Source of the DNA: a virus
Taxonomy: Duplodnaviria; Heunggongvirae; Uroviricota; Caudoviricetes
Virus record (IMG/VR): IMGVR_UViG_2654587568_000021
Strand: one strand, 5' to 3'
DNA length: 17,850 nucleotides
Shown here: positions 1 through 17,850 of the stretch, piece by piece
Layout of the letters: every line of letters begins with the position of its first letter
How positions within the stretch are numbered: position 1 is the first letter of the stretch
Translations under genes and position numbers: made by a program
The notes under the pieces: model-generated
Told to the model about the DNA's origin: nothing
Database searches by the model: none
Seen by the model: only the letters and a program-made list of their open reading frames with translations

Positions 1-1215
1 GTGAAACTCAATGCCCGTCAAATAGACACAGCCAAGCCAAAAGAGAAGGCTTACAAGCTGGCCGATGGTGGCGGTTTGTATCTCTTGGTAAAACCTAATG
101 GAGGTAAATACTGGCGACTTAAATATCGTGTAGCTGGTAAAGAGAAGCTATTGGCACTAGGTGTGTATCCTGAGGTTACTCTAGCCGATGCTCGGGCAAA
201 ACGTGAAGATGCGAAAAGAGGTATCGCTGGTGGTATCGATCCGATGGAAGCGAAACGAGAGGAAAAGATTGCCCGGGAAACGCAGTTAAACAACACCTTC
301 AAAGATATTGCACTTGAGTGGCACAGCAGCAAATTAAAAAAATGGTCTGCTGGTTATGCTTCAGACATCCTCGAAGCCTTCAACAAAGATGTGTTCCCTT
401 ACATTGGCAAAAAACCAATCGCCGAAATCAAACCACTTGAACTTCTGAATGTGCTGCGGCGCATCGAGGGGCGAGGTGCTACAGAAAAAGCCAAAAAAGT
501 GAGGCAGCGGTGCGGGGAAGTTTTCCGCTATGCAATAGTCACTGGTCGCGCAGAGTATAACCCTGCACCAGACCTTACTAGCGCGATGCAAGGCCATGAA
601 TCTAATCATTACCCTTTCCTTACAGCCAAAGAATTACCTGATTTTTTCAAGGCATTGTCCAGTTACTCAGGAAGCGCATTGGTTGTTATGGCGGCTCGTC
701 TACTGATTATCACCGGCTTGCGAACTGGCGAACTACGTGGCGCATTATGGGATGAAATTGATTTCAACAAGGCTATCTGGGAGATACCCGCTTCACGTAT
801 GAAAATGCGGCGGCCTCATATTGTGCCATTGTCTGAGCAGGCTCTTTCGCTTATTGGGAAGATTAGAGAAATAACAGGCAATTACCCTCTTATGTTTCCC
901 GGGCGCAATGATCCAAGGAAAACAATGAGTGAGGCCAGCATAAACCAAGTGTTTAAGCGCATTGGCTACGCTGGACGTGTAACTGGTCATGGGTTCCGGC
1001 ACACTATGAGCACGATTTTGCATGAGCAGGGCTATAACACCGCGTGGATAGAAACGCAGCTCGCTCACGTTGATAATAACTCAATTCGTGGCACATACAA
1101 CCATGCGCAATATCTGGATGGAAGGCGGGAGATGCTTCAATGGTATGCCGACTATATGGATGCGCTGGAGAAGGAGGAGAACGTTGTTCATGGTTCGTTT
1201 GGGAAACGAGCTTAA
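1..1215 (+). CDS. int: P4-type tyrosine integrase (site-specific recombinase), 404 aa; ORF opens at the window edge with GTG, so the true start may lie upstream
   Basis: Full-length ORF. N-terminus (AKPKEKAYKLADGGGLYLLVKPNGGKYWRLKYR) matches the arm-binding region I recall for P4-family integrases, and the C-terminus carries R...HxxR...Y catalytic-type residues (GHGFRHT, RGTYNH). Family assignment is from memory, not a search. Confidence 0.88.
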   Translation: MKLNARQIDTAKPKEKAYKLADGGGLYLLVKPNGGKYWRLKYRVAGKEKLLALGVYPEVTLADARAKREDAKRGIAGGIDPMEAKREEKIARETQLNNTFKDIALEWHSSKLKKWSAGYASDILEAFNKDVFPYIGKKPIAEIKPLELLNVLRRIEGRGATEKAKKVRQRCGEVFRYAIVTGRAEYNPAPDLTSAMQGHESNHYPFLTAKELPDFFKALSSYSGSALVVMAARLLIITGLRTGELRGALWDEIDFNKAIWEIPASRMKMRRPHIVPLSEQALSLIGKIREITGNYPLMFPGRNDPRKTMSEASINQVFKRIGYAGRVTGHGFRHTMSTILHEQGYNTAWIETQLAHVDNNSIRGTYNHAQYLDGRREMLQWYADYMDALEKEENVVHGSFGKRA

Positions 1216-1357
1216 CTGTATGAATAGACAGTGTTAAGCAATGGTAGTAGACTTATGTAGACGAACAAAGAATAGGCTATGTCTAGGCTGATCCCCGAAA
1301 ACCCGTACACCCCTACGGGCTGGCATAGCCGTCAGAATTAGGGGCGCGGGGTGGCGT

Positions 1358-2239
1358 ATGGTGAGAGCCAAAAAACAAGATTTAGCATGGTTTGATATTA
1401 GTAATTATGAATTTTTAAATGATTTAACCTTGCCGGACTTGATTCAAGAATTAGAGTGGCGCGATTTTTTATTGCGTCATGCAAAAGATGACACTGCTAT
1501 ATTCAAAGAAGAGTACGATATAAAATATGAAAGGATTTTTTCGGGCGATCCTAACCTAACCATTCTCAATGAAGAAGAGGAAGAGGTTGAAGAATTTATT
1601 CGCAAAGTAAATGATGAAGCCCCATCATTAAGAAATGAGTACGATGATCTTCCCTCATTATCTTCAGCTATGGGGGTTAGTCCAGTAACATTTTCAGAGC
1701 TGGCCATGTACTCTTTCTCATCGATAGATCAAGGCTTTTTTAAAAGAGACGAAGAGGATTGCTACCTCAAGGCAAACGCTATGCTTGCGAGTGTTACTGG
1801 AAACCTAAGTAATTGTTCCCCTAACAGCATACTCGTTTCTATAGATTTAGATGACGCCACTGATGACGAAATTATTACCAGCCTGACTCACCTTCTACCT
1901 CTATGGCGAAAAGAGTTAAAAGTACCAGAGAGAGAGCATGTCGCTCAGAAAAGGATTGGATTAAAGACCCTCCAGAAGTTGATATCTAATAGAGTGATAC
2001 CTATTGTTGATCTGCTGATTTGGGGTGAGAAGTCAGGTAAGGAAGTGAGCAATCCGATGATTTCTGCCTTGGTTTTTAGTGATGATCCGAAAGATACGCA
2101 GGCTATTAAGGAATCAATAAAGCCTTTTGCACTTGAATCCATAAGCGAGAGATACACCCGCTTGCTTCAGCTTTATGTAAACAAAGACAGAGAAATGAGC
2201 TTGATAAAAATATCTGATTTAATGAGTAGAGATTTATAG
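1358..2239 (+). CDS. Hypothetical acidic protein, 293 aa, AT-rich cargo gene directly downstream of int; no recognisable motif
   Basis: Intact ORF with a G-rich stretch before the ATG. One 60-nt sample (1381-1440) is about 27% GC versus roughly 50% in flanking genes. Asp/Glu-rich. No catalytic motif I can recognise. Confidence 0.6.
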   Translation: MVRAKKQDLAWFDISNYEFLNDLTLPDLIQELEWRDFLLRHAKDDTAIFKEEYDIKYERIFSGDPNLTILNEEEEEVEEFIRKVNDEAPSLRNEYDDLPSLSSAMGVSPVTFSELAMYSFSSIDQGFFKRDEEDCYLKANAMLASVTGNLSNCSPNSILVSIDLDDATDDEIITSLTHLLPLWRKELKVPEREHVAQKRIGLKTLQKLISNRVIPIVDLLIWGEKSGKEVSNPMISALVFSDDPKDTQAIKESIKPFALESISERYTRLLQLYVNKDREMSLIKISDLMSRDL

Positions 2240-2282
2240 CAAGCAAAATCCTACGTAAACGTTTTAAGTAAATTTCGCGATT

Positions 2283-2319
2283 TCCGCTTTGAATACGCTA
2301 CTGTGTATTTCAAAGCGGA
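2283..2319. promoter_or_regulatory. Perfect 11-bp inverted repeat TCCGCTTTGAA-N15-TTCAAAGCGGA between the orphan gene and alpA; candidate operator or weak terminator
   Basis: Arms at 2283-2293 and 2309-2319 are exact reverse complements. Followed by an A/T-rich tract, not a clean U-run. Confidence 0.3.
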
Positions 2320-2436
2320 TAATCTTCTCAAAAAAATATTTTATTTTTATCCGCTATCACCCATTCACCGGTTTGTTTAATCTCCTTTCCGTCTACTGAT
2401 GTCCATTAAAGAAGATGACAGAATATAGGAGTAAAC

Positions 2437-2634
2437 ATGTCTCAATCATTTATTCGTCTTTCTGAGGTTCAACGCCGTACTGGTTACAGCAAAGCGTGGA
2501 TTTATCGGCTCATCAAAGAACAGCGATTCCCTCAATCTGTAAAGATTGGAAGCCGATCAATTGCGTTTATTGAAAGTGAAATTGAAGAATGGATTAATCA
2601 GCGCATCGCTGAGTCGCGTGGCGAGGTAGCGTAA
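2437..2634 (+). CDS. alpA: AlpA-family transcriptional regulator / excisionase-like HTH protein, 65 aa
   Basis: AGGAG RBS (taggagtaaacATG). Sequence RLSEVQRRTGYSKAWIYRLIKEQRFPQSVKIGSRSIAF is the characteristic AlpA/MerR-like HTH as I recall it. Stop overlaps the next start (TAATG). Confidence 0.88.
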   Translation: MSQSFIRLSEVQRRTGYSKAWIYRLIKEQRFPQSVKIGSRSIAFIESEIEEWINQRIAESRGEVA

Positions 2635-3065
2635 TGAATAAGAAAAACCGCCCATTACAGGCGGCTAATTCAGATATTCGCGTATCTGATGTTACGCCCC
2701 TGACAAAATCCCTTCAAGCACCAAAGCGCACACCGAAAAAGCATCGTGCCCGAGTCTATATGCTGCGTACTGGTATAGAGGGATGGACAGAAAATGACAT
2801 TCTTAGCTACTGCCGTCTGTCTTCTGGTCGTAACTATGCAACAGAGTTAGAACGCCAGCTTGGAATTACTCTGGAGCGTATCGACGAAAAGAATCCTGAT
2901 GGTATCGGAACACACCTTCGCTACCGTTTCTCCTGCCGTGGTGATGTTCTGAAAGTGATCACTCATGTTAACCATCTTGCGAACATAAATGATCACAACG
3001 GACTTTCTCAGCAGGAAATTGCCGACATTCTGAAACTCTACCCGGACGCGTTTAACGCCGCCTAA
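2634..3065 (+). CDS. Hypothetical protein, 143 aa, translationally coupled to alpA
   Basis: Start overlaps the alpA stop. Basic N-terminus. No motif recognised. Confidence 0.6.
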   Translation: MNKKNRPLQAANSDIRVSDVTPLTKSLQAPKRTPKKHRARVYMLRTGIEGWTENDILSYCRLSSGRNYATELERQLGITLERIDEKNPDGIGTHLRYRFSCRGDVLKVITHVNHLANINDHNGLSQQEIADILKLYPDAFNAA

Positions 3066-3077
3066 CGGAGACTGAAA

Positions 3078-3911
3078 ATGAACATCGAAAAAAGCAGATT
3101 AATTTCTGAGGCCGCCCCTCATCTGAACGCCTCTCTGGGCACAATTAACGGTAATGAATTTGCCGCAATTGTCCCAGTTATTCCTGGTCATATAGGTGGG
3201 CGTGAAACCAATATTGTTAGCGCAAAAGCGTTACACAAAGCGTTGGGCGTGGGAAAAGACTTCTCTACATGGATCACTGATCGCATCTCTGAATATGACT
3301 TCACCATTGGGCACGATTACTCAGTCCATAAAACAATTTCCCCAAATTTGGGGAAAAGCCCGAATGGCGCGGCTTACAGCAAGATTAAGCAGTCTGGCAG
3401 ACCCGGCAAAGACTATCTGTTAAGTGTCGGAATGGCGAAAGAACTGGCAATGATCGAACGCAATGATCAGGGTCGCGCTATCCGCCGTTATTTCATCCAG
3501 TGCGAGGAAGAATTACAGCGTAGCGCGCCTGAAATCGCCGCCCGCTATCGTCGCCAGCTAAAAGCCCGTATCAGTGCCGCAAACAACTTTAAGCCAATGT
3601 GCGATGCGCTGAATATGGCCCGTGCCGAGATGGGGAAAACGACGCAGCAACACCACTACACAAACGAGAGCAATATGATTTCTCGTATCGTTCTTGGTGG
3701 GATAACTGCTAAGCAGTGGGCGCGGATAAATGGCTATTCTGGCGAACCTCGCGACCATATGAACGCAGAACAGCTTGAGCACCTCTCATATCTCGAAAGC
3801 ACCAATATCACGTTAATTGATATGGGCATGGAATATGAGCAGCGCAAAGGAGAACTCACCCGCCTGTCGCAACGCTGGCTCGCCAAGCGTCTGGAGGCGG
3901 TCAATGTCTAA
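3078..3911 (+). CDS. Phage antirepressor-like protein (AntA/Rha/KilA-C type), 277 aa
   Basis: GGAG RBS. The central segment DYLLSVGMAKELAMIERNDQGRAIRRYFIQCEEEL resembles the conserved core of AntA/KilA-C antirepressor domains as I recall them. Confidence 0.65.
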   Translation: MNIEKSRLISEAAPHLNASLGTINGNEFAAIVPVIPGHIGGRETNIVSAKALHKALGVGKDFSTWITDRISEYDFTIGHDYSVHKTISPNLGKSPNGAAYSKIKQSGRPGKDYLLSVGMAKELAMIERNDQGRAIRRYFIQCEEELQRSAPEIAARYRRQLKARISAANNFKPMCDALNMARAEMGKTTQQHHYTNESNMISRIVLGGITAKQWARINGYSGEPRDHMNAEQLEHLSYLESTNITLIDMGMEYEQRKGELTRLSQRWLAKRLEAVNV

Positions 3912-4086
3912 GCCAACAGGAACACCACAACCTCAAAAACGCTACAAAGATGCCCACGGAGCACTCGTTACTGTCGAAAGCGTGTCTCACAACCGAGTGA
4001 CGTTTTATCGCGACGGGTATCAATCGCCATGCGTACAACCGCTGGCGCGCTTCATGAAGGAGTTCGCGGAGGTTAACAAATGCTAA
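3904..4086 (+). CDS. Small hypothetical protein, 60 aa (MSKPTGTPQPQKRYKDAHGALVTVES...)
   Basis: ATG at 3904 overlaps the stop of the upstream gene (ATGTCTAA). Start chosen inside the longer ORF-track frame 3817..4086. Confidence 0.45.
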   Translation: MSKPTGTPQPQKRYKDAHGALVTVESVSHNRVTFYRDGYQSPCVQPLARFMKEFAEVNKC

Positions 4087-4741
4087 CCGTCCAGAAGAAG
4101 ATATTTTCACTGGCTGGTATGTCACCAAAATCCAGCAATATGACAGCAAAGTCTGGCATTAATACAGCAGATACAAGCAAAGTTTATCATTTTCTGGTGG
4201 TAGGAGCGGATGCCTTAACTATGTCAGAAATTACGGTCGATGGTGTTAGCGTTGAGAAGGTCAGCGGCTGCGCCAGAGAATTTCTGGTCGTAGATGGCTT
4301 TCTCTGCTCGCGTAGTGACTCCACAAAAACCTTCGTCCATACGCGCGACGTTAACGAAATGAGCGCGATGTATTGTGCATCTGGTGCTTCCAATACTGAG
4401 TTTTCGGAGTCCATAAAAAAGAGCTTGCCGTTATGCGGCAACACGGTTTATGGTTATAAGGCACCTCATAAAACGGGTGCCGGGATTGGCGTCCTGAAAA
4501 TTCTGAAGGCGACATATGACGCGCCGAGCGTCTTTTTTTATGTCGTAGGTCTGACTCACCCATTTTTTGGGCGTTGGTGTATAATCCAGCGCCTTTGTCA
4601 ATCAATGGTGGCTCAGGCGGGGGCTTCTTCGGAAGCGCCGGTATCCTTCAGAGCCGGTTACGCCAACCCTGTCTGGGCTACCACCAGCGAAATTGGCGTT
4701 TCCGGTGGTAGCGTAACCTGCTATCTGAAGGAGGCTGCCAC
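4080..4741 (+). CDS. Uncertain ORF: frame stays open from an ATG at 4080 (overlapping the upstream stop) through to 5147, crossing a terminator-like hairpin, a promoter and the Icd-like gene; the part shown here may be a real gene, a fused or frameshifted remnant, or non-coding
   Basis: ATGCTAA start/stop overlap at 4080-4086 suggests coupling. An open frame of about 220 codons before the Icd-like start is unlikely by chance, but the translated composition is not convincing and regulatory signals lie inside it. Confidence 0.25.
4518..4539 (+). terminator. Candidate rho-independent terminator (GACGC-loop-GCGTC followed by T7)
   Basis: 5-bp GC-rich stem at 4518-4522 / 4528-4532, then TTTTTTT at 4533-4539. 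Confidence 0.35.
4550..4590 (+). promoter_or_regulatory. Candidate sigma70 promoter with perfect -10 TATAAT (4580-4585) preceded by TG; weak -35
   Basis: gtgTATAATcc at 4577-4587. Lies about 155 nt upstream of the Icd-like gene. Confidence 0.4.
4590..4735 (+). ncRNA. Candidate C4/IsrK-like antisense RNA leader upstream of the Icd-like gene (position-based hypothesis)
   Basis: In P1-type immunity regions a C4 RNA lies between the promoter and icd. Here a promoter-to-icd leader of about 150 nt occupies the same position. No structure or homology was verified. Confidence 0.25.
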
Positions 4742-4936
4742 ATGCTGGCTACTACCCCTACCCAAAAACCGCAATTTATCTGGATTATCGCCGCAGTTCG
4801 CCGCGATTGCCCGACAATTACCGCCAAAATTCATCATATTGCTGCCGAGTCTGAACGCGATGCTCGCCGTTCTCTGGTGCGCGATCACGTCTGCTTTTTT
4901 GCTGGTCGTATCCGCATGGAGGTGGCACATGATTAA
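4742..4936 (+). CDS. Host cell division inhibitor Icd-like protein, 64 aa
   Basis: Strong RBS AAGGAGG 7 nt upstream. Sequence FIWIIAAVRRD...IHHIAAESERDARRSLVRDHVCFFAGRI fits the Icd-like pattern I recall (FxWxxAAxxR ... SE.xARRxL ... FAxR). Confidence 0.7.
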   Translation: MLATTPTQKPQFIWIIAAVRRDCPTITAKIHHIAAESERDARRSLVRDHVCFFAGRIRMEVAHD

Positions 4937-5147
4937 AACCTACGATGTGCATATGGATCCCCTCGAACGCACAAGCCAGATCATCACACTGACAGAAGTG
5001 ATTAACGACATTCTGGTGAGCAACTCTCCCTCACGAGACGAAAGGCTGAAGGCGTTACTCGCGATATTGGATCTCGCCGTTCGTGACGTTCATTTCCTGC
5101 TGGAAGGTGGACAAATGCCAGGAAAAACGGGGGCAACCAATGAATAA
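4929..5147 (+). CDS. Small hypothetical protein, 72 aa (MIKTYDVHMDPLERTSQIITL...)
   Basis: ATG overlaps the Icd-like stop (ATGATTAA), with GGAGG upstream. This is the C-terminal part of the long open frame 4080..5147. Confidence 0.5.
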   Translation: MIKTYDVHMDPLERTSQIITLTEVINDILVSNSPSRDERLKALLAILDLAVRDVHFLLEGGQMPGKTGATNE

Positions 5148-5334
5148 CTCAATTAATACCCCTCGCCTTACGTCAGCACTTCAATTAATTGAGCAAGTAG
5201 CGGCTGTCCTGGTTGCTGTCAGTCTTTCGGCTGAAGAAATGGACGCTGCTGATGTCGTGGATGCGATTAAAGCGCGCTCATCTTTGGTTAACGATGCCCG
5301 TGCAGAGCTGGTAATTCTTGGGGGTGAAAAATGA
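5140..5334 (+). CDS. Small hypothetical protein, 64 aa (MNNSINTPRLTSALQLIEQ...)
   Basis: ATGAATAA start/stop junction with the upstream gene. In frame with ORF-track entry 5083..5334. Confidence 0.5.
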   Translation: MNNSINTPRLTSALQLIEQVAAVLVAVSLSAEEMDAADVVDAIKARSSLVNDARAELVILGGEK

Positions 5335-5594
5335 ATATCAACTTAATTTATCGTCATCCGTGTGAGCTGGAAATTGAATCATTGCTGGGGAGAGAAGAGC
5401 CATATCCAGACACATTCACTCTCGCAGATTGCGCGACTGAACGGCTTACCAGAGCGCGCACAGGTCTGGTTCATGTGATGAATGAGATTGTTCCCTCGGT
5501 GGGAGGGGAACAGGCGACAGTAATCAATAGCTGGCTACAAAAAGTTACCTCCCTGATAGATATCAGTTTAATCGATGTGGAGAGTGCGAAATGA
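5331..5594 (+). CDS. Small hypothetical protein, 87 aa
   Basis: ATGA start/stop overlap with the upstream gene. Part of the coupled chain. Confidence 0.55.
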   Translation: MNINLIYRHPCELEIESLLGREEPYPDTFTLADCATERLTRARTGLVHVMNEIVPSVGGEQATVINSWLQKVTSLIDISLIDVESAK

Positions 5595-5812
5595 CCAACA
5601 TCCAGCTCATTGAAGCGCAATGTCGCATCGAACAGGTTCAGACTGTTTTAGGGTTCTGGCTTGAAGGGGCCAGCCCCAGCAACAGAGACAAGTTAATGAT
5701 TGGCGCGGTTATGTCACTGCTCAATGGCGTACCAGAAGCTATTCAGGAAGCGGACGAATTGTTGGGCAAATATGAGTTACAGAATCATTCAGGCGAGGCG
5801 AAACATGAATAA
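5591..5812 (+). CDS. Small hypothetical protein, 73 aa
   Basis: ATGA overlap with the upstream gene. Confidence 0.55.
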   Translation: MTNIQLIEAQCRIEQVQTVLGFWLEGASPSNRDKLMIGAVMSLLNGVPEAIQEADELLGKYELQNHSGEAKHE

Positions 5813-6407
5813 TTTCTTAACCTTCCATGCAGAAGCAACGCCTGACGGCGTAAACATCATGTACCGCAGCAACGATGGCATGACAGAACGCGTTGAGGCC
5901 GTCTCATATATTGATGCCGTAAATCGTCTGGATGCCGGGGATTATGACGATAAACCAGATGAAGGCATGTTTATACATCTCGCTATTGCCAGTGGCGGCA
6001 ACCAGGGATATTTCGATTACACATCACAGCATCACGTGATTATGTGGCGCTGGCTGATAGCAACAGCATTCATCAATGAAATGAGAAAGGAAAACGGCAC
6101 CGTCAGCATTATTGATGACAGTGGCAATCATTCCGTGGTTTCTGTTTATTCCAATGGCATCGTCGCCATGCCGCTGTATCCAGTAGCAGAGCGCCTCGCT
6201 ATGGCAAACAACATTGAGGGCGCAATGATCGAGAAATATGGTGTTGATGTCGGAACAAAGAATGCCATCATTTTTTACAGCAACATGTTCGATGTCGAAC
6301 AGGGAACACTCACTTCGTTTGGGCGAGAAGTGCTTGCCGATCTTCACAACAGCTTTATTGCCGAACTAAACGAAAACGGCATCCCAGAAGCACCAGTGAC
6401 GCACTAA
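5805..6407 (+). CDS. Hypothetical protein, 200 aa, immediately upstream of the primase
   Basis: ATGAATAA junction with the upstream gene and GAGG RBS. Start chosen inside ORF-track frame 5700..6407. Confidence 0.6.
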   Translation: MNNFLTFHAEATPDGVNIMYRSNDGMTERVEAVSYIDAVNRLDAGDYDDKPDEGMFIHLAIASGGNQGYFDYTSQHHVIMWRWLIATAFINEMRKENGTVSIIDDSGNHSVVSVYSNGIVAMPLYPVAERLAMANNIEGAMIEKYGVDVGTKNAIIFYSNMFDVEQGTLTSFGREVLADLHNSFIAELNENGIPEAPVTH

Positions 6408-6419
6408 ACGGGGGCCAGA

Positions 6420-9176
6420 ATGCGAAACATTGATCTTATCCGTCAGGTTATCAGTGCGTCTGAAAACAACTGGCCTCATGTGCTGGGCTGCCTGAACATA
6501 AATGTCCCTGACTCTCCGCGCCGTCATGCTCCCTGCCCTGCATGTGGGGGCAAAGATCGATTCCGGTTCGATGACAACGGGCGCGGTAGCTTCATCTGTA
6601 ATCAGTGCGGCGCTGGTGATGGGCTGGATTTAATTAAACGCGTAAATAACTGCGACACAACAGAGGCGGCGCTTCTTGCCGCTGATGTTCTGGGTATTGA
6701 TTACCGGACAACGGAAACACCAGAAGCCACCAGCCAGAAACGGGAACAACTGGAAACCGAGCGCCAGCGACGCGAACAGGAGCGCCTGAAAAGGGCAGAG
6801 AAGGACGAACAACAAAGACGGGATACGTTTTCCCGTCAGTTTGATGACATGCGCAGAAAGGCTGTAAACGGCAAATCTGATTATCTGGTTGCGAAAGGGG
6901 TAGGTGATTTTACATTCCCCGTGTTGCCCGATGGATCTCTGTTGCTGGCGCTGGTGGATAAATCCGGCGCAGTCACAGCAGCACAGACTATTACCTCACA
7001 TGGTGAAAAAAGACTCCTGACAGGTTCAGCAAAGCGAGGGGCATATCACGCCATAAACGCACCAGAAACAACACAGAGCATCTTAATCGCAGAAGGGCTG
7101 GCAACGGCATTATCTGCCCATTTAATTCGTTCAGAAGCGCTGACAGTGGCGGCGATTGATGCCGGGAACCTGTTATATGTCGCCCAGGTACTGCGGGATA
7201 AATTTCCTTCAGCACAAATCATCATTGCTGCGGATAACGACCACAGCGAAGGAAGACAAAACACGGGGAGAATAGCAGCAGAAAAAGCAGCTTTATCTGT
7301 TTCTGGATGGGTGGCATTACCCCCGACAGATCACAAAGCAGACTGGAATGATTACCACCAAAAACACGGCATTAAATGCGCCACAGAAGCGTTCAATAAG
7401 TCAATGTACCAACCACAGGGTAATGGCGTGAAACAGGAGCCACAGACCATTGAGGGAAGCGATTTTAAGGTTATGGATACCGACCCACTGAAACCAAGAA
7501 TAGAAAGCCGCGAGGATGGTATTTATTGGGTATCTCCGAGAGCTGACAGCCAGAGTGGAGAAATCATCAATAACGAAAGCTGGTTATGTTCTCCTTTAAG
7601 CGTTATCGGTACTGGCAGAGACGATAAAGACCAGTATCTCATTCTTCGCTGGCTGTCGTTTGGTTCTGAAACGCCGACAACCGCTGCCATTCCACTGGCT
7701 GATATTGGTGAACGTGAAGGATGGCGCACACTTAAAGCTGGTGGGGTAAATGTCACGACCAAAAGCAGCCTCAGAGCAATACTGGCAGACTGGCTACAAC
7801 GCAGTGGCTCTCGTGAATTGTGGCGTGTTGCTCATGCCACTGGCTGGCAATGCGGAGCGTACATCATGTCTGATGGGGAAATCATCGGAACACCTGAAAA
7901 TCCTGTGCTGTTCAGCGGGAGAAGCTCAGCCGCAGCCGGATATACCGTCTCAGGGAGCGCGAAAAGCTGGCGTGATAACGTGGCGCGTCTGGCCTTTGGT
8001 AACTATTCAATGATGACCGGGATCGGCGCAGCACTGGCAGCGCCATTGATTGGGCTGGTGGGCGCTGACGGGTTCGGTATTCATTTCTATGAGCAGTCGA
8101 GCGCAGGTAAGACCACCACGGCAAACGTGGCGAGCAGCTTATACGGCAACCCTGATTTACTGCGGCTGACGTGGTACGGAACCGCGCTGGGGCTGGCAAA
8201 TGAAGCCGCCGCCCACAATGACGGACTAATGCCGCTTGATGAAGTTGGTCAGGGCGCTGATCCTGTCAGTGTTTCACAGTCTGCCTATGCGTTATTTAAC
8301 GGTGTAGGGAAACTGCAAGGCGCTAAAGATGGTGGAAACCGGGATCTAAAACGCTGGCGTACAGTGGCAATCAGCACCGGAGAAATGGATTTAGAAACAT
8401 TTATCGCTACTTCCGGGCGAAAAACCAAAGCCGGGCAACTGGTGCGACTGCTGAATATTCCGTTGAGTAAAGCAGTACGCTTTCACGATTACCAGAACGG
8501 AAAACAGCACGCAGACGCACTGAAAGACGCTTACCAGCATCACCACGGCGCAGCCGGGCGTGAGTGGATTAAATGGCTGGCAGACCACCAGCAACAGGCT
8601 ATTAAAACTGTTCGTGACTGCGAAAGCAGATGGAGAAGCCTGATCCCATCCGATTATGGTGAGCAGGTTCACCGTGTAGCCGCGCGATTTGCCATTCTGG
8701 AGGCCGCATTGCTGTTAGGCGAGGTTGTAACAGGCTGGGATGCTCAGACATGCCGTGATGCGATACAGCACAGCTATAACGCATGGTTGCGCGAGTTCGG
8801 CACAGGTAACAAAGAGCATCAGCAGATTATTGAACAAACGGAGGCATTTCTTAATGCCTATGGGCTTAGCCGTTTTGCACCATTTCCATACAGCCCGGCA
8901 GATTTGCCCATCAAAGATTTAGCCGGATACCGTCAGCGTGGAGAACATGACGAAAGCCCAATGATTTTCTACACATTCCCGGCCACATTTGAAAAGGAGA
9001 TCGCATGTGGTTTCAACGCAAAACAGTTTGCTGAAGTGTTGAAAAAAGCCGGGATGCTAACCCCACCAAACAGCGGTCGTGGATACCAAAGAAAATCACC
9101 ACGTATTCAGGGACGACAAATAAACGTTTATGTACTCAATTACCAGCCAGGAGATTATAACTCATCCGAAGAATGA
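6420..9176 (+). CDS. P4 alpha-like DNA primase-helicase, 918 aa: N-terminal zinc ribbon, Toprim domain, C-terminal P-loop NTPase
   Basis: CPACGG...CNQCG zinc-binding motif. Toprim signatures IAEG and DNDH. Walker A SSAGKTTT and Walker B-like LMPLDEVGQG. Confidence 0.9.
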   Translation: MRNIDLIRQVISASENNWPHVLGCLNINVPDSPRRHAPCPACGGKDRFRFDDNGRGSFICNQCGAGDGLDLIKRVNNCDTTEAALLAADVLGIDYRTTETPEATSQKREQLETERQRREQERLKRAEKDEQQRRDTFSRQFDDMRRKAVNGKSDYLVAKGVGDFTFPVLPDGSLLLALVDKSGAVTAAQTITSHGEKRLLTGSAKRGAYHAINAPETTQSILIAEGLATALSAHLIRSEALTVAAIDAGNLLYVAQVLRDKFPSAQIIIAADNDHSEGRQNTGRIAAEKAALSVSGWVALPPTDHKADWNDYHQKHGIKCATEAFNKSMYQPQGNGVKQEPQTIEGSDFKVMDTDPLKPRIESREDGIYWVSPRADSQSGEIINNESWLCSPLSVIGTGRDDKDQYLILRWLSFGSETPTTAAIPLADIGEREGWRTLKAGGVNVTTKSSLRAILADWLQRSGSRELWRVAHATGWQCGAYIMSDGEIIGTPENPVLFSGRSSAAAGYTVSGSAKSWRDNVARLAFGNYSMMTGIGAALAAPLIGLVGADGFGIHFYEQSSAGKTTTANVASSLYGNPDLLRLTWYGTALGLANEAAAHNDGLMPLDEVGQGADPVSVSQSAYALFNGVGKLQGAKDGGNRDLKRWRTVAISTGEMDLETFIATSGRKTKAGQLVRLLNIPLSKAVRFHDYQNGKQHADALKDAYQHHHGAAGREWIKWLADHQQQAIKTVRDCESRWRSLIPSDYGEQVHRVAARFAILEAALLLGEVVTGWDAQTCRDAIQHSYNAWLREFGTGNKEHQQIIEQTEAFLNAYGLSRFAPFPYSPADLPIKDLAGYRQRGEHDESPMIFYTFPATFEKEIACGFNAKQFAEVLKKAGMLTPPNSGRGYQRKSPRIQGRQINVYVLNYQPGDYNSSEE

Positions 9177-9201
9177 GCTTCTTCATGTGCGTAGAAAAGG
9201 T

Positions 9202-9313
9202 GTTGGTTCAGTTGGTTCAGTTGGTTAAATTTGTAAAGAGTGTTGTTTTATAAGGATTTTATTCTTTTTATTGAACCAACACCGAACCAACAACACGGTA
9301 TTTTGAACCAACA
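9202..9313. repeat. Iteron cluster, candidate replication origin: three tandem GTTGGTTCA repeats, an AT-rich spacer, then three inverted TGAACCAAC copies
   Basis: Direct copies at 9202-9210, 9211-9219 and 9220-9228 (third degenerate). Inverted copies at 9272-9280, 9283-9291 and 9305-9313. Begins 26 bp after the primase stop. Confidence 0.6.
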
Positions 9314-9633
9314 CAATGTGACTGAATTGATGCGCACAACACCTGGCTGGCATCAGAGAGTGTTTTACGAGACTTTCGTAAAATCCTGTGTACAAGGGCG
9401 TGACGTTTTTGAAAGTGAGCACTACGAAATTTTCGTAGTTCAGAAAACAGCCCCTGAGAAGTTGTTATGCCTGTTCAGCAAACCATCCGCATAGCTGATC
9501 GCGAATCAAATTACCAATGGAGCCAGAAGCAAGGGCAGAACTGAAAAGCGCCTGCCGTGAAGAGTAATGCGACACCATAAATATAGTTTTTAGAGTCCAT
9601 AAAAAACCTGTCAAAACCTGACACACAGAACGA

Positions 9634-9665
9634 TGCTACCAGCTACTGAGCGGTGGCATTTTTTT
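9634..9665 (+). terminator. Candidate rho-independent terminator closing the int-primase gene block
   Basis: UGCUACC / GGUGGCA stem with one G-U wobble and an 11-nt loop, followed by T7 at 9659-9665. Confidence 0.35.
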
Positions 9666-9721
9666 GTGCTATTTGTTTCATATTTTGCAATCACAATGAT
9701 GAATGTTGCGTTTTATGAAAC

Positions 9722-9745
9722 TATAATGACTGTTGTTTTATACAG
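9722..9745 (+). promoter_or_regulatory. Perfect -10 hexamer TATAAT (9722-9727) immediately followed by a LexA-box-like motif CTGT-N8-ACAG (9730-9745); candidate SOS-regulated promoter of the cargo operon
   Basis: Sequence gaCTGTtgttttatACAGtt compared with the LexA consensus TACTGTATATATATACAGTA. AT-rich N8 spacer. The box sits between the -10 and the RBS at 9751. The -35 is weak. Confidence 0.45.
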
Positions 9746-9760
9746 TTCTAAGGGGGCGTT

Positions 9761-9934
9761 ATGGCTATTTCAGTAAAGCCAGTATTGATAAGTGAGAAGC
9801 AAATGGAAGCGATAAAGAAAATTCAGGAGGAGCAGCGTAAAAAATCAGAGGTAGGAGTTGCGCCAACGATCCACGAAATTGCTCGGGGATTAATGGATAA
9901 GGCGCTGGCTTACACTTTAACTGGACGTGGGTAA
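9761..9934 (+). CDS. Small hypothetical protein, 57 aa, first gene of the cargo operon (below the 60-aa ORF-track cutoff)
   Basis: RBS AGGGGG at 9751-9756, ATG at 9761, TAA at 9932-9934; translated by hand as MAISVKPVLISEKQMEAIKKIQEEQRKKSEVGVAPTIHEIARGLMDKALAYTLTGRG. Confidence 0.5.
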   Translation: MAISVKPVLISEKQMEAIKKIQEEQRKKSEVGVAPTIHEIARGLMDKALAYTLTGRG

Positions 9935-9938
9935 ATCA

Positions 9939-11405
9939 ATGGCTACGTGGCAACAGGGTATTAATTCTGGTGGTTTTCTGGCTGGCATTGGTGCGCAAAA
10001 CGAGAATGCGCCAAAGGCAAGCGACATTAACGCAACGCTTGGTCTGATCCGCGAAAACAATGAACTGGCTCGCTCAGGTGCAAATAACGTTGCTCTGACA
10101 GGTCTTCGTGGTCTGGCTGGCGTTGCTGATATTTATAAGCAGCAGCAACAGCAGGAGCGTAAAGCGGCATTCCAGAAAGGTTATGCAGATGCTTATGCGT
10201 CCGGTGACAGGGAGCAGATGCGTAATCTTATTACAGCATTCCCAGAAGAGTTTGAGGAAGTCCGTAAAGGGATGAGTTATGTCGATGATGCTCAAAGGGA
10301 TGATTATGGCAATCTGGCGCTCAAAGCACAGGTAGCCTCATCGCTTGGTCAGGGCGCATTTGGCAGGTTCATGATGGATAATGAGCAGGAGATGCGTCGT
10401 TTAGGTATCCCTCCAGAAACTATTGCTGAAATGCAGGTTAATGACCCGCAGGGCTTCCAGCATTTCGCAGGTAATCTGGCGCTGTTTTCTCTCGGTCATG
10501 AGAAGTATTTCGATATCAAAGATCAAATGGAAGGTCGGGATATTGAGCGTGGCAAGTTGGCAGAGACAATCCGCAGCAATCAGGCTGGCGAAGCACTTCA
10601 GGCGAGAGGGCAGGATATTAGCCGAGCAAATGCGTTAACGTCAGCATATGCACCAACAGCAGCAATGCAGAATTACAATCAGTACGCGCAAATGTTAAAG
10701 GCGGATCCAGAGGGGGCGGCGGCATTTGCGGCAGCGGCTGGAATTAATACAAACGCCAAAAAATTAATGAGTGTTAGAGAAAACGATGATGGCACTGTCA
10801 CAAAATACTACACAGACGGAAGTGAAGAGCAGGGAAAACTAAACCAGCCAATATCTGGAGATGGGTTTCGTCCAATAGCTTTGCCAACAGCCCAAAAGAT
10901 CATGGAAAAGTCGCCAGAAGGGGCTAAAAAAGCTGCTGGATTTGCATACAGGGTTAGGGATGCTCTTGATTCAATAGATACACTGAAAGACCAGCTTAGC
11001 CCACAGCGAGTGGCGATCATTAATAATGCTTTGGGTAATGGGACGCTGGCTAACTTAACGCTCAGCCCAGCAGAGCAGCAATACGTTGTTAATGCTAATG
11101 ACGCAATAATGGCAATACTCCGTCAGGAAACAGGGGCATCTATCCTACCAGCTGAAATGTCCAAATATTATCAAATGTATTTCCCTCAGCCTGGTGATTC
11201 CACAAAAACCATTGATACCAAGCGCCGGAAGATGGAAAACCAGTTCAATTCGCTGAAAGCTGCTTCTGGTCGAACTTATGATGCTTTGCGGGTTATTTCA
11301 GCAGTTGACAGAGGAACTGCTTCTTCGTCGCAGACATTGCCGCAATCTGAGCAGGTATCACAGCCAGCAGCCAGCAGTAACTTTTCTTCACTATGGGGTG
11401 ATTAA
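9939..11405 (+). CDS. Large hypothetical protein, about 488 aa, Ala/Gln/Gly-rich; no family recognised. An alternative GTG start at 9927 gives the 492-aa ORF-track version
   Basis: Long intact ORF with an ATG 4 nt after the upstream stop. Stop overlaps the next start (TAATG). Confidence 0.8.
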   Translation: MATWQQGINSGGFLAGIGAQNENAPKASDINATLGLIRENNELARSGANNVALTGLRGLAGVADIYKQQQQQERKAAFQKGYADAYASGDREQMRNLITAFPEEFEEVRKGMSYVDDAQRDDYGNLALKAQVASSLGQGAFGRFMMDNEQEMRRLGIPPETIAEMQVNDPQGFQHFAGNLALFSLGHEKYFDIKDQMEGRDIERGKLAETIRSNQAGEALQARGQDISRANALTSAYAPTAAMQNYNQYAQMLKADPEGAAAFAAAAGINTNAKKLMSVRENDDGTVTKYYTDGSEEQGKLNQPISGDGFRPIALPTAQKIMEKSPEGAKKAAGFAYRVRDALDSIDTLKDQLSPQRVAIINNALGNGTLANLTLSPAEQQYVVNANDAIMAILRQETGASILPAEMSKYYQMYFPQPGDSTKTIDTKRRKMENQFNSLKAASGRTYDALRVISAVDRGTASSSQTLPQSEQVSQPAASSNFSSLWGD

Positions 11406-13510
11406 TGGCTAAAGCATGGAAAGATGTTATCGCCTCTCCACAGTATCAGGCGTTAGCACCAGAACAAAAAGCGCAGGCTCAGGAGCAATACTTCAATGAA
11501 GTCGTGGCCCCGCAAGCCGGAGAAAGTGTAGAGCAGGCTAAGCAGGCTTTTTATGCTGCCTATCCACTACCATCAACGAATGAAATAGACCGATCCCAAT
11601 CAGCAACTCAAAATATTCAACATACATCATCTGATAATTCTCTTGCGTCAGGGTATGCAAAGTTAGCTACTCAGCAAAGAGAGGGGCTTGAGCGTTCAGC
11701 AGAACAGGGAGCCAGTCTTGGGGCTGCGATGCGCGATGCTATAACAGGCGAAAGCCGAATGACTCCAGAGATGGAGAGACTGCAAAATGTCGCCTCTGCC
11801 CCAGAATTGAACTCACTAAGCATGGATGCCCTAAAGGCTGGATGGTCTCAACTTTTCGGCTCTGACGCGTCTCAGGAAAAGATTCTTCAGGGAATGGGGG
11901 CGACATTAAGGCAGGATGAGAAGGGGAATACTATCGTTTCTCTGCCATCAGGTGATTATGCCCTGAACAAGCCGGGTTTATCACCGCAAGACCTGACCTC
12001 GTTTCTTGCTAATGCGTTGGCGTTTACACCAGCGGGCAGGGCTGGAACGGTGCTTGGTGCCATAGGAAAATCAGCAGCTACAGATTTAGCACTACAGGGA
12101 GCCACCAGCCTTGCTGGTGGAGAAGATATTGATCCGTTACAAACGGTAATTTCTGCTGGCATTGGTGGTATTGGTAAGGGGCTGGAAAATACAGCGAGTG
12201 CGGTTTCGAGGGCTGTTCGTGGTGATATGTCGCCTGAAGCAAAGGCTGCTGTCGACTTTGCATCGGAAAGAAATCTGCCGTTAATGACCAGTGACATGCT
12301 GAAAGATAAAACCTTTATGCAGAGTCAGGCTCAGACATTAGGCGAAAGAGTTCCTTTTTTTGGAACCGGTAAGAATCGGCTGAATCAACAACAAGCACGA
12401 GAAAATTTAGTCAGAACATTTAGCGATGGTCTGGGTGGCATTTCTGATAAACAGCTTTATGAATCTGCGACTAAAGGGCAACAAAAATTCATTGAGGCAG
12501 CAGGAAAGCGATATAACCGCATAATTGACGCTATGGGGGATACCCCTGTCGATCTCTCAAACACGGTAAAAGCTATCGACAATCAGATTGCCGTGTTAAG
12601 CCGCCCGGGCAAATCTCAGGATAGAGCCGCGGTAAAAGTCTTGCAGCAATTTAAAGACGATATCACCAGCGGACCAAATGACCTGCGTCTGGCGAGGGAA
12701 AACAGAACCGATCTTCGAAAGCGATTTATGGCGTCATCTGACACTGTTGATAAAGATACGCTCCAGAAAGCCAGCGATATTATCTACAAGGCATATACGG
12801 CGGATATGAAAAAAGCCGTAGCCAAAAATCTTGGAGCAGACGAAGCCATTAATATGGCAAGGGTTGATCGCTCATGGTCTAAATTCAATGACATGATGGG
12901 AAGAACGCGCGTTCAAAAGGCAATAGCCAGCGGCAAGGCCACGCCTGAGGATGTAACAAAACTCGTTTTTAGCCAAAGCCCATCAGAACGTTCTCAGCTT
13001 TACAGGCTTCTGGATGACAATGGTAGGCAAAACGCACGAGCAGCCATAGTTCAGAATGCTGTAGATAAGGCGACTGATCCGTCTGGAAATATCAGTGTTG
13101 AGAAGTTTATTAATGCGTTACACCGGAACAGGAAGCAATCAGCAACTTTCTTTAAAGGCGTACATGGAAAGGAACTGGACGGCGTTATTAAATACCTCAA
13201 CGATACAAGACACGCGGCAAAAGCGAACGTTCAAAACTTAAATGGTCAGCAGCTTTATGGATTGTTAGTTGGTGGTGGCATCATAAACGCAGCAGTATTA
13301 GCGGGGATGCTAAAAACGGCTGCGTTTGTTGTTCCTGCTGCTGGTGCCGTAGGCGGAGCAGCGAAGGCATACGAAAGCCCTGTTATACGAAATGCCTTGT
13401 TACGTCTGGCAAATACGCCAAAAGGTAGCACAGCATATGACAGAGCGATCAGTACGGTCACACAATCGCTCACCAGAGTCGCACAGGCATCACAAAAAGA
13501 AGCTCAATAA
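11405..13510 (+). CDS. Large hypothetical protein, 701 aa, with a C-terminal Gly/Ala-rich hydrophobic segment (LYGLLVGGGIINAAVLAGMLKTAAFVVPAAGAVGGAA); function unknown
   Basis: Long intact ORF coupled to the upstream gene and followed by a terminator hairpin. No enzymatic motif recognised. Confidence 0.85.
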   Translation: MAKAWKDVIASPQYQALAPEQKAQAQEQYFNEVVAPQAGESVEQAKQAFYAAYPLPSTNEIDRSQSATQNIQHTSSDNSLASGYAKLATQQREGLERSAEQGASLGAAMRDAITGESRMTPEMERLQNVASAPELNSLSMDALKAGWSQLFGSDASQEKILQGMGATLRQDEKGNTIVSLPSGDYALNKPGLSPQDLTSFLANALAFTPAGRAGTVLGAIGKSAATDLALQGATSLAGGEDIDPLQTVISAGIGGIGKGLENTASAVSRAVRGDMSPEAKAAVDFASERNLPLMTSDMLKDKTFMQSQAQTLGERVPFFGTGKNRLNQQQARENLVRTFSDGLGGISDKQLYESATKGQQKFIEAAGKRYNRIIDAMGDTPVDLSNTVKAIDNQIAVLSRPGKSQDRAAVKVLQQFKDDITSGPNDLRLARENRTDLRKRFMASSDTVDKDTLQKASDIIYKAYTADMKKAVAKNLGADEAINMARVDRSWSKFNDMMGRTRVQKAIASGKATPEDVTKLVFSQSPSERSQLYRLLDDNGRQNARAAIVQNAVDKATDPSGNISVEKFINALHRNRKQSATFFKGVHGKELDGVIKYLNDTRHAAKANVQNLNGQQLYGLLVGGGIINAAVLAGMLKTAAFVVPAAGAVGGAAKAYESPVIRNALLRLANTPKGSTAYDRAISTVTQSLTRVAQASQKEAQ

Positions 13511-13514
13511 CTGG

Positions 13515-13537
13515 TTAGCCATGGATGGCTAATTTTT
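13515..13537 (+). terminator. Rho-independent terminator of the cargo operon
   Basis: Stem TTAGCCA / TGGCTAA with loop TGGA, then TTTTT. The stop codon of the convergent - strand gene (13529-13531) lies inside the 3' arm. Confidence 0.5.
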
Positions 13538-13948
13538 GTTCTTTGCTCTCATCCATAGGTAAAGAAGGGAAAGAACAAGGCAAAAAACAGAGAATAGATA
13601 ACCTACCTCATATGGTGCGCCAAAAAAATTAGCTATTGATACGGGCAAAAAAGCTGAGGCGATCAAAATTGAAAGGCAAAAAATAAGCCCAGTAATATAG
13701 TTTATTAAATTCTTAAATGAGAAACGTTTTGCTTGATTTACGGTCTTAACGAACGATCGCTTAACGACGGATAAAAGCAAATAGATGGCGACAGTTGCTA
13801 ATGCCCCTTTCCACCAGTCTGGATATAGTTTTGCGACAATCAGACCAAGGAAAACCATGATGACAGCCTGAGCATTCACACCAACCCTCCCTTTAGCTTT
13901 GTTTAGAATGGCAATCATCATATATCCAAGACATGGCATTTGGTACAT
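13529..13948 (-). CDS. Small integral membrane protein, 139 aa, about 4 predicted TM helices, AT-rich, convergent with the 701-aa gene
   Basis: Four hydrophobic stretches of 15-25 residues read by eye. One 60-nt sample (13621-13680) is about 37% GC, below the roughly 50% flank. No clear SD, so the start codon is uncertain. Confidence 0.6.
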   Translation of the reverse strand: MYQMPCLGYMMIAILNKAKGRVGVNAQAVIMVFLGLIVAKLYPDWWKGALATVAIYLLLSVVKRSFVKTVNQAKRFSFKNLINYITGLIFCLSILIASAFLPVSIANFFGAPYEVGYLFSVFCLVLSLLYLWMRAKNKN

Positions 13949-13994
13949 AGCTTGGGTCGGGATTTCAAATCCGATCCCCGTTGATGGGGCCGTT

Positions 13995-14376
13995 ACAGTA
14001 CGCGCATATCCGCTTTATGTGAAACAGGAAGATTTTTCTGATATCACTGCCACAGCAAAACACCAATTTCGTGACCAGTACGCGCGCGAGGGGTATCAGT
14101 TGCAAAATTTTTTGCAACTGCGTCCGACCAGTACGCACACGATGGCGGGGGATACCATGAAACTGTTCTCTACACGAGACAGAGTGGTGGTGATGTGTTG
14201 ATTATCGGCGTATATGCGCACAGGACGCGCTATGACGATGTTTTATGCGGGTACACCAATCACATGTATCTGATGTGATAAATCGCGTTACATGACCTCT
14301 CTGTTGTGCTGGTGGTTATCACGACGTTCTGAATCTGGCCTTTGCCTGGTATTTTGCGACAAGTACGCGCGCGTAG
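13995..14376. repeat. Four direct copies of a (G)ACCAGTACGCRCRCG-like motif plus an 11-bp inverted repeat with 2-bp spacer (14097-14120) in a non-coding region
   Basis: Copies at 13995-14006, 14073-14090, 14126-14140 and 14358-14376. Palindrome CAGTTGCAAAA-tt-TTTTGCAACTG. Confidence 0.4.
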
Positions 14377-14921
14377 CATCGAAATAATCGGATGGCGTAT
14401 GCTGCTGGTAATATGAAGACCGATAGCATTAACCGTAAGGAGAAAGACTTCTCGATAACGGCAAGATCGCGGCAAGGGGGCTGAATTGCGAGGCGAGATT
14501 AAGCAACTGTCTTGAACGTAAAAATCATGGAGCAACATGATGGTACGATTCATTCCATTCTTCGTTCTTTCTGAGTATTGCGTTCAGGCTTAGTCAAAAT
14601 TAGTGTTGCGAGCGGACCTATTAGTAATTGTTAGTGCGATGCGCCTGTTATGGATTGTTATGGTTGTGGCAGGCCTGATTAATATCCAGTATGACCACCA
14701 GCTATGAGAGGCCACCTCAGTGGTTCGCAGTTGCAGGTTTGCACTCAGGTTCGCAGGGTTTTGGCTACTTTCACGTGCGAACCTGCAGAATTGCAAAGGA
14801 CAACTAAGTCCTCTGGCCAACTCCCGGTTTATGAGCGACACAGTCCGCCTGGCGCATCGTTTTCGTCGAGTGCGCCCATCAGCTTGTCCATGGACTATCC
14901 ACCACTCGATATTAAAGCTAA

Positions 14922-15107
14922 TCATTGGTTGCCAGCCCGCGAATCAAGTTTGTTCTGGATCCAAGCTTCAACCTCCTCAAGCGACCATCTAGCTGATCTA
15001 CCAATTTTAACTGGCTGTGGAAACGTGCCCGTCTTAACCCATGAGTAGATTGCCGTTTTCTTGAAGCCCGTTCTGAGCATAACTTCGCTTAATTTGATAA
15101 GGCGCAT
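14922..15107 (-). CDS. alpA: Second AlpA-family regulator, 61 aa, on the - strand
   Basis: MRLIKLSEVMLRTGFKKTAIYSWVKTGTFPQPVKIGRSARWSLEEVEAWI is a typical AlpA HTH as I recall it. AGGAG RBS on the - strand upstream of the ATG. Confidence 0.85.
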   Translation of the reverse strand: MRLIKLSEVMLRTGFKKTAIYSWVKTGTFPQPVKIGRSARWSLEEVEAWIQNKLDSRAGNQ

Positions 15108-15155
15108 AGAGGCTCCTCTGCTTTAGATTAAGCATAGTGACAATCTGGCTTTGGC

Positions 15156-15190
15156 GGTATCCAAAAGCGAGGTATCCATGTTGGTATCCA
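15156..15190. promoter_or_regulatory. Three direct GGTATCCA repeats in the divergent intergenic region between alpA(-) and the 63-aa gene(+)
   Basis: Copies at 15156-15163, 15171-15178 and 15183-15190. A perfect TATAAT at 15328-15333 precedes the + strand small gene. Confidence 0.3.
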
Positions 15191-15358
15191 CCAAAACGCT
15201 GTTTACCAAAAAAGTTACCACCGGAACAGGACATTTTGAGCTGTAACTTAACACATAGCATATGGAGTTCACGCATAGACTTCACGCACAACGGCTCCGG
15301 CCAGTGAAGAATCACCCTGGCTGGCAATATAATGCCGATCACCATCAGAGGGGGATCC

Positions 15359-15550
15359 ATGACACCACGAGAAATCGAGCTGCTGACCATTGCCAAGCTG
15401 GAGCATGACGGCCACCAGCTCAGCCCGGCAGAACTGCGGGAATTAAGGCGCCAGCTGGCAGAGGGCCCTGTAATAGCCAGGCGGTACCGCGAAATGATGA
15501 CCAGCCCCGCATATCGCTGGAGCAAACCAGCGCCGCTCCGTGCGCGGTGA
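15359..15550 (+). CDS. Small hypothetical protein, 63 aa (MTPREIELLTIAKLEHDGHQLSPAELRELRRQLAEG...)
   Basis: GAGGGGG RBS then ATG at 15359. An alternative upstream ATG at 15332 has no RBS. Confidence 0.45.
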   Translation: MTPREIELLTIAKLEHDGHQLSPAELRELRRQLAEGPVIARRYREMMTSPAYRWSKPAPLRAR

Positions 15551-15624
15551 GCAGCACCTAACCAGCACTAGACAAGCCCTGTGCTGGTGGATGTCCCTCA
15601 TAATTAGCGGTTTTTAAACAGCGT

Positions 15625-15745
15625 GTTGGTTCACGGCCTCTTTTTGTTGGTTCAAAAATGGGGTGTGTTGGTTCACTTTTTGCGAATAATTCTTTTAAAA
15701 ACAATACTCTTTACAAATTGAACCAACTGAACCAACTGAACCAAC
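15625..15745. repeat. Second iteron cluster, the reverse-complement copy of 9202-9313: three spaced GTTGGTTCA, an AT-rich spacer, then three tandem TGAACCAAC
   Basis: Direct copies at 15625-15633, 15646-15654 and 15667-15675. Tandem inverted copies at 15719-15727, 15728-15736 and 15737-15745. The reverse complement of 15711-15750 is near-identical to 9193-9232. Confidence 0.6.
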
Positions 15746-15781
15746 ACCTTTTTGCTTATCTATATAGTCTGAGAGGCAGAA

Positions 15782-16069
15782 ATGATAAGGGACAGGAAAG
15801 CTGAAGATCTGGAGTCAAAAGGGCTATACCGGAGAGCTGCCGCACGATGGGCAGAAATCATGATGCTGGCAGATGGCGATAAAGAACGTGAACATGCAGC
15901 AAACAGACGCTCTGAATGTATCCGTAAGGCGGCACGCCAACCAGCAACTACAGACAGATTCGGAGATTTAAGACAGGCAGTTAAGCGAACTCATTCGGCT
16001 CTTGGTATGGATGAGGAAGCGAGAGGGTACTTCAGGCGTTATCGCGATAAAGATTGCCAGAGACAGTAA
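15782..16069 (+). CDS. PerC-family transcriptional regulator-like protein, 95 aa
   Basis: GAGAGG RBS. The segment LESKGLYRRAAARWAEIM resembles the conserved PerC/Pch motif as I recall it. Confidence 0.6.
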   Translation: MIRDRKAEDLESKGLYRRAAARWAEIMMLADGDKEREHAANRRSECIRKAARQPATTDRFGDLRQAVKRTHSALGMDEEARGYFRRYRDKDCQRQ

Positions 16070-16206
16070 TGCTCTCTCTGTTTTGGCAAATTACCCCTCA
16101 CTTTGAAGGGATCGGAGCTATAAAAATGGTGTTATCCGGCTTCCTCAAATTGAGGTTTCCGAAAATATCAGCGGGTTAGCGATTAATCTGGCGAGTAATT
16201 AAACTG

Positions 16207-16386
16207 CGAAAATTTCGTAGGGGGTTACGAAAATTTCGTAGGTCTACTCATGGTTTAGGCTTACTTTCCCGACATCCCCCAATGGGTGGGGGCGAAATAA
16301 TCAATGGGTTAGGCTTACCTCCCCCATTTCCTGCATTGCAGGTTTTCGAAAGAATCAATGGGTTAGGTCATCGTGCAAATTTGCAC
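16207..16386. repeat. Non-coding array of phased direct repeats and palindromes: CGAAAATTTCGTAGG x2, TCAATGGGTTAGGCTTAC-like x3 at 53-54 bp spacing, GTGCAAATTTGCAC palindrome
   Basis: Copies at 16207-16221 and 16228-16242; 16248-16264, 16301-16318 and 16354-16370. Palindromes at 16330-16342 and 16373-16386. Confidence 0.45.
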
Positions 16387-17003
16387 TCTGACAGCCAACG
16401 CAATTTCTCGTTGGCGGAAATATCAGGTATTTACTGAACGAACGGTCTACCCGCCTGTTCAACTACCAGTTGTACATGGCTGCTTTATGTGCAAATGGTG
16501 GTGAGAGAAAATTGTTTGGGGGTACTTTTGGGGGTATCTTCAAAGATGTAATTGGAAAATATCTTTATATATCAATGTATTTTTATTGTTTGTTTTGTTC
16601 CTATTATCGCACCACTTAAATCAATAAGTTACACATCATTAATACCTTCCTTATTTTTTGATTGGGACAGATTTGGGACCGATGGGTTCAGGATCGAATC
16701 TATTTACCGTGCGTGTTCGGTAAGGTGATTAGGTGCGAGGTGAGCATATCGACGAACCATTTCGAGAGTTTCCCATCCGCTCATTTTTAAGTGCAAGCAG
16801 GGAAACACCGGACTAAACCTATCAGCTGTTCGAAAATGGCAAGCGGATTAATATGCCATGGCGGCTTTGAGCCGCACGCATGGGGTGTGGCAAGCCTGAT
16901 GGATGTTGCTGTGCTTGTGGTGGCGTGTTTGCTGGTCTGGTTGTTGGTTAATCGCGAAAATCATTATGCCTGAGGAATACCACAGGACGTTCAGGTTTTG
17001 CAT

Positions 17004-17028
17004 AAAAAAGCCCACCATTAAGGTGGGC
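17004..17028 (-). terminator. Rho-independent terminator oriented for - strand transcription
   Basis: Stem GCCCACC / GGTGGGC at 17010-17028 with loop ATTAA. A6 at 17004-17009 on + is a U-run after the hairpin on the - strand. Confidence 0.4.
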
Positions 17029-17235
17029 AAAAGGAATGATTTATATTCTCTGAGAGAGACATTACATTTCTCCTTGCCACTTCTAACATAAAAATATGGA
17101 GAAATAATGGAGCTTATATTAATTGGCGATTAGGTAATCATGTGGTTATACAAAACAATACAGTTCTTTACATTTGCCTTGTTTTATGAATACTCCTAAA
17201 GAGGTGTATAACATAATGGTACAAGCAGGGTAGAT

Positions 17236-17850
17236 ATGAATATATTTGAACAAACTCCACCAAACCGCAGACGTTATGGTCTTGCTGCATTCATTGGGCT
17301 GATTGCTGGCGTTGTTTCCGCATTTGTGAAGTGGGGGGCTGAAGTTCCATTGCCGCCACGTAGCCCGGTGGATATGTTTAATGCAGCGTGTGGCCCGGAA
17401 TCATTAATCAGGGCTGCTGGGCAAATTGATTGCTCCCGTAATTTTCTCAATCCTCCGTATATTTTTCTTCGAGACTGGTTGGGGCTGACAGATCCCAATG
17501 CGGCTGTTTATACCTTTGCCGGGCATGTCTTTAACTGGGTTGGTGTTACGCACATTATCTTTTCGATAGTGTTTGCTGTCGGTTATTGTGTGGTCGCTGA
17601 AGTATTTCCAAAAATTAAACTCTGGCAGGGCTTACTGGCAGGTGCTTTAGCCCAACTTTTTGTTCATATGATTTCATTCCCTCTCATGGGACTGACGCCA
17701 CCTCTGTTTGATCTCCCGTGGTATGAGAATGTCTCTGAAATTTTTGGACATTTAGTCTGGTTCTGGTCTATTGAAATTATTCGCAGAGATTTACGAAACA
17801 GAATTACCCATGAGCCAGACCCTGAGATCCCTTTAGGCTCAAATAGATAA
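17236..17850 (+). CDS. yagU: YagU-like inner membrane protein (DUF1440 family), 204 aa, complete
   Basis: Full ORF with stop at the window end. Multiple hydrophobic helices. Sequence matches my recollection of E. coli YagU. This is chromosomal core, not island. Confidence 0.8.

What the first reader, a model, noticed from the sequence alone, without database searches (positions are those of the whole stretch)
1358..2239. AT-rich acidic orphan gene in the integrase-proximal cargo position
The 293-aa ORF is markedly lower in GC than int and alpA on either side and has no recognisable domain. Variable cargo genes, often single-gene anti-phage defences, are known to sit in hotspots of P4-like satellites and PICIs; whether this slot corresponds to such a hotspot is inference.
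Basis: partly seen in the sequence, partly recalled or inferred. Interest (0 to 1): 0.55.

Follow-up and report, generated by a model that had tools for sequence, protein, structure and literature searches.

The report
Swappable gene slot behind RNA leader
The "orphan" gene is a real DUF6387-family gene occupying a one-gene swappable slot between the integrase and the master regulator alpA of a phage-satellite island; unrelated genes fill this slot in related islands, always behind the same structured RNA leader, so it is probably a module for phage–satellite interplay whose function has never been tested.

Summary
The ORF (1358-2239, 293 aa, pI 4.6, GC 38% against 47% for int) is real. It is not domain-less: it is a full-length DUF6387 (PF19924) protein. 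It matches no known defence family, and its confident AlphaFold model has no relative in PDB or BFVD.

The island is an EcCIMP1-like Gram-negative PICI at tRNA-Thr. Only 87 of 5426 complete E. coli genomes carry the gene. Sister islands with about 98% identical int lack it.

Three findings are new.
- The Rfam motif "int-alpA RNA" (RF02996, 1276-1343) ends 14 nt before the start codon. A hairpin loop in it is complementary to the Shine-Dalgarno sequence.
- In 116 leader-selected loci, the single ORF between int and alpA belongs to at least 7 unrelated, unannotated protein families. DUF6387 is about 12% of them.
- Each family brings its own repeats in front of alpA. In one family the repeats follow the protein's C-terminal domain, not AlpA.

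DUF6387 stays directly upstream of alpA even at 22-31% identity and in other island types.

Best reading (about 0.4): a cassette-specific regulator or sensor that gates alpA. Main rival (about 0.33): a single-gene anti-phage cargo. Neither has been tested experimentally.

The parts
1..1215 (+). P4-type tyrosine integrase (left flank of the slot)
   Evidence: Pfam Arm-DNA-bind_3, Phage_int_M and Phage_integrase. In NZ_CP024886 it lies 165 nt from tRNA-Thr.
1192..2445 (+). The exchangeable cassette: the stretch with no homology to sister islands that lack the gene
   Evidence: blastn against L002-L004 aligns 1-1191 (98-99%) and 2446-3100 (91%) only.
1225..1262 (+). Three TAGAC boxes (1225-1229, 1248-1252, 1258-1262). 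The first two also form a sigma-70-like TAGACA-17-TAGACT promoter match.
   Evidence: Promoter scan. The boxes are conserved across genera. There are 2-3 boxes per 62 nt before the leader in 62 of 88 loci, against a background of 0.12 per 100 nt.
1276..1343 (+). int-alpA RNA motif (Rfam RF02996), here a 5' leader of the ORF. P1 is 1276-1283 with 1322-1329. P3 is 1302-1306 with 1315-1319.
   Evidence: cmscan 46.7 bits against a gathering score of 35.8. Covariation in P1 and P3: 92.6% of cells paired against 36-48% when the partners are slid, and 0 of 500 shuffles reach the observed values.
1308..1313 (+). Anti-Shine-Dalgarno loop CACCCC of hairpin P3
   Evidence: Complementary to GGGGUG (1348-1353) and to AGGGG (1340-1344). 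Other lineages have CACCUC with GAGGUG and AGAGG. 95.6% of cells are paired, and no combination among 116 leaders breaks the pairing.
1348..1353 (+). Shine-Dalgarno sequence GGGGUG of the ORF, 4 nt before the ATG
   Evidence: Read directly from the sequence. It pairs with the loop.
1358..2239 (+). DUF6387-family protein gene (293 aa, all-alpha, acidic)
2281..2321 (.). Inverted repeat TTTCCGCTTTGAA-15 nt-TTCAAAGCGGATA. A third CCGCT copy lies at about 2347-2356. It is a candidate operator, or a weak terminator.
   Evidence: Found at +36 to +46 after the stop codon in 14 of the 17 int-adjacent DUF6387 loci, with lineage-specific arms. No canonical terminator was found.
2391..2396 (-). GTAGAC box 41 nt upstream of the alpA start codon
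   Evidence: A TAGAC or GTCTA box lies near the alpA start in 69 of 88 loci, whatever the cassette.
2437..2634 (+). alpA (right flank of the slot). In Gram-negative PICIs it is the helper-induced master regulator.
   Evidence: Pfam Phage_AlpA, E=9e-20. The role is taken from PMC11773190.

Best explanation
The ORF encodes a DUF6387-family protein. It is one allele of a one-gene exchangeable cassette that sits between int and alpA in EcCIMP1-like (P4-related) Gram-negative phage-inducible chromosomal islands.

Shown. The cassette has a fixed front end and a variable body.
- Front end: TAGAC boxes with a promoter-like site, then the int-alpA RNA leader. The P3 loop of the leader is an anti-Shine-Dalgarno sequence that can pair with the ribosome-binding site of the ORF.
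- Body: one ORF plus an ORF-specific spacer that carries repeats and ends at the alpA ribosome-binding site.

Inferred.
- The leader keeps translation of whatever ORF sits in the slot low or conditional.
- The DUF6387 protein acts at the inverted repeat in front of alpA, through its conserved and only non-acidic C-terminal half. There it gates transcription of alpA, the master switch of the island.
- Its variable acidic N-terminal part senses a helper-phage or competitor-phage product.

The logic resembles the hypervariable Stl repressors of staphylococcal islands. The cassette would then set which phages switch the island on.
For: Slot and cassette.
- Sister islands lack the gene, with sharp homology breaks at 1191 and 2446.
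- 87 of 5426 E. coli genomes carry the gene. Other genomes carry a 265-aa gene (148 genomes) or a 239-aa gene (8 genomes) behind the same RNA.
- In 116 leader-selected IMG/VR loci, int lies upstream and alpA 100-230 nt downstream in nearly all. The ORF between them falls into at least 7 unrelated families. RF02996 reaches its gathering score in representatives of 9 clusters within the int-alpA slot.

Leader.
- P1 and P3 covary, and the loop is complementary to the SD.
- The RNA sits 14-16 nt from the start codon in every int-adjacent DUF6387 locus, down to 25% protein identity.

Link to alpA.
- Each slot family has its own repeats before alpA.
- L096 and L054 share only a C-terminal 78 aa (76% identity) and the same ACTTCCAA repeats. 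L096 and L144 have AlpA proteins one residue apart but different repeats.
- DUF6387 is directly upstream of alpA at 24-31% identity, in DUF3987/YfjJ islands, in ICEKp258.2 and in a Serratia island.
- An inverted repeat sits at a conserved position after the DUF6387 stop codon.
- alpA is the helper-induced master regulator (PMC11773190).
Against: - No DNA-binding domain was detected in DUF6387 by Pfam, NCBIfam, a PDB profile search or fold search.
- The protein is strongly acidic.
- The tracking of repeats by protein domain was shown for another slot family, not for DUF6387.
- The DUF6387 inverted repeat could be an RNA hairpin or a terminator: a T-run follows it in 3 lineages.
- Many functional-looking sister islands have no slot gene at all, so it is dispensable for basic island biology.
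- Covariation between the loop and the SD rests on essentially one lineage event.
- The single-sequence fold of the leader is not unusually stable, z = -0.9.
Confidence: 0.4

Rival explanations
1. The gene is a single-gene anti-phage (or anti-helper/competitor interference) cargo in a previously undescribed PICI hotspot. The RNA leader keeps a potentially toxic effector translationally silent until infection. The repeats in the spacer belong to alpA regulation or to transcription termination and have nothing to do with the cargo protein.
For: - The gene shows presence/absence and replacement polymorphism between conserved core genes.
- GC is low.
- All occupants are unannotated 'dark' proteins, as is typical of defence hotspots in P4-like satellites and PICIs (PMC9122126, PMC13586616, PMC11364771).
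- New PICI defence genes such as Tai were also invisible to PADLOC and DefenseFinder.
- Tight translational control fits a toxic effector.
Against: - PADLOC gives no hit for DUF6387 or for 12 other slot proteins.
- No enzymatic, nucleotide-binding or membrane domain was found.
- The spacer repeats co-vary with the slot protein, not with AlpA.
- DUF6387 keeps its position directly upstream of alpA in at least 3 unrelated island architectures, which a free cargo gene need not do.
Confidence: 0.33
2. The protein is an accessory factor of site-specific recombination. It would set directionality or act as an architectural partner of Int and AlpA/Xis, working at the island's att sites rather than on transcription.
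For: - It sits between int and an AlpA/excisionase-family gene.
- In a Serratia island the order is DUF6387-alpA-int-int.
- AlpA-family proteins can act as excisionases (PMC11773190).
Against: - Sister islands with the same int (98% identity) do without it.
- At least 7 unrelated families replace it behind the same leader, which is hard to reconcile with a conserved recombination role.
- The cognate repeats lie 1-2 kb from the att core.
Confidence: 0.1
3. The leader and the protein form an RNA-protein pair, like a type III toxin-antitoxin or an autoregulated ribonucleoprotein. The int-alpA RNA would be processed and would neutralise or be bound by the protein.
For: - A conserved structured RNA lies directly upstream of the gene.
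- Rfam classes the motif as an sRNA gene.
Against: - The RNA is a single copy, not a tandem array.
- No terminator lies between the RNA and the ORF.
- The same RNA precedes at least 7 unrelated proteins, so it cannot be a specific partner of DUF6387.
- Distant DUF6387 genes lack the RNA.
Confidence: 0.05

Closest known systems
Pfam DUF6387 (PF19924) family proteins, e.g. KPNJ2_RS09320 of ICEKp258.2
   Same: Full-length homology. Also the same position immediately upstream of an alpA gene in a genomic island.
   Different: No member has a known function. The ICEKp258.2 and DUF3987/YfjJ-island members are only about 22-25% identical and lack the int-alpA RNA leader.
Rfam RF02996 int-alpA RNA motif (Weinberg et al. 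2017, PMC5737381)
   Same: The element at 1276-1343 scores above the family's gathering threshold and has the family's three-helix structure.
   Different: Rfam files it as an sRNA gene named after its neighbours. Here it behaves as a 5' leader ending 14-16 nt before the start codon of a variable ORF, with an anti-SD loop. I found no paper describing this.
Stl master repressors of SaPIs (Gram-positive PICIs); comparison from my own knowledge of the field
   Same: An int-adjacent, hypervariable gene among otherwise related islands. It is proposed to bind operators in front of the island's activator and to sense helper proteins.
   Different: - No HTH was detected in DUF6387.
- The gene is co-directional with alpA, not divergent from its target.
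- Many sister islands lack any slot gene.
- Gram-negative PICIs are described as repressor-less and alpA-activated.
- Neither DNA binding nor derepression has been tested.
Defence hotspots of P4-like satellites and PICIs (PMC9122126, PMC13586616, PMC11364771)
   Same: A variable accessory locus flanked by conserved satellite core genes.
   Different: - The position differs. The described hotspots are int-psu and primase-att in P4, and the 5' end (att-int), the 3' end and next to pri in PICIs. This one is int-alpA.
- It always holds a single ORF.
- It has a conserved RNA leader.
- None of its occupants is recognised as a defence gene.
EcCIMP1 (E. coli PICI, helper Kapi1; PMC11773190)
   Same: The same island type: int, a small accessory CDS, alpA, antirepressor, Ash region, primase, P22-like virion genes, a second reversed alpA and PerC.
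   Different: The slot gene of EcCIMP1 (EcCIMP1_002) is a much smaller protein, mis-annotated as UvrB-like and without a phenotype in the UV test. It is not a DUF6387 protein.

Membership tests
Pfam DUF6387 (PF19924) | Match to the family HMM above the curated gathering score over most of the model | tested here: met
   134.6 bits against 28.9; residues 5-269 against model positions 6-256 of 258. RefSeq gives the same name.
Rfam RF02996 int-alpA RNA | Covariance-model score above the gathering threshold | tested here: met
   46.7 bits against 35.8 at 1276-1343 (+).
Rfam RF02996 int-alpA RNA | Helices supported by compensatory changes | tested here: met
   P1 and P3 each have 4 pairs with changes on both sides. 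0 of 500 shuffles reach the observed values, and slid controls pair at 36-48% against 92.6%. P2 is weak, at 73% paired.
Known anti-phage defence systems (PADLOC-DB 2.0) | Homology to a protein of a described or candidate defence system | tested here: not met
   0 families at E no higher than 10 for the ORF. 0 families for 12 other slot proteins.
Known anti-phage defence systems | Location in a variable hotspot between conserved core genes of a mobile element | tested here: met
Known anti-phage defence systems | Confers phage resistance when expressed | not testable with these tools
   Needs plaque assays.
Gram-negative PICI (EcCIMP1-like) | int at the tRNA-proximal end followed by alpA, a primase/replication module, no full virion gene set | tested here: met
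   tRNA-Thr lies next to int in L001. AlpA, AntA, a DUF927/Toprim primase, a P22 Inj_translocase protein and PerC are present. C4 and isrK RNAs are present.
Gram-negative PICI (EcCIMP1-like) | Induction, excision and packaging by a helper phage | not testable with these tools
   Experimental.
Canonical P4-like satellite | [quoted passage not shown] | tested here: not met
   Only one ORF lies between int and alpA. No psu, delta or sid appears in the RefSeq annotation of the identical island or in Pfam scans of the large ORFs.
Stl-like master repressor | Recognisable DNA-binding (HTH) domain | tested here: not met
Stl-like master repressor | Cognate operator repeats between the gene and the regulated activator gene | tested here: inconclusive
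   A position-conserved inverted repeat follows DUF6387. Tracking of repeats by protein domain was shown only for another slot family.
Stl-like master repressor | Hypervariable among related islands, next to int | tested here: met
Type III toxin-antitoxin | Tandem array of antitoxin RNA repeats and a terminator before the toxin gene | tested here: not met
   The RNA is a single copy. No terminator was found.

The most novel reading that the evidence does not exclude
The int-alpA interval of Gram-negative PICIs is a dedicated cassette-exchange site.
- A fixed expression platform (TAGAC boxes plus the int-alpA riboregulator) drives interchangeable sensor-regulator proteins, of which DUF6387 is one.
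- Each protein has its own operators in front of alpA.
- These proteins would be the long-sought determinants of which helper phages induce a Gram-negative PICI. They would be functional analogues of SaPI Stl, built from entirely new folds.
- The orphan RNA motif RF02996 would be their shared translational switch.
Probability: 0.3. Interest if true: 0.8.

Novelty: new variant of a known kind. Interest (0 to 1): 0.62.

Why it matters
- How Gram-negative PICIs recognise their helper phages and switch on alpA is not understood. A hypervariable gene with cognate DNA repeats right in front of alpA is a concrete, testable candidate for that specificity.
- If the slot genes are instead defence genes, this is an undescribed satellite hotspot. 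It holds at least 7 protein families that no defence database recognises.
- Either way, an orphan Rfam motif (int-alpA RNA) gets a genomic role as the shared 5' leader of the slot, with an anti-Shine-Dalgarno loop.
- A DUF family gets a precise context and a confident model of a fold with no solved relative.

Tried and rejected
- NCBIfam gave no hit. PADLOC gave no hit.
- A profile search of PDB sequences found nothing.
- Foldseek against BFVD found nothing at E below 1. The afdb50 library was not available.
- The search for related loci with the broad alignment A4 failed because it has no conserved peptide. With A1 it gave only 6 genome loci and 9 metagenome loci.
- A second homologue search with A4, and a third with P0050, added few distant members.
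- The single-sequence RNA fold of leader plus start region has z = -0.9. It prefers an alternative pairing of the P3 5' strand and loop with the AGGGG/SD tail, so on its own it is not evidence for structure.
- The spaced TAGAC-N10-TAGAC pattern, and GTAGAC counts in the window alone, are not significant. Only the cross-locus positional enrichment is.
- hhalign found no relation between DUF6387 and the 239-aa or 265-aa slot proteins.
- The idea that the slot is the P4 int-psu hotspot was rejected, because there is no psu, delta or sid.
- The supplement of Weinberg 2017, which describes the motif, is not held.

Full report
**1. The observation**

The ORF at 1358-2239 (+) exists. It starts with ATG and encodes 293 aa. 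It coincides with the RefSeq CDS WP_000251023.1 in an identical island of E. coli AR_0017.

Its GC content is 0.382. That compares with 0.474 for int (1-1215), 0.434 for alpA (2437-2634) and 0.498 for the following 6.5 kb. The protein is acidic: pI 4.62, net charge -20. Only the last 93 residues are near neutral or basic.

It is a conserved protein rather than a chance ORF. There are 47 clusters at 43-100% identity in Escherichia, Salmonella, Yersinia, Pantoea, Pectobacterium, Enterobacter, Klebsiella, Providencia, Xenorhabdus and Morganella, with 66 invariant columns.

- The protein has a recognisable family. It is a full-length match to Pfam DUF6387, PF19924 (E=6e-39), and to phrog_23422.
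- It is not an orphan. A profile search finds about 500 clusters at 50% identity.

**2. What kind of element carries it**

The island sits next to tRNA-Thr (thrW), downstream of proBA. Pfam and Rfam identify the following parts:
- a P4-type integrase
- AlpA
- an AntA antirepressor
- the P4/P1-type immunity RNAs isrK (4461-4538) and C4 (4601-4688)
- a Zn-ribbon/Toprim/DUF927 primase (6420-9176)
- a P22 injectosome translocase (9927-11405)
- a second alpA on the opposite strand (14922-15107)
- PerC (15782-16069)

There is no psu-delta-sid module. This is the organisation of the experimentally characterised E. coli PICI EcCIMP1, whose helper is the P22-like phage Kapi1. In EcCIMP1, the alpA just downstream of int is the helper-induced master regulator (PMC11773190).

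**3. The gene is an optional cassette**

Only 87 of 5426 complete E. coli genomes carry the gene. It is always single-copy and chromosomal, and all but one copy are at least 99.4% identical. More than 1200 genomes have a related int.

All seven sampled relatives that share int and alpA (H3-H9) lack the gene. The four I inspected have either an empty interval of 390-430 bp or a 129-aa ORF on the other strand.

blastn shows that homology to these sister islands stops at position 1191, inside the 3' end of int. It resumes at 2446, nine bases into alpA. The replaced unit is therefore the whole interval, non-coding flanks included.

**4. A structured RNA leader**

The spacer between the int stop and the ORF start is far better conserved than the protein. 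This holds across Escherichia, Salmonella, Providencia, Pantoea and metagenomic relatives, and the spacer shows compensatory changes.

Rfam identifies it as RF02996, the 'int-alpA RNA', at 1276-1343 (46.7 bits against a gathering score of 35.8). It ends 14 nt before the ATG.

On 19 distinct leaders, P1 and P3 each have four pairs with changes on both sides. 92.6% of cells are paired, against 36-48% when the partners are slid. None of 500 shuffles reaches the observed values.

The P3 loop is CACCUC in most lineages and CACCCC in the window (1308-1313). It is complementary to two sequences:
- the Shine-Dalgarno sequence, GAGGUG in most lineages and GGGGUG in the window (1348-1353)
- an upstream SD-like block, AGAGG in most lineages and AGGGG in the window (1340-1344)

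For the loop-SD pairing, 95.6% of cells are paired. Among 116 further leaders, no combination breaks the pairing. The C-variant loop occurs only where both partners carry G. This amounts to one lineage event, so it is suggestive and not proof.

A single-sequence fold is not unusually stable (z = -0.9). It shows an alternative pairing of the P3 5' strand and loop with the tail.

I infer a cis-acting translational control element. Rfam lists the motif as an sRNA. I found no paper giving it a role.

Sister islands without the gene have no RF02996 hit. The RNA is present in front of DUF6387 even in an Oceanospirillaceae MAG where the protein is 25% identical.

**5. The same leader precedes unrelated genes**

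The leader DNA hits 128 E. coli genomes. In the roughly 40 that lack DUF6387, the same RNA sits at the same distance from the start codon of other ORFs, again followed by alpA. Rfam scores there are 38-47 bits (the 239-aa locus L046 gave no Rfam hit there and its leader was recognised by 87% DNA identity). The other ORFs are:
- a 265-aa coiled-coil protein, present in 148 genomes, in islands at tRNA-Gly
- a 239-aa protein, present in 8 genomes, in islands at thrW

These are described. hhalign against the DUF6387 profile finds no relation.

A pattern scan of IMG/VR for the leader gave 116 loci. In nearly all of them int lies upstream, and alpA lies 100-230 nt after the single intervening ORF.

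The ORFs fall into 15 BLAST clusters. By profile comparison they make at least 7 unrelated families:
- one super-family (C0/C1/C4/C10) that shares only a C-terminal domain of about 70-120 aa
- C6/C9
- DUF6387 (C3/C7; 13 of 109 ORFs)
- C2, C5, C8 and C12, each on its own

None except DUF6387 has a Pfam or PADLOC match. RF02996 reaches its gathering score in representatives of 9 clusters within the int-alpA slot.

The same AlpA allele (at least 95% identity) occurs with up to four slot families. Each slot family occurs with several AlpA alleles.

Caveat: the scan pattern was Enterobacterales-biased, and the 116 loci are not phylogenetically independent.

**6. Cognate DNA repeats**

Each slot family has its own repeats between its stop codon and alpA:
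- ACCCTnAGGGT, 3-6 copies, in C0
- ACTTCCAA, 4-6 copies, in C1
- the ACCGCAATTGCGGT palindrome, 2 copies, in C2
- further family-specific repeats in the other families

L096 and L054 have unrelated N-terminal parts. They share a C-terminal 78 aa at 76% identity, and they share the same ACTTCCAA repeats. L096 and L144 have AlpA proteins that differ by one residue, but their repeats and C-terminal domains differ. The repeats therefore follow the C-terminal domain of the slot protein, not AlpA. The simplest reading is sequence-specific DNA binding in front of alpA.

For DUF6387 itself the evidence is weaker. An inverted repeat lies at a conserved position, +36 to +46 after the stop codon, in 14 of the 17 int-adjacent DUF6387 loci examined. 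Its arms are 9-13 nt, separated by 8-28 nt, and lineage-specific. In the window it is TTTCCGCTTTGAA-15-TTCAAAGCGGATA at 2281-2321. It could be an operator or an RNA hairpin. A T-run follows it in three lineages, and the scan finds no canonical terminator.

**7. DUF6387 and alpA travel together**

The order int -> DUF6387 -> alpA holds at 63-68%, 46%, 31% and 24% identity, on different island backbones and at different tRNA sites.

Members at 22-25% identity sit in a different arrangement, DUF3987 -> DUF6387 -> alpA -> YfjJ, without the RNA.

Published gene tables show two more arrangements:
- DUF6387 -> alpA in ICEKp258.2 of Klebsiella (PMC10763509)
- DUF6387 -> alpA -> int -> int in a Serratia island (PMC9964261)

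**8. The protein**

With a diverse alignment, AlphaFold2 gives a confident all-alpha model (pLDDT 88.4, pTM 0.75).
- Foldseek against BFVD finds nothing.
- A profile search against PDB sequences finds nothing.

The C-terminal half (about residues 155-290) is the most conserved part of the family, and it is the part shared with cluster C7.

**9. Interpretation**

Shown:
- a real DUF6387 gene
- a one-gene exchangeable slot between int and alpA
- a shared structured leader with an anti-SD loop
- family-specific repeats in front of alpA

Inferred (confidence about 0.4): the protein acts at the repeat upstream of alpA and gates the island's master regulator. Its variable part would sense phage products, as SaPI Stl does. 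The comparison with Stl rests on my own knowledge of the field.

It fits the polymorphism, the low GC and the 'dark' proteins. It does not explain the cognate repeats or the persistent adjacency to alpA, and it has no database support.

Minor rivals are a recombination accessory factor (0.1) and an RNA-protein toxin-antitoxin-like pair (0.05).

**10. Comparison with what is known, and novelty**

The described satellite hotspots lie elsewhere.
- In P4-like elements they are int-psu and primase-att (PMC13586616).
- In PICIs they are the 5' end, the 3' end and next to pri (PMC11364771).

I found no description of an int-alpA slot, of a role for RF02996, or of a function for DUF6387. I therefore rate the finding a new variant of a known kind: a satellite hotspot with a dedicated RNA-controlled expression platform and cognate DNA sites. 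The gene itself is a member of a known family of unknown function.

Noticed in passing
window 4461-4538 and 4601-4688 (+): isrK (67.8 bits) and C4 antisense RNA (79.9 bits), the P4/P1-type immunity RNAs. They lie inside the long ORF 4080-5147, which RefSeq annotates as an 'ash family protein'. That ORF may be largely non-coding.
   Followed up: partly
window 1225-1262 (+) and 2391-2396 (-); loci L050-L165: TAGAC boxes flank the cassette. There are 2-3 direct copies just before the leader and about 1 near the alpA start, whatever the slot gene. This is about 10-30 times the background of 0.12 per 100 nt. They are candidate sites for a conserved factor (AlpA autoregulation?) or anchors for cassette exchange.
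   Followed up: partly
L047-L049 4912-5146; L054, L096, L067, L075, L133 spacers: There are arrays of family-specific repeats between the slot gene and alpA: ACCCTnAGGGT 3-6 copies; ACTTCCAA 4-6 copies; ACCGCAATTGCGGT 2 copies; ATATAAAGGGGTTTATAT 2 copies. In family A they follow the C-terminal domain of the slot protein.
   Followed up: partly
L140 1314-1379 and L154 9105-9168: The highest-scoring RF02996 hit (53.4 bits, L140) and another hit (L154) lie in high-GC phage-like contigs with no int or alpA nearby. In L140 the RNA sits between a 403-aa ORF and an HNH-like ORF. The RNA is therefore not restricted to the int-alpA context.
   Followed up: no
window 9927-13510 (+): A P22 injectosome translocase homologue (Inj_translocase, E=1e-83) and a 701-aa partner are carried by the satellite. 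This suggests a P22-like helper, as for EcCIMP1 and Kapi1.
   Followed up: no
window 14922-15107 (-) and 15782-16069 (+): A second, reversed alpA-family gene and a PerC activator lie at the far end of the island. This mirrors alpA_1 and perC of EcCIMP1, where alpA_1 can substitute for the helper's excisionase.
   Followed up: no
several loci, 35 nt before the alpA ATG, e.g. L052, L054, L077: A hairpin CTCGTAA-N14-TTACGAG has a 3' arm that overlaps the alpA Shine-Dalgarno sequence (GAGG). alpA translation may also be structure-controlled in those cassettes. The window's DUF6387 cassette has a different alpA-proximal sequence.
   Followed up: no
window 1211-1240: An imperfect hairpin CTTAACTGT-N8-ACAGTGTTAAG overlaps the int stop codon (TAA, 1213-1215). 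It is conserved in Pantoea and Shimwellia relatives. Its function is unknown.
   Followed up: no
L001 31498-32475 (NZ_CP024886, same island family): The otherwise identical island in strain AR_0017 carries an Abi-family protein and a different 3' region from the window. The 3' end is therefore a separate variable region.
   Followed up: no

What the first reader, a model, noticed from the sequence alone, without database searches (positions are those of the whole stretch)
4080..4936. Icd-like gene with promoter, terminator-like hairpin and possible C4-type RNA, all inside a 355-codon open frame
Frame 3 is open from 4080 to 5147, unlikely by chance, and its ATG overlaps the upstream stop. Inside it are a hairpin plus T7, a perfect -10, a roughly 150-nt leader and a strongly ribosome-bound Icd-like ORF in another frame. 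Either there is an unusual overlapping-gene arrangement, or an ancestral gene has been fused or frameshifted, or the leader is a C4-like antisense RNA as in P1 c4-icd-ant.
Basis: partly seen in the sequence, partly recalled or inferred. Interest (0 to 1): 0.5.

Follow-up and report, generated by a model that had tools for sequence, protein, structure and literature searches.

The report
P4-type RNA immunity switch in satellite
This stretch of an E. coli phage-satellite island is a known kind of RNA-based immunity switch (an IsrK/seqA-like RNA, a C4/CI-like antisense RNA and an Icd/Kil-like gene), all lying inside a long reading frame that evolution keeps open but whose amino acids it does not conserve.

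Summary
Frame 3 is open from 4080 to 5147, with 0 stops against 20 and 15 in the other two frames. Rfam finds isrK at 4461-4538 (67.8 bits) and C4 at 4601-4688 (79.9 bits). An Icd-like ORF (NF033153) lies at 4742-4936.

The C4 loop (a') and joint (b') are complementary to sites inside isrK (b1, a1) and to sites over the icd ribosome-binding site (b2, a2). These three sets co-vary across 34 sequence clusters.

The long frame is the counterpart of phage P4 eta, the ORF that spans seqA-cI-seqC-kil. In loci sampled by a C4 DNA pattern, 172 of 173 with a strong isrK keep this frame open. Every intact locus keeps the same isrK-to-C4 distance modulo 3. The variable spacer has no stops in this frame in 34 of 34 clusters. 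Yet the frame shows no codon periodicity and no purifying selection.

Pfam Phage_ASH matches exactly the isrK-C4 stretch. Relative to P4, a 2-nt difference puts icd out of frame, so the frame runs on into the next gene.

Verdict: a new member of a known P4/P1-type immunity module, sitting in an EcCIMP1-like PICI. Interest is modest.

The parts
4080..5147 (+). eta-like long ORF (355 codons; PGAP calls it 'ash family protein'). It overlaps the stop of the upstream DUF4222 gene and spans the promoter, isrK, C4, icd (in the +1 frame) and the next small gene (in frame).
   Evidence: Counterpart of P4 eta 8812->8168. Kept open in 172/173 relatives.
4425..4454 (+). PLE-like promoter: -35 TTGCCG (4425-4430), 18-nt spacer, -10 TATGGT (4449-4454). 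The predicted start is near 4461, the 5' end of isrK.
   Evidence: Read from sequence. TTG... and TA...T are conserved in position across 13 clusters. Aligns with TATAGT upstream of the P4 isrK match. Not experimentally mapped.
4461..4538 (+). isrK / P4 seqA-like RNA element. Contains b1 (4485-4492 ATTGGCGT), a1 (4502-4509 TCTGAAGG) and an intrinsic terminator (stem 4518-4532, T7 4533-4539).
   Evidence: Rfam RF01394, 67.8 bits against gathering 50. Terminator scan. Repeats.
4580..4585 (+). TATAAT between isrK and C4. A possible extra promoter for C4; status uncertain.
   Evidence: Sequence. Conserved only in clusters L001, L131, L145 and L162. Not reported by the promoter scan.
4601..4688 (+). 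C4 / P4 CI-like antisense RNA. a' loop at 4644-4652 (TCCTTCAGA), b' joint at 4660-4669 (ACGCCAACCC). An in-frame ATG at 4605 corresponds to the start of Gifsy-1 orf45.
   Evidence: Rfam RF01695, 79.9 bits against gathering 45. MFE -46.4 kcal/mol, z = -4.79. Inverted repeats I6, I8, I10.
4692..4734 (+). Downstream target (seqC / a2b2-like): b2 at 4692-4699 (ATTGGCGT), a2 at 4724-4732 (TCTGAAGGA), overlapping the icd Shine-Dalgarno GGAGG at 4730-4734.
   Evidence: Direct repeats D5 and D6, inverted repeats I3 and I8. Co-varies with a'/b' across clusters.
4742..4936 (+). Icd/Kil-like gene (64 aa), out of frame with the long ORF.
   Evidence: NF033153, E = 3.7e-20. 44% identical to P4 Kil and 25% to the P1-like Icd. 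pN/pS 0.20-0.30 in its own frame.
4929..5147 (+). Small gene (72 aa, no family hit) with its own GGAGG. Its start overlaps the icd stop (ATGATTAA). It lies in the same frame as the long ORF.
3904..4086 (+). Upstream DUF4222 gene. Its stop overlaps the start of the long ORF. It is part of a chain of overlapping genes running from alpA (2437-2634) to the primase (6420-9176).

Best explanation
The region is the immunity and maintenance switch of a P4-like or PICI satellite integrated at tRNA-Thr next to proA.

Quiescent state (inferred from P4, P1 and Gifsy-1). A constitutive promoter inside the long ORF (about 4425-4454) starts transcripts at about 4461. Most of them stop at the isrK terminator and give a short IsrK/seqA-like RNA. 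Read-through transcripts are processed into the C4/CI-like RNA. C4 pairs through its a' loop and b' joint with b2/a2, which covers the icd ribosome-binding site. The expected result is that icd is not translated and transcription stops before the downstream replication genes. C4 also pairs with b1/a1 in the isrK region, which would give autoregulation or a decoy effect.

Induced state (inferred). When the helper activates the upstream alpA operon, ribosomes enter the region in the long eta-like frame. That frame starts at 4080, coupled to the DUF4222 gene. Ribosomes would read straight through the terminator, C4, the target sites and icd. This would prevent the RNA structures, C4 pairing and Rho loading, so that the replication genes are expressed.

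Role of the long frame. On this view its function is to be translated, not to encode a conserved protein. Shown here: the RNA elements, the complementarities and their co-variation, selection on icd, and selection for an open frame without selection on its amino acids.
For: RNA elements: Rfam isrK and C4 hits above gathering score; C4 fold z = -4.79.

Pairing: a1/a2 and b1/b2 are direct repeats, both complementary to C4. Three-way co-variation across 34 clusters: the self a' match averages 7.4 nt (a1) and 8.3 nt (a2), against 4.8 and 5.0 nt for non-self; at least 15 a' types and at least 4 b' types occur. Islands with near-identical backbones carry swapped a and b sets.

icd: NF033153 hit, 44% identity to P4 Kil, pN/pS 0.20-0.30.

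Long frame: 172/173 loci found by a frame-blind C4 DNA pattern keep it open from isrK to beyond C4. The isrK-to-C4 distance takes 10 different values in the intact loci, all equal to 2 mod 3. The only deviant, 202 nt, belongs to L082, the one locus whose frame is broken. The variable spacer has stops in 0/34 clusters in this frame, against 18/34 and 14/34 in the other frames. Compensating indels (-1, -38, +1, +2) keep the frame in L202.

No protein-level constraint: no codon periodicity in the spacer (entropy 1.00/1.11/1.09, against 0.88/0.87/1.26 for icd). pN/pS is 1.6-4.1 where the frame overlaps icd.

Precedents: P4 eta (214 aa) spans isrK and C4 and ends with kil. PMC10111431 summarises that eta translation prevents immunity termination and that the Rfam C4 and isrK models detect CI and seqA relatives. 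In Gifsy-1, orf45, which overlaps the C4-like STnc1160, is translated, is needed for translation of the downstream gene, and has conserved nucleotides but variable amino acids (PMC4825925).
Against: There is no transcript or translation data for this island, and the promoter is only a consensus-level match. The isrK fold alone is not significant (z = -1.09). Clusters are phylogenetically related, so the stated probabilities overstate independence. In this window the long frame is out of frame with icd, unlike P4, so the P4 mechanism is transferred by analogy. The icd+1 frame is open in 16 of the 24 in-frame clusters detected, so its openness here is only weak evidence of selection. The N-terminal 110 codons show only weak constraint (pN/pS 0.33-0.53 from 16-17 differences). 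A protein function for the N-terminal part is therefore neither shown nor excluded.
Confidence: 0.78

Rival explanations
1. 'Ash' is a genuine protein domain (for example a Bro-network DNA-binding or regulatory domain) whose sequence is conserved for protein function. On this view the RNA model hits are secondary.
For: Pfam PF10554 hits at E = 4.7e-34. Hundreds of database proteins are annotated as ash family. The domain is found fused to Rha, AntA and Bro-N type N-terminal parts. The frame is under selection to stay open.
Against: The Pfam match (aa 124-232, i.e. nt 4449-4775) coincides with isrK plus C4 plus the a2 site. The same holds in P4 (aa 37-161 of eta) and in SfV. Variability shows no third-position excess in this frame. 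The most variable 'residues' are exactly the a and b sites, and they change as base-pairing triplets. In P1-like phage JL22 the same RNAs occur without a continuous ORF. From my own knowledge of the P4 literature (Deho, Ghisotti and colleagues), P4 genetics assign immunity to the RNA.
Confidence: 0.07
2. The long open frame is a meaningless by-product. On this view the G+C-rich structured RNAs simply lack stop codons, and gene callers join neighbouring real genes.
For: C4 is 62% G+C. PGAP annotates the same DNA in two ways: as one 355-aa protein, or as a pseudogene plus icd plus a small ORF. There is no amino-acid-level constraint.
Against: The fast-evolving spacer has no stop in this frame in 34/34 clusters, while the other frames have stops in 18 and 14 clusters; the product of shuffle probabilities is 7e-15. 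All indel classes in intact loci preserve the frame. The one 1-nt shift found (L082, distance 202) is the one broken frame. Compensating indels occur in L202. The start codon has a strong SD and overlaps the upstream stop. Translation of the equivalent frame has been shown in Gifsy-1 (PMC4825925), and eta translation is reported for P4 (PMC10111431).
Confidence: 0.08
3. A P1-type c4-icd-ant module acting only by translational repression. On this view C4 is made from the TATAAT promoter at 4580 and blocks icd translation, and with it a coupled downstream antirepressor. The long frame has no role.
For: Rfam C4 hit. Icd family hit. a2 covers the icd SD. TATAAT is present and conserved in four clusters. 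The icd stop overlaps the next start.
Against: The gene after icd is a 72-aa ORF with no Ant domain, and the AntA gene lies upstream. The downstream operon leads to a primase, as in P4. Icd is closer to P4 Kil (44%) than to the P1-like Icd (25%). In a P1-like phage the upstream ORF stops before C4, whereas here and in all isrK-bearing P4-type loci it continues. TATAAT lacks a -35 and is absent from most clusters.
Confidence: 0.07

Closest known systems
Satellite phage P4 immunity region (PLE - seqA - cI RNA - seqC - kil nested in eta, followed by epsilon ... alpha primase)
   Same: Same order of elements. Rfam isrK and C4 hit both loci. The Kil/Icd homologue lies immediately after C4, with its SD inside the downstream target. 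A long ORF starts upstream of the internal promoter and spans everything. The operon ends in a primase. Pfam Phage_ASH maps to the same RNA stretch.
   Different: In P4, kil is nested in frame in eta and the two share a stop. Here a 2-nt difference puts icd in another frame, and the long ORF continues through icd into the next gene, giving 355 rather than 214 codons. The N-terminal part is 123 codons long and is coupled to a DUF4222 gene rather than to the alpA/vis homologue. The spacer is 62 nt rather than 107 nt. The a and b specificities differ. The host element is an EcCIMP1-like PICI with a DUF927 primase.
Phage P1/P7 c4-icd-ant immunity (ImmI)
   Same: C4 RNA with a'/b' sites, upstream a1b1 and downstream a2b2 targets, and an Icd-family ORF whose SD is covered.
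   Different: No ant gene follows icd. Icd is only 25% identical. In the P1-like phage JL22 the frame through isrK stops before C4, whereas here it is continuous.
Salmonella Gifsy-1 isrK-orf45-anrP locus (PMC4825925)
   Same: An IsrK-type RNA with a leaky terminator. It is followed by a C4-like stable RNA (STnc1160) that overlaps a translated frame (orf45) coupled to the downstream gene. Nucleotides are conserved and amino acids are not. The window has the equivalent in-frame ATG at 4605.
   Different: In Gifsy-1 the downstream gene is an antirepressor (AnrP) and the described frame starts inside C4. Here the frame starts 380 nt upstream of isrK and the regulated gene is Icd/Kil-like. No activating role of the short IsrK RNA has been tested here.
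Pfam PF10554 Phage_ASH / NCBI 'ash family protein'
   Same: The ORF scores 117.5 bits. Near-identical 355-aa proteins form large database clusters (1393, 484 and 306 member sequences).
   Different: The 'domain' is the translation of isrK plus C4 plus the a2 site, and it shows no protein-level selection. It is not P4 epsilon, which is PF25738, although PF10554 has been used as the epsilon marker (PMC8628076).

Membership tests
Rfam RF01695 C4 antisense RNA | Covariance-model score at or above the gathering threshold over the full model | tested here: met
   79.9 bits against 45, model positions 1-87 of 87, window 4601-4688
Rfam RF01695 C4 antisense RNA | Long closing stem enclosing two hairpins, stable fold | tested here: met
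   MFE -46.4 kcal/mol, z = -4.79, 0 of 200 shuffles as stable
Rfam RF01695 C4 antisense RNA | Loop and joint (a', b') complementary to targets upstream and downstream, the downstream one covering the regulated RBS | tested here: met
   I8, I10, I6, I3. Co-variation across clusters.
Rfam RF01695 C4 antisense RNA | Mature RNA produced by RNase P processing of a longer transcript | not testable with these tools
   Needs RNA mapping. The ACCACCA 3' motif is present (alignment).
Rfam RF01394 isrK / P4 seqA | Covariance-model score at or above gathering, with a 3' intrinsic terminator | tested here: met
   67.8 bits against 50. Terminator 4518-4532 plus T7.
Rfam RF01394 isrK / P4 seqA | Hfq binding; short and read-through isoforms | not testable with these tools
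   Known for Gifsy-1 only (PMC4825925)
P4-type immunity region (seqA-cI-seqC, kil within eta) | Constitutive promoter immediately upstream of seqA/isrK, inside the long ORF | tested here: inconclusive
   TTGCCG-18-TATGGT at 4425-4454, positionally conserved, but below the promoter scan threshold and unmapped
P4-type immunity region (seqA-cI-seqC, kil within eta) | Kil/Icd homologue is the first gene after the CI RNA, with its RBS in seqC | tested here: met
P4-type immunity region (seqA-cI-seqC, kil within eta) | Long ORF (eta) that starts upstream of the internal promoter, is coupled to the preceding gene, and spans seqA, cI and seqC | tested here: met
   4080-5147, ATG overlaps the upstream stop. 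Conserved open in 172/173 loci.
P4-type immunity region (seqA-cI-seqC, kil within eta) | kil nested in the same frame as eta, sharing its stop | tested here: not met
   icd is in the Ash+2 frame. The long ORF reads through icd in its +1 frame and ends at 5147. This arrangement occurs in 7 of 30 clusters.
P4-type immunity region (seqA-cI-seqC, kil within eta) | Rho-dependent terminator (timm) suppressed by translation; replication genes downstream | not testable with these tools
   The primase operon downstream is present. Termination needs experiment.
P1/P7 c4-icd-ant | Antirepressor gene translationally coupled downstream of icd | tested here: not met
   The downstream 72-aa ORF has no Pfam hit. 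AntA lies upstream at 3078-3911.
NCBIfam NF033153 Icd-like | HMM score above the curated cut-off | tested here: met
   71.7 bits against 25
NCBIfam NF033153 Icd-like | Inhibits host cell division or kills on overexpression | not testable with these tools
   Functional assay needed
Pfam PF10554 Phage_ASH (as a protein domain) | HMM score above gathering | tested here: met
   117.5 bits against 26, aa 124-232
Pfam PF10554 Phage_ASH (as a protein domain) | Conservation due to selection on the amino-acid sequence | tested here: not met
   No codon periodicity. pN/pS above 1 where testable. Variation follows RNA pairing.

The most novel reading that the evidence does not exclude
The 'Ash domain' may not be a protein domain at all. 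It would be the translated shadow of the isrK-C4 immunity RNAs, and the long ORF would be maintained only as a track for ribosomes. Frame would then be irrelevant, as long as it stays open. That would explain why the ORF can slide out of frame with icd, read through icd in +1 and fuse to whatever gene follows. If so, PF10554, used as the epsilon marker for P4-like satellites and described as a domain of unknown function in Stx and other phages, actually marks an RNA immunity switch. These loci would then be a clean natural example of an ORF selected for translation itself rather than for its product.
Probability: 0.55. Interest if true: 0.45.

Novelty: new member of a known kind. Interest (0 to 1): 0.3.

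Why it matters
It assigns a mechanism-level annotation to a gene that is conserved in a common family of E. coli satellites (EcCIMP1-like PICIs) and is currently labelled only 'ash family protein'. That gene houses the island's RNA immunity switch.

It documents many exchangeable immunity specificities. The a and b sites co-vary in three places, and they are swapped between otherwise identical islands.

It also shows that a Pfam family used to detect P4-like satellites is driven by RNA conservation. This affects how 'Ash', 'epsilon' and 'Rha/Ash' annotations should be read.

The kind of system itself (P4 seqA-cI-seqC-kil/eta, P1 c4-icd, Gifsy-1 IsrK) is already well described.

Tried and rejected

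2. Primary P4 papers (PMC94026, PMC176756) are not held. P4 statements therefore rest on the summary in PMC10111431 and on my own knowledge.

3. A regex search for icd-like ORFs missed several clusters. It was replaced by an HMM search.

4. BLASTP similarity of ORF residues 61-119 to SfV orf37 is weak and not decisive for a conserved N-terminal domain.

5. pN/pS for the N-terminal part rests on only 16-17 differences, so it is inconclusive.

6. The TATAAT at 4580 was considered as the main C4 promoter. I rejected it as the general explanation because it lacks a -35 and is absent from most clusters. It is not excluded for this subgroup.

7. I did not run a structure prediction of the 355-aa product, because the alignment signal is RNA-driven.
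Full report
OBSERVATION

Frame 3 is open from ATG 4080 to the stop at 5147, 355 codons in all. The ATG overlaps the stop of the upstream DUF4222 gene (ATGCTAA), and a GGAGG lies 7 nt upstream. The frame has 0 stops, against 20 and 15 in the other two frames. The central 160 codons (4449-4928) are not covered by an obvious flanking gene, and they are stop-free in only 0.17% of shuffles.

- a hairpin plus T7 at 4518-4539;
- TATAAT at 4580-4585;
- an ORF with a strong SD at 4742-4936 in another frame, which hits the NCBIfam Icd-like model (E = 3.7e-20).

WHAT THE RNA ELEMENTS ARE

Rfam at gathering thresholds gives isrK at 4461-4538 (67.8 bits) and C4 antisense RNA at 4601-4688 (79.9 bits). The hairpin plus T7 is the isrK terminator. 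C4 folds to -46.4 kcal/mol with z = -4.79.

Two short direct repeats flank C4:
- ATTGGCGT, at 4485-4492 inside isrK and again at 4692-4699;
- TCTGAAGG, at 4502-4509 inside isrK and again at 4724-4731.

Each pair is complementary to C4. The C4 joint at 4660-4669 pairs with ATTGGCGT, and the C4 loop at 4644-4652 pairs with TCTGAAGG(A). The downstream TCTGAAGGA overlaps the icd Shine-Dalgarno. This is the a1b1 / a'b' / a2b2 design of P1 c4 and the seqA / seqB / seqC design of P4.

COMPARATIVE SAMPLE

I collected loci with a DNA pattern taken from the C4 stems, with the loop left free. The pattern is therefore blind to reading frames. This gave 199 loci in 52 clusters at 90% identity.

In the 34 clusters with a strong isrK, the loop, the isrK site and the SD site change together. 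At least 15 a' types occur. Self matches average 7.4 nt (a1) and 8.3 nt (a2), against 4.8 and 5.0 nt for non-self. At least 4 b' types occur.

Four islands recovered through the protein (L201-L204) share an almost identical backbone with the window. L201, L202 and L204 carry different a and b sets at all three places, whereas L203 has the same core as the window. This shows exchangeable immunity specificities.

THE LONG FRAME

Pfam Phage_ASH (PF10554) hits residues 124-232 of the ORF, i.e. nt 4449-4775. That is exactly isrK plus C4 plus the a2 site.

The same holds in phage P4. There Rfam places isrK at 8692-8615 and C4 at 8507-8420. A 214-codon ORF (8812->8168) spans both and ends with the 65-aa Kil sequence. 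PF10554 hits residues 37-161 of that ORF, while epsilon hits a different family, PF25738.

PMC10111431 identifies this ORF as eta. [quoted passage not shown] The window's Icd-like protein is 44% identical to P4 Kil.

IS THE FRAME SELECTED?

Yes, for being open:
- Of 173 loci with a strong isrK, 172 keep the frame open from the isrK start to beyond C4. The exception, L082, has a 1-nt shift and an isrK-to-C4 distance of 202 nt.
- In the intact loci the distance from the isrK start to the C4 anchor takes ten values (116, 119, 143, 146, 158, 164, 194, 197, 200, 203). All equal 2 mod 3.
- The fast-evolving spacer has stops in 0/34 clusters in this frame, against 18/34 and 14/34 in the other two. 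The product of shuffle probabilities is 7e-15, though the clusters are related, so this overstates independence.
- In L202, indels of -1, -38, +1 and +2 sum to a multiple of 3.

No, for its amino acids:
- Variability shows no third-position excess in isrK, the spacer or C4 (spacer entropy 1.00/1.11/1.09). The icd control shows one (0.88/0.87/1.26).
- Where the frame overlaps icd, pN/pS is 1.6-4.1 in the long frame and 0.20-0.30 in the icd frame.
- The N-terminal 110 codons show weak constraint (pN/pS 0.33-0.53, few differences).

Independent experimental precedent comes from Gifsy-1. There the frame that starts at an AUG inside the C4-like RNA (orf45) is translated and is needed for translation of the downstream gene. 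Its nucleotides are conserved while its amino acids vary (PMC4825925). The window has the equivalent in-frame ATG at 4605.

WHAT IS PARTICULAR TO THE WINDOW

P4 and SfV read ...GCC ATC ATG GCT..., so the regulated gene is nested in frame. The window reads ...GCC ACA TGC TGG CT..., two bases longer. As a result icd is out of frame. The long frame passes through icd in its +1 frame and joins the frame of the next small gene (4929-5147), whose start overlaps the icd stop.

Among 30 clusters with an icd-like gene, 23 are in frame, 7 are of the window type, and none uses the third phase. That third phase usually contains 2-6 stops. All 7 window-type clusters read past the icd stop.

Because the icd+1 frame is also open in 16 of the 24 in-frame clusters detected, this is only suggestive of selection for uninterrupted translation.

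In P1-like phage JL22 the same RNAs are present, but the upstream ORF stops before C4. The continuous frame is therefore a P4-type trait, not a necessary consequence of the RNAs.

PROMOTERS

A -35 TTGCCG (4425-4430) and a -10 TATGGT (4449-4454), 18 nt apart, sit just upstream of the isrK 5' end. They are conserved in position across clusters and align with TATAGT in P4. The match is consensus-level only, and the scan did not report it. It may be an extra C4 promoter in this subgroup.

CONTEXT

The island sits at tRNA-Thr next to proA. It encodes:
- an integrase;
- an int-alpA RNA;
- a DUF6387 protein, AlpA, AntA and DUF4222;
- the long ORF, icd and several small overlapping ORFs;
- a Zn-ribbon/Toprim/DUF927 primase;
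- a P22-type injectosome translocase.

This resembles the EcCIMP1 family of PICIs. The paper on that family notes a conserved 'Ash family protein' but does not mention antisense RNA or Icd (PMC11773190). Matches to 3900-5400 occur in 1362 of 5426 complete E. coli genomes, and 479 genomes cover at least 80% of the query. The 355-aa form heads protein clusters with 1393, 484 and 306 member sequences.

MECHANISM

Shown here: the elements, the pairings and their co-variation, selection on icd, and selection for an open but otherwise unconstrained frame.

Inferred from P4, P1 and Gifsy-1:
- In the quiescent island, the internal promoter makes the short IsrK-like RNA and, by read-through and processing, C4.
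- C4 masks the icd RBS and causes premature termination ahead of the replication genes.
- After helper-induced alpA transcription, ribosomes translating the long frame from 4080 run through the terminator, C4 and the target sites. This overrides immunity.

VERDICT

The open frame is also real and is the eta counterpart. The whole is a new member, with a frame-shifted variant arrangement, of a known immunity system. The most useful by-product is that the Pfam 'Ash' family is an RNA-driven signal and is not P4 epsilon.

Noticed in passing
window 1276-1343 (+): Rfam int-alpA RNA (RF02996, 46.7 bits against gathering 35.8), between the integrase gene and the DUF6387 gene.
   Followed up: no
window 9927-13510 (+): The satellite carries a P22-type injectosome DNA/protein translocase (PF16928, E = 1.3e-83), followed by a 701-aa protein with no Pfam hit. 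This suggests a P22-like/Kapi1-like helper, as for EcCIMP1.
   Followed up: partly
P4 locus L003 8168-8812 (-) and 7888-8175 (-): Pfam PF10554 'Ash' hits the eta ORF over isrK and C4, not epsilon (which is PF25738). Yet PF10554 has been used as the epsilon/Ash marker for detecting P4-like satellites (PMC8628076), and it is described as a domain of unknown function in Stx phages (PMC8951638).
   Followed up: yes
L201-L204 (3001-4068 etc.) compared with window 4080-5147: These islands have near-identical flanks. In L201, L202 and L204 the isrK-C4 core is replaced, with all a and b sites changed in concert; L203 keeps the window's core. This is recombinational swapping of immunity specificity.
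   Followed up: partly
window 4425-4441: The palindrome TTGCCGTTATGCGGCAA overlaps the -35 of the PLE-like promoter. On the minus strand it scores as a terminator-like site. It is conserved only among close relatives.
   Followed up: no
L005, L012, L096 (anchor +120 to +1234): In these clusters the long frame runs through icd and on into a protein of about 370 aa whose C-terminus looks like a tyrosine recombinase (…GHSNPAITRTYLQ…).
   Followed up: no
L082 (Apirhabdus apintestini): This is the only isrK-bearing locus with a broken long frame. It has a 1-nt shift (isrK-to-C4 distance 202) and may be a decaying element.
   Followed up: no
L205 1939-2145 (P1-like phage JL22): A 68-codon ORF coupled to the pacB stop reads through isrK and its terminator but stops before C4. 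Translation through the isrK terminator may therefore also matter in P1-like phages.
   Followed up: no

Follow-up and report, generated by a model that had tools for sequence, protein, structure and literature searches.

Overlapping small genes ahead of the primase of an EcCIMP1-family island: an operon most likely switched by a small antisense RNA that acts on the first gene

The locus and its overlapping genes

The stretch of DNA analysed here, referred to as the window, comprises 17,850 nucleotides of a Caudoviricetes record (IMG/VR IMGVR_UViG_2654587568_000021) and is, judged by its sequence, an EcCIMP1-family phage-inducible chromosomal island that is integrated at tRNA-Thr. The integration site, tRNA-Thr beside proA, is that of EcCIMP1, and the gene order integrase, alpA, antirepressor, Ash/Icd region and DUF927 primase is common to both elements; identity to the MP1 island is 99.4% in int, 93.3% over positions 2443-6405 and 98.4% over 6420-9909. 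EcCIMP1 is an experimentally verified satellite, for which it was itself demonstrated that excision and transfer require an induced helper phage, with AlpA as the helper-induced master regulator and with a strengthening effect on superinfection immunity (PMC11773190). The original prediction had placed a chain of six small genes ahead of a satellite primase, a location borne out by the identity of 93-99% to this verified satellite. A strictly P4-like satellite was considered and rejected, as the capsid-hijacking genes psu, sid and delta are not annotated in the near-identical islands; among the large ORFs downstream of the primase, a Pfam scan identified a P22 injectosome protein. The features of the region are as follows:

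2437 to 2634, plus strand: alpA (Pfam Phage_AlpA, 8.9e-20), first cistron of the coupled chain
2634 to 3065, plus strand: orf143, 65-99% conserved in 13 loci, annotated by PGAP as 'PM1773 family' in some genomes
3078 to 3911, plus strand: AntA/AntB-family antirepressor gene, antA/B (Pfam AntA, 1.3e-21)
3904 to 4086, plus strand: DUF4222 gene (Pfam DUF4222, 6.1e-25), with an 8-nt overlap with antA/B (ATGTCTAA)
4080 to 5147, plus strand: long Eta-like frame of 355 codons, the 'ash family protein' of PGAP
4461 to 4538, plus strand: IsrK/seqA-like RNA (full-length match to Rfam RF01394, 67.8 bits, E 6.7e-13)
4601 to 4688, plus strand: C4/CI-like antisense RNA (full-length match to Rfam RF01695, 79.9 bits, gathering score 45, E 1.3e-14)
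4692 to 4734, plus strand: Icd-like leader with target sites a2 (4692-4699) and b2 (4724-4732), as read from the sequence
4742 to 4936, plus strand: Icd-like gene, 64 aa, homologue of P4 kil and putative RNA-gated entry cistron
4929 to 5147, plus strand: o2, 72 aa, annotated separately in E. coli LWY24 (WP_000598361.1)
5140 to 5334, plus strand: o3, 64 aa, joined to o2 by ATGAATAA
5331 to 5594, plus strand: o4, 87 aa, joined to o3 by ATGA
5591 to 5812, plus strand: o5, 73 aa, joined to o4 by ATGA, predicted three-helix protein
5805 to 6407, plus strand: o6, 200 aa, conserved, joined to o5 by ATGAATAA
6420 to 9176, plus strand: primase-helicase with zinc ribbon, Toprim and DUF927 (Pfam; PHROG phrog_1139 at 5.7e-178)

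All five start/stop overlaps noted earlier between the Icd-like gene and the 200-aa protein were confirmed by reading the junctions, which are, in order, ATGATTAA (-8, the 8-nt overlap of the Icd-like gene and o2), ATGAATAA (-8), ATGA (-4), ATGA (-4) and ATGAATAA (-8); the original description of the junctions as identical applies to the two that share the octamer ATGAATAA, whereas the remaining three differ. Between o6 and the primase, which is the last cistron, lies a 12-nt gap containing GGGGG, and no intrinsic terminator was found on the plus strand from 4540 to 9176. A Shine-Dalgarno-like element with proper spacing is present at every start (-6.8 to -11.7 kcal/mol against the anti-Shine-Dalgarno), and with a reasonable element of its own at every cistron, some independent initiation is likely. 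The overlap chain, as read from the junctions of the window, extends upstream to alpA (2437), the stop of which overlaps the following start by 1 nt (TAATG), and the start of the long frame sits on the DUF4222 stop (ATGCTAA). This upstream extension had been overlooked in the original prediction, as had the identity of o2 with the 3' end of the 355-codon frame and the presence of the controlling RNAs C4 and IsrK.

A lack of conservation as coding sequence, which had been considered from the outset as evidence against the chain, was checked for in homologue searches, and all six ORFs proved to be conserved at the protein level as families. Of the 36 junctions that lie between the Icd-like gene and the homologue of o6 in 12 related loci of other Enterobacterales, 35 are overlaps of -4 or -8 although the intervening genes differ, hence the arrangement is not due to chance. 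The six overlapping small genes are real.

Two RNA genes and a long frame across them

The Icd-like gene matches NCBIfam NF033153 (phage_ICD_like) at 3.7e-20, its protein is similar to the kil part of the P4 cI/eta ORF (BLASTP, 1e-9), and its 5' part contains a C-rich, G-poor stretch (4760-4837, C/G ratio 2.08). The IsrK-like RNA carries an intrinsic terminator (stem at 4518-4532 with a T run after it) and two target sites, a1 (4485-4492) and b1 (4502-4509), which co-vary with the loops of the C4-like RNA, namely loop b' (4643-4652) and the single-stranded a' element (4660-4666). Of the two corresponding sites in the icd leader, b2 overlaps the Shine-Dalgarno sequence GGAGG (4730-4734) of the Icd-like gene. 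Across 14 loci, the predicted duplexes of the C4 loops with the icd leader average -24.4 kcal/mol for cognate and -13.6 for non-cognate combinations, those with the IsrK side -23.0 and -11.8 kcal/mol, and the cognate duplex is best or tied-best in every row. At least 11 RNA specificity types exist, between which the C4 loops vary in concert with the icd leader and the IsrK-like RNA, and the predicted pairing of the C4 loops with the Icd Shine-Dalgarno region is shown by this covariation. A promoter scan returned no consensus promoter for the RNAs, and positions read by eye are tentative; a TATAAT promoter-like element at 4580-4585 lies inside a 39-bp segment that is missing from several loci, hence promoter positions are uncertain.

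The long frame runs across the IsrK-like and C4-like RNAs and then, in the +1 frame, across all of the Icd-like gene; o2 makes up its final 72 codons. It is open over 237-385 codons in 16 of 16 loci, in which the other two frames contain 6-22 stops each (the chance of it staying open is 1e-4 to 2e-8 per locus), its start is usually located on or beside the stop of the upstream gene, and it is annotated at full length by PGAP in many genomes. The Pfam Phage_ASH match covers residues 124-232 of the frame (nt 4449-4776) and coincides with the two RNA genes. In most loci the long frame is in frame with icd, like eta/kil of P4, while in the window type a 1-nt difference (gccgctATG vs gccacATG) shifts it and no stop occurs in the +1 frame over icd; in the in-frame loci examined (L003-L011, L013, L014) a +1-frame stop is present in 11 of 11, at +43 (L010: +46). 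The shifted arrangement recurs in P0197, P0212, P0244 and P0216, where the downstream gene is only 39-56% identical. The shift may nevertheless be a single ancestral event, in which case the fact that it recurs does not count as independent evidence of selection. The protein sequence of the N-terminal part of the frame is not conserved between loci, which fits translation for its own sake and could also mean that the frame is weakly used.

It is rather unlikely that the overlaps reflect only genome compaction under a packaging size limit and play no regulatory part, with each gene translated from its own ribosome-binding site: while 4- and 8-nt overlaps are common in phage operons, Shine-Dalgarno elements are present for all cistrons and overlaps are also found upstream of the RNA region, this explanation does not account for the first cistron's Shine-Dalgarno being the target of a co-varying C4-like RNA, nor for a frame that stays open across the whole RNA region in every one of the 16 loci. 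Moreover, at the related Gifsy-1 isrK locus an AUGA overlap has been demonstrated to couple the translation of orf45 and anrP (PMC4825925).

Conservation and turnover of the small proteins

For o2, a family alignment comprises 10 diverged homologues with 36-52% identity and a conserved start methionine, and versions fused to the long frame occur in diverged relatives. Homologues of o3 are found at 56-70% identity, in P0180 (70%), P0230 (62%) and the C-terminus of P0216 (56%). The E. coli island copies are all at least 96.6% identical and offer few sites, with 6 synonymous vs 6 non-synonymous changes in o2 and 7 vs 3 in o3; these counts are too small to be decisive, so that the coding status of both genes is decided by the distant homologues. 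Homologues of o4 share 38-57% identity, and versions of it are present in 10 of 12 distant loci (50-55% identity in seven, a weak match of 25% in L012, and diverged 92- and 167-aa versions). An alignment of 27 homologues (32-47% identity) was obtained for o5, which matches PHROG phrog_20558 at 2.9e-9 and for which AlphaFold2 predicts three helices (mean pLDDT 89.6), and o6 has 484 homologue matches. Concatenated queries in a word-indexed protein search mostly retrieved frameshift-fused gene calls from read assemblies, probably owing to homopolymer errors, and a concatenated query gave usable results in an exhaustive HMMER search.

The check by homology and structure prediction proposed earlier thus yielded conserved families and a helical model of o5, but no informative match for o2-o6: Pfam, NCBIfam, PHROGs and PADLOC were uninformative apart from unnamed PHROG families for o5 and o6, fold searches with the o5 model returned generic helical matches only, and PDB profile searches with the small proteins gave nothing better than E = 0.012. 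An origin of o2, o3 and o5 as tandem paralogues, suspected since all three are helix-loop-helix-like, was rejected, as BLASTP detected no significant similarity among them; the o2/o5 pair was also covered by a profile comparison (hhalign, probability 0.5%). A relationship of o6 to P4 ORF106 was also considered. DUF5375, the family of P4 ORF106, was suggested for o6 by precomputed PF17345.9 matches recorded for three of its homologues, yet hmmscan for PF17345 found nothing in o6 or in two of these three, the hhalign probability for o6 and ORF106 is 1.1%, which is not significant, and the only feature in common is their place immediately ahead of the primase.

The set of genes between icd and o6 varies from locus to locus. 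None of the 12 distant (non-Escherichia-type) loci has o2 or o3, some of them lack o4 and some lack o5, and unrelated cassettes of 59, 65, 66 and 92 aa substitute for the absent genes. The original prediction took the tight coupling to imply stoichiometric co-expression, a claim not supported by the data, as the small genes are swapped independently between related elements. That the overlaps set fixed ratios of small proteins acting as one complex ahead of the primase is accordingly improbable: obligate partners would be expected to co-occur, which they do not across the related loci, even though five overlaps follow one another and o5, as probably do o2 and o3, belongs to a kind of small helical protein that frequently has binding partners. 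This independent variation argues against a fixed or obligate complex and for propagation of a regulatory decision. On the latter reading, o2-o6 are independent, swappable accessory modules, which by their position are most plausibly helper- or host-directed factors. The earlier guess of helper-interference factors is hence a reasonable one, given that P4 epsilon, the helper derepressor, occupies the equivalent position, though no homology to epsilon was found (BLASTP of o2-o6 against P4 epsilon and orf151 gave no similarity).

There is very little likelihood that o2 is just the tail of the 'ash family' frame, or that the long frame is an annotation artefact of the conserved RNA with only the six short genes being real, since, although PGAP annotates the 355-aa frame or the Icd-like gene and rarely o2, the Pfam Ash match falls on the two RNA genes and the N-terminus of the frame is unconserved, stand-alone o2 homologues of 68-76 aa have a conserved first methionine, E. 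coli LWY24 has o2 as a gene of its own and a long frame that stops at icd, the frame is open well past the conserved RNA segment in every locus, and eta, its counterpart in P4, is described as being translated when the late promoter becomes active (PMC10111431).

Proposed control and comparison with known systems

The reading that we prefer, with a probability of about 0.6, is that the chain is the early (replication) operon of the satellite, built like the P4 left operon and P1 immI, in which C4 RNA gates icd, the overlaps pass on one on/off decision and the long frame serves as an RNA-insensitive, helper-induced route. Most likely, a small antisense RNA that acts on the first gene switches the operon on and off, as in P4 and P1; translational coupling, termination by Rho and the translation of the long frame are what we infer from the anatomy and from relatives. 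The RNAs and the long overlapping frame, through which a single decision would be handed down the operon, provide a better reason for the coupling than stoichiometry.

In the quiescent island, transcripts would begin shortly before the IsrK-like RNA, at a promoter-like element that is conserved, and yield the C4-like RNA, the two exposed elements of which would pair with two sites within these transcripts, in one case covering the Icd/Kil-like gene's Shine-Dalgarno sequence. If Icd is not translated, no ribosomes would reach the cistrons behind it, because each starts inside the end of the preceding one, and Rho would terminate transcription on the naked, C-rich RNA of the 5' part of icd, a step proposed by analogy with P4 timm, P1 c4-icd-ant and the AUGA coupling of Gifsy-1 orf45-anrP. 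Once a helper phage turns on alpA, ribosomes would enter far upstream and proceed through alpA, orf143, antA/B, the DUF4222 gene and the 355-codon frame, in which they would cross both RNAs and, in the +1 frame, icd, to stop at the o2 stop that overlaps the o3 start. Since ribosomes that are already elongating can do without the blocked Shine-Dalgarno, this route should be RNA-insensitive and would carry expression via o3, o4, o5 and o6 to the primase. The overlaps would leave no untranslated gap or exposed RNA, and would not set protein ratios. More tentatively, and with somewhat less than even odds, the chain from alpA to the primase may have two ribosome entry routes into o2, one RNA-gated via icd, with reinitiation at ATGATTAA, and the other RNA-blind and alpA-driven via the long frame, with o2 made in 72-aa and 355-aa forms and the small genes forming a cassette array of helper- or host-directed factors.

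About 9% of the complete E. coli genomes harbour an EcCIMP1-family island, and on the present analysis P4/P1-style RNA-gated, translation-propagated control would extend to this family of phage-inducible islands, in many mutually exclusive RNA specificities. Two annotations can be amended, as o2 is a real gene usually omitted by PGAP, and the 'ash family protein' call spans two RNA genes and overlaps the Icd-like gene. The conserved small proteins are concrete candidates for effects on the helper phage Kapi1. This kind of system is already known; the window adds one modest new twist and leaves the field's view of satellites unchanged.

Among the closest known systems, EcCIMP1 (E. coli MP1, helper Kapi1) shares the regulatory and replication module with the window and has the same or near-identical Icd, o3, o4, o5 and o6, while o2 is unannotated there; it differs in that a further two coupled genes (113 and 123 aa) separate o6 from the primase, in its RNA specificity (L002 type), in lacking the DUF6387 gene and in the cargo after the primase. 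In the accessible part of the EcCIMP1 paper, no analysis of the small genes or the RNAs was found (PMC11773190).

With the immI region of P1/P7 (c4, icd, ant), the window has in common an RNA of the Rfam C4 family, a first gene of the Icd family and an antisense target at the icd ribosome-binding site. In P1 immI, expression downstream hinges on icd translation. The coupled downstream gene of P1/P7 is the antirepressor Ant, whereas in the window an antirepressor-family gene lies upstream, and five small proteins and the primase follow downstream. The isrK-orf45-anrP region of Salmonella Gifsy-1 resembles the window in its IsrK-family RNA, terminator and read-through, and IsrK and seqA are homologous (PMC4825925); in Gifsy-1, however, IsrK activates a two-gene unit in trans, while the window also has a C4-like RNA and many more cistrons.

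The window also resembles the left operon of P4 (PLE/PLL, seqA-CI-seqC, eta/kil, epsilon, orf151, orf106, alpha), in which the order is the same: an AlpA/Vis-like gene, a frame over the immunity RNA, kil/icd, small genes with 8-nt overlaps, and the primase. Differences to P4 are the primase, which in the window is of the DUF927 type (918 aa), three extra genes (orf143, antA/B and DUF4222) between alpA and the RNA region, and the long frame, which is shifted by one base and ends in the gene after icd rather than with the kil homologue. Profiles of C4 and isrK match Gram-negative PICIs, and Eta, which is coupled to the alpA homologue ahead of it, keeps termination from occurring (PMC10111431). 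Both systems have a C4/CI-like RNA with two co-varying target regions, and in P4 epsilon directly follows kil with an 8-nt overlap, in the position held by o2 in the window.

A chain of overlapping small genes ahead of the primase

The primase is preceded by six small genes, and each of the last five starts inside the one before it.

Genes of the chain (window coordinates)
4742-4936, Icd-like gene (icd), first of the chain
4929-5147, o2
5140-5334, o3
5331-5594, o4
5591-5812, o5
5805-6407, o6
6420-9176, primase, after a 12-nt gap

The original prediction of such a chain holds for its genes and junctions, which read, from icd to o6, ATGATTAA, ATGAATAA, ATGA, ATGA and ATGAATAA, well above chance; its description of the junctions as identical was slightly overstated, as overlaps occur at all five but the identical octamer at only two. 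A Shine-Dalgarno-like element lies ahead of each start, and on comparative grounds all six ORFs qualify as genes. The Icd-like protein matches NCBIfam NF033153 (3.7e-20), and an exhaustive HMMER search returned diverged relatives for every small protein. There are stand-alone homologues of o2 (68-76 aa, 36-52% identity, a common first Met in all), homologues of o3 (56-70%) and o4 (38-57%), at least 27 family members for o5 (32-47%) and 484 relatives for o6; phiP27, Stx phages and Klebsiella phages also carry o6 homologues (32-37%) in their early regions. PGAP frequently leaves o2 without annotation but gives it its own gene call in E. coli LWY24. In some RefSeq genomes the o4 protein (e.g., WP_251120493.1) is evidently misannotated as "nicotinic acetylcholine receptor subunit beta." Several database gene calls, among them the related proteins P0130, P0133, and P0196, are Icd-o2 fusions that change frame at a six-T run (4894-4899) near the 3' end of icd; these are probably homopolymer assembly errors, but ribosomes might conceivably also slip into the o2 frame at this run.

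The tight coupling had also been taken to imply stoichiometric co-expression of the small proteins, and gene swapping under conserved overlaps argues against this part of an otherwise partly correct interpretation. Across 12 loci from Kluyvera, Enterobacter, Klebsiella, Kosakonia, Lonsdalea, Shimwellia, and other genera, 35 of the 36 junctions from icd to the o6 homologue overlap, o2 and o3 are missing throughout, most loci carry o4-like genes and o5 alternates with an unrelated family of 66-69 aa; further cassettes of 59, 65, 92, and 167 aa occur as well. The comparison favors small genes that are independent accessory modules set into a conserved coupling scaffold.

Searches with o2-o6 gave no family, defence-system or solved-structure match, and no similarity of the small proteins to P4 epsilon or orf151 was detectable. 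A three-helix protein is confidently predicted for o5, with generic structural matches only, and the predicted model of o6 is mediocre and without a meaningful match. The similarity of o6 to P4 ORF106/DUF5375 was not significant; paralogy among o2, o3, and o5 was undetectable by BLASTP, and for o2 and o5 by profile comparison as well.

A C4-like RNA and the ribosome-binding site of the Icd-like gene

Upstream of icd lie two RNA genes and two sets of target sites.

RNAs and target sites (window coordinates)
4461-4538, IsrK/seqA-family RNA with terminator (Rfam)
4485-4492 and 4502-4509, second copy of both targets, within the IsrK-like RNA
4601-4688, C4/CI-family RNA, full-length match (Rfam)
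4643-4652, C4 hairpin loop AUCCUUCAGA, complementary to UCUGAAGGA at 4724-4732
4660-4666, single-stranded ACGCCAA next to the C4 loop, complementary to UUGGCGU at 4693-4699

The target site at 4724-4732 overlaps the GGAGG of icd. When 14 related loci are aligned, the C4 elements, the icd-leader targets and the IsrK-side targets co-vary as three sets, with mean summed duplex energies of -24.4 kcal/mol for cognate vs. -13.6 for non-cognate pairs in the icd leader and -23.0 vs. -11.8 kcal/mol on the IsrK side; the cognate pair ranks top or joint top in every row, and at least 11 specificity types can be told apart. The comparison strongly supports pairing of the C4-like RNA with the ribosome-binding site of icd, the chain's first gene. 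At least four C4/target specificity types occur within E. coli islands that have near-identical o2-o5 genes, which indicates that recombination exchanges the RNA immunity region separately from the flanking genes. Past the IsrK terminator and ahead of the C4 RNA, a 39-bp segment (4557-4595) contains a TATAAT (4580-4585) and is missing in the related loci L003, L004, L007, L009, L014, and L017, hence a separate C4 promoter is optional at best. Beyond the IsrK terminator, the + strand showed no further intrinsic terminator.

A long Eta-like frame and the proposed mechanism

The coupled chain exceeds six genes. From alpA (2437), the junctions are a 1-nt overlap, a 12-nt gap, an 8-nt overlap and a 7-nt overlap, followed by the long Eta-like frame (which contains the icd/o2 junction), overlaps of 8, 4, 4, and 8 nt, the 12-nt gap and the primase. 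The start ATG of the long frame (4080-5147, 355 codons) overlaps the stop codon of the upstream DUF4222 gene (ATGCTAA); the frame crosses both RNAs and, in the +1 frame, the entire icd, and ends as o2. A frame of 237-385 codons is open over the RNA region in all 16 loci, with 6-22 stops in each other frame, and in most loci it is in phase with icd, exactly as in P4 eta/kil. A single-base difference ahead of the start codon (gccacATG vs. gccgctATG) shifts it in the window type, and the +1 frame over icd is stop-free; all 11 in-frame loci examined have a +1-frame stop over icd at +43 (+46 in L010). As the gene after icd overlaps it by 8 nt, it shares the phase of the shifted frame, and the shifted arrangement is also found in relatives whose downstream gene is just 39-56% identical, in one case o3-like. 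The protein sequence of the N-terminal part is not conserved, which suggests that ribosome transit rather than a product is the selected trait. PGAP calls alternate between a 355-aa "ash family protein" and an Icd-like gene plus truncated "ash" pseudogene. The Pfam "Ash protein family" match (PF10554, 4449-4776) coincides exactly with the two RNA genes and the target sites, so that much of the Ash-family conservation may reflect RNA constraints. We found no description of a frame-shifted Eta-like frame that overlaps icd and terminates in the gene after it, the sole such feature here.

We propose, with a probability of roughly 0.6, an RNA-gated icd, a coupled chain, a Rho stop and an RNA-blind bypass through the long frame. 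What the data show is pairing of the RNA at the icd ribosome-binding site (from covariation), overlaps that are conserved, and a conserved long frame; the other steps are inferred from P4, P1, and the isrK locus, where AUGA coupling of orf45-anrP was shown experimentally (PMC4825925). In the quiescent island, the C4-like RNA would block icd translation, few ribosomes would reach the downstream cistrons, and Rho would terminate in the 5' part of icd, which is rich in C and poor in G (4760-4837, C/G ratio of 2.08). Upon helper induction, ribosomes that entered at alpA would cross the RNA region and icd by way of the long frame, out of reach of the C4-like RNA. Having released at the o2 stop, they would start again at o3 and continue to the primase.

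Relation to EcCIMP1 and P4

Near-identical E. coli copies of the window are integrated at the tRNA-Thr adjoining proA, and its integrase, regulatory module and primase are 93-99% identical to those of EcCIMP1. According to PMC11773190, EcCIMP1 is a phage-inducible chromosomal island whose excision and transfer require the P22-like helper Kapi1, with helper-induced alpA as master regulator; the passages and terms covered of that paper contain no analysis of the small genes and RNAs. The o2-o3 segment is present in 490 of 5426 complete E. coli genomes (identity of at least 96.6% throughout). EcCIMP1 and many relatives (L002 at 7614-8319; L015, L016, L024) have two more coupled genes between o6 and primase, of 113 and 123 aa with weak mutual similarity (E = 6e-4) and joined through ATGCGTGA or ATGCGTAA overlaps, whereas the window lacks both. 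An int-alpA RNA (1276-1343; Rfam RF02996, 46.7 bits) directly follows the integrase gene, and the DUF6387 gene between integrase and alpA (1358-2239, 293 aa), absent from EcCIMP1, may be accessory cargo. The region 9927-13510, whose nucleotide sequence does not align with the corresponding cargo of EcCIMP1, encodes a P22 injectosome translocase homologue (PF16928, 1.3e-83), then a 701-aa protein that matches no family. Ejection-protein homologues carried by a satellite whose helper is P22-like could be related to the reported superinfection immunity.

C4 and isrK profiles match Gram-negative PICIs, and in P4 eta is coupled to an upstream alpA homologue and its translation prevents termination (PMC10111431). 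The Icd-like gene is a homologue of P4 kil, and the P4 left operon has the same layout of RNA, kil/icd, small genes with 8-nt overlaps and primase; the gene directly after kil in P4 is epsilon, the helper derepressor. The system is of a kind already known, a P4/P1-type RNA-gated coupled operon in an island of the EcCIMP1 family.

Follow-up and report, generated by a model that had tools for sequence, protein, structure and literature searches.

Mirror-image iteron clusters on either side of the cargo of an EcCI042-type PICI: a candidate split replication origin

The 17,850-nucleotide stretch of phage-related DNA analysed here (the window) contains two inverted clusters of 9-bp iterons, 6.3 kb apart, one of which directly follows a primase gene, and the genes between them have the character of cargo. 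The question raised by this locus is what the two clusters are to one another and why the cargo lies between them.

Island, clusters and cargo

The locus is a Gram-negative PICI of the EcCI042 type that encodes int, alpA, perC and a Pri-Rep of the Toprim/DUF927 kind, and a near-identical island in E. coli 042 carries both iteron clusters. PICIs are defined by int, an alpA-type regulator, pri-rep, a length of about 10–15 kb and a specific att site, and phage structural and lysis genes are normally excluded by this definition. The present island is ~16.8 kb long, and int, the alpA-type regulator, pri-rep and an attR at tRNA-Thr were all found. Homology with the island of E. coli ABU 83972 ends at ~16608, where there is an 11-nt identity to the 3' end of tRNA-Thr; together with the position of attR, this end places the distal cluster and perC inside the island. 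Coordinates of all features are collected in the table.

Features of the island (positions in the window; a strand is given where one applies)
Feature	Positions	Strand	Description
pri-rep	6420–9176	+	Zn-ribbon, Toprim primase, DUF927 helicase, C-terminal winged-helix tail (predicted)
Putative iteron-recognition residues ~880–895 of Pri-Rep	~9057–9104	+	Within the C-terminal tail
T1, tight set of H1	9202–9228		GTTGGTTCA, GTTGGTTCA, GTTGGTTAA; outer edge of H1
AT-rich spacer of H1	9229–9272		82% A+T; putative DNA-unwinding element
S1	9273–9312		Three GAACCAAC iterons, inverted relative to T1; start-to-start 11 and 21 bp
CTGGCTGG motif	9343–9350	+	~30 bp inside S1; cargo starts after the motif
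Palindrome TACGAAAATTTCGTA, two copies	9366–9380, 9423–9437		Candidate operator; just inside left cargo edge
Rightward cargo unit	9927–13510	+	Homologues of P22 ejection proteins gp20 and gp16
gp20 homologue	9927–11405	+	Cargo ejection gene
gp16 homologue	11405–13510	+	Cargo ejection gene
Hairpin terminator	13513–13534		Meeting point of two convergent cargo units
Leftward cargo unit	13529–15525	-	ORFs of 163, 61, 111, 97 and 139 aa; reads away from H2
S2, spaced set of H2	15625–15674		Three iterons, 21/21 bp; mirrors S1
AT-rich spacer of H2	15675–15719		80% A+T; second putative unwinding element
T2, tight set of H2	15720–15745		Three tandem iterons, inverted relative to T1; outer edge of H2
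Conserved flank of T2 toward perC	15746–15772	+	ACCTTTTTGCTTATCTATATA
perC-family regulator gene	15782–16069	+	Pfam PerC 3e-32; directly outside H2
attR (approximate right island end)	16597–16613		Matches tRNA-Thr 3' end

The window contains 11 copies of the motif GTTGGTTC, where 0.52 would be expected and none of 200 shuffles gave more than 3, and these copies are all confined to cluster A (9202–9312), termed H1, and cluster B (15625–15745), termed H2. Both follow one plan of three tandem 9-bp iterons, a 45-bp spacer and three inverted, spaced iterons. Each cluster alone is an inverted-repeat unit of tight triple, AT-rich spacer and spaced triple, and the two are mirror images of each other, with the tight sets outermost and the spaced sets toward the cargo. 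The tandem copies of H1 begin at 9202, 9211 and 9220, the third carrying a single mismatch, and its inverted copies at 9273, 9284 and 9305; in H2, plus-strand copies begin at 15625, 15646 and 15667 and inverted tandem copies at 15720, 15729 and 15738. The original prediction had described a near-identical part with a diverged, indel-containing remainder and had proposed a self-alignment to define the extent of the repeat. A repeat search gave arms at 9195–9259 and 15688–15752 (65 nt, 91% complementary, 6428 nt between them), and the rest of the clusters aligned across a 10-bp indel, in agreement with that description.

The first iteron of H1 begins 26 bp past the pri-rep stop codon at 9176, and its PICI-type layout agrees with the earlier view of this cluster as an origin beside the primase gene. 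PICI-type origins have an AT-rich region flanked on either side by two or more iterons of opposite direction, and H1 and H2 both show this arrangement; H1 also occupies the PICI-type position directly 3' of pri-rep, and H2 lies 6.4 kb downstream. No sigma-70 promoters or terminators were found in H1 or H2, and an Rfam scan of the window gave no match in or near either cluster, the only matches being elsewhere in the window.

The cargo consists of two convergent transcription units that meet at a hairpin, the only notable site in a promoter and terminator search. The rightward unit encodes the ejection proteins (Pfam Inj_translocase, 1e-83; PHROG 917 and 770), and the 61-aa ORF of the leftward unit encodes an AlpA/excisionase-like helix-turn-helix protein; the leftward part differs in E. 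coli ABU 83972. At the left edge, the palindrome TACGAAAATTTCGTA gave 8 strand-hits against 0.47 expected. A literature search found no PICIs with ejection or tape-measure proteins and no split PICI origins.

The two clusters in related islands

Related islands from ~40 species carry all four iteron sets together, directly after the primase gene. The order T1, 53 bp, S1, gap, S2, 53 bp, T2 recurs among relatives. The central gap is 43 bp in five islands and 45 bp in L032, and it ranges from 42 to 169 bp in L049, L035 and L048, where H2 adjoins H1. In 12 islands from eight genera it measures 0.95–8.9 kb; 15 islands have their halves 0.17–8.9 kb apart with unrelated cargo filling the gap. The original prediction missed this point, that the clusters correspond to halves of one origin which are contiguous in relatives and have the cargo inside. 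Among 14 split loci, 9 have the motif CTGGCTGG after S1 (0.23 expected per 120 bp), and the motif is kept at the origin centre across most iteron classes, including compact origins of other classes; no target-site-duplication-like copy of it was found at the right cargo edge.

The iteron itself differs between islands, and the distal iteron equals the proximal one in all six classes in which the second module could be located (GAACCAAC, GAGACAAC, TAACCCGW, GAACCGAC, TAACCCAC and GGGATAAG). Split origins with iterons other than GAACCAAC are found in L041 and L062, and L046, which belongs to a seventh class (TACCCGAC), has the same layout in its raw sequence. A possible class mismatch was observed in L056, whose GGGATAAG origin is followed, after 6 kb, by a weak cluster that resembles GAACCAAC.

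The change of iteron class is accompanied by changes in the initiator. Between-class identity of Pri-Rep is lowest at residues 841–900, and residues ~880–895 of the tail change with the iteron class, for example from QRKS-PRI to QGRV--RE. Structure prediction gave a winged helix for this tail, with SaPI Rep as the nearest structure, and the helicase part matches the SaPI Rep structure at the sequence level; the search for homologues of the C-terminal domain returned mostly gene fragments and was used solely as the alignment for structure prediction. At origins of SaPIs and E. coli PICIs, the Rep helicase contacts the iterons with a winged helix at its C terminus, opens the AT-rich centre and self-loads. 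Pri-Rep has the make-up of such an initiator, a self-loading Rep helicase with a C-terminal iteron-binding domain that is predicted to be a winged helix.

Within the distal half, the iteron columns are 86% conserved compared with 66% for the adjacent columns, and T2 is followed by comparable flanks in other iteron classes. An AT-rich spacer is present in 15 of 15 separated distal halves versus 12 of 23 compact distal halves (Fisher p = 0.002, a value that overstates independence because the loci are phylogenetically related). In the separated halves this spacer is 45 bp long and 73–89% A+T, the same distance as in H1. All split islands compared, from eight genera, also bear a signature peculiar to H2, namely the 21/21 spacing with a 10-bp insert between the S2 iterons, and such class-specific features common to several genera indicate that H2 is old.

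These observations bear on the idea that cluster B is a mere leftover, either the decayed origin of an opposed second island, a recent functionless inverted duplication or the end of an invertible segment; a second decayed element and an invertible or recombinogenic cassette had both been raised originally. The likeness of the 65-nt arms and a second AlpA-like gene adjoining H2 on the minus strand speak for such a leftover, but a second integrase or primase is absent, the signature of H2 is conserved as described, and H2 adjoins H1 in L049, L035 and L048 and changes its iteron along with H1. Inversion was examined by building the post-inversion junction and searching 5426 E. coli genomes, in which none of the 498 that matched one half carried it, and the main cargo ORFs gave no match to an invertase or recombinase when scanned against Pfam and PHROGs. 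A Hin/Gin/Cin-type invertible segment was rejected on these two grounds, and a leftover of any of the three kinds is very improbable.

A split origin and competing roles for the distal half

The reading that we favour, and consider probable from comparative sequence evidence, is that H1 and H2 are two halves of one PICI-type origin split by a variable accessory slot. In relatives, H1 and H2 adjoin after pri-rep as one ~290-bp mirror-symmetric array. Here, as in EcCI042 and others, a variable accessory module occupies the centre of symmetry, so that the halves are 6.3 kb apart. Pri-Rep of this island would bind both halves as loading sites; H1 would be the working origin, H2 would either initiate replication as well or assist in cis in the manner of crr, and Rep bound to T2 probably also influences the adjacent perC and the leftward genes.

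The record is not uniform. In nine relatives, H1 alone was found within 10 kb downstream, so H2 is either not universal or farther away. PerC directly follows S1, not T2, in L012, L020 and L025, and also in two of the islands in which no H2 was found (L022 and L027), which shows that insertion of cargo into a compact origin does not by itself account for every arrangement. A synthetic H1–H2 junction representing a cargo-free allele was present in 0 of 552 matching E. coli genomes; within the scope of this E. coli search, the compact state is seen in other genera only.

H2 could instead be a Rep-binding control site and not an origin, acting as an operator that couples perC and the leftward cargo to Rep levels or as a titration or handcuffing locus for copy number, in the way that incA in P1 and incC in F limit plasmid copy number. 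H2 does lie where the 163-aa leftward ORF and perC diverge, in a region of 256 bp, several iteron classes have a conserved flank between T2 and the gene downstream of it, and some islands seem to manage with H1 only. Moreover, 11 compact origins have a GC-rich spacer in the second module (AT 0.31–0.42) that is unlikely to melt, and the ancestral role of S2/T2 may consequently have been auxiliary. Against this, a sigma-70 consensus promoter was not found in or beside H2, the adjacency of T2 and perC is not constant, and each separated H2 keeps its AT-rich spacer, which a site that served purely as an operator or for titration would not need. We regard a pure control site as possible but rather unlikely.

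The third alternative is that H1 and H2 serve as flanking homology, recombination between co-resident islands swapping the cargo, and that H2 has no role in replication; the mirror pair would then persist by promoting cargo exchange. In favour of this, islands with primase genes that align at ~70% have unrelated cargo between H1 and H2, only 20% of the cargo aligns between L020 and L025 despite a primase identity of 87%, and the right part of the cargo differs among E. coli islands with 99% identical primases. However, recombination needs homology and no specific iteron, and the way in which H2 tracks H1 through six classes, the conservation of the iteron columns and the retention of the AT-rich spacer would all go unexplained. 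In addition, H1 resembles H2 within one island (0.57–0.72) no more closely than across islands (mean 0.65), which indicates that homogenisation is not frequent. This explanation is improbable.

An extension of the split-origin reading, which we put forward only as speculation and consider doubtful, is that the mirror units fire inward or loop, such that the cargo would be copied first and be the most amplified part on helper induction, forming a replication-coupled dosage switch. If so, the amplified cargo would encode DNA-delivery proteins matched to the virion type of the helper, convergent cargo transcription would run with the incoming forks, and the concentration of cargo turnover at the origin centre would be accounted for.

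Previously, the PICI origin was seen as a single iteron block around an AT-rich region by rep, and a cargo hotspot by pri was noted separately. The arrangement described here would place this hotspot inside the origin, between conserved mirror halves that track initiator specificity, in a widespread lineage of enterobacterial PICIs. The ends of the cargo slot are now marked by exact sequence landmarks, of use in annotating and mining satellite cargo, and the related islands, with gaps of 0 to 9 kb in their origins, form a natural series that bears on how far apart initiator-binding arrays can work, a question first raised by P4 ori/crr. The Rep tail and the iteron form a candidate specificity code, and satellites with ejection, tape-measure or baseplate proteins of their own are a lead to follow.

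Comparison with known systems

Gram-negative PICIs share the backbone int, alpA, pri-rep and perC, and the closest parallels to H1 are their origins. In EcCICFT073 and EcCI042 (Fillol-Salom et al. 2018, PMC6092414) the origin likewise lies directly 3' of pri-rep, and Gram-negative PICI and SaPI origins likewise have opposed iteron sets around an AT-rich region. Autonomous replication driven by rep-ori has been shown only for EcCICFT073, which has a different type of primase (PMC6092414); although this primase is unrelated, inverted tight iteron pairs mark the limits of its experimentally validated origin as well. SaPI Rep, whose helicase core is related to that of Pri-Rep, has a winged-helix C-terminal domain (PMC9371898), as predicted for Pri-Rep. 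The published PICI origin, as described in the text available to us, is one unit with two iteron sets around the AT-rich region, whereas here two mirror units lie kilobases apart with a variable accessory region between them. The island also carries genes for phage virion proteins, the gp20- and gp16-like ejection proteins, of a kind that the PICI definition normally leaves out.

An accessory region adjacent to pri has been reported in PICIs (He et al. 2024, PMC11364771). In the portion of that paper available to us, the slot is given by gene position, as a site for defence genes (Tai), and its bounds are not mentioned as two halves of an origin. The cargo here consists of phage DNA-delivery proteins and not of known defence genes.

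The original prediction had likened the pair to P4 ori/crr, and the likeness holds for the logic but not for family membership. In P4, two iteron regions lie kilobases apart and both are needed in cis; statements on the crr requirement rest on the GenBank annotation NC_001609 and on general knowledge. As here, two arrays for the same initiator are several kilobases apart with one directly 3' of the primase gene, the crr units are laid out like H1 and H2, with spaced iterons separated by 43 bp from a tight pair at a distance of 9 bp, and the N-terminal Zn-ribbon/Toprim primase part of P4 alpha, but no other part of it, is homologous to that of Pri-Rep (33% identity, E 1e-41). Membership of the P4 family is ruled out by differences in iteron, helicase, DNA-binding domain and crr structure. 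The P4 iteron TGTTCACC was seen only in the relative L067, a chimera with a P4-type C terminus, and the iteron of this island is GTTGGTTCA. The helicase here is of the DUF927 type related to SaPI Rep, without a Pox_D5 or D5_N domain, whereas P4 alpha has a D5-type helicase (D5_N/DUF5906) and a Pox_D5 DNA-binding domain at its C terminus. The P4 crr is built of two 120-bp repeats in direct orientation, in contrast to the one inverted unit of H2. The helper (crr) of P4 is the site near the primase gene, and its ori is the distal one.

The plasmids P1 (incC/incA) and F (incB/incC) likewise have a second array of initiator iterons away from the origin, such that the arrays bracket other genes. There it is the rep gene that lies between the arrays, and no unwinding element accompanies the second one, whereas in the present island the cargo lies between them and the second array has all the parts of an origin-like unit.

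Two mirrored iteron clusters in an integrated island

Eleven copies of the 8-mer GTTGGTTC are present in the 17.85-kb window, where 0.52 would be expected and 200 shuffles never gave more than three. All 11 are confined to two clusters, A and B, and cluster A begins 26 bp beyond the stop codon of the primase-helicase Pri-Rep, an ORF of 918 aa. Cluster B is cluster A mirrored: an inverted-repeat search of the window found arms of 65 nt, 91% complementary and with 6428 nt between them, beyond which the clusters align with a 10-bp indel. The two-cluster feature is real, and the original prediction had described it correctly in its positions, its distance from the primase gene, the inverted arms and the indel in the remainder.

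The window is an integrated island, which besides Pri-Rep encodes an integrase, DUF6387, AlpA, AntA and an 'Ash' ORF. Downstream of the primase gene come P22 gp20 and gp16 homologues (ejection proteins), five small leftward ORFs and perC. Escherichia coli ABU 83972 carries the same island at tRNA-Thr, with homology to the window ending at ~16608, where there is an 11-nt match to the 3' end of the tRNA; both clusters and perC therefore lie inside the island. A near-identical island with both clusters occupies the yicC-dinD interval of E. coli 042, and is presumably the EcCI042 listed as a Gram-negative PICI (a phage satellite) by Fillol-Salom et al. 2018 (PMC6092414).

Rfam scanning gave matches above the gathering score for isrK (67.8 bits) and for C4 antisense RNA (79.9 bits), the pair forming an immunity RNA module of P4/P1-like type within an island of PICI type. 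Each lies inside the 355-aa 'Ash family' ORF, which may be over-called. The Rfam scan also placed an int-alpA RNA in the window. GGGGGTA-type repeats close to each island end are probably arm-type integrase binding sites.

Four-set layout and the distal half

Iterons were mapped in 77 loci encoding primase relatives, with one genome per species. Four iteron sets recur in a shared order and spacing, running T1 (tight), spacer, S1 (spaced), central gap, S2 (spaced), spacer and T2 (tight), and the central gap differs greatly among loci. In those with gaps of 43–45 bp the entire array measures ~290 bp and lies directly 3' of the primase gene. Clusters A and B thus correspond to two halves, H1 (T1–S1) and H2 (S2–T2), of one origin that is contiguous in relatives, and the cargo is located at the origin's centre. 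A conserved motif, CTGGCTGG, marks this centre and remains with H1 when the halves split. It lies ~30 bp past S1 in the window, is also found at the centres of L003, L008, L015, L021 and L046, and is conserved across iteron classes. CTG is the trinucleotide recognised by DnaG-type primases; CTGGCTGG contains it and could, as speculation, be a priming site for the Toprim domain.

Among 10 split islands, pairwise identity in iteron columns is 97% for H1 and 86% for H2, and in non-iteron columns inside the units 64 and 66%, respectively. Every H2 copy has features absent from H1 (21/21 spacing, a 10-bp ACAACCCCNTTT insert and AAAAAGT ahead of S2), and the halves of one island (likeness 0.57–0.72) are no closer than halves taken from different islands (mean 0.65). 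H2 is an old module and did not arise by recent copying. An A+T-rich spacer (73–89%; mostly 45 bp) is kept in all 15 separated distal halves, whereas 11 compact origins have a second spacer that is 36 bp long and GC-rich (AT 0.31–0.42; Fisher p = 0.002, a value to be read with caution as the loci are related to one another). It seems that the halves can separate only if each has its own unwinding element, and H2 is predicted to have a function and to bind the same protein as H1.

The original prediction had also offered a second, decayed element or an invertible cassette. The former does not hold: neither int nor pri has a second copy, some relatives have H2 directly beside H1, and H2 is conserved as a class of its own. 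Inversion was likewise rejected: the post-inversion junction was present in none of 498 E. coli genomes with either half, and no invertase turned up among the main cargo ORFs when these were scanned against Pfam and PHROGs. A cargo-free allele of the window backbone was found in 0 of 552 E. coli genomes.

PICI/SaPI Rep proteins bind iterons via a winged helix, melt the AT-rich centre and self-load. Pri-Rep would similarly bind H1 and H2, with H1 as a working origin and H2, a full unit, as either a further origin or a helper site acting in cis, as P4 crr does. T2 lies 37 bp from perC, and Rep bound there may have an effect on perC and the leftward genes as well; that H2 is purely a control or operator site we consider unlikely. 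We favour, as reasonably probable, a split bipartite origin in which both halves are Rep-loading sites, and recombination-only or relic readings take the small share of probability that is left. The weak points of the split-origin reading are nine relatives in which H1 alone was seen within 10 kb, and islands in which perC adjoins S1 and not T2.

Two other loci have unusual arrangements. In Serratia oryzae (L056), an GGGATAAG-type origin is followed ~6 kb downstream by a weak group of GAACCAAC-type iterons, perhaps a mismatched distal half that cargo or backbone recombination left behind. In Oceanospirillum (L068), whose primase homologue is distant (29% identity), the primase gene lies between two inverted clusters of seven GTGTGTA repeats that are separated by 12.3 kb, perhaps a comparable arrangement in a remote lineage.

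Features of the window and of related loci (L-numbers, loci encoding primase relatives; L001, E. coli 042)
Feature	Locus	Position or size	Detail
Pri-Rep gene	window	6420-9176	Zn-ribbon/Toprim/DUF927
Cluster A tandem 9-mers	window	9202, 9211, 9220	third copy GTTGGTTAA
Cluster A spacer	window	44-45 bp	82% A+T; between tandem and inverted copies
Cluster A inverted copies	window	9273, 9284, 9305	
Cluster B spaced copies	window	15625, 15646, 15667	
Cluster B spacer	window	45 bp	80% A+T
Cluster B inverted tandem copies	window	15720, 15729, 15738	
CTGGCTGG	window	9343-9350	
TACGAAAATTTCGTA	window	9366-9380, 9423-9437	inside left cargo edge
TACGAAAATTTCGTA	window	16205-16219, 16226-16240	after perC
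Hairpin	window	13513-13534	meeting point of cargo units
int-alpA RNA	window	1276-1343	
'Ash family' ORF	window	4080-5147	
isrK; C4 RNA	window	4461-4538; 4601-4688	
GGGGGTA-type repeats	window; L082	16517-16537; 3198-3218	
T1	relatives	9-bp spacing	tight
T1 to S1	relatives	53 bp	
S1	relatives	11/21-bp spacing	inverted
S2	relatives		spaced
S2 to T2	relatives	44-85 bp	
T2	relatives		tight; opposite to T1
Central gap	L003, L004, L023, L039, L044	43 bp	
Central gap	L032	45 bp	
Central gap	L049; L035; L048	42; 66; 169 bp	
Central gap	L041; L061; L059	411; 954; 2121 bp	
Central gap	window, E. coli 042, E. coli ABU 83972, Lonsdalea, Rosenbergiella, Chimaeribacter, Pantoea, Serratia, Leclercia, Cedecea	4.6-8.9 kb	
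Central gap	L062 (Citrobacter)	7651 bp	T2 detected in part only
DNA-delivery/tail-tip cargo	window; L001; L019; L060	9927-13510; 11940-16598; 14445-16247; 16258-18012	
DNA-delivery/tail-tip cargo	L020; L054; L034	14632-18042; 16198-18912; 12999-16122	
Chimeric primase	L067	9992-12730	Rahnella woolbedingensis
GGGATAAG-type origin; weak cluster	L056	11784-12052; 17871-17977	
GTGTGTA clusters	L068	7658-7741; 20006-20089	
Iteron classes 1-4			GAACCAAC; GAGACAAC; TAACCCGW; GAACCGAC/AAACCGAC
Iteron classes 5-8			TACCCGAC; TAACCCAC; GGGATAAG; TGTTCACC

Initiator tail and cargo slot

Eight iteron classes were found directly 3' of primase genes, and the S2/T2 iteron equals the T1/S1 iteron in all six classes for which a scan located the second module; the same layout is visible in the raw sequence of L046 (TACCCGAC). 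Across 47 aligned primases the ratio of between- to within-class identity is minimal at residues 841–900 (0.68 versus 0.8–1.0 elsewhere), and from the GAACCAAC to the GAGACAAC class QRKS-PRI becomes QGRV--RE with the rest of the tail near-identical. Residues 403–813 of Pri-Rep match the SaPI Rep structure 8tch in sequence, and the AlphaFold model of residues 760–918 has a pLDDT of 84. The L067 primase is chimeric, with an N terminus of the window's PICI family (61% identity) and a P4-alpha-like C terminus (D5_N, DUF5906, Pox_D5), and P4 type I iterons (TGTTCACC) lie behind its gene. From these sequences, initiator module and iterons seem to have been exchanged as a pair.

Between islands, the primase genes are ~70% identical over most of their length, yet the H1–H2 interval is essentially unrelated between islands whose primases align. 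The primases of L020 and L025 are 87% identical, yet their cargo aligns over 20% only, and E. coli islands with 99% identical primases differ in the right part of the cargo. H1 and H2 now give exact boundaries to the PICI slot treated by He et al. The window cargo consists of two convergent transcription units, each beginning beside one origin half.

Wherever they can be annotated, the large cargo proteins are phage DNA-delivery or tail-tip proteins, which differ between islands: P22 gp20/gp16, joined in E. coli 042 by DUF2824 and the product of a gp7-like gene, and elsewhere SLT-domain proteins of 584–600 aa, tape-measure proteins and Dit, baseplate hub or gpV spike. Some large cargo proteins of L012 and L025 had no Pfam match, and literature searches found no satellites with helper-type-specific injection machinery. 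A stretch of ~1.1 kb, coding for the DUF2824 and gp7-like proteins in E. coli 042, ABU 83972 and Escherichia sp. MOD1-EC7003 (L002), is missing from the window (9500–9927, versus 11762–13072 in L001), and the gp20 homologue is only ~80% identical; the window ejection cassette is thus a shortened variant. The 15-bp palindrome TACGAAAATTTCGTA occurs four times in the window (eight strand-hits versus 0.47 expected), the copies probably being operators of some regulator, and downstream of their origins related islands carry clustered motifs of a similar TGCGAA/TACGCA type.

Comparison with known origins

The nearest family is the PICI/SaPI origin, matched by the window in unit architecture, position and Rep type. 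The experimentally validated origin of EcCICFT073, with an unrelated primase and the iteron TGTCTACC, likewise has inverted tight pairs at its two edges, separated by 190 bp, so mirror symmetry may be common among Gram-negative PICI origins. The literature searched, including the text of PMC6092414, yielded no description of a split or mirror-image PICI origin. For two distant arrays the nearest analogue is P4 ori/crr, to which the original prediction had likened the clusters, and this interpretation was partly right. The distant arrays are shared, as are the position of crr directly 3' of alpha, its layout of tight pair, spacer and spaced set, and a homologous primase N terminus, whereas the two systems differ in iteron sequence, in helicase and DNA-binding domains and in the repeat structure of crr. 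By analogy, the split origin would thus resemble P4 ori/crr in how it works while standing outside the P4 family.

Follow-up and report, generated by a model that had tools for sequence, protein, structure and literature searches.

A probable LexA operator on the promoter of an ejection-protein operon in an Escherichia coli chromosomal island

We report that the promoter of a three-gene operon in an Escherichia coli chromosomal island very probably carries a real LexA operator. The candidate site occupies positions 9728-9747 of the window, i.e. the whole 17,850-nucleotide stretch of DNA analysed here (IMGVR_UViG_2654587568_000021), and the operon encodes a small conserved protein followed by two proteins resembling the ejection proteins of phage P22. 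The match to the LexA motif, its rarity, its position on the promoter, the structure of the operon and the conservation of the site in several genera are matters of direct observation. Judging from the sequence, we would expect with considerable confidence that LexA binds the site in vitro, and we think it likely, if somewhat less assured, that the operon is under real SOS control through this box.

Results

The island and its probable origin

The window is an E. coli chromosomal island whose best match, at 99.2% identity, is in strain MS1494 (NZ_CP097724.1), where it adjoins tRNA-Thr downstream of proA. The island region is present in 503 of 5426 complete E. coli genomes (~9%), and the exact promoter with its box (TATAATRACTGTTGTTTTATACAGTT) is also found in 10 IMG/VR viral or proviral contigs, the one hint that a helper may mobilise the island. 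The gene order starts with a tyrosine integrase and continues with an alpA-like HTH gene, an AntA/B antirepressor, DUF4222, Ash, an Icd-like gene and small ORFs, up to a primase of 918 aa with TOPRIM and DUF927 domains (P4 alpha-type), whose gene stops at 9176. Rfam identified an int-alpA RNA (1276-1343), isrK (4461-4538) and the C4 antisense RNA (4601-4688), a set typical of P4-like elements. Just after the primase gene lie iterons (9199-9314), with GTTGGTTCA in three direct repeats (9202-9234) and TGAACCAAC three times in inverted arrangement (9271-9314), which are probably the island's origin. They are followed, in order, by a terminator, a TATAAT hexamer with the box, a Shine-Dalgarno sequence and the three genes of the operon.

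Two further observations concern the island at large. A pair of 15-nt palindromes, TACGAGACTTTCGTA and TACGAAATTTTCGTA, lies at 9366-9380 and 9423-9437, 57 bp apart. Between the integrase and the alpA-like HTH gene there is a 293-aa DUF6387 gene (1358-2239), which is absent from the otherwise 99%-identical MS1494 island; the same slot holds a 321-aa gene in strain B4103-1 and a 255-aa gene in an island at tRNA-Gly, and it looks like a variable cargo position.

Sequence and score of the LexA box

To score candidate operators we rebuilt a heterology index (HI) from the 18 E. coli LexA operators in the motif table of PMC3009722. HI is a Lewis-type sum over positions of ln[(n_consensus + 0.5)/(n_observed + 0.5)], and its matrix is an 18-site reconstruction distinct from the original matrix of Lewis et al. 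1994. The features of the promoter and operon are as follows.

9631-9667, + strand: intrinsic terminator (hairpin and U-run), a terminator-like site with a stable fold
9676-9690, + strand: distal palindrome-like element TTTCA-N5-TGCAA, candidate operator of a second, non-LexA regulator
9699-9704, + strand: weak -35-like hexamer ATGAAT, 17-bp spacer to the -10, 3/6 consensus matches
9706-9720, + strand: proximal palindrome-like element TTGCG-N5-TGAAA, ending 1 nt before the -10 and 30 bp from the distal copy
9722-9727, + strand: perfect -10 hexamer TATAAT, read from the sequence and conserved
9728-9747, no strand assigned: candidate LexA (SOS) box GACTGTTGTTTTATACAGTT, core CTGT-N8-ACAG at 9730-9745, HI 6.24
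9750-9756, + strand: Shine-Dalgarno AAGGGGG serving the small ORF; a G-rich block precedes the ATG in all relatives
9761-9934, + strand: 57-aa conserved leader gene (WP_001018522.1) with homologues in Enterobacterales
9939-11405, + strand: P22 gp20-like ejection protein (Inj_translocase); PF16928 at 1.4e-83, phrog_917 over its full length at 3e-142
11405-13510, + strand: P22 gp16-like DNA transfer/injection protein; phrog_770 over its full length at 2.4e-163
13513-13544, + strand: terminator-like hairpin and T-run closing the operon

The original prediction was of a TATAAT hexamer followed 2 bp later by CTGT-N8-ACAG, and both elements are present: TATAAT (9722-9727), GA (9728-9729), CTGT (9730-9733), TGTTTTAT (9734-9741) and ACAG (9742-9745). 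The resulting 16-bp core, CTGTTGTTTTATACAG at 9730-9745, fits CTGT-N8-ACAG (CTG-N10-CAG) with an AT-rich spacer. Motifs of the CTGT-N8-ACAG type are the established target of E. coli LexA (PMC6590174), and the island sits in E. coli chromosomes, i.e. in a host with a LexA of matching specificity.

By score, the 20-mer falls among the proven LexA operators of E. coli. Its HI of 6.24, obtained in the better orientation (reverse strand, AACTGTATAAAACAACAGTC), is in the middle of the 0.6-12.6 spanned by the 18 known operators under leave-one-out; with a symmetrised matrix it reaches 9.16, against 1.8-12.2 for the known sites, and ranks among the weaker operators. By score, the predicted operator is middling to weak-middling. 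In PSOSP, E. coli K-12 boxes form a low-HI mode at ~7.3, which predicts binding, and a high-HI mode at ~22 (PMC12527982); these modes come from PSOSP's own matrix and their comparison with our HI is approximate only. No LexA-type site in the window scores better than 9728-9747, the second being at 1214-1233 (HI 6.28).

How rare is such a site? The initial estimate that a bare CTGT-N8-ACAG should occur by chance roughly 0.3 times in the window was about right, since shuffles give 0.20 per window. The window has two such matches (1216-1231 and 9730-9745), and two or more were found in 4 of 200 dinucleotide-preserving shuffles. This estimate stands for the minimal pattern but not for the full 20-mer, which is much rarer than had been assumed: a first-order Markov model predicts 0.0045 sites with HI <= 6.3 per 17.85 kb, and 0.00015 for the 584-bp intergenic stretch. 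As a real-sequence background we took 285 kb, made of the window and 26 related loci. Sites with HI <= 10 in these sequences were the promoter box (13 loci), a homologous site internal to the gp20 gene (4 loci) and the 1214-1233 box; outside these three groups, the 285 kb held no stray site at this threshold.

The candidate box resembles chromosomal E. coli SOS boxes. Its reverse strand, AACTGTATAAAACAACAGTC, is similar to the boxes of yebG (TACTGTATAAAATCACAGTT) and polB (GACTGTATAAAACCACAGCC) and is also near that of uvrB; with these sites it shares the CTG-N10-CAG palindrome, the AT-rich spacer, the HI range and the overlap with the core promoter and start. It differs from them in lying on a mobile satellite-type island, outside the core SOS regulon, and in preceding phage ejection-protein genes instead of repair genes; its control is a prediction. 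A 12-mer comprising the end of the left arm and the spacer of the box (TGTTGTTTTATA, 9731-9742) is repeated exactly at 9241-9252, in the origin region 490 bp upstream (rough chance ~0.01 per 600-nt stretch).

An insulated promoter with a weak -35

A scan of 9100-10000 for sigma-70 consensus promoters called none, because the best -35 is weak (ATGAAT, 3/6). We nevertheless kept the promoter reading because the -10 is perfect and conserved. Counting from this -10, transcription is predicted to start at ~9734 (range 9732-9736), which places the box at roughly -6 to +14. In genes that depend tightly on LexA, the boxes are reported to lie over the transcription start (PMC8072944). The sequence agrees with the SOS-repression layout that had been proposed: the box directly follows the -10 and covers the predicted start of a transcription unit that is insulated.

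The insulation comes from both sides. The fold of 9625-9672 has an energy of -20.9 kcal/mol (z -4.86) and none of 200 shuffles was as stable; the terminator at 9631-9667 shields the promoter from transcription coming from the primase and the origin. With this terminator upstream, tightly packed genes and a hairpin downstream, the promoter bearing the box is the only evident source of transcription of the operon. Yet, the weak -35 means that an activator may be needed, so that removal of LexA might not suffice for expression. Together with the two conserved palindromes on the promoter, it also makes it probable that LexA is not the sole regulator.

A terminator at this place also implies that the stretch from the origin to the promoter gives rise to a short transcript that is not annotated. 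Candidates for such a transcript in 9440-9667 are a small RNA or a 25-codon ORF (9467-9544); Rfam at the gathering threshold gave no match in 9440-9667.

An operon that matches P22-like phages in part

The three genes are tightly packed, the start of the gp16-like gene overlapping the stop of the gp20-like gene, and the former carries the annotation 'injection protein' in the MS1494 record. The gp20/gp16 part has 88-92% nucleotide identity to parts of P22-like phage genes, including gene 20. A megablast search against phages matched nothing upstream of the gp20-like gene, and tblastn of the 57-aa protein against 50,697 phage records gave no hit; a phage origin of the promoter and small gene was rejected on these empty searches. 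Homologues of the 57-aa protein are found in other Enterobacterales at 56-80% identity. The protein has 20 invariant residues and a predicted structure with an extended N-terminus and two helices. It has no detectable similarity to any family, and none in sequence or fold to ribbon-helix-helix families; a DNA-binding role of the ribbon-helix-helix kind is a guess from the sequence pattern only.

The gp20-like gene itself contains a third LexA-like site, TGCTGGATTTGCATACAGGG at 10934-10953 (HI 8.0), identical in MS1494, in B4103-1 and in a further related locus (L012); sites with HI <= 8.5 are expected 0.018 times per window. Phage records gave no match to this stretch.

A second LexA-type box

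The second-best site lies at the integrase end.

1214-1233, no strand assigned: second LexA-type box AACTGTATGAATAGACAGTG, HI 6.28, on the integrase stop codon

Part of this box coincides with the -35 of TAGACA-17-TAGACT (1225-1253), a promoter-like match reading toward the int-alpA RNA and the DUF6387 and alpA-like genes. The island at tRNA-Gly, which is ~70% identical to ours, has a counterpart in the same place (GACTGGTTGAGTATACAGTA, HI 6.41); the equivalent site is weaker in MS1494 (HI 11.3) and there is none in B4103-1. The early operon of the island may also be SOS-controlled.

Conservation of the promoter and of the box

Starting from homologues of the 57-aa protein we gathered 23 further loci, all of which have a DUF927 primase upstream of the small gene and the same promoter layout before it. 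The promoter alignment comprises 21 promoters, 19 of which have TATAAT (those of Pantoea coffeiphila and Pectobacterium differ); the -10 of Klebsiella I138 is TATACT. Full LexA boxes, all at the same place after the -10, are found in Serratia nevei/marcescens (TACTGTGTCTATATACAGTT, HI 4.2), in P. coffeiphila (AGCTGTATAAATAAACAGGG, HI 7.5) and in Erwinia persicina, Pantoea sp. 1.19 and Lonsdalea (TACTGTATAAAATAACAGGA, HI 5.7, with one variant at 9.1). The full box occurs in three separate clades of the small-protein tree, and the lineages that have it keep CTGT and ACAG around spacers quite unlike that of E. coli.

Not every measure of this conservation is informative. Invariance within E. coli was discarded as evidence, since the copies are 93-100% identical and give no statistical power. 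The statistic that all eight invariant columns coincide with the LexA core was also rejected, since it is circular: the lineages had been picked by HI. Instead, we compared the promoters of E. coli and Serratia in a pairwise divergence test: the two are identical at all 8 core positions and differ at 35 of the 79 others (Fisher one-sided p = 0.013).

Many relatives have a shorter version of the motif, CTG-N9-CAG, one base short of the LexA register, in the context TATAAT-NN-CTGTATAAATAT-CAGG(A/G)GG (HI 12.7-17.4). It is carried by Klebsiella, Raoultella, Rahnella, Chimaeribacter, Serratia silvae, an Erwinia MAG and two Pantoea; Pantoea septica is among the lineages whose right half-site is shifted by 1 bp or mutated. 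One of two histories applies: a LexA box has decayed here, or this is the ancestral form that a 1-bp insertion turns into a box. The variant lies ~30 nt upstream of the small gene, and its CAG also serves in the Shine-Dalgarno sequence. In Leclercia both arms are mutated (HI 13.4), and Pectobacterium has no recognisable box (HI 17.8). Most lineages without a full box retain the left CTGTAT, hence part of the motif is kept for a reason other than LexA; this retention must have another cause, such as a different factor or the context of the start site. With a right arm that is degenerate in many lineages, LexA control is a lineage-variable layer on a conserved promoter.

A possible second regulator and alternative readings of the box

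Two TTTCA-N5-TGAAA-like palindromes, 30 bp apart, are kept in every lineage, whether or not it has a LexA box (21 promoters). The TTTCAT of the distal element is invariant in the 21 promoters, from at least 13 genera, and the proximal element is kept as TTTCA-N5-TG(A/C)AA in all lineages. In several relatives, e.g. Serratia (tttcattaaatgaaa), the palindrome is perfect. Placed over the -35 and the spacer, this pair suggests a second regulator acting on the same promoter, possibly the operon's own 57-aa protein. As operators of a conserved island protein, these elements would be better candidates than the LexA box.

These elements bear on what the box does. LexA might bind it to little effect, another regulator at TTTCA-N5-TGAAA governing the promoter (the small protein, a different product of the island, or one of a helper phage) and the box being a dispensable lineage-specific add-on or a relic. 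The palindromes, the -10 and the left CTGTAT are indeed spread over all lineages, while the full LexA box is found in three clades only; the -35 is weak; and induction of alpA in the island EcCICFT073 needs a helper phage and not SOS (PMC6092414). But lineages with the box preserve its eight critical bases against a divergence of ~44% in spacer and flanks, which argues for selection on LexA recognition, and a box over +1, directly after the -10, is placed to repress whatever else acts on the promoter. We consider this possibility unlikely.

The palindrome might instead be the operator of another protein, either the 57-aa product or a helper-phage repressor, and be LexA-like by resemblance. The left arm and the AT-rich stretch (CTGTATAAATAT) are kept where the LexA register is broken, and the small protein, itself conserved, could be a DNA-binding protein. 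Yet, the match is not limited to CTGT and ACAG but includes the A and T next to them in the LexA consensus (ACTGT...ACAGT). The candidate DNA-facing residues of the small protein are invariant whereas the right arm is variable, and a cognate operator should be kept everywhere, as the TTTCA-N5-TGAAA elements are. We also know of no P22-type operator that can be recognised in the box. The resemblance hypothesis thus seems quite improbable. Finally, a chance match or a 5'-leader RNA hairpin devoid of any protein-binding role deserves hardly any credence: a bare CTGT-N8-ACAG is expected 0.2 times per window and the arms can pair as a 6-bp stem, but a full site of this score is expected 0.0045 times, the 285 kb have no stray sites, the site is conserved across genera, its fold (-5.3 kcal/mol, z -0.06) is no better than that of shuffles (83 of 200 as stable), and the left arm is at or upstream of the predicted start.

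Variable cargo behind the small gene

The genes behind the small gene change from one island to another, and are always genes for proteins that leave the virion with the DNA. The variable cargo has these coordinates in the related loci.

L002 (B4103-1): 7380-11748
L004: 6180-10357
L006: 6177-8602
L008: 6177-9665
L010: 6247-8064
L013-L026: downstream of ~4150

The island of E. coli B4103-1 has a full P22-type set, with gp14-like (DUF2824, phrog_651), gp7-like (phrog_598), gp20 and gp16 genes. Serratia has gp20 and a gp16 with an SLT domain. SLT-domain proteins of 670-890 aa are found in Klebsiella and Leclercia, with a Dit-like protein in Klebsiella, while Erwinia, Pantoea and Chimaeribacter encode a 108-aa protein and tape-measure proteins of ~860-1190 aa. 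Compared with B4103-1 (L002, 7350-8512), the window island is without the gp14-like and gp7-like genes. Similarity between the two ends at ~9909, inside the 3' end of the small gene, with the gp20-like gene directly next, and the break alters the C-terminus of the small protein (YTLTGRG). E. coli genomes commonly carry either form, with or without these two phage-type genes (gp14-like, gp7-like).

This pattern suggests that satellites bring along genome-delivery proteins of their own that fit the type of helper. More tentatively, and with a confidence that falls somewhat short of even, we propose that Enterobacterales satellites with a P4-type primase share a slot, made of a post-origin promoter and a small-protein gene, in which helper-matched delivery genes can be swapped and which is LexA-wired in several lineages, including this island. 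The slot would hold P22 gp14/gp7/gp20/gp16, SLT-domain injection proteins or tape-measure proteins.

Discussion

The prediction of a LexA box at this promoter gains computational support from its HI score, its rarity, its position on an insulated unit and the retention of its critical bases in some other genera. These data are consistent with the following scenario. In the undamaged cell, LexA would sit on the box as a dimer and obstruct RNA polymerase. Once DNA is damaged, LexA would cleave itself under stimulation by RecA and so release the operon promoter, and the ejection-protein genes would be expressed when SOS also induces resident helper prophages. The proposal includes a link between the island operon and a P22-like helper. 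The ejection proteins of P22 go into procapsids, and incorporation of the island's proteins into virions would need early co-expression with such a helper.

The closest system-level precedent for a satellite operon with a LexA box is operon I of the SaPIs, a packaging and interference module placed after the SaPI ori and under LexA control, according to Ubeda et al. (2007) as relayed in PMC5052747. Going by that account, SaPIs and the window share the order int, regulators, primase and replication genes, origin, and a rightward operon of helper-related genes; in the window, integrase, regulator, primase and probable origin are followed by the co-oriented operon at 9761-13510. Yet, SaPIs have a Gram-positive host, another LexA motif and no sequence homology to the window island, where LexA control is a prediction. 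Their cargo is terS, cpmAB and pti (packaging, capsid sizing, interference) whereas that of the window consists of P22-type ejection proteins, and the window operon has no small terminase, capsid-size or interference protein of the kind that marks SaPI operon I. The window operon is thus analogous in logic to SaPI operon I, and not a member of that class.

Prophages of enterobacteria also have genes under LexA control, such as tum of coliphage 186, the Gifsy-type antirepressors and antC of N15. The operon studied here would share with them a LexA box on a short first gene and a tie to SOS without a cleavable phage repressor. The difference is in what follows, since the 57-aa gene precedes genes for virion proteins and not a lysis-lysogeny switch.

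Among Gram-negative islands, the E. coli PICI EcCICFT073 makes a contrast. It is mobilised by phage and has, like the window island, int and an alpA-type regulator followed by a primase/replication backbone, but its alpA induction is helper-phage-dependent and SOS-independent (PMC6092414). The window island, unlike EcCICFT073, has LexA-type boxes at the int-alpA region and at the cargo operon, and is without a recognisable packaging-redirection gene. Direct SOS wiring, if true, would depart from the Gram-negative island pattern. Full-text searches for literature on this locus, or on satellites with ejection or tape-measure genes, found nothing relevant, and literature searches turned up no EMSA, ChIP or expression results on the locus. 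The operator itself is an ordinary gammaproteobacterial SOS box; it is its setting, an ejection-protein operon in a satellite, that we did not find described.

If LexA control is true, an island present in ~9% of complete E. coli genomes senses DNA damage directly and not only via its helper. SOS-inducing antibiotics such as quinolones would then switch on phage ejection-protein genes, the alpA/replication operon would possibly also be switched on via the second box, and the SaPI rule of a LexA-controlled late operon would extend to Gram-negative satellites. If the shared slot is true, it would be a Gram-negative functional counterpart of SaPI operon I, with which a satellite could re-equip helper virions, e.g. 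to enter cells that exclude the helper, or poison them. These results point to an undescribed class of satellite cargo, the genome-delivery proteins, with possible roles in transfer, host range and interference with the helper.

Follow-up and report, generated by a model that had tools for sequence, protein, structure and literature searches.

A four-helix membrane protein gene at the sieA position of EcCIMP1-like phage satellites and P22-like prophages, a candidate superinfection-exclusion factor

The window, that is the whole stretch of DNA that was analyzed, is 17,850 nucleotides long, and the feature of interest in it is a minus-strand open reading frame of 139 codons at 13529-13948. As the preliminary description had it, this ORF is convergent with a plus-strand gene for a 701-aa protein at 11405-13510. 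The product of the larger gene is a homolog of gp16, the DNA ejection (injection) protein of P22, and matches the PHROG family phrog_770, 'DNA transfer protein', at 2.4e-163. A 492-aa homolog of the P22 ejection protein gp20 is encoded before it on the same strand, at 9927-11405 (Pfam Inj_translocase, 1.3e-83; PHROG phrog_917). The small protein encoded by the minus-strand ORF is here called 4TM-A. The 701-aa protein is 60-95% identical to the corresponding neighbors of all members of the 4TM-A family and 30% identical to the product of P22 gene 16 by tblastn, and the gp16 homologs next to family members carry the Pfam domain Phage_P22_gp16. On sequence grounds the 701-aa protein belongs to the P22 gp16 type of virion ejection proteins and is not a toxin of the producing cell. 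The GC content of the ORF is 0.382, against 0.469 for the window, which places it in the 4th percentile of equal-sized sliding windows and bears out the earlier remark that the gene is lower in GC than its surroundings, yet the lowest-GC stretch of the window lies elsewhere.

The ORF is over-extended at its 5' end by 69 nt (23 codons). The preliminary description had placed that end at 13948, but the true start is almost certainly the GTG at 13879, giving a coding sequence of 116 aa at 13529-13879 (minus strand) with a TAG stop at 13531-13529, and not the ATG at 13948, which would give 139 aa. We favor GTG 13879 because the ribosome-binding site, the aligned starts of homologs, the starts of distant homologs, and the end of prophage homology agree. 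The sequence GGGAGG(G) at 13891-13885 sits 6 nt 5' of this codon. An aligned MNxQ is the start in all 7 homologs from other loci, and 6 of the 7 have a comparable ribosome-binding site at the aligned start, the site in L015 being weak. The 4 remotest family members, which are 37-38% identical, start exactly at the position aligned with GTG 13879, and similarity to the P22-like prophage copy stops just upstream of the 4TM-A ribosome-binding site. The 23 extra codons are probably untranslated, which would leave 13880-13948 (minus strand) as a leader. RefSeq starts for 4TM-A are inconsistent, at 129, 130, 109, and 116 aa, and the discrepancy concerns 13879-13948 in the window, 18530-18919 in L001, and 4013-4342 in L004; the RefSeq starts in L001 (129 aa) and L004 (109 aa) were rejected, the comparison favoring the 116-aa GTG start. 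Weak promoter-like elements are found in the leader, namely TTGGAT at 13929-13924 and, after 17 nt, CTAAAC at 13906-13901, together with TATGAT at 13922-13917. A scan for a sigma-70 consensus promoter upstream of 4TM-A in the island returned none that was convincing.

The stop codon of the 701-aa gene is at 13508-13510 and the TAG of 4TM-A at 13531-13529, leaving 18 nt between the two; the close spacing reported earlier stands, while the exact figure of 19 bp does not. A hairpin at 13513-13534 (plus strand), common to both convergent genes, is the sole terminator-like site that the terminator scan detected in 13300-14700, with 9 pairs, a loop of 4, a tail of TTTGTTCTTT, and a core, GCCATGGATGGC, at 13518-13529. 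Folded as plus-strand RNA it has an energy of -10.8 kcal/mol (z = -3.25), with a U-run after it; folded as minus-strand RNA it has -7.7 kcal/mol and lacks the U-run. The TAG of 4TM-A lies inside the 3' arm, so the stop codon does sit in the terminator stem of the 701-aa gene, as the preliminary description claimed. The C-terminus of 4TM-A reads ...LLYLWMRAKNKN, and its KNKN codons encode the T-run of the terminator, as the complement of the U-run.

A 12-nt motif of this hairpin, GCCNTCCNTGGC, is found directly after the gene-16 homolog in 13 of 16 comparison loci, P22 and MP1 included (13518-13529 in the window, 3323-3334 in L002, 13443-13454 in L003). It is present regardless of the type of gp16 and of the gene that follows, and it occurs as a single copy per locus except for a second copy in L007. 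The P22 copy folds weakly. Recombination breakpoints at query positions 529-531 coincide with the hairpin, which is the left edge of an exchangeable segment, and the motif may be a module junction as well as a terminator.

Kyte-Doolittle analysis gives 4 hydrophobic segments in 4TM-A, and two AlphaFold2 runs on the 116 aa gave 4 helices, at 3-18, 22-50, 55-86, and 91-115 in the first (pLDDT 57) and at 3-18, 23-50, 55-85, and 90-115 in the second (pLDDT 68.7), models of low to medium confidence. This agrees with the 4 transmembrane helices proposed earlier. Lys and Arg residues cluster in the loop between TM2 and TM3 (3-6 residues) and at the C-terminus (1-3) in 8 of 8 family members, and the remaining two loops carry 0-2 in all 8. 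Since this pattern obeys the positive-inside rule in every member, it fits the prediction that 4TM-A is a four-pass inner-membrane protein with both N- and C-termini inside. The best-conserved part of the family comprises the N-terminus, TM1, and the first predicted periplasmic loop (..LIVAKLYP..), and the cytoplasmic loop is the least conserved. Pairwise dN/dS values of 0.13-0.39, where dS is unsaturated, indicate purifying selection on 4TM-A.

Searches of PHROGs, Pfam, NCBIfam, and PADLOC gave no meaningful match to 4TM-A, and none to the colicin-immunity, GtrA, SMR, or holin families at E <= 1 (Pfam) or E <= 0.1 (NCBIfam). Foldseek comparison of the 4TM-A models with viral models and the PDB returned nothing below E = 1, the matches to holins all having E > 1. 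No gtrB/gtrC, colicin, or lysis genes are found near 4TM-A. The local Pfam copy lacks the SieA model PF26849 and is uninformative for membership in that family. P22 SieA itself has no match in the copies of Pfam, NCBIfam, and PADLOC that were used, nor HS1 SieA in those of NCBIfam and PADLOC. Because both of these SieA proteins go unmatched, the database negatives for 4TM-A say little.

The window is identified as an EcCIMP1-like phage-inducible chromosomal island (PICI) at tRNA-Thr, with proA on one side and yagU on the other. Its att core, TCCTATTATC, is at 16599-16608 and yagU begins at 17236; in L001, an island 97-99% identical to that of the window adjoins tRNA-Thr and proA. Genes for an integrase, an AntA/B antirepressor, Ash, a TOPRIM/DUF927 primase, the ejection proteins, the AlpA-type regulator alpA_1, and PerC make up the island, and no capsid, tail, or lysis genes were found in it. 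EcCIMP1, the type element for these islands, is a PICI of E. coli MP1, and the P22-like phage Kapi1 mobilizes it (Pick, Stadel and Raivio 2025, PMC11773190). Helper-induced excision and transfer have been demonstrated for EcCIMP1 with Kapi1 only, and EcCIMP1 adds to superinfection immunity against the P22-like helper by a mechanism that is unexplained, no known defense system having been detected in it (PMC11773190). Defense finders draw a blank in EcCIMP1 because the libraries searched hold no SieA models. The window resembles EcCIMP1 in its tRNA-Thr site between proA and yagU, its att core, and a common gene set. The two differ at the gp16 position, where EcCIMP1 has a gene for 908 aa with a lytic transglycosylase domain and the window one for 701 aa; in the slot beside it, which in EcCIMP1 holds a co-directional gene for a 232-aa lipoprotein and in the window 4TM-A; and in the homologs of gp14 (DUF2824) and gp7, which EcCIMP1 has and the window lacks. 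Since EcCIMP1 is without 4TM-A, its published phenotype is not assignable to 4TM-A.

EcCIMP1-like PICIs thus encode P22 ejection-protein homologs of their own. These are gp20 and gp16 in the window (9927-13510), and L001 (13853-18221) and the MP1 island L003 (13481-18649) additionally carry gp14 (DUF2824) and gp7. In the EcCIMP1 paper, the genes of ejection type are regarded only as possible packaging or morphogenesis genes (PMC11773190). Comparison of 9176-10119 in the window with 13823-15120 in L001 shows that the window is about 1.1 kb shorter and without the gp14 and gp7 homologs, and, set against L001 and MP1, the first 64 or so codons of its gp20 gene are a different allele. In the Edwardsiella island L008, too, gp20 and gp16 are the only ones. 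A second group of EcCIMP1-like islands (L005, L006, L019) is integrated near dinD/yicG and not at tRNA-Thr, with the PerC gene on the other side, and its leader and slot are organized as at tRNA-Thr.

The preliminary description had credited the small gene with an upstream region of its own that carries repeats. The repeats are there, with CAGTACGCGC present in five copies at 13996-14370 and, at 14097-14120, CAGTTGCAAAA-TT-TTTTGCAACTG, a perfect palindrome of 11 nt, but they do not belong to 4TM-A. They are retained in MP1, where 4TM-A is replaced, and are missing from prophage contexts, and we assign them to the conserved backbone of the island. About 1 kb of this backbone, at 13950-14920, has no annotated gene in RefSeq relatives. 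MP1 retains the stretch, at about 97% identity over the first 320 or so nt aligned, and the ORFs at 14260-14553 and 14590-14925 are not open there. The region may have a regulatory role or be a site of the pac or ori type; over 13300-16700, Rfam gave no match. Farther along, three direct repeats of GTGTTGGTTCAC at 15623-15676, spaced exactly 21 nt and lying about 100 nt upstream of a perC-family gene (15782-16069), resemble iterons or operators.

HMMER, run exhaustively against 1.84 billion representatives, found 7 clusters of the 4TM-A family, and a word-indexed search for relatives returned proteins of Enterobacterales only. At least 80% of the 4TM-A gene region is carried by about 227 of 5,426 complete E. 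coli genomes. Among 50,697 phage records there was no match to the DNA (megablast) or to the 116-aa protein (tblastn), and a pattern-based scan of one genome per species gave no confirmed locus. Contexts were obtained by exact-protein look-ups. In all 8 of them, PICIs and full P22-like prophages, the gene is convergent with a gp16-type gene and lies 17-23 nt after it. They include a complete P22-like prophage of Yersinia (L007; coat, gp4, gp10, gp7, gp20, gp16, the 4TM gene, tailspike), a P22-like prophage of E. coli (L004; gp7, gp20, gp16, the 4TM gene, Arc, Ant, tailspike), a PICI-like island of Edwardsiella (L008; primase, SSB, gp20, gp16), and metagenomic contigs (L009, L011, L013, L015) in which the family gene follows a gp16-type gene. 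In both L004 and L007 the 4TM gene stands between homologs of P22 genes 16 and 9 and is convergent with the former. The small protein diverges faster across the family (37-38% identity) than the neighboring gp16 (61-70%).

In the Yersinia prophage, a co-directional gene for a 108-aa signal-peptide protein (7627-7953, plus strand) precedes the 4TM gene, and the second copy of the hairpin motif, at 7953-7964, separates the two, so that this prophage has two envelope-protein genes, and the motif bounds both of them. The family was seen apart from a gp16-type gene only in obvious deletion remnants. In enterohemorrhagic E. coli (EHEC) O111:H8 and its relatives (L018, 6010-6399, minus strand), the integrase-to-gp16 side of the hairpin is deleted and the flank is now ykgL; these remnants keep 4TM-A (intact, at 99.7% identity), alpA_1, and perC.

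The P22 genome has a convergent sieA after gene 16, and the slot of 4TM-A is this sieA position. The SieA types A, B, and C of P22-like phages were described by Leavitt et al. 2024 (PMC10883804). Among the E. coli islands, homology to the window breaks at the hairpin and after the GTGA of the start codon. All 4 convergent PICI alleles diverge exactly after a common ribosome-binding site, spacer, and GTG; the conserved hairpin is the end point of 3 of them and is missing from L006; and the leader is nearly unchanged among island alleles bearing different coding sequences. Besides the 116-aa 4TM-A of the window, the slot is occupied by 4TM-B, a diverged four-helix relative that is 27% identical (L005), by a signal-peptide (secreted) protein of 122 aa (L006, L021), by a SieA-family protein of 204 aa with the motif NRYPGEAR (L019, 4031-4645; L020, 730-1344; both minus strand), and, in EcCIMP1, by the 232-aa lipoprotein with the lipobox LAGC, whose gene (L003, 12632-13330, minus strand) is co-directional with that at the gp16 position. 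This lipoprotein gene replaces the whole leader-plus-gene unit after the hairpin. Its product resembles the surface-exclusion lipoprotein TraT (E 0.09) and DUF4136 (E 0.06) only weakly in Pfam, and may be the basis of the unexplained superinfection immunity of EcCIMP1. In Escherichia phage N7 (L016, 5402-5722, minus strand), which has a gp16 of the same type as the window at 68% identity, the occupant is a convergent gene for a 106-aa protein with a single N-terminal TM helix. All of these alternative occupants are envelope proteins.

The 204-aa protein is identified as a bona fide member of the SieA family. The slot gene of strain CX07 (204 aa) matches the SieA type A profile with an hhalign probability of 94.5% (E 8e-8), and the protein matches the type B SieA of HS1 by BLASTP at 2e-9, a SieA that excludes P22-like phages experimentally (PMC10883804). 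The last 510 nt of the gp16 gene beside this allele are 100% identical to those in the window. In the 2024 SieA paper, sieA was reported only within P22-like prophages (PMC10883804); the SieA-family gene found here resides in EcCIMP1-like islands and not in prophages, and accounts for about one sixth of a sample of 60 records. This census drew on 60 of the 596 matching E. coli records, sampled in even steps, with one record checked per two-piece class. It comprises 4TM-A in the island backbone (13 records), the signal-peptide protein (about 13), the SieA-like protein (10), 4TM-B (8), the EcCIMP1 type (6), 4TM-A in a prophage context (5), island remnants (3), and partial matches to the query (2).

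The leader that precedes 4TM-A in the E. coli P22-like prophage is GGTATCCTGCGCAAAACTAAGGAGGTTGGTGTG. This L004-type leader is identical to the P22 sieA leader at 31 of 33 positions, and the leader of the islands is a recognizable relative. Such near-identity indicates that in this prophage the 4TM-A coding sequence replaces that of sieA, from the start codon to the hairpin. A P22 segment made up of sieA, the 85 bp before it, and the 22 bp after it confers exclusion by itself (PMC10883804).

We lean, with modest confidence, toward the reading that 4TM-A is a non-homologous functional analog of SieA that would block DNA delivery by P22-like phages. This reading is favored because the gene takes the sieA position, exchanges allelically with sieA, has a leader in common with it, and alternates with occupants of envelope type, and also because 4TM-A is under constraint and EcCIMP1 adds to superinfection immunity. 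4TM-A would be expressed from a resident PICI or P22-like prophage in the lysogenic or quiescent state and would sit in the inner membrane. Its role would be that of a superinfection-exclusion factor, keeping out the DNA of P22-like virions that arrive later, and its probable target would be the periplasm-to-cytoplasm conduit of ejected gp20 and gp16 at the inner membrane. SieA has been proposed to act at the gp20/gp16 conduit step, escape mutations fall in the C-terminal regions of gp16 and gp20, and the ejection proteins of HK620 partly resist SieA (PMC10883804). The preliminary description had offered immunity or superinfection exclusion as the function, and the sieA slot, the allelic exchange, and the sieA leader lend good comparative support to the exclusion half of that suggestion.

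Against the reading stand the negative homology and motif comparisons with SieA, the presence in EcCIMP1 of a lipoprotein gene in place of 4TM-A, the failure of the scans to find a convincing sigma-70 promoter in the island, and the lack of a match among the 50,697 phage records. Nor does position alone fix the function, because P22-like phages have genes with other roles, too, between genes 16 and 9. It is conceivable, if somewhat unlikely, that 4TM-A has nothing to do with the entry of phage DNA and is a membrane 'moron' of lysogenic conversion, sitting in a cargo hot spot that by chance adjoins gene 16 and serving, for example, in bacteriocin or colicin immunity, in envelope stress, or in transport. 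A polymorphic cargo site with at least 5 unrelated occupants is consistent with this, as are the lack of a match to any functionally characterized family in Pfam, PHROGs, NCBIfam, and PADLOC and the blank fold searches. Against it, a true member of the SieA family is among the alternative occupants, all of which are envelope proteins, the family leaves the side of a gp16-type gene only in obvious deletion remnants, and searches at E <= 1 turned up no domain of the colicin-immunity, GtrA, or SMR kind.

A quite improbable alternative makes 4TM-A one half of a satellite entry/anti-entry module, in which it would exclude helper-type virions while the gp20 and gp16 variants of the island, built into particles, would be insensitive and so favor satellite transfer. 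Here the gp20 and gp16 genes of the island do adjoin 4TM-A, the small protein diverges faster than gp16, and the location of SieA-escape mutations in the C-terminal regions of gp16 and gp20 and the partial resistance of HK620 (PMC10883804) would suit such an arrangement. The argument is purely inferential, however, and the same gene is found in ordinary P22-like prophages, the linkage of adjacent genes is expected from descent alone, and the slot allele is not fixed per gp16 allele. Co-variation of the small protein with the type of gp16 was considered as proof of interaction and rejected, both because one gp16 allele can stand beside different slot alleles and because adjacent genes are inherited together.

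The other half of the earlier suggestion, that 4TM-A confers immunity to the adjacent 701-aa protein, is not supported and is more doubtful still. As an immunity protein or chaperone for this gp16-type protein in the producing cell, 4TM-A would counter membrane damage during particle production. A small multi-TM gene that is convergent with, and directly after, the gene for a membrane-active protein mirrors the layout of pore-forming colicin operons, and the 4TM family is always linked to one gp16 type. However, the 701-aa protein is of the virion ejection type, 4TM-A is transcribed against the late operon and hence not co-expressed with gp16, and the same gp16 allele, with a 100% identical 3' end, also stands beside SieA-like or secreted-protein alleles. 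In addition, 4TM-A is intact where the gp16 gene is a pseudogene or deleted, as in the remnants without a gp16-type gene, and P22 grows without sieA, which is present in 22 of 66 P22-like phages (PMC10883804). That 4TM-A is a non-functional or chance ORF is highly improbable, for although it has no database family and no strong promoter, its dN/dS is 0.13-0.39, the ribosome-binding site and start codon are kept in 7 of 8 homologs, the four-helix hydropathy and charge pattern persists in 8 of 8 down to 37% identity, and about 227 of 5,426 complete E. coli genomes carry it.

Returning to 4TM-A as an analog of SieA, a broader proposition can be framed, which taken as a whole we consider unlikely. 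The segment from the gene-16 hairpin to the ribosome-binding site and GTG would be an exchangeable site for anti-entry cassettes that is common to P22-like prophages and satellites, with the 4TM family as one of several unrelated and undescribed classes of exclusion protein that replace SieA, paired in the satellites with their own ejection proteins to bias entry into the cell.

A membrane protein at the sieA locus is of a known kind; judged by sequence comparison, what is added here is a family that is undescribed, is not homologous to SieA, and occurs in satellites as well as prophages. Superinfection exclusion at the step of DNA entry is poorly understood, and the standard libraries for finding defense systems have no model for exclusion of the SieA type. 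The locus offers a concrete positional route to finding DNA-entry exclusion proteins and points to several further candidates, the EcCIMP1 lipoprotein included. It also presents a natural allele swap, in which several unrelated envelope proteins, a true SieA among them, occupy the same expression context in otherwise near-identical islands. Satellites of P22-like phages would, on this evidence, carry functions of the sieA type, and the genes of the slot are candidates for the unexplained superinfection immunity of EcCIMP1.

Two other kinds of membrane protein invite comparison with 4TM-A. The immunity proteins of pore-forming colicins are small, multi-pass proteins of the inner membrane whose genes are convergent with, and directly downstream of, the gene for a large membrane-inserting protein, and they protect the cell from colicin arriving from outside. 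4TM-A has no sequence or domain similarity to them, and its large neighbor is, in contrast, a virion ejection protein and no secreted toxin. T4 Imm and other phage membrane proteins have been proposed to block genome entry of related phages. Imm and 4TM-A are both small membrane proteins, but they are unrelated in sequence, phage group, and gene context.

The closest comparison is with P22 SieA. Homology between the two was considered and rejected on BLASTP, profile-profile comparison, a missing motif, and shorter length. BLASTP of 4TM-A against P22 SieA gave E 0.95, and hhalign of the 4TM-A family gave probabilities of 2.2% against the SieA type A profile and 0.14% against HS1 type B; the slot gene of CX07, at 94.5%, served as the positive control. 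The conserved C-terminal cytoplasmic motif of SieA, FxRYPxEAxxFNK (PMC10883804), is missing from every member of the 4TM-A family. 4TM-A has 116 aa, whereas SieA proteins have 162-212, and conservation in 4TM-A peaks at the N-terminus, TM1, and first periplasmic loop, whereas the conserved motif of SieA is in its cytoplasmic tail. Beyond sequence the likeness is extensive. 4TM-A is predicted to be a small multi-pass membrane protein as SieA is, with 4 predicted helices in 4TM-A, 3 in SieA type A, and 4 in types B and C. Both genes take the same slot in the same orientation, convergent just after gene 16; behind gene 16 the hairpin is the same in both cases, and their leaders, ribosome-binding sites, and GTG codons are homologous. 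Finally, 4TM-A, like SieA, is borne by P22-like prophages of Enterobacterales, and in the island backbone it alternates with a gene of the SieA family itself.

Follow-up and report, generated by a model that had tools for sequence, protein, structure and literature searches.

In the known cases of packaging piracy by phage satellites (P4 with its cos site, EcCICFT073 with a cos site and Rpp, SaPIbov5 with a cos site), the satellite carries the helper's recognition sequence for the helper terminase. The 'Type C' PICIs are abundant, and current finders cannot classify them. For the phage Sf6, Leavitt et al. reportedly mapped the pac site in 2013 to the stretch of gene 1 coding for the DNA-binding domain. 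In P22, the pac site lies within gene 3 (PMC9611059, PMC8022706).

For EcCIMP1 of E. coli MP1, the P22-like phage vB_EcoP_Kapi1 (Kapi1) was experimentally shown to act as helper and to transfer the island specifically (PMC11773190, ISME J 2025). Excision, replication and helper-induced transfer have been demonstrated for EcCIMP1 with Kapi1 alone; the island has no terminase gene, and its packaging mechanism was stated to be unknown. Its genes are arranged in the order int, alpA, TOPRIM/DUF927 primase, helper-like DNA-transfer (ejection) proteins, inverted alpA_1 and PerC. The alpA_1 gene is dispensable for the island and can replace the Xis of the helper. The marker used in that work was placed between EcCIMP1_022 and _023, and transfer was described as 'extremely low' (PMC11773190).

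The DNA analysed here, a stretch of 17,850 nucleotides subsequently referred to as the window, matches EcCIMP1 in gene content and order. It encodes integrase domains (1-1215), an int-alpA RNA (1276-1343), a protein with TOPRIM and DUF927 domains (6420-9176), an Inj_translocase protein (9927-11405) and PerC (15782-16069), and the annotation of a sister locus agrees in the integrase, alpA and primase/helicase. No intact terS was found in the island, in line with a family defined by the absence of capsid and terminase genes. Judged by its sequence, the window is a phage-inducible chromosomal island of the EcCIMP1 family, and we infer its identity with EcCIMP1 itself. Like EcCIMP1, it lacks a terminase gene, and the tract discussed below is the gap between the counterparts of EcCIMP1_022 and _023; the insertion point of the EcCIMP1 marker thus falls inside the corresponding region. 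In contrast to the present analysis, the EcCIMP1 report describes neither the gap, nor its repeats, nor a packaging site.

The gene-free tract extends from 13880 to 14921, slightly more than the 13950-14920 given in the initial annotation. We place its start at 13880 because the neighbouring gene most likely begins at GTG 13879, a '139-aa' ORF there being over-extended. The tract is not one feature but a mosaic of four unrelated pieces with separate histories. It forms the non-coding boundary between a phage-derived module ('ejection protein / sieA-position') and the variable cargo region of the EcCIMP1-family island. The tract and its neighbours comprise the following features:

13529-13879, minus strand: 116-aa membrane protein at the P22-like sieA position; probable start GTG 13879, ribosome-binding site AAGGGAGG at 13885-13893
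13880-14384, plus strand: unit a, 505 bp, a conserved non-coding module with all five direct repeats and both palindromes
13996-14005, plus strand: repeat copy 1, CAGTACGCGC
14055-14092, plus strand: repeat copy 2 with flank; TTTCGTGACCAGTACGCG (14067-14084) is also found in an Sf6-type terS allele of E. coli (nt 169-186)
14097-14120, no strand: perfect 11-bp palindrome, CAGTTGCAAAA-TT-TTTTGCAACTG, with a 2-nt spacer
14121-14146, plus strand: repeat copy 3, CGTCCGACCAGTACGCACACGATGGC
14221-14230, plus strand: repeat copy 4, CAGGACGCGC, the most degenerate, unchanged across 14 variants
14259-14279, no strand: inverted repeat ATCACAT-N7-ATGTGAT, read from the sequence
14344-14377, plus strand: repeat copy 5 with flank; GCGACAAGTACGCG recurs unchanged in Kapi1 terS (nt 176-189)
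14385-14506, plus strand: Terminase_2-type terS stub (gene nt ~93-215), frameshifted and truncated on both sides
~14500-14596, minus strand: outer-end remnant of an IS110-family insertion sequence, abutting the terS stub
14597-14921, no strand: segment d, 325 bp, the tail of the alpA_1 cassette
14646-14663, plus strand: TGTTATGG twice, 10 nt apart (14646 and 14656)
14722-14783, no strand: GGTTCGCAG in two direct copies (14722 and 14748) and one inverted copy with one mismatch (14775-14783)
14922-15107, minus strand: alpA_1, AlpA/excisionase-like, 61 aa, annotated as AlpA family

The ORF list contains ORFs of 97-111 aa within the tract. When the six-frame pieces were searched, none of these ORFs received Pfam or PHROG support; the exceptions among the pieces were weak terS matches for the repaired stub and a 20-residue match to a PHROG without known function. 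In sister copies, the ORFs are disrupted by indels at 14146 and 14301 and by a 53-bp deletion, the substitutions show no third-codon bias, and no NCBI annotation lies under the tract in any genome listed. A protein-coding gene was rejected, since the ORFs are broken in the sister islands and have no family support; the initial annotation, which had described about 1 kb of non-coding DNA without a convincing ORF, was thus borne out. A search of 13500-15800 with the Rfam 15 covariance models gave no match in the tract at E<=5 (a single chance miRNA match lay outside), and the three matches in the window that reach the Rfam gathering score are all located outside the tract. Neither strand of the tract folds better than shuffled sequences (z -0.7 to -1.5), and no promoter-like sites were found inside it on either strand. 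No known RNA, promoter or terminator was found. The proposed ncRNA locus is not supported by these results. A 'regulatory hub' is a possibility at most for the ~100 nt at the left, which precede the sieA-position gene; no promoter-like site was found there. This part of unit a probably also contains the promoter and 5' leader of that gene.

The palindromes and short motifs listed at the outset are real, but the tract is not 'dense in palindromes' in a global sense, as the folding results show. The 11-bp inverted repeat with its 2-bp spacer is perfect, and we estimate that it would arise by chance at ~1e-3 per kb; 10 of the 11 bp are kept in sister islands, and in Ec387 it is lost through the 53-bp deletion. 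ATCACAT-N7-ATGTGAT is present, but its 7-bp symmetry is not conserved, because the right arm starts with G in most sister copies. The tandem TGTTATGG repeat was also recovered (three occurrences in the window, 0.5 expected). For the paired GGTTCGCAG, the window-wide count is not above chance and the clustering alone is notable; within the cluster lies a 13-bp imperfect hairpin (14732-14744 / 14775-14787).

Unit a occurs in 545 of 5426 E. coli genomes (10%), at several integration sites, and is never annotated. It remains 94-98% identical in islands in which the flanking genes on either side have been replaced, with breakpoints at 13816/13874-13876 on the left and at 14382 on the right. Its 14 distinct variants differ at 43 variable sites, 13876-13968 being almost invariant, and the indels at 14146 and 14301 are tolerated in sister copies. 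In three loci (L008, L073 and L074), the conservation of unit a exceeds that of its neighbouring genes; between whole islands, identity is 93-99%. On its left, the sieA-position gene is 92% identical at the nucleotide level to the gene located after gene 16 in genuine P22-like prophages (L065-L072); the homology of this region to these prophages ends at 13901. The encoded protein matches no Pfam or PHROG family, and a first contig scan yielded no relatives of the gene in other species. On the right, sister islands at other integration sites keep unit a and carry different cargo, so that between unit a and PerC we find Abi, ImmA/IrrE or Panacea-domain genes, or alpA_1. The tract thus borders a cargo hotspot of this satellite. 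Variable cargo bracketed by conserved sequence is also known from the hotspots of P4-like satellites and P2-like phages (Rousset et al. 2022, PMC9122126); here, however, the satellite family is another one, and the left bracket is non-coding and apparently terS-derived.

Judged from its alignments, the second piece (14385-14506) is a pseudogene stub, not a gene. It covers nt ~93-215, or at most ~93-227, of the gene and is 83-84% identical at the nucleotide level to intact terS genes of Yersinia and Enterobacter prophages, each of which is followed by terL. The repaired stub peptide is 64% identical to a PF03592 protein, and the terS of locus L014 matches PF03592 with 5.5e-17. Homology to the Terminase_2 small-terminase family (PF03592) thus holds, and an intact full-length frame is absent. 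Comparison with homologues revealed no intact gene at this locus: none of the 5426 E. coli genomes carries more than 29% of this terS, and the E. coli stubs share a fixed 5' end and have variable 3' ends. No direct repeats comparable to those of unit a were found upstream of the intact Terminase_2 terS genes in the Yersinia and Enterobacter prophages. The adjoining remnant comprises one element end and the last ~70 nt of an IS110-family transposase gene. More than 2000 E. coli genomes and many plasmids carry IS110-family copies that match it at 93-96% identity, and the match overlaps annotated transposase genes at their 3' end. A complete element (transposase gene and both ends) is absent; only ~97 nt of one end are left. 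The stub and the remnant would be inert scars of earlier cargo turnover, and for this middle part the suggestion of a decayed gene or element junction was apt. Segment d was found in 153 genomes, each time alongside alpA_1; it has no family match (Pfam, PHROG, Rfam) and folds no better than shuffles.

The most prominent feature of unit a is the direct repeat CAGTACGCRC. All five copies lie on the plus strand within 375 nt: three are exact (13996, 14076 and 14129) and two have one mismatch (14221, CAGGACGCGC; 14361, AAGTACGCGC). The initial annotation had reported four copies. With up to one mismatch, the whole window contains six matches (0.91 expected), a number reached in 0 of 200 shuffles; the repeat is far beyond chance. 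Copies 2, 3 and 5 still resemble one another over a core of ~15-20 nt, of which about 10 nt are left in copies 1 and 4; the flanks have nothing in common. The repeats are conserved in the sense that they persist with unit a in the 545 genomes; individual boxes are no better conserved than the surrounding DNA across the 14 variants. The core of copy 3 changes from TACGC to TATGC in about half of these variants, and in Ec387 the 53-bp deletion between copies 2 and 3 has merged the two, with the loss of one box. Sister islands carry a ~50-nt paralogue of copy 5, motif6, on the far side of the cargo region.

Several functions of such repeats were considered and rejected. They are not targets of the C4/isrK antisense RNAs of the island, to which they show no complementarity (the motif is absent at 4461-4700), nor integrase arm or Xis sites, the motif being absent near the island ends and the Kapi1 attP site. 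A replication origin was likewise dismissed: the iterons of the island (GTTGGTTCA/TGAACCAAC, at 9202-9314 and 15720-15750) adjoin the primase gene and also lie near PerC, and they are unrelated in sequence to CAGTACGCGC.

The origin of the repeats is suggested by their similarity to a small-terminase gene of the Sf6 type, the type carried by the helper Kapi1. Copy 2, which aligns to terS nt 157-189, is identical in 18 of 18 nt to the terS allele of an E. coli prophage (L093). None of 2000 dinucleotide shuffles reached 18 nt (the maximum was 16), and other tiles of the window did not exceed 13. The exact 18-mer also occurs in eight intact, unrelated terS genes of the Sf6 type, in which it codes for the signature of the family, RDKYARA (PF20901). 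Copy 5 matches Kapi1 terS in 14 of 14 nt at the same gene position as the copy-2 match. Copies 2, 3 and 5 as well as motif6 can be aligned to nt 146-189 of terS, which encode ...WLAKHEDFRDKYA, and their homology ends at a common point (...GTACGCG). Beyond it, the agreement in CGCG(CG)(A/T)(G/A)G is best between copies 2, 5 and motif6. In sister islands, copy 2 varies (CGT/CGA/CGG, CAG/AAG) at the same two codon positions that are variable among phage alleles, and only the version in the window exactly equals one phage allele. On these alignments the repeats are paralogues of one captured Sf6-type terS fragment (gene nt ~146-189), copies 1 and 4 showing no alignment to this segment. A profile HMM of Sf6-type TerS aligns with the repeat copies only at positions 48-64 and with 3-7 bits, and whole decayed Sf6-type terS genes were rejected on this ground. 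Copy 5 might also be mistaken for the N-terminus (FC.KY) of the Terminase_2 stub. We discarded this idea because copy 5 aligns better to Sf6-type terS and because in all E. coli copies the homology of the stub to intact genes sets in sharply at gene nt 93.

Since the repeats are copies of a piece of a small-terminase gene of the helper type, they may be the packaging signal of the island. The pac site lies inside terS in P22-like phages, and the island has no terS and is nevertheless specifically transduced; for these reasons we tentatively propose, as a possibility still short of an even chance, that the box array is a multi-copy mimic of the pac site of the helper and recruits the helper terminase. 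TerS rings of the helper would bind the boxes, TerL would cut near them, and headful packaging would run rightwards through island concatemers. We count three observations as signs of selection on the boxes or on unit a: the core is kept in copies 2, 3 and 5 despite unlike flanks, unit a stays at 94-98% identity when both neighbours are swapped, and copy 2 varies at phage-variable codon positions. Several observations count against the proposal. Downstream of ...GTACGCG, the boxes read CGCGCG where the E. coli phage alleles read AAGGCA; copy 3 is polymorphic, and copies 2 and 3 are merged in Ec387. Unit a is present in 545 genomes as against 229 E. coli genomes with an Sf6-type terS, and among the matches listed the two overlap in 2 genomes (~1 expected). 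TerS-pac binding, moreover, is only weakly sequence-specific in vitro (PMC9611059). The very inefficient transfer of EcCIMP1 by Kapi1 may also simply reflect the lack of a good pac site.

A different view, to which we give only slightly less weight, is that the whole tract, repeats included, is a neutral graveyard at the place where such islands usually carry terS. Fragments of two types of terS and of an IS element would have been left there by successive illegitimate recombinations and cargo swaps, the functionless repeats would stem from local duplication of a short captured fragment, and their conservation would reflect the youth of the family and frequent recombination. The direct contact of pseudogene stub and IS remnant fits this account, as do the polymorphic boxes, the recombination that removed one box in Ec387, the two tolerated indels and the low TerS profile scores; at 93-99% identity between islands, there has also been little time for decay. 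However, decay should not keep one 15-20 nt core in several copies while erasing the flanks. Nor would it be expected that unit a outlasts the exchange of both neighbours, exceeds the conservation of adjacent genes in three loci and persists at several integration sites in a tenth of E. coli genomes. Alternatively, unit a could be a promoter/operator region from which the sieA-position gene is transcribed leftward and the cargo genes rightward, and in which the repeats and the 11-bp palindrome bind a regulator of island or helper (AlpA, a repressor or an antirepressor, for example). We consider this unlikely. It would agree with the fact that unit a begins precisely where the sieA-position gene has its start codon and ribosome-binding site, with the almost invariant first ~90 nt, with the operator size of the palindrome and with the paralogue of copy 5 found ~250 nt before another small gene in sister islands; in L077, moreover, the sieA-position gene is swapped as a cassette with unit a as constant upstream flank. 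But it leaves the identity of the boxes to a coding segment of the helper terS unexplained, no promoter-like site was found in the tract on either strand, the box does not recur in other promoter regions of the island, and the palindrome is dispensable in Ec387.

The boxes and the pair of copy 5 and motif6 might also act as a recombination anchor, that is, as short homologies for cargo exchange or for cointegrates with the helper. The cargo breakpoints cluster at 14377-14384, right after copy 5, in L059, L062, L073 and L077 the cargo lies between two copies of a ~50-nt direct repeat, the deletion in Ec387 joins copies 2 and 3, and Kapi1 carries recT (RecT recombinase). Nevertheless, this explanation seems improbable: the identity to phage genes extends over 14-18 nt only, which is short for efficient recombination, and we saw no island-phage hybrid joined at terS, the hybrid L007 being joined at 14267 next to rusA. 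Least probable are a second replication origin, a protein-coding gene or a structured non-coding RNA. Irregularly spaced direct repeats do resemble iterons, but those of the island differ in sequence and sit elsewhere, next to the primase gene and near PerC. The 97-111 aa ORFs are broken in sister islands and show neither codon-position bias nor family matches, and an RNA would be at odds with the lack of Rfam matches and of excess folding.

If the array does mimic the pac site of the helper, it would share with the packaging pirates a helper recognition sequence in a satellite without the full packaging machinery; the known cases, in contrast, involve single cos sites or a TerS of their own. 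To our knowledge, an array of degenerate fragments from inside the terS of a helper has not been described before. Phage pac sites offer a further parallel, since in P22 and SPP1 pac is a short sequence within or beside the small-terminase gene (PMC9611059, PMC4737164), and SPP1 pacL/pacR (boxA/B/C) contain several direct repeats over a few hundred bp (PMC4737164). The boxes described here differ in that they lie in a satellite without terS, are multiple copies of one internal terS segment and are a candidate only. A more general scheme can be sketched from these comparisons, although we think it unlikely to hold in full: satellites without terS ('Type C' PICIs) would be packaged via arrays of helper-terS boxes that are matched to the helper allele by recombination, and the pac determinant of Sf6-type phages would lie within terS nt ~146-189.

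EcCIMP1-type islands lack a terminase, genes for capsid remodelling and any recognised cos or pac site; nevertheless, a P22-like helper moves them specifically. A 400-bp candidate with five mutable boxes makes the question of their packaging directly testable. If the repeats are debris instead, the tract still serves as a useful illustration of the terS and IS scars that remain at a satellite hotspot when its cargo turns over. If they do mimic pac, the published marker insertion inside the tract may have lowered the measured transfer rate, and fragments of helper terS inside a satellite would provide a sequence signature for helper-satellite pairs.

The window is an E. coli chromosomal island, with the following features:

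1-1215, P4-type integrase, start of the island
1276-1343, int-alpA RNA
4461-4538 and 4601-4688, isrK and C4-type antisense RNA pair
6420-9176, TOPRIM+DUF927 primase
9927-13510, two P22-type DNA-ejection proteins
13529-13879, minus strand, 116-aa membrane protein, sitting where P22-like phages have sieA

This organisation is that described for EcCIMP1, the phage-inducible chromosomal island of E. coli MP1 (PMC11773190). The same gene order is found at an annotated sister locus of strain GF8, where the ejection genes are followed by a minus-strand small membrane-protein gene, an unannotated gap, an inverted AlpA gene, PerC and chromosomal yagP/pao. EcCIMP1 is induced and transduced by the P22-like phage Kapi1 and has no terminase gene, and its packaging mechanism was stated as unknown by the authors (PMC11773190). 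Its second alpA (alpA_1, EcCIMP1_023) is dispensable and Xis-like, and a kanamycin marker was put 'between EcCIMP1_022 and EcCIMP1_023' (PMC11773190). Judged by gene order, this marker site should be the gene-free tract studied here.

An Ash-family ORF in the window overlaps the isrK/C4 RNAs, and an AntA-domain protein is also encoded. Together with the int-alpA RNA, isrK and the C4-type RNA beside the Ash-family ORF form an RNA immunity module of the P4/P1 type, although the island is otherwise classed as a PICI. A likely replication origin, with three copies of GTTGGTTCA facing three of TGAACCAAC, lies directly 3' of the primase gene (9202-9314). The origin iteron occurs three more times at 15720-15750, directly upstream of PerC. 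Both places also have the palindrome TACGAAAATTTCGTA, at 9366-9437 and 16208-16245; this two-site layout is reminiscent of P4 ori and crr.

The ORF flanking the tract, of '139 aa', has 92% nucleotide identity with a gene found in true P22-like prophages, and the homology ends at 13901. Since the prophage counterpart has a GTG start with AAGGGAGG before it, the flanking gene most likely starts at 13879, leaving 13880-14921 free of genes. The gene for the resulting 116-aa membrane protein is swapped as a cassette among sister islands. EcCIMP1 reportedly contributes superinfection immunity against Kapi1, and no known defence system was found in it (PMC11773190), which makes this gene an obvious candidate.

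The initial annotation had described the tract as non-coding and rich in repeats, and every feature it listed was found in the sequence. The direct repeat is real, with three exact and two one-mismatch copies (copies 1-5, at 13996, 14076, 14129, 14221 and 14361), all on the plus strand in a stretch of 375 nt. Across the whole window there are six matches versus 0.9 expected, and no shuffle reached six. The 11-bp palindrome is perfect, while the 7-bp inverted repeat, the TGTTATGG pair and the GGTTCGCAG pair are real but each weak by itself. RNA folding of both halves of the tract, on both strands, was no better than that of shuffled sequence. The absence of a convincing ORF also held: ORFs of ~100 aa exist, but they have no family support, and among 14 distinct sister copies they are disrupted by +G at 14146, +A at 14301 and a 53-bp deletion, with substitutions spread evenly over the three codon positions. 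The finding is real and has an ordinary and an unexpected part.

The ordinary part comprises the stub of a pseudogene, the scar of an insertion sequence (IS) and the junction of a cargo hotspot, all in a satellite of a known kind. The tract is made up of four pieces, which we told apart by their occurrence in 5426 complete E. coli genomes. The entire tract is present in 147 of these, its left 440 bp in 545 (unannotated in all). Positions 14387-14519 are 83–84% identical to intact terS (small-terminase) genes of Yersinia and Enterobacter prophages, which are of the Terminase_2 family and each followed by terL; the repaired stub, when translated, shares 64% identity with a PF03592 protein from a phage contig. 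Among the 5426 genomes there is no intact copy of this terS, only stubs whose 5' end lies at gene nt 93–95 and whose 3' end varies, up to nt 227. Sister islands retain 0, ~45, ~60, ~100 or ~127 nt. The fixed start and variable end show that the stub arose once and then lost sequence from its 3' side as cargo was replaced. In the lineage of the window it borders on the outer end of an IS110-family element: ~14500-14596 matches such elements in >2000 genomes, over the 3' end of annotated transposase genes.

Segment d (14597-14921), the 325 bp beside alpA_1, was found in 153 of the 5426 genomes, in each with alpA_1; it had no match beyond these, no family hit and no excess structure. Three copies of GGTTCGCAG, two direct and one inverted, lie in 62 nt of it (14722-14783), next to the xis-like alpA_1. 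As the Kapi1 attachment site lies between xis and int, directly downstream of xis, it is a reasonable guess that segment d may be the relic of a recombination site belonging to the cassette with which alpA_1 arrived; no sequence support for such a site was found. Further right, a high-GC patch (56%, 15200-15600) holds a 72-aa ORF (15332-15550) that is unannotated by NCBI. A paralogue, 69% identical, occurs in four sister islands (L059, L062, L073, L077) ~250 nt past motif6, a sixth, ~50-nt paralogue of the direct repeats located beyond the cargo region.

All five repeat copies lie in unit a (13880-14384), a conserved piece that does not follow the pattern of the DNA around it. True P22-like prophages have the membrane-protein gene and lack unit a. 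In three islands (L008, L073, L074) unit a is still 94–95% identical, although the ejection genes and most of the membrane-protein gene have been replaced by alleles too diverged for BLASTN; in L077 the membrane-protein gene alone is swapped, exactly from stop codon to start codon. On the right, homology stops at 14377-14384 in many islands, and the cargo beyond varies (Abi, ImmA/IrrE or Panacea-domain genes, or alpA_1). One genome (L007, NZ_CM151354.1, 4795-5117) has a recombinant of prophage and island at this same site in the chromosome: the rightmost 116 nt of unit a (14267-14382) are joined to a truncated lambdoid-prophage rusA, and island cargo and PerC come next.

The unexpected part is the source of the repeats. 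Kapi1 has an Sf6-type small terminase (PF20901), and the gene for it contains GATTTTCGCGACAAGTACGCGAAGG, encoding ...HEDFRDKYAKA, which has the 14-mer GCGACAAGTACGCG in common with copy 5. By itself this match is only a lead (E = 0.13; another 14-mer, clearly due to chance, exists). It is made solid by three further observations. The exact 18-mer G[CG]GACAAGTACGCGCGCG was found, in a search of 2.9 million viral contigs, inside eight unrelated intact Sf6-type terS genes, at the same codons in all eight, where it codes for (F/I)RDKYARA, the most conserved peptide of the family. Another allele, from an E. coli prophage (L093) and 86% identical to that of Kapi1, reads TTTCGTGACCAGTACGCG and is identical to copy 2 over 18 nt; none of 2000 dinucleotide shuffles of unit a reached this length (maximum 16), and other window tiles matched terS over at most 13 nt. 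Finally, copies 2, 3, 5 and motif6 map to terS nt ~146–189 in local alignments, all four of which stop at ...GTACGCG or slightly beyond it; for copies 1 and 4 this region yielded no alignment. The following CGCG(CG)(A/T)(G/A)G is shared best by copies 2, 5 and motif6. These comparisons show terS to be the origin of the repeats, whose copies are paralogues of one captured fragment. That this island's repeats were copied from part of its helper's small-terminase gene is unexpected and statistically solid.

Two other derivations were rejected. Independent decay of several terS genes does not fit, as the Sf6-type TerS profile aligns only over positions 48–64, with 3–7 bits; by the same reasoning, the likeness of copy 5 to a Terminase_2 N-terminus (FC.KY), as part of the stub, is coincidental. 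A prophage terS in L095 (NZ_CP012625.1, 549-989) and ~400 other E. coli genomes matches the Kapi1/Sf6 gene in its last ~90 nt only; its N-terminal DNA-binding domain is unrelated, in keeping with reports that TerS DNA-binding domains are exchanged horizontally.

The makeup and history of the tract and the descent of its repeats from terS are established; what the repeats do can be answered only tentatively. Possibly selection has kept them as a copy of the pac site of the helper: the island has no terS of its own, and it is transduced specifically by a helper with an Sf6-type terS (PMC11773190). Leavitt et al. (2013) reportedly placed the pac site of Sf6 within terS. That of P22 is inside terS as well (PMC9611059; PMC8022706), and that of SPP1 holds several direct repeats (PMC4737164), in which the candidate pac of the island resembles it. 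Unit a also outlasts both its neighbours. Against such a mimic, single repeats are polymorphic or lost, their 3' halves differ from the E. coli phage alleles, and EcCIMP1 transfer is very low, yet the marker sits inside this tract (PMC11773190). Unit a and a resident Sf6-type prophage overlap twice among the matches listed, versus ~1 expected, which does not establish co-occurrence.

It is nearly as possible that the repeats are neutral debris, although decay would not be expected to keep the same short core in copies 2, 3 and 5 while their flanks are unrelated. The first ~90 nt of unit a are nearly invariant, variation falling mostly at 14072-14200, and the left ~100 nt almost certainly contain the neighbouring gene's promoter and leader. 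A promoter or operator role of the repeats is unlikely, and a role as recombination anchor quite improbable. These readings, the pac mimic included, are not mutually exclusive. With repeats that derive from terS, the question of how this island family is packaged becomes directly testable.

Follow-up and report, generated by a model that had tools for sequence, protein, structure and literature searches.

The attR-proximal end of an EcCIMP1-type phage-inducible chromosomal island and a predicted half of its replication origin

The segment from 14922 to 16069 of the window (the whole 17,850-nucleotide stretch of DNA analyzed here) contains an alpA gene (alpA2), a set of direct repeats, a 63-amino-acid open reading frame (orf63), an inverted iteron cluster and a perC-like gene, and each of these features, named in an initial annotation, was present where it had been placed. 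The alpA2 gene (14922..15107, - strand) encodes a 61-amino-acid winged-helix protein of the AlpA/Xis type and is the orthologue of alpA_1 (EcCIMP1_023) of EcCIMP1. Residues 1-50 of AlpA2 matched Phage_AlpA (Pfam PF05930; E 1.9e-13, 50.5 bits against a cut-off of 21), which places the protein in that family. AlpA2 was 100% identical in amino acid sequence to AlpA_1 of strain MP1, reading MP1 from the upstream ATG, and 43% identical over 56 residues to the Xis of Kapi1, the P22-like phage that acts as helper for phage-inducible chromosomal islands (PICIs) of the EcCIMP1 family (Pick et al., ISME J 2025, PMC11773190). Its best solved relative was TorI (PDB 1z4h, E 1.2e-5). The first alpA gene of the window, alpA1 (2437..2634, + strand; PF05930, E 8.9e-20), is in the canonical position of a PICI master regulator downstream of int, the role reported for its counterpart in EcCIMP1 (PMC11773190), whereas alpA2 is found at the opposite end and on the opposite strand. 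The two proteins were only 44% identical, so alpA2 is a different paralogue, as first described, and a recent-duplication artefact is excluded. In EcCIMP1, alpA_1 was dispensable for excision and transfer of the island and its product partly replaced the Xis of Kapi1 (PMC11773190), suggesting that alpA2 works in trans on the helper rather than on the island.

Three direct GGTATCCA repeats (15156..15190; copies at 15156, 15171, and 15183) are located 50-85 bp upstream of the alpA2 start and account for the repeat-bearing intergenic region noted initially. The motif occurred five times in the window against 0.31 expected, and none of 200 shuffles reached five copies. The repeats are a candidate operator of the leftward alpA2 promoter. 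A role as a helper-phage Xis site was dropped because the Kapi1 genome lacks the motif.

The product of orf63 (15359..15550, + strand) had 71 homologues, mostly of 61-63 amino acids, and homologues of 61-63 amino acids with identities down to about 50% were found in Citrobacter, Salmonella, Leclercia, Buttiauxella, and Yersinia. The N-terminus, MTPREIELLTIAKLEH, was invariant or nearly so among them. Comparison of orf63 with three homologues gave 32-36 differences at codon position 3 versus 10-20 at positions 1 and 2, and a 45-amino-acid open reading frame that overlaps orf63 on the - strand, annotated by RefSeq, is interrupted by stop codons in Salmonella and Buttiauxella. Judged by conservation and codon-position bias, orf63 is a real gene. 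The AlphaFold2 model predicted a two-helix hairpin (helices 3-16 and 23-47; mean pLDDT 80). Searches of Pfam, PHROG, NCBIfam, and PADLOC gave no family match for the protein, and a Foldseek search of the PDB with the model returned nothing below E 0.4. A 16-nucleotide inverted repeat (15190-15205 and 15615-15630) flanks orf63 at roughly chance level.

The perC-like gene (15782..16069, + strand; 95 amino acids, WP_000617436.1 in the RefSeq annotation of strain GF8) is the first gene past the iterons. Its product matched PerC (PF06069; E 3.1e-32, 111.1 bits against a cut-off of 22.6) with residues 1-89 aligned to positions 1-89 of the 90-position profile, and it matched phrog_994 (E 7.5e-36); the homology search on which the initial annotation had made this gene depend came out in favor of PerC. 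The score against the ANR family (NCBIfam NF033650) was 24.4 bits, under the cut-off of 32, which leaves the protein outside that family. Identity to EcCIMP1_025, the sister allele in EcCIMP1, was 50.6% over 85 amino acids, and the two sequences diverge beyond residue 23. The proposed cross-talk with chromosomal virulence loci has experimental support for the sister allele, but the expected activation does not, as EcCIMP1_025 represses LEE1 (LEE1-lux) in Citrobacter rodentium (PMC11773190). Plasmid-borne PerC-family genes included two records with 95-99% identity (the one inspected was a PICI circle); the others were below 80% and mostly below 60%. When the species-genome collection was scanned with the PerC protein, the only loci recovered were two irrelevant ones from Bacteroidales.

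The inverted iteron cluster between orf63 and perC contains six exact copies of TGAACCAAC, three per strand, and is here termed unit B (15624..15752), a predicted origin unit. It consists of phased iterons on the - strand (15625-15675; copies at 15625, 15646, and 15667 with 21-bp phasing), a 43-bp spacer of 79% A+T (15676-15718) and 9-bp tandem iterons on the + strand (15719-15745; copies at 15719, 15728, and 15737). With one mismatch or less allowed, TGAACCAAC had 19 matches in the window where 4.4 were expected; none of 200 shuffles reached that number. A second predicted origin unit, unit A (9195..9312), begins 19 bp past the stop codon of a primase-helicase gene (6420..9176, + strand; zinc ribbon, TOPRIM, and DUF927 domains) and comprises tandem iterons on the - strand (9202-9228), an 81% A+T spacer and phased iterons on the + strand (9272-9312). 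The exact 9-mer is common to both units; all six copies are exact in unit B and two are imperfect in unit A. Positions 9195-9258 of unit A and 15752-15688 of unit B are inverted copies with 92% identity (E 8e-20), the A+T-rich spacer included.

The two units are 6.3 kb apart in the window, with cargo that includes alpA2 and orf63 between them. In E. coli EC09, Salmonella, and Yersinia the units are contiguous and lie between primase and perC. The gap ranges from 0 kb in these relatives through 1.8 kb in a circular copy to 6.3-8.4 kb here and in EcCIMP1. In a scan of IMG/VR, contiguous arrays adjoined the primase C-terminus in 25 of 26 cases; among 31 single units, 14 adjoined the primase C-terminus and another 13 adjoined perC. 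The arrangement described for PICI origins, a primase gene followed by two sets of iterons around an A+T-rich region (PMC6092414), was found here, with the A+T-rich spacer present in both units. These comparisons lead us to predict that the iterons at 15625-15745 are half of the island's split replication origin, and the initial view of them as part of a separate regulatory module gives way to that of a copy of the predicted origin. The EcCIMP1 paper (PMC11773190) does not mention iterons or an origin.

The iteron sequence tracked the C-terminal tail of the primase in five specificity classes. Two Yersinia primases shared 83-98% identity across alignment columns 1 to 840 but fell to 55% and then 42% over the last 115 columns, and they carry different iterons, TGAACCAAC and ACGGGTTAT. 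The EC09 primase has an unrelated N-terminus, yet it shares both the tail and the iteron found here. Three more tail variants were accompanied by arrays of TTAGCCCA, TTATCCCA, and GTTGTCCCA, and a DUF5906-type primase by ACCTRTACCA iterons. This covariation is the basis of our proposal that the primase tail may bind the iterons. The primase C-terminus had no sequence similarity to the origin-binding domain of P4 alpha (hhalign probability 0.1) and no sequence match or solved relative in the PDB, and its AlphaFold2 model was unreliable (pLDDT 51).

How the two units work together is a matter on which we are tentative. At somewhat less than even odds, both inverted units are active, the gap between them is the preferred accessory slot of the family, and one primase serves two distant sites, much as P4 alpha does with ori and crr, with specificity residing in a swappable tail, the last ~40 primase residues, that would define at least five iteron classes. 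If both units are active, induction would lead first to amplification of the cargo between them, which includes alpA2 as a helper-directed excisionase and orf63. An unlikely alternative is that unit B is a dead copy, a recombination scar left by insertion or exchange of cargo at the origin, and that only unit A fires. Strain CE0026f retains unit B (five of six iterons) beside perC although its primase is of the other type, DUF5906, with its own iterons, so unit B can persist without a cognate primase, as a dead copy would. The right half of unit B also moves together with perC as a 95%-identical block, found in many genomes beside differing left flanks, which again favors a scar. Against this, the copy supposed to be dead has the six exact 9-mers and the copy supposed to fire has the two imperfect ones; the full design of unit B, its spacer length and its A+T content are kept in E. 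coli and IMG/VR loci; and unsplit relatives keep both units adjacent, suggesting that the pair is the functional origin. The idea that the 6.3-kb block inverts by means of the inverted origin copies was unsupported, as the block had the same orientation to primase and perC in about ten split loci.

The iterons might instead be operators for AlpA2, the orf63 product or PerC that control transcription of perC and have no part in replication. Their position invites this explanation, since 36 bp separate the last tandem iteron from the start codon of perC and the cluster sits between divergent small regulator genes. We consider it improbable: the same iterons are present directly after the primase gene, 5.7 kb from alpA2; they are also present in islands that lack alpA2 and orf63 (L017 and EC09); and their sequence follows the primase tail across the five classes.

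The boundaries of the element place these genes in one island. The integrase gene, int (1..1215, + strand), encodes a P4-type tyrosine recombinase and adjoins a tRNA-Thr gene that is outside the window. At the other end, the attR core TCCTATTATC (16599..16608, + strand), present as a single copy in the window, matches both the 3' end of tRNA-Thr and the att core described for EcCIMP1 (PMC11773190). Because this core is to the right of perC, the genes from alpA2 to perC are inside the same tRNA-Thr-integrated satellite as int. In E. coli strain P4 the int-to-perC arrangement was found as one unit elsewhere in the chromosome, and a 12,152-bp circular deposited record of the same island family has the order unit A, cargo, unit B, perC, and int, as here. 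Orthologues of the genes from alpA2 to perC fall within the 19,963-bp excising element of strain MP1, mapped experimentally by att sequencing (PMC11773190), and window positions 13954-15865 were 97% identical to MP1 within those boundaries. The initial proposal of an island remnant, in which alpA2, orf63, and perC would be left over from a second, independent island placed tail-to-tail with the first, is hardly credible. The opposite strand of alpA2, its 44% identity to alpA1 and an integrase fragment further right (~16629-16787) speak for it. Against it, that fragment is beyond the attR core, the genes are inside the element mapped in MP1, the block moves with the whole island to another locus and is present in the circular copy, and the two halves of one predicted origin enclose it.

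Int at the att site followed by alpA, the arrangement used to recognize Gram-negative PICIs (PMC6092414), was present, with tRNA-Thr upstream of int in relatives. Gram-negative PICIs are also described as free of phage structural and lysis genes (PMC6092414); no capsid, tail or lysis genes were annotated here, but the island has homologues of the P22 ejection proteins gp20 and gp16. The non-coding stretch from perC to attR (16070..16598) contains two copies of CGAAAATTTCGTAGG and one of GGGGGTACTTTTGGGGGTATC, the latter resembling GGGGGTACTTATGGGGGTAT beside attL and int in locus L003; these repeats are probably arm sites for integrase and excisionase. Rfam matches to int-alpA RNA, isrK, and C4 were all in the left half of the island, and no RNA family was found from 13.5 to 17 kb. 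A consensus scan of 14800-16700 predicted no sigma-70 promoter and no intrinsic terminator. PADLOC identified no anti-phage system in the slot between the origin units, and the alternative cargo of other strains was also blank; the only hit was AlpA2 against mad1, through a generic helix-turn-helix resemblance.

Taken together, we favor, with a probability of roughly 0.8, a model that places the segment at the attR-proximal end of a single, apparently intact EcCIMP1-type PICI at tRNA-Thr (thrW) beside yagU. Helper-dependent excision, replication, and transfer have been demonstrated for EcCIMP1 with Kapi1 (PMC11773190). On induction of a P22-like helper prophage, alpA1 would turn on rightward transcription and excision of the island, a step shown for EcCIMP1 (PMC11773190) that we infer for this island. 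The primase-helicase would then recognize the TGAACCAAC iterons through its C-terminal tail and open the A+T-rich spacers of units A and B, as covariation and the known design of PICI origins suggest. The units, normally adjacent and mutually inverted, appear to have been split in this lineage by the 6.3-kb accessory block, which contains P22-type ejection-protein genes, a membrane protein gene, about 1 kb of non-coding DNA, alpA2, and orf63. AlpA2 would act as a recombination directionality factor of the TorI/Xis type, expressed leftward from the promoter region with the three GGTATCCA repeats. The perC-like gene is the standard first gene past the predicted origin in this island family and would encode a small PerC/ANR-like modulator of host transcription, and orf63 is a conserved small gene that recurs just upstream of variable cargo.

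The locus itself is already known, as the far end of a published type of E. coli phage satellite, the EcCIMP1-like island; the novelty of this analysis is limited to the iterons, and the predicted split origin is a small undescribed detail. Its importance beyond correct annotation is small. The locus should be labeled as part of an EcCIMP1-type PICI and not as a degraded regulatory island, and alpA2 is better read as a helper-directed excisionase than as a regulator of chromosomal transcription. The perC-like gene may reasonably be considered a candidate modulator of virulence loci of the LEE type; the only relative tested represses LEE1 and does not activate it. If the origin assignment is true, it closes a gap in the EcCIMP1 paper, provides a rule from primase tail to iteron that sorts these abundant islands into replication-specificity groups, and locates the accessory-gene slot of the island family.

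AlpA2 aligns with the KplE1-type excisionase TorI (PDB 1Z4H), which is identical to Kapi1 Xis; in EcCIMP1, the protein identical to AlpA2 partly replaces Kapi1 Xis. Unlike TorI and Kapi1 Xis, AlpA2 is encoded by a satellite and not by the phage it serves, and the EcCIMP1 copy is unneeded for excision of its own element. The perC-like gene resembles PerC of the EPEC EAF plasmid, Pch of EHEC prophages and ANR proteins in its full-length Pfam PerC match, its weak ANR similarity and the effect of the sister allele on LEE1 expression, but the island allele tested, EcCIMP1_025, differs from PerC and Pch in repressing LEE1.

Satellite phage P4 likewise has two clusters of iterons (type 1), kilobases apart, for one primase-helicase: crr is directly after the primase gene, and ori is in a divergent region beside vis, an AlpA-type gene. 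The island also has the P4-type immunity RNA motifs isrK and C4 as well as int-alpA RNA. However, the P4 iteron is GGTGAACA, the primase has no detectable similarity to the C-terminal domain of P4 alpha, the island's helper is P22-like rather than P2-like, and, on the circular map, int separates ori from alpA1. The core set of P4-like satellites is int, alpA, alpha, epsilon, sid, delta, and psu; of these, the capsid-size and transactivation genes sid, delta, and psu lacked annotation in the copies of GF8 and MP1 (97-99% identical), and none was among the open reading frames scanned, a subset of those in the window. The origin of EcCICFT073-type Gram-negative PICIs (Fillol-Salom et al., ISME J 2018, PMC6092414) is, like unit A, immediately 3' of the primase/initiator gene; here, in contrast, there are two predicted units, mutually inverted and separated by 6.3 kb that carries accessory genes.

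The closest system is EcCIMP1 of E. coli MP1 (Pick, Stadel and Raivio, PMC11773190). The window differs from it in the PerC allele, where identity past residue 23 is only about 51%; in a DUF6387 gene after int; and in lacking DUF2824 and gp7-like genes, two small genes before the primase, an orf63 paralogue, the pRiA4b-ORF3 cargo after perC, and the neighboring MarR-vat island. Both islands occupy the same site, the tRNA-Thr gene between proA and yagU, with the same att core, and have the same gene order of int, alpA, antirepressor, ash/icd region, TOPRIM-DUF927 primase, ejection-protein genes, reverse-strand alpA_1, and a PerC-family gene. The shared DNA blocks were 93-99% identical and the AlpA_1 proteins identical, which makes the window a member of the EcCIMP1-like group, and the predicted origin is likewise split in MP1.

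Read rightward, the window opens with a P4-type integrase gene, followed by an int-alpA RNA (1276-1343, between int and the next gene), the first AlpA gene alpA1, an antirepressor gene, and the isrK and C4 antisense RNA motifs (P4/P1-type immunity RNAs), which lie at 4461-4688 within a RefSeq 'ash family protein' open reading frame; these RNAs were detected with Rfam above the gathering score. A TOPRIM-DUF927 primase gene and then homologs of the P22 ejection proteins gp20 and gp16 follow the C4 motif. The attR-side core TCCTATTATC, the 3' end of tRNA-Thr, occurs once in the window (16599-16608), 530 bp to the right of the PerC-like gene perC, and past this core the sequence corresponds to the integrase-fragment and yagU region flanking the locus in other strains. 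In E. coli strain P4, the same int-to-perC arrangement, with the second AlpA gene (alpA2) and perC at the far end, occupies another chromosomal site, next to dinD and yicG. Because the attR core lies right of perC and the whole arrangement recurs at this second site, the alpA2-perC block is the right end of one mobile element; the separate regulatory island remnant proposed in the initial annotation was not upheld. To the right of attR (16609-17235), the window runs directly to the integrase fragment and yagU, and lacks the MarR-vat island of MP1 and CU39ES-1 and the yagP-paoABCD genes of GF8 and CE0026f.

EcCIMP1, a 19,963-bp phage-inducible chromosomal island (PICI) of E. coli MP1 mobilized by the P22-like phage Kapi1, resides at tRNA-Thr, with proA and yagU on either side, and its att core is TCCTATTATC (PMC11773190). 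Blocks shared by the MP1 chromosome and the window were 93-99% identical. The window element has the PICI layout of an integrase gene followed by alpA and of a primase gene followed by two iteron sets around an A+T-rich spacer. No capsid, tail or lysis gene is annotated in it, but it carries homologs of P22 ejection proteins. Judged by synteny and identity, the window element is of this published type. A circular record of 12,152 bp (NZ_CP148430.1), deposited as a non-mobilizable plasmid of E. coli, is an entire island of the same family with int, antirepressor, primase, iteron unit A, 1.8 kb of cargo, iteron unit B and perC; presumably it represents a PICI in excised or episomal form.

The alpA2 gene (14922-15107, minus strand) encodes a 61-aa AlpA family protein (PF05930, E 1.9e-13) with 44% identity to the alpA1 product (2437-2634), bearing out the claim of a clearly different paralog on the opposite strand; at this identity, AlpA2 is an old paralog rather than a duplication artifact. 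AlpA2 is 100% identical to AlpA_1 of EcCIMP1, whose unusual position at the opposite end and on the opposite strand has been remarked on (PMC11773190). In EcCIMP1, alpA_1 was dispensable for island excision and transfer, and a Kapi1 xis mutant became more defective when alpA_1 was deleted (PMC11773190). In agreement with these deletion results, AlpA2 shares 43% identity with Kapi1 Xis, and TorI is its best match among solved structures. Three GGTATCCA repeats (15156-15190) lie between alpA2 and the small gene orf63; the motif occurs five times in the window, where 0.31 occurrences are expected, and was absent from the Kapi1 genome. The repeats are a putative operator of alpA2, which, read leftward from this region, would yield a TorI-type excisionase acting on the helper prophage and not on the island, as was shown for the identical EcCIMP1 protein.

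The perC gene (15782-16069, plus strand) encodes a 95-aa protein whose proposed homology was confirmed over its full length (PF06069, E 3.1e-32). The island PerC-like protein EcCIMP1_025 repressed LEE1-lux in Citrobacter rodentium (PMC11773190). The first 23 residues of the window PerC are almost the same as those of EcCIMP1_025 and the sequences then diverge; since overall identity is about 51%, the LEE1 result is not simply transferable. The gene is most likely just the first one after the putative origin in islands of the EcCIMP1 type, and its product would be a small modulator of host transcription.

Unit B (15624-15752), upstream of perC, contains six exact TGAACCAAC iterons, three at 21-bp intervals on the minus strand and three at 9-bp intervals on the plus strand, around a 43-bp spacer of 79% A+T. 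A second TGAACCAAC cluster (9202-9312), that of unit A (9195-9312), begins 26 bp past the stop codon of the primase gene. The two units are mutually inverted copies, A+T-rich spacer included (9195-9258 vs. 15752-15688, 92% identity, E 8e-20). Iterons and an origin go unmentioned in the description of EcCIMP1 (PMC11773190). In islands of E. coli EC09, Salmonella and Yersinia, the two units are adjacent to each other, with the primase on one side and perC or small genes on the other; the window, GF8, strain P4, CU39ES-1, MP1 and the 12-kb circular record have 1.8-8.4 kb of variable genes between them. A scan of IMG/VR with a triple tandem iteron as the query detected 26 contiguous arrays, 25 adjoining a primase C-terminus, and 31 single units, 14 beside a primase C-terminus and 13 beside perC.

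Iteron sequence covaried with the primase tail. Two Yersinia primases (L010 and L011) were 83-98% identical over the first 840 alignment columns and 55% and 42% identical in the last 115; with these different tails, the iterons were TGAACCAAC and ACGGGTTAT, respectively. The EC09 primase has an unrelated N-terminal half, the same tail as the window's and the iteron TGAACCAAC. Three loci with diverged C-terminal tails (L080, L081 and L082) had iterons TTAGCCCA, TTATCCCA and GTTGTCCCA in the same array layout. This covariation is as predicted for a cognate initiator-origin pair. The iterons are kept in islands that lack alpA2 and orf63, which disfavors reading them as operators for AlpA2, orf63 or PerC. 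From these comparisons, we infer that the iterons form a replication origin with the primase as cognate initiator. No similarity between the primase tail and the P4 alpha origin-binding domain was found by sequence or profile, and the tail's structure model was of too low quality for use. The CE0026f island, which has a DUF5906-type primase, carries the iteron ACCTRTACCA in two mutually inverted clusters (3396-3499 and 4506-4604 of locus L008) around two small genes, so the split-origin design recurs with an unrelated initiator. This island also keeps unit B beside perC with its cognate primase absent, and unit B can thus persist as a relic.

The small open reading frame orf63 (15359-15550, 63 aa), between the GGTATCCA repeats and the unit B iterons, is a gene. 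A protein search detected 71 relatives, most of 61-63 aa and with identity down to about 50%, including members in Citrobacter, Salmonella, Leclercia, Buttiauxella and Yersinia. Their N-terminus MTPREIELLTIAKLEH varies little or not at all, conserved residues are also scattered downstream, and differences from three distant homologs fall mostly at third codon positions. An overlapping 45-aa minus-strand 'hypothetical protein' in RefSeq (15269-15406, several genomes) is probably spurious because stop codons interrupt it in Salmonella and Buttiauxella. AlphaFold2 modeled orf63 as a two-helix hairpin (mean pLDDT 80); profile libraries and a fold search gave no function. Paralogs with 59-65% identity lie just downstream of perC in MP1 (9935-10120 of locus L015), O111 (L003, 16460-16645), CE0026f (L008, 12744-12929) and EC09 (L009, 14257-14442), and a homolog is found in Yersinia L010 (10001-10186). 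The next gene 3' is perC in the window, a pRiA4b-ORF3-family gene in those four strains and Fic in Yersinia; genes of the orf63 type look like markers of where variable cargo begins. On either side of orf63 lie the arms of a 16-nt inverted repeat (15190-15205 and 15615-15630; 15 of 16 positions complementary), the right one overlapping the first unit B iteron; by a rough estimate, the repeat is near chance level.

Between the origin units, the P22 gp20 and gp16 DNA-ejection homologs (9927-13510) are of the kind found in the helper type (Kapi1_057 and Kapi1_058), and the island in the window has neither the DUF2824 gene nor the gp7-like gene present just upstream in EcCIMP1 and GF8. Directly after the gp16-like gene, on the opposite strand, is a gene for a predicted 139-aa membrane protein of no family (13529-13948), a position similar to that of sieA in P22. 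EcCIMP1 reportedly adds superinfection immunity, and this protein is a candidate for such a role. The following stretch of about 1 kb to alpA2 (13950-14921) has no annotated gene in any E. coli record listed and no match in Pfam or Rfam; most of its length is present in at least 147 genomes (95-98% identity). The stretch contains three to five copies of a GACCAGTACGCGCGCG-like motif (13996-14377) and a segment of about 95 nt (14502-14596) with about 95% identity to the terminus of an IS110-family insertion sequence found in many E. coli genomes; this segment looks like an IS remnant.

Upon helper induction, alpA1 would drive the rightward island program, as shown for EcCIMP1, and the primase would bind both origin units and replicate the excised circle. 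The second AlpA, the PerC-like gene and possible cross-talk with chromosomal targets, as raised in the initial annotation, were already described and tested experimentally, with EcCIMP1_025 repressing LEE1; the placement of these genes in a separate island remnant was wrong. Modest additions would be the origin of two inverted, separated units and the rule linking primase tail to iteron, both proposed from sequence comparison. The window element falls outside the P4-like family, as sid, delta and psu are not annotated in the 97-99% identical GF8 and MP1 copies and had no hit among the ORFs scanned. In layout, the nearest classical analog is satellite phage P4, where ori adjoins vis and crr directly follows alpha.

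Follow-up and report, generated by a model that had tools for sequence, protein, structure and literature searches.

What do the phased repeats and palindromes at positions 16207-16386 of this 17,850-nt stretch of DNA (hereafter the window) do, and for which proteins? The earlier note, made from the letters of the sequence, suggested arm-type integrase sites, a partition centromere or an origin near the right end of an island. The window is a phage satellite (PICI) of the EcCIMP1 family that sits at tRNA-Thr. We favor, with a probability of about one half, a different reading, in which the repeats form a cis-acting, multi-allele docking, decoy or sensor platform for the Roi/Rha proteins of helper phages together with IHF.

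The location proposed for the repeats, near the right end of the island and between its final gene (perC, 15782-16069) and the yagU side, was borne out. The boundary was located by comparison with strains that have other islands at this flank; the match of these strains begins only at window position 16599 or 16616, and the array is therefore island DNA and not conserved chromosome. The island is closed by one feature, which was aligned with the attL of the same island in contig L001:

16599-16614, plus strand: attR core TCCTATTATCGCACCA, the 3' end of tRNA-Thr and the island boundary.

The att core of EcCIMP1 is given as TCCTATTATC (PMC11773190). Between perC and attR the array spans 16121-16433, at a distance of 165-460 bp from the attR core.

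The repeat system was bigger than the stretch 16207-16386, with roi homology from 16121 and modules at 16141-16433. It consists of modules of ~54 nt, each of which has a palindrome of 13-17 nt and variable sequence and, at exactly 17 nt from its centre, a match to WATCAANNNNTTR, the IHF consensus, and a smaller relative lies elsewhere in the island:

16121..16183, plus strand: module A, with a leader homologous to roi codons ~36-42 and the palindrome CCTCAAATTGAGG at 16143-16155.
16166-16178, plus strand: IHF-like core TATCAGCGGGTTA of module A, with one mismatch to the consensus (A to G, position 6).
16204..16263, plus strand: modules X1 and X2, with the dyads CTGCGAAAATTTCGTAG at 16204-16220 and TTACGAAAATTTCGTAG at 16225-16241.
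16247-16263, plus strand: decayed IHF-like remnant TCATGGTTTAGGCTTAC of X1/X2.
16264..16318, plus strand: module B, with the inverted repeat CCCCCA-ATGGG-TGGGGG at 16276-16292 and the exact IHF consensus AATCAATGGGTTA at 16299-16311.
16319..16372, plus strand: module C, with the perfect palindrome CCTGCATTGCAGG at 16330-16342 and the exact IHF consensus AATCAATGGGTTA at 16353-16365.
16373..16433, plus strand: module D, with the palindrome GTGCAAATTTGCAC at 16373-16386 and a hairpin-type repeat CCAACG...CGTTGG at 16395-16414.
16421-16433, plus strand: IHF-like core TATCAGGTATTTA of module D, with one mismatch to the consensus (A to G, position 6).
9360..9445, plus strand: two-module mini-array near the origin, of the Y-E-x-F-V type, with TACGAGACTTTCGTA at 9366-9380 and CTACGAAATTTTCGTAG at 9422-9438, 57 nt apart.

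The repeats described earlier can be read against these modules. The two tandem copies of CGAAAATTTCGTAGG are exact (16207-16221 and 16228-16242, 21 nt apart) and belong to modules X1 and X2, and the repeat given as TCAATGGGTTAGG is the IHF consensus itself. Its spacing of 53-54 nt held, whereas the count of three roughly 18-bp copies was generous: the two exact copies of AATCAATGGGTTA are 54 nt apart, and the full 18-mer TCAATGGGTTAGGCTTAC occurs exactly only once (16301-16318); the third copy (16355-16372) shares the first 13 bases and diverges after them, and the first copy is the X1/X2 remnant, degenerate by one deletion and one mismatch. Perfect palindromes were confirmed at 16226-16240 (TACGAAAATTTCGTA) and in modules C and D, and a fourth, that of module A, lies slightly beyond the stretch first described. 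The related palindrome CTACGAAATTTTCGTAG was present, at 9422-9438 and not at 9426-9442 as first reported, and has a second, imperfect relative in TACGAGACTTTCGTA. When palindromes were counted with arms of at least 6 nt and a loop of at most 2 nt, a stretch of 361 nt contained four (mean 0.24 and maximum 3 in 2000 shuffles), and the remaining 17.5 kb of the window contained 16. Exact matches to the IHF consensus numbered three in the whole window, all within 16299-16631. The boxes of the array are of the types CCTCAAATTGAGG, TACGAAAATTTCGTA, CCCCCA..TGGGGG, CCTGCATTGCAGG and CGCAAT. The region looks like an ordered set of protein-binding sites, which supports this part of the earlier reading.

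The origin of the modules was traced to phage antirepressor genes. Every module type traced so far matched an interior stretch of ~50 nt of a phage roi, rha or ant gene. Window 16121-16170 was 96% identical over 50 nt to roi of phage Kapi1 (Kapi1_032, 13227-13276), an experimentally shown helper of EcCIMP1 (PMC11773190), and roi genes of HK620, H-19B and Stx phages matched this stretch of module A at 95.7% identity (codons ~37-52). Module C (16328-16367) shared 90% identity with an interior stretch of a P1-like Rha/Ant gene (H119), which encodes LPALQVFEKINNLG and carries a palindrome identical to that of module C. Relatives of module B (CCCCCAATGGGGG) occurred in other arrays, and the corresponding phage allele, CCCCCAATGGTGG, in roi genes of Stx phages. 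The second half of module D was homologous to the last module of the arrays of capsid-forming PICIs (CGCAATTTTGCG and TATCAGCAAGTTA), and its phage counterpart was found in canonical Rha genes as CGCATTTTTGCG, encoding AHFC. The palindrome TACGAAAWTTTCGTA, also present in the arrays of capsid-forming PICIs, encodes Y-E-(I/N)-F-V within a second phage antirepressor family (phrog_1726, with a KilAC domain in two of three); the scan of viral contigs with this palindrome was mixed with chance matches, and only recurrent gene families were used. Further array modules matched further roi alleles. Compared with the boxes of the phage genes, the traced boxes were exact in two cases and variants in two. 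The surroundings of the mini-array likewise showed homology to interior parts of antirepressor genes of the phrog_1726 type, and the ORF at 9237-9491 gave a weak HMM match (E = 0.0013). A scan of 596 Gb of genome contigs with the 15-mer AATCAATGGGTTAGG, a pattern that is too short, returned nearly exclusively chance matches from unrelated phyla. For GTGCAAATTTGCAC, a counterpart in phage genes was looked for and none was found, which counts against the explanation that we favor.

The source genes encode an N-terminal pRha-type winged-helix domain and, in most cases, also a C-terminal KilAC domain, and they belong to at least three protein families (phrog_63, phrog_518 and phrog_1726). The homologous segment is the one that follows the recognition helix, and this dyad-plus-IHF segment is the only part of the genes ever present in the arrays. 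No pRha-type ORF was detected by hmmsearch in the window, in L001 or in 13 other array-bearing loci; the cognate proteins must therefore come from phages, and a binder encoded by the scanned satellites was dropped as a candidate. PerC was also dropped as the binder, as contig L115 has an array and no match to this PerC. A search of the PDB gave no sequence relative of Roi with a solved structure.

The close identity to helper genes could also serve as a set of homology patches for phage recombinases (Red or RecT), by which satellites would recombine with helpers or swap int/att modules among themselves. Fifty nucleotides at 96% identity to a helper gene suffice for recombination of the Red/RecT type, Kapi1 encodes a RecT family recombinase, and the same array occurs in otherwise unrelated satellites, adjoining the int/att module in the circular form. 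This reading, however, explains neither the exclusive use of the dyad-plus-IHF segment nor the retention of palindromes and IHF core despite divergence elsewhere (TGGG versus TAAC spacers), and we consider it very unlikely.

A small repeat protein is extremely unlikely, even though the ORF at 16282-16437 (51 aa, with ..E-I-I-N-G-L-G.. repeats) stays open through modules B to D and related arrays carry a hypothetical-protein annotation in a few genomes. No ribosome-binding site was found upstream of it, and its ATG lies inside the palindrome of module B; differences between orthologous arrays (window versus L007) were mostly non-synonymous, the TAG in each module is the sole reason why the other frames are closed, and modules A and X have stops in the frame of this ORF.

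The dyads and their IHF-like cores were compared across phage genes and arrays. Arm cells paired at 94.2% across 20 distinct modules or alleles, against 28-43% in slid registers, in an alignment whose sequences were picked from family members with canonical spacing, a choice that favors pairing. Five of six dyad pairs had changes on both sides, and 0 of 500 shuffles reached this result. Across pRha genes with 30-66% amino-acid identity, from phages of Klebsiella, Pseudomonas, Acinetobacter, Vibrio (including ICP1), Salmonella and Yersinia, the dyad kept its codon position, and the residues encoded there vary (PQIE, PALQ, PPMV, PHSE, TPME, TPVG, LNFE); in canonical Rha genes, for example, CGCATTTTTGCG (AHFC) stands against CCCATTTTTGGG (THFW). 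Judging from these alignments, selection acts on the dyad as DNA. Compensatory codon changes have kept an intracoding dyad in phages of E. coli, Pseudomonas and Acinetobacter and in ICP1, a pattern that points to widespread self-binding or autoregulation. Recognition helix and dyad also varied together (VKRTIE with CCTCAA, VK[IV]SI with CCTGCA, VKQS[IM]E with CCCC(C)A and VKRSIE with CGCCA), which could reflect mere linkage, because the two are ~15 codons apart.

The IHF-like core was coupled to the dyad at a fixed distance. Among 44 palindromes from 10 arrays, picked without reference to IHF, 17 were followed by WATCAR-N4-TTR (9/9 positions) at offset +17; the motif occurred at none of the other offsets between 8 and 29. 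Where the IHF-like core was complete (17 distinct modules), neither its positions nor the +17 spacing varied, in contrast to the diverged N4 spacer and flanks. Phage HK022 has the same arrangement in its roi gene, with CTGCATTGCAG followed by AATCAATGATTTA at +17. The array has four matches to the consensus, two of them exact and two with one mismatch, at which IHF would bind; the fixed spacing and core could nevertheless be a passive inheritance from the coding sequence (E-K/R-I-N-x-L-G) and not the outcome of selection in the array.

A rival possibility is that the modules are neutral relics with no function of their own, produced by tandem duplication of one captured roi fragment and then by gene conversion or illegitimate recombination with roi/rha of co-infecting phages. 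They are derived from coding sequence, modules B to D are still open in the roi frame, copy number is free to vary between near-identical islands (one island, L003, has modules C and D only), and EcCIMP1 lacks the big array entirely. Neutral origin would not, however, account for the presence of the dyad-plus-IHF segment alone, drawn from three or more families; the invariant core and spacing amid divergence fit selection, though as no proof of it; and the arrays have been retained by 475 of 5426 complete E. coli genomes (~9%), nearly always unannotated, and by two or more unrelated satellite families. We regard neutral relics as unlikely.

The distribution of the arrays bears on the functions first proposed for them. 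Arrays were found only in phage satellites, and these differ in integrases, replicases and att sites. The same modules were present in capsid-forming PICIs that integrate beside phoQ or thiM and whose integrases (contigs L115 and L239) are 26% identical to that of this island; relative to the att end, their array faces the opposite way. The orientation with respect to neighboring genes was not conserved among the window, the capsid-forming PICIs and L308. In E. coli 042, what comes after the array is not att but more cargo genes. Strain 1943 (NZ_CP023359) has the 326-nt array region at 100% identity. EcCIMP1 shares the integrase (98.6% nucleotide identity), the attR core and the repeats near attR described below, and retains the mini-array at 9360..9445 (window 6420-9909 aligned at 98.3%). 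It excises and circularises (PMC11773190). A literature search on Roi/IHF sites or palindrome arrays in PICIs gave nothing relevant beyond EcCIMP1.

Arm-type sites for the integrase were rejected on these grounds. The modules are common to satellites with such dissimilar integrases and different att sites, the array is no constant companion of this integrase, as EcCIMP1 and L003 illustrate, and neither excision of EcCIMP1 nor the arrangements in 042 and in the capsid-forming PICIs fit such a role. Outside the array, L001 nowhere contained the 19-mer repeat, not even on the int side of attL. Another pair of repeats lies closer to attR:

16518..16537, plus strand: GGGGGTAC-N4-GGGGGTAT direct repeats, candidate arm-type sites of the integrase.

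The GGGGGTAC/T motif recurs in L001 between attL and int (~1889-1910) and is kept in EcCIMP1, and these repeats seem better arm-site candidates than the array. A broader version of the idea, in which the modules are bending sites for IHF (perhaps AlpA or Xis) in a long attP arm and aid integration or excision as part of the intasome, would draw on the exact IHF consensus matches, the distance to the attR core, the retention of module D in all islands having this attR arm and the suitable phasing of about five helical turns. It is quite unlikely, as it meets the same objections as the arm sites and, in addition, the homology of the modules is to phage antirepressor genes and not to att arms.

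The other functions suggested in the earlier note fared no better. A replication origin is placed elsewhere by classical iterons, which flank an AT-rich stretch directly 3' of the primase gene (9199-9314); the island iterons (GTTGGTTCA / TGAACCAAC, at 9199-9314 and 15700-15750) are unrelated to the array modules, and the array also accompanies satellites with other replicases, including RepA-helicase satellites. Genes or domains of the ParA/ParB type, expected beside a partition centromere, were not found in the island ORFs scanned. Readings of the repeats as arm sites of attR are thereby corrected, and the island's origin, attR core and likely arm sites have now been placed. The window contained neither a lambda-type cosN (GGGCGGCGACCT) nor a P2-type cos; in the capsid-forming PICI L002, cosN lies ~350 bp from the array with one gene between. 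Scars of tRNA-like att sites were dropped as a source of the repeats, as head-to-tail stacking without intervening elements is not expected of them.

Action at the RNA level was also considered, either as a transcript that pairs with or mimics helper roi/rha mRNAs (antisense or sponge) or as a structured hairpin ncRNA. The modules are near-identical to phage mRNAs over 40-50 nt, the late operon of capsid-forming PICIs reads into the array in antisense, and single-strand folding of the region was strong (z = -3.2 for the plus and -5.3 for the minus strand), by which a role as RNA or single-stranded DNA is conceivable. However, pattern scans of the array gave no promoter- or terminator-like site, and Rfam at gathering and permissive thresholds gave no array match better than E ~5; the unconserved orientation, stems of just 5-6 bp about one central base, and conservation that falls on the IHF consensus positions and not on a continuous pairing stretch all speak against it, and we judge it distinctly unlikely. 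Antisense targets of the C4/isrK kind were dropped after inspection by eye, which showed no complementarity between the C4-like RNA region and the modules.

The platform for Roi/Rha proteins and IHF would work as follows. Each module reproduces a composite site that normally lies inside the antirepressor genes of helper phages, namely a short dyad-symmetric box and then, at exactly 17 nt from its centre, the IHF core WATCAANNNNTTR. A protein of the Roi/Rha type, once made by a helper or resident phage, would bind its cognate box in the satellite with host IHF, and the IHF sites, phased at about five helical turns, would allow the complex to fold into a compact nucleoprotein. The array could thereby act as a docking platform of multiple specificities that either titrates helper regulators, as a decoy or sponge, or senses the helper. 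We infer the binding of a Roi-family protein and IHF from a 1996 study of HK022 (Clerget & Boccard), whose Roi reportedly binds an intragenic site next to an IHF site, and from the joint variation of helix and dyad; the physiological outcome is likewise proposed. The array would be an accessory module outside the core of integration, replication and packaging; any role of it is accessory because the single family member that has been characterised, EcCIMP1, functions in the absence of the big array.

The array is a concrete and testable candidate for an interface between Gram-negative PICIs and their helper phages, as it mirrors a site inside roi, rha or ant of the phages by which these satellites are mobilised, the proven helper Kapi1 among them. 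More tentatively, satellites may carry a DNA "library" of helper-regulator operators, tandem and fast-evolving, that copies the self-binding sites of the many Roi/Rha/Ant alleles they have met; we hold this possible, though doubtful. Were it true, the array with IHF would soak up regulators and so manipulate the lytic programme of the helper, or would signal an active helper; it would be a protein-free, DNA-encoded means of recognising many helpers, and most phage regulators of the pRha family would bind a site within their own gene.

Several known systems resemble the array in part. The clustered direct repeats of satellite iteron origins (P4 ori/crr, SaPI ori) are likewise carried on a satellite, whereas the array modules share neither sequence with the iterons of this island nor a constant replicase. 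IHF sites in attP arms and cosB (lambda H1, H2, H', I1) also have an exact WATCAANNNNTTR after an A/T-rich stretch, whole-turn phasing and a place near att; those of the array differ in being tied to no single integrase or cos, in being dispensable for excision of EcCIMP1 and in being coupled each to a variable dyad. RIB/RIP elements (IHF-binding BIMEs), reportedly described in enterobacterial chromosomes, combine repeated palindromes with an IHF site at the 3' ends of transcription units, as the array does. The window, in contrast, has no match to the REP consensus GCCKGATGCGRCG with up to 2 mismatches, and the array palindromes come from phage coding sequence and are confined to phage satellites. 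The array also resembles the site that is said to lie in HK022 roi, where a dyad is followed by the IHF consensus 17 nt away and to which the array modules correspond through nucleotide homology with the same segment in HK620, Kapi1, Stx and P1-like phages. The array differs from it in standing outside any gene, in tandem and with several allelic specificities, on a satellite that has no Roi/Rha of its own.

ORF and domain scans identified the window as an integrative satellite, and its island is a member of the EcCIMP1 family. The PICI EcCIMP1, found in E. coli MP1, is inserted at tRNA-Thr, flanked by proA and yagU, and has the att core TCCTATTATC; the P22-like phage Kapi1 both induces and mobilises it (PMC11773190). 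MP1 and the window aligned at 93-98% across most of the island, and the left border of the same island in NZ_CP098192 (L001) was a partial tRNA-Thr gene. Genes were located by ORF and domain scans, RNAs by Rfam, and the right boundary by flank comparison:

1-1215, integrase (Int)
1276-1343, int-alpA RNA
2437-2634, AlpA
3078-3911, AntA (antA)
4461-4538, isrK RNA
4601-4688, C4 antisense RNA
3' of isrK/C4 and 5' of the primase in gene order, Ash
6420-9176, TOPRIM/DUF927 primase
9927-13510, P22-type ejection genes
15782-16069, PerC (perC)
16141-16183, array module A, palindrome CCTCAAATTGAGG
16204-16241, modules X1 and X2, palindromes of TACGAAAATTTCGTA type
16264-16318, module B, repeat CCCCCA..TGGGGG
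16319-16372, module C, palindrome CCTGCATTGCAGG
16373-16433, module D, palindrome GTGCAAATTTGCAC, then CCAACG..CGTTGG
16599-16614, attR core and right boundary, tRNA-derived TCCTATTATCGCACCA

Upstream of Ash, the int-alpA, isrK, and C4 RNAs together make up an RNA immunity module of the P1/P4 type. Window 9939-10207, in a P22-type DNA-ejection gene, showed 86% nucleotide identity to Kapi1 29086-29354, the first part of the helper's 'DNA transfer protein' gene; the satellite thus has ejection-protein copies of its own that correspond to those of the helper. The cargo region also holds a perfect palindrome of 24 nt, CAGTTGCAAAATTTTTTGCAACTG (14097-14120), which lies among small minus-strand ORFs and may serve as an operator or as a bidirectional terminator.

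The earlier note had described three copies of a roughly 18-bp repeat at 16207-16386 and a related palindrome at 9426-9442. The repeats were present well beyond chance, the complete 18-mer occurred in one copy only, the distant palindrome lay at 9422-9438, and the repeat system was wider, spanning 16121 to 16433. Strains with other islands at the same integrase-remnant/yagU flank matched only from the attR core rightward, which places the repeats in the island and not in conserved chromosome. The modules ran head to tail; in each, a short palindrome that differs between modules precedes the conserved tail TTTCGAAAgAATCAAtGGGTTAGG, in which the IHF consensus WATCAANNNNTTR was exact in B and C and had one mismatch in A and D. 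The 17.85-kb window held three exact IHF-consensus matches, all within 16299-16631. The third, AATCAATAAGTTA (16619-16631), lies just beyond the attR core in the flank common to strains with other islands; the C-terminal remnant of another integrase gene follows on the minus strand (~16700-16790).

When the array was compared with phage genomes by BLAST, every match fell inside a roi, antirepressor, or Rha gene. The matching HK620 segment was roi codons ~37-52 (AKNGVIRLPQIEVSERINNLG), directly behind the Phage_pRha recognition helix in a protein that has this domain at its N-terminus and a KilAC domain as its C-terminal half. In a P1-like Rha/Ant gene, the equivalent segment, LPALQVFEKINNLG, has CCTGCATTGCAGG instead of CCTCAAATTGAGG and is the match to module C. 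The X-type palindrome TACGAAAWTTTCGTA represents the Y-E-(I/N)-F-V codons at the matching position of another antirepressor family, phrog_1726 (KilAC in two of three members examined), and the last module type (CGCAATTTTGCG or CCCATTTTTGGG) has its counterpart in canonical Rha proteins, phrog_518. Kapi1 itself has a roi homologue, Kapi1_032, in which positions 13227-13276 were 96% identical to window 16121-16170. Less probable readings are that the array consists of neutral relics or of recombination patches, or that the region is a small ORF. The roi reading frame does stay open across modules B to D as a 51-codon ORF (16282-16437; ..EIINGLG..PALQVFERINGLG..), most likely a side effect of the units being 54 nt (18 codons) long and of coding-sequence origin. 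Hypothetical proteins are annotated at related arrays in a few genomes.

An alignment of 20 distinct modules and alleles, picked for canonical spacing, a choice favouring pairing, had 94.2% of arm cells paired and two-sided changes in five of six pairs. This pairing level was reached by none of 500 shuffles, and slid registers gave 28-43%. The palindrome also occurred at the same codons, with differing residues, in 9 of 10 further pRha genes picked by protein similarity alone:

HK022, CTGCATTGCAG
Klebsiella phage, TCCTCAAATTGAGGA
Pseudomonas phage, CCTCAAATTGAGG
Acinetobacter phage, CCTCACAGTGAGG
Vibrio phage Her, CTCCAATGGAG
ICP1, CCCCAGTGGGG
Salmonella phage L13, CCTCAATTTTGAGG
Yersinia phage, CGCCAACGGCG

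Judged from these sequence comparisons, the palindrome is a selected DNA feature. The half-site and the recognition-helix motif co-varied, which fits self-recognition and could instead reflect linkage. Similar designs were seen elsewhere. A perfect 20-nt palindrome, TTTCCCCAAATTTGGGGAAA (3337-3356), coding ISPNLGK, lies in the middle of the island's own antA, and capsid-forming PICIs have comparable CCCCAAATTTGGG boxes in their palindrome-rich zone (L091); AntA-family genes, too, may have an operator within their own coding sequence. An XRE-type repressor gene of low-GC phage contigs (L226, L230, L233, L241, L247, L255, and others) has TACGAAAATTTCGTA near its 3' end, coding YENFV, and a second copy in its own promoter region 235 bp upstream, by its sequence a further such case in unrelated phages.

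Predicted IHF sites were coupled to the palindromes. Among 44 palindromes from ten array regions, picked blind to IHF, 17 had WATCAR-N4-TTR (9/9 positions) exactly 17 nt from the palindrome centre, and all other offsets between 8 and 29 gave no such match; the consensus positions were constant and the N4 spacer varied. The IHF consensus of HK022 roi, AATCAATGATTTA, also lies 17 nt from the dyad centre.

Arrays were seen only in satellites: in the window's island family (the window, L001, L003, L004, L483, and L484), in the related satellite L308 (primase 60% identical), and in many capsid-forming PICIs with terS, capsid genes, and lambda-type cosN, next to phoQ or thiM or on IMG/VR contigs. 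Module number ranged from C and D only (L003) to at least eight (L007). At E <= 1e-12, a search of 5426 complete E. coli genomes found the B-C-D part in 475, and it was almost always unannotated there. In capsid-forming PICIs, a conserved 93-aa protein, phrog_1561, is always encoded between cosN and the array (minus strand; L002 6177-6458, L007 5554-5835), and the 3' end of its gene overlaps the last module. In L308 (6900-8250), the array adjoins a Q-type antiterminator gene, followed by two TTACGAAAATTTCGTAA boxes 119 bp apart. A copy of the direct repeat CCGGAACAAGGAA stands before each box, and a palindrome lies upstream of that repeat, TGGTCATAATGACCA for one box and TCGCGAATCGCGA for the other.

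The earlier note had proposed arm-type integrase sites, a partition centromere, or an origin. The first is contradicted, since the array is common to satellites whose integrases differ (26% identity between those of capsid-forming PICIs and the window Int), it does not always face the same way with respect to the att end and the adjacent genes, and EcCIMP1 lacks the large array while keeping the attR arm and a near-origin mini-array (9360-9445). The same observations speak against the rival that the modules, with their IHF matches, are attP accessory sites. The real arm-type sites are likely the GGGGGTAC-N4-GGGGGTAT direct repeats, found on both sides of the att core (window 16518-16537, right arm; L001 ~1889-1910, attL-int) and kept in EcCIMP1; GTCTACT motifs also recur on both att arms. 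A centromere is disfavoured because ORF and domain scans found no Par proteins in the island. Origin-like motifs lie elsewhere, at 9199-9314 immediately 3' of the primase gene, where three GTTGGTTCA iterons and inverted TGAACCAAC(AC) copies are separated by an AT-rich stretch. The left half is repeated in inverted form (TGAACCAAC x3 with flank) in a second cluster just upstream of perC (15700-15750), and thus a ~45-nt inverted repeat brackets the cargo segment 9250-15700; the pair resembles the two iteron clusters of P4, ori and crr. Searches also ruled out cos and REP/BIME for the array, and no promoter or terminator pattern was found in it. An RNA function, the remaining rival, could draw on the strong predicted single-strand folding of the region, which is due to the palindromes and equally compatible with a DNA role; Rfam had no match in the array, ruling out a known RNA.

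The array is most likely an orientation-independent, DNA-level platform, as read from sequence. Together with IHF, Roi/Rha/Ant proteins of helper phages would dock on it, each at its own box, and the variety of boxes could let a single array serve several phage alleles. Searches of the window, L001, and 13 further loci with arrays, using an HMM of 12 pRha domains, found no pRha-type ORF; with no such proteins in the satellite, the signal would have to come from a phage. The outcome would be either regulator titration or sensing of helper activity. EcCIMP1 is independent of the array, so any docking role would be accessory. More novel than docking, the array may be a DNA-encoded library for recognising helper regulators. 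The literature searched contained neither tandem, multi-allele Roi/IHF-site copies on satellites nor deep in-gene dyad conservation with compensatory changes across pRha-family genes.

The single-copy Roi/IHF site of HK022 has long been known. Clerget and Boccard are said to have found in 1996 that HK022 Roi binds a site inside its own gene, and that this site is tightly linked to an IHF site, with IHF reportedly stabilising Roi binding. Roi harms HK022 when IHF is absent, and titration could therefore help or hinder the helper. Whereas HK022 has a single-copy site inside roi, the satellites carry tandem, multi-allele copies.
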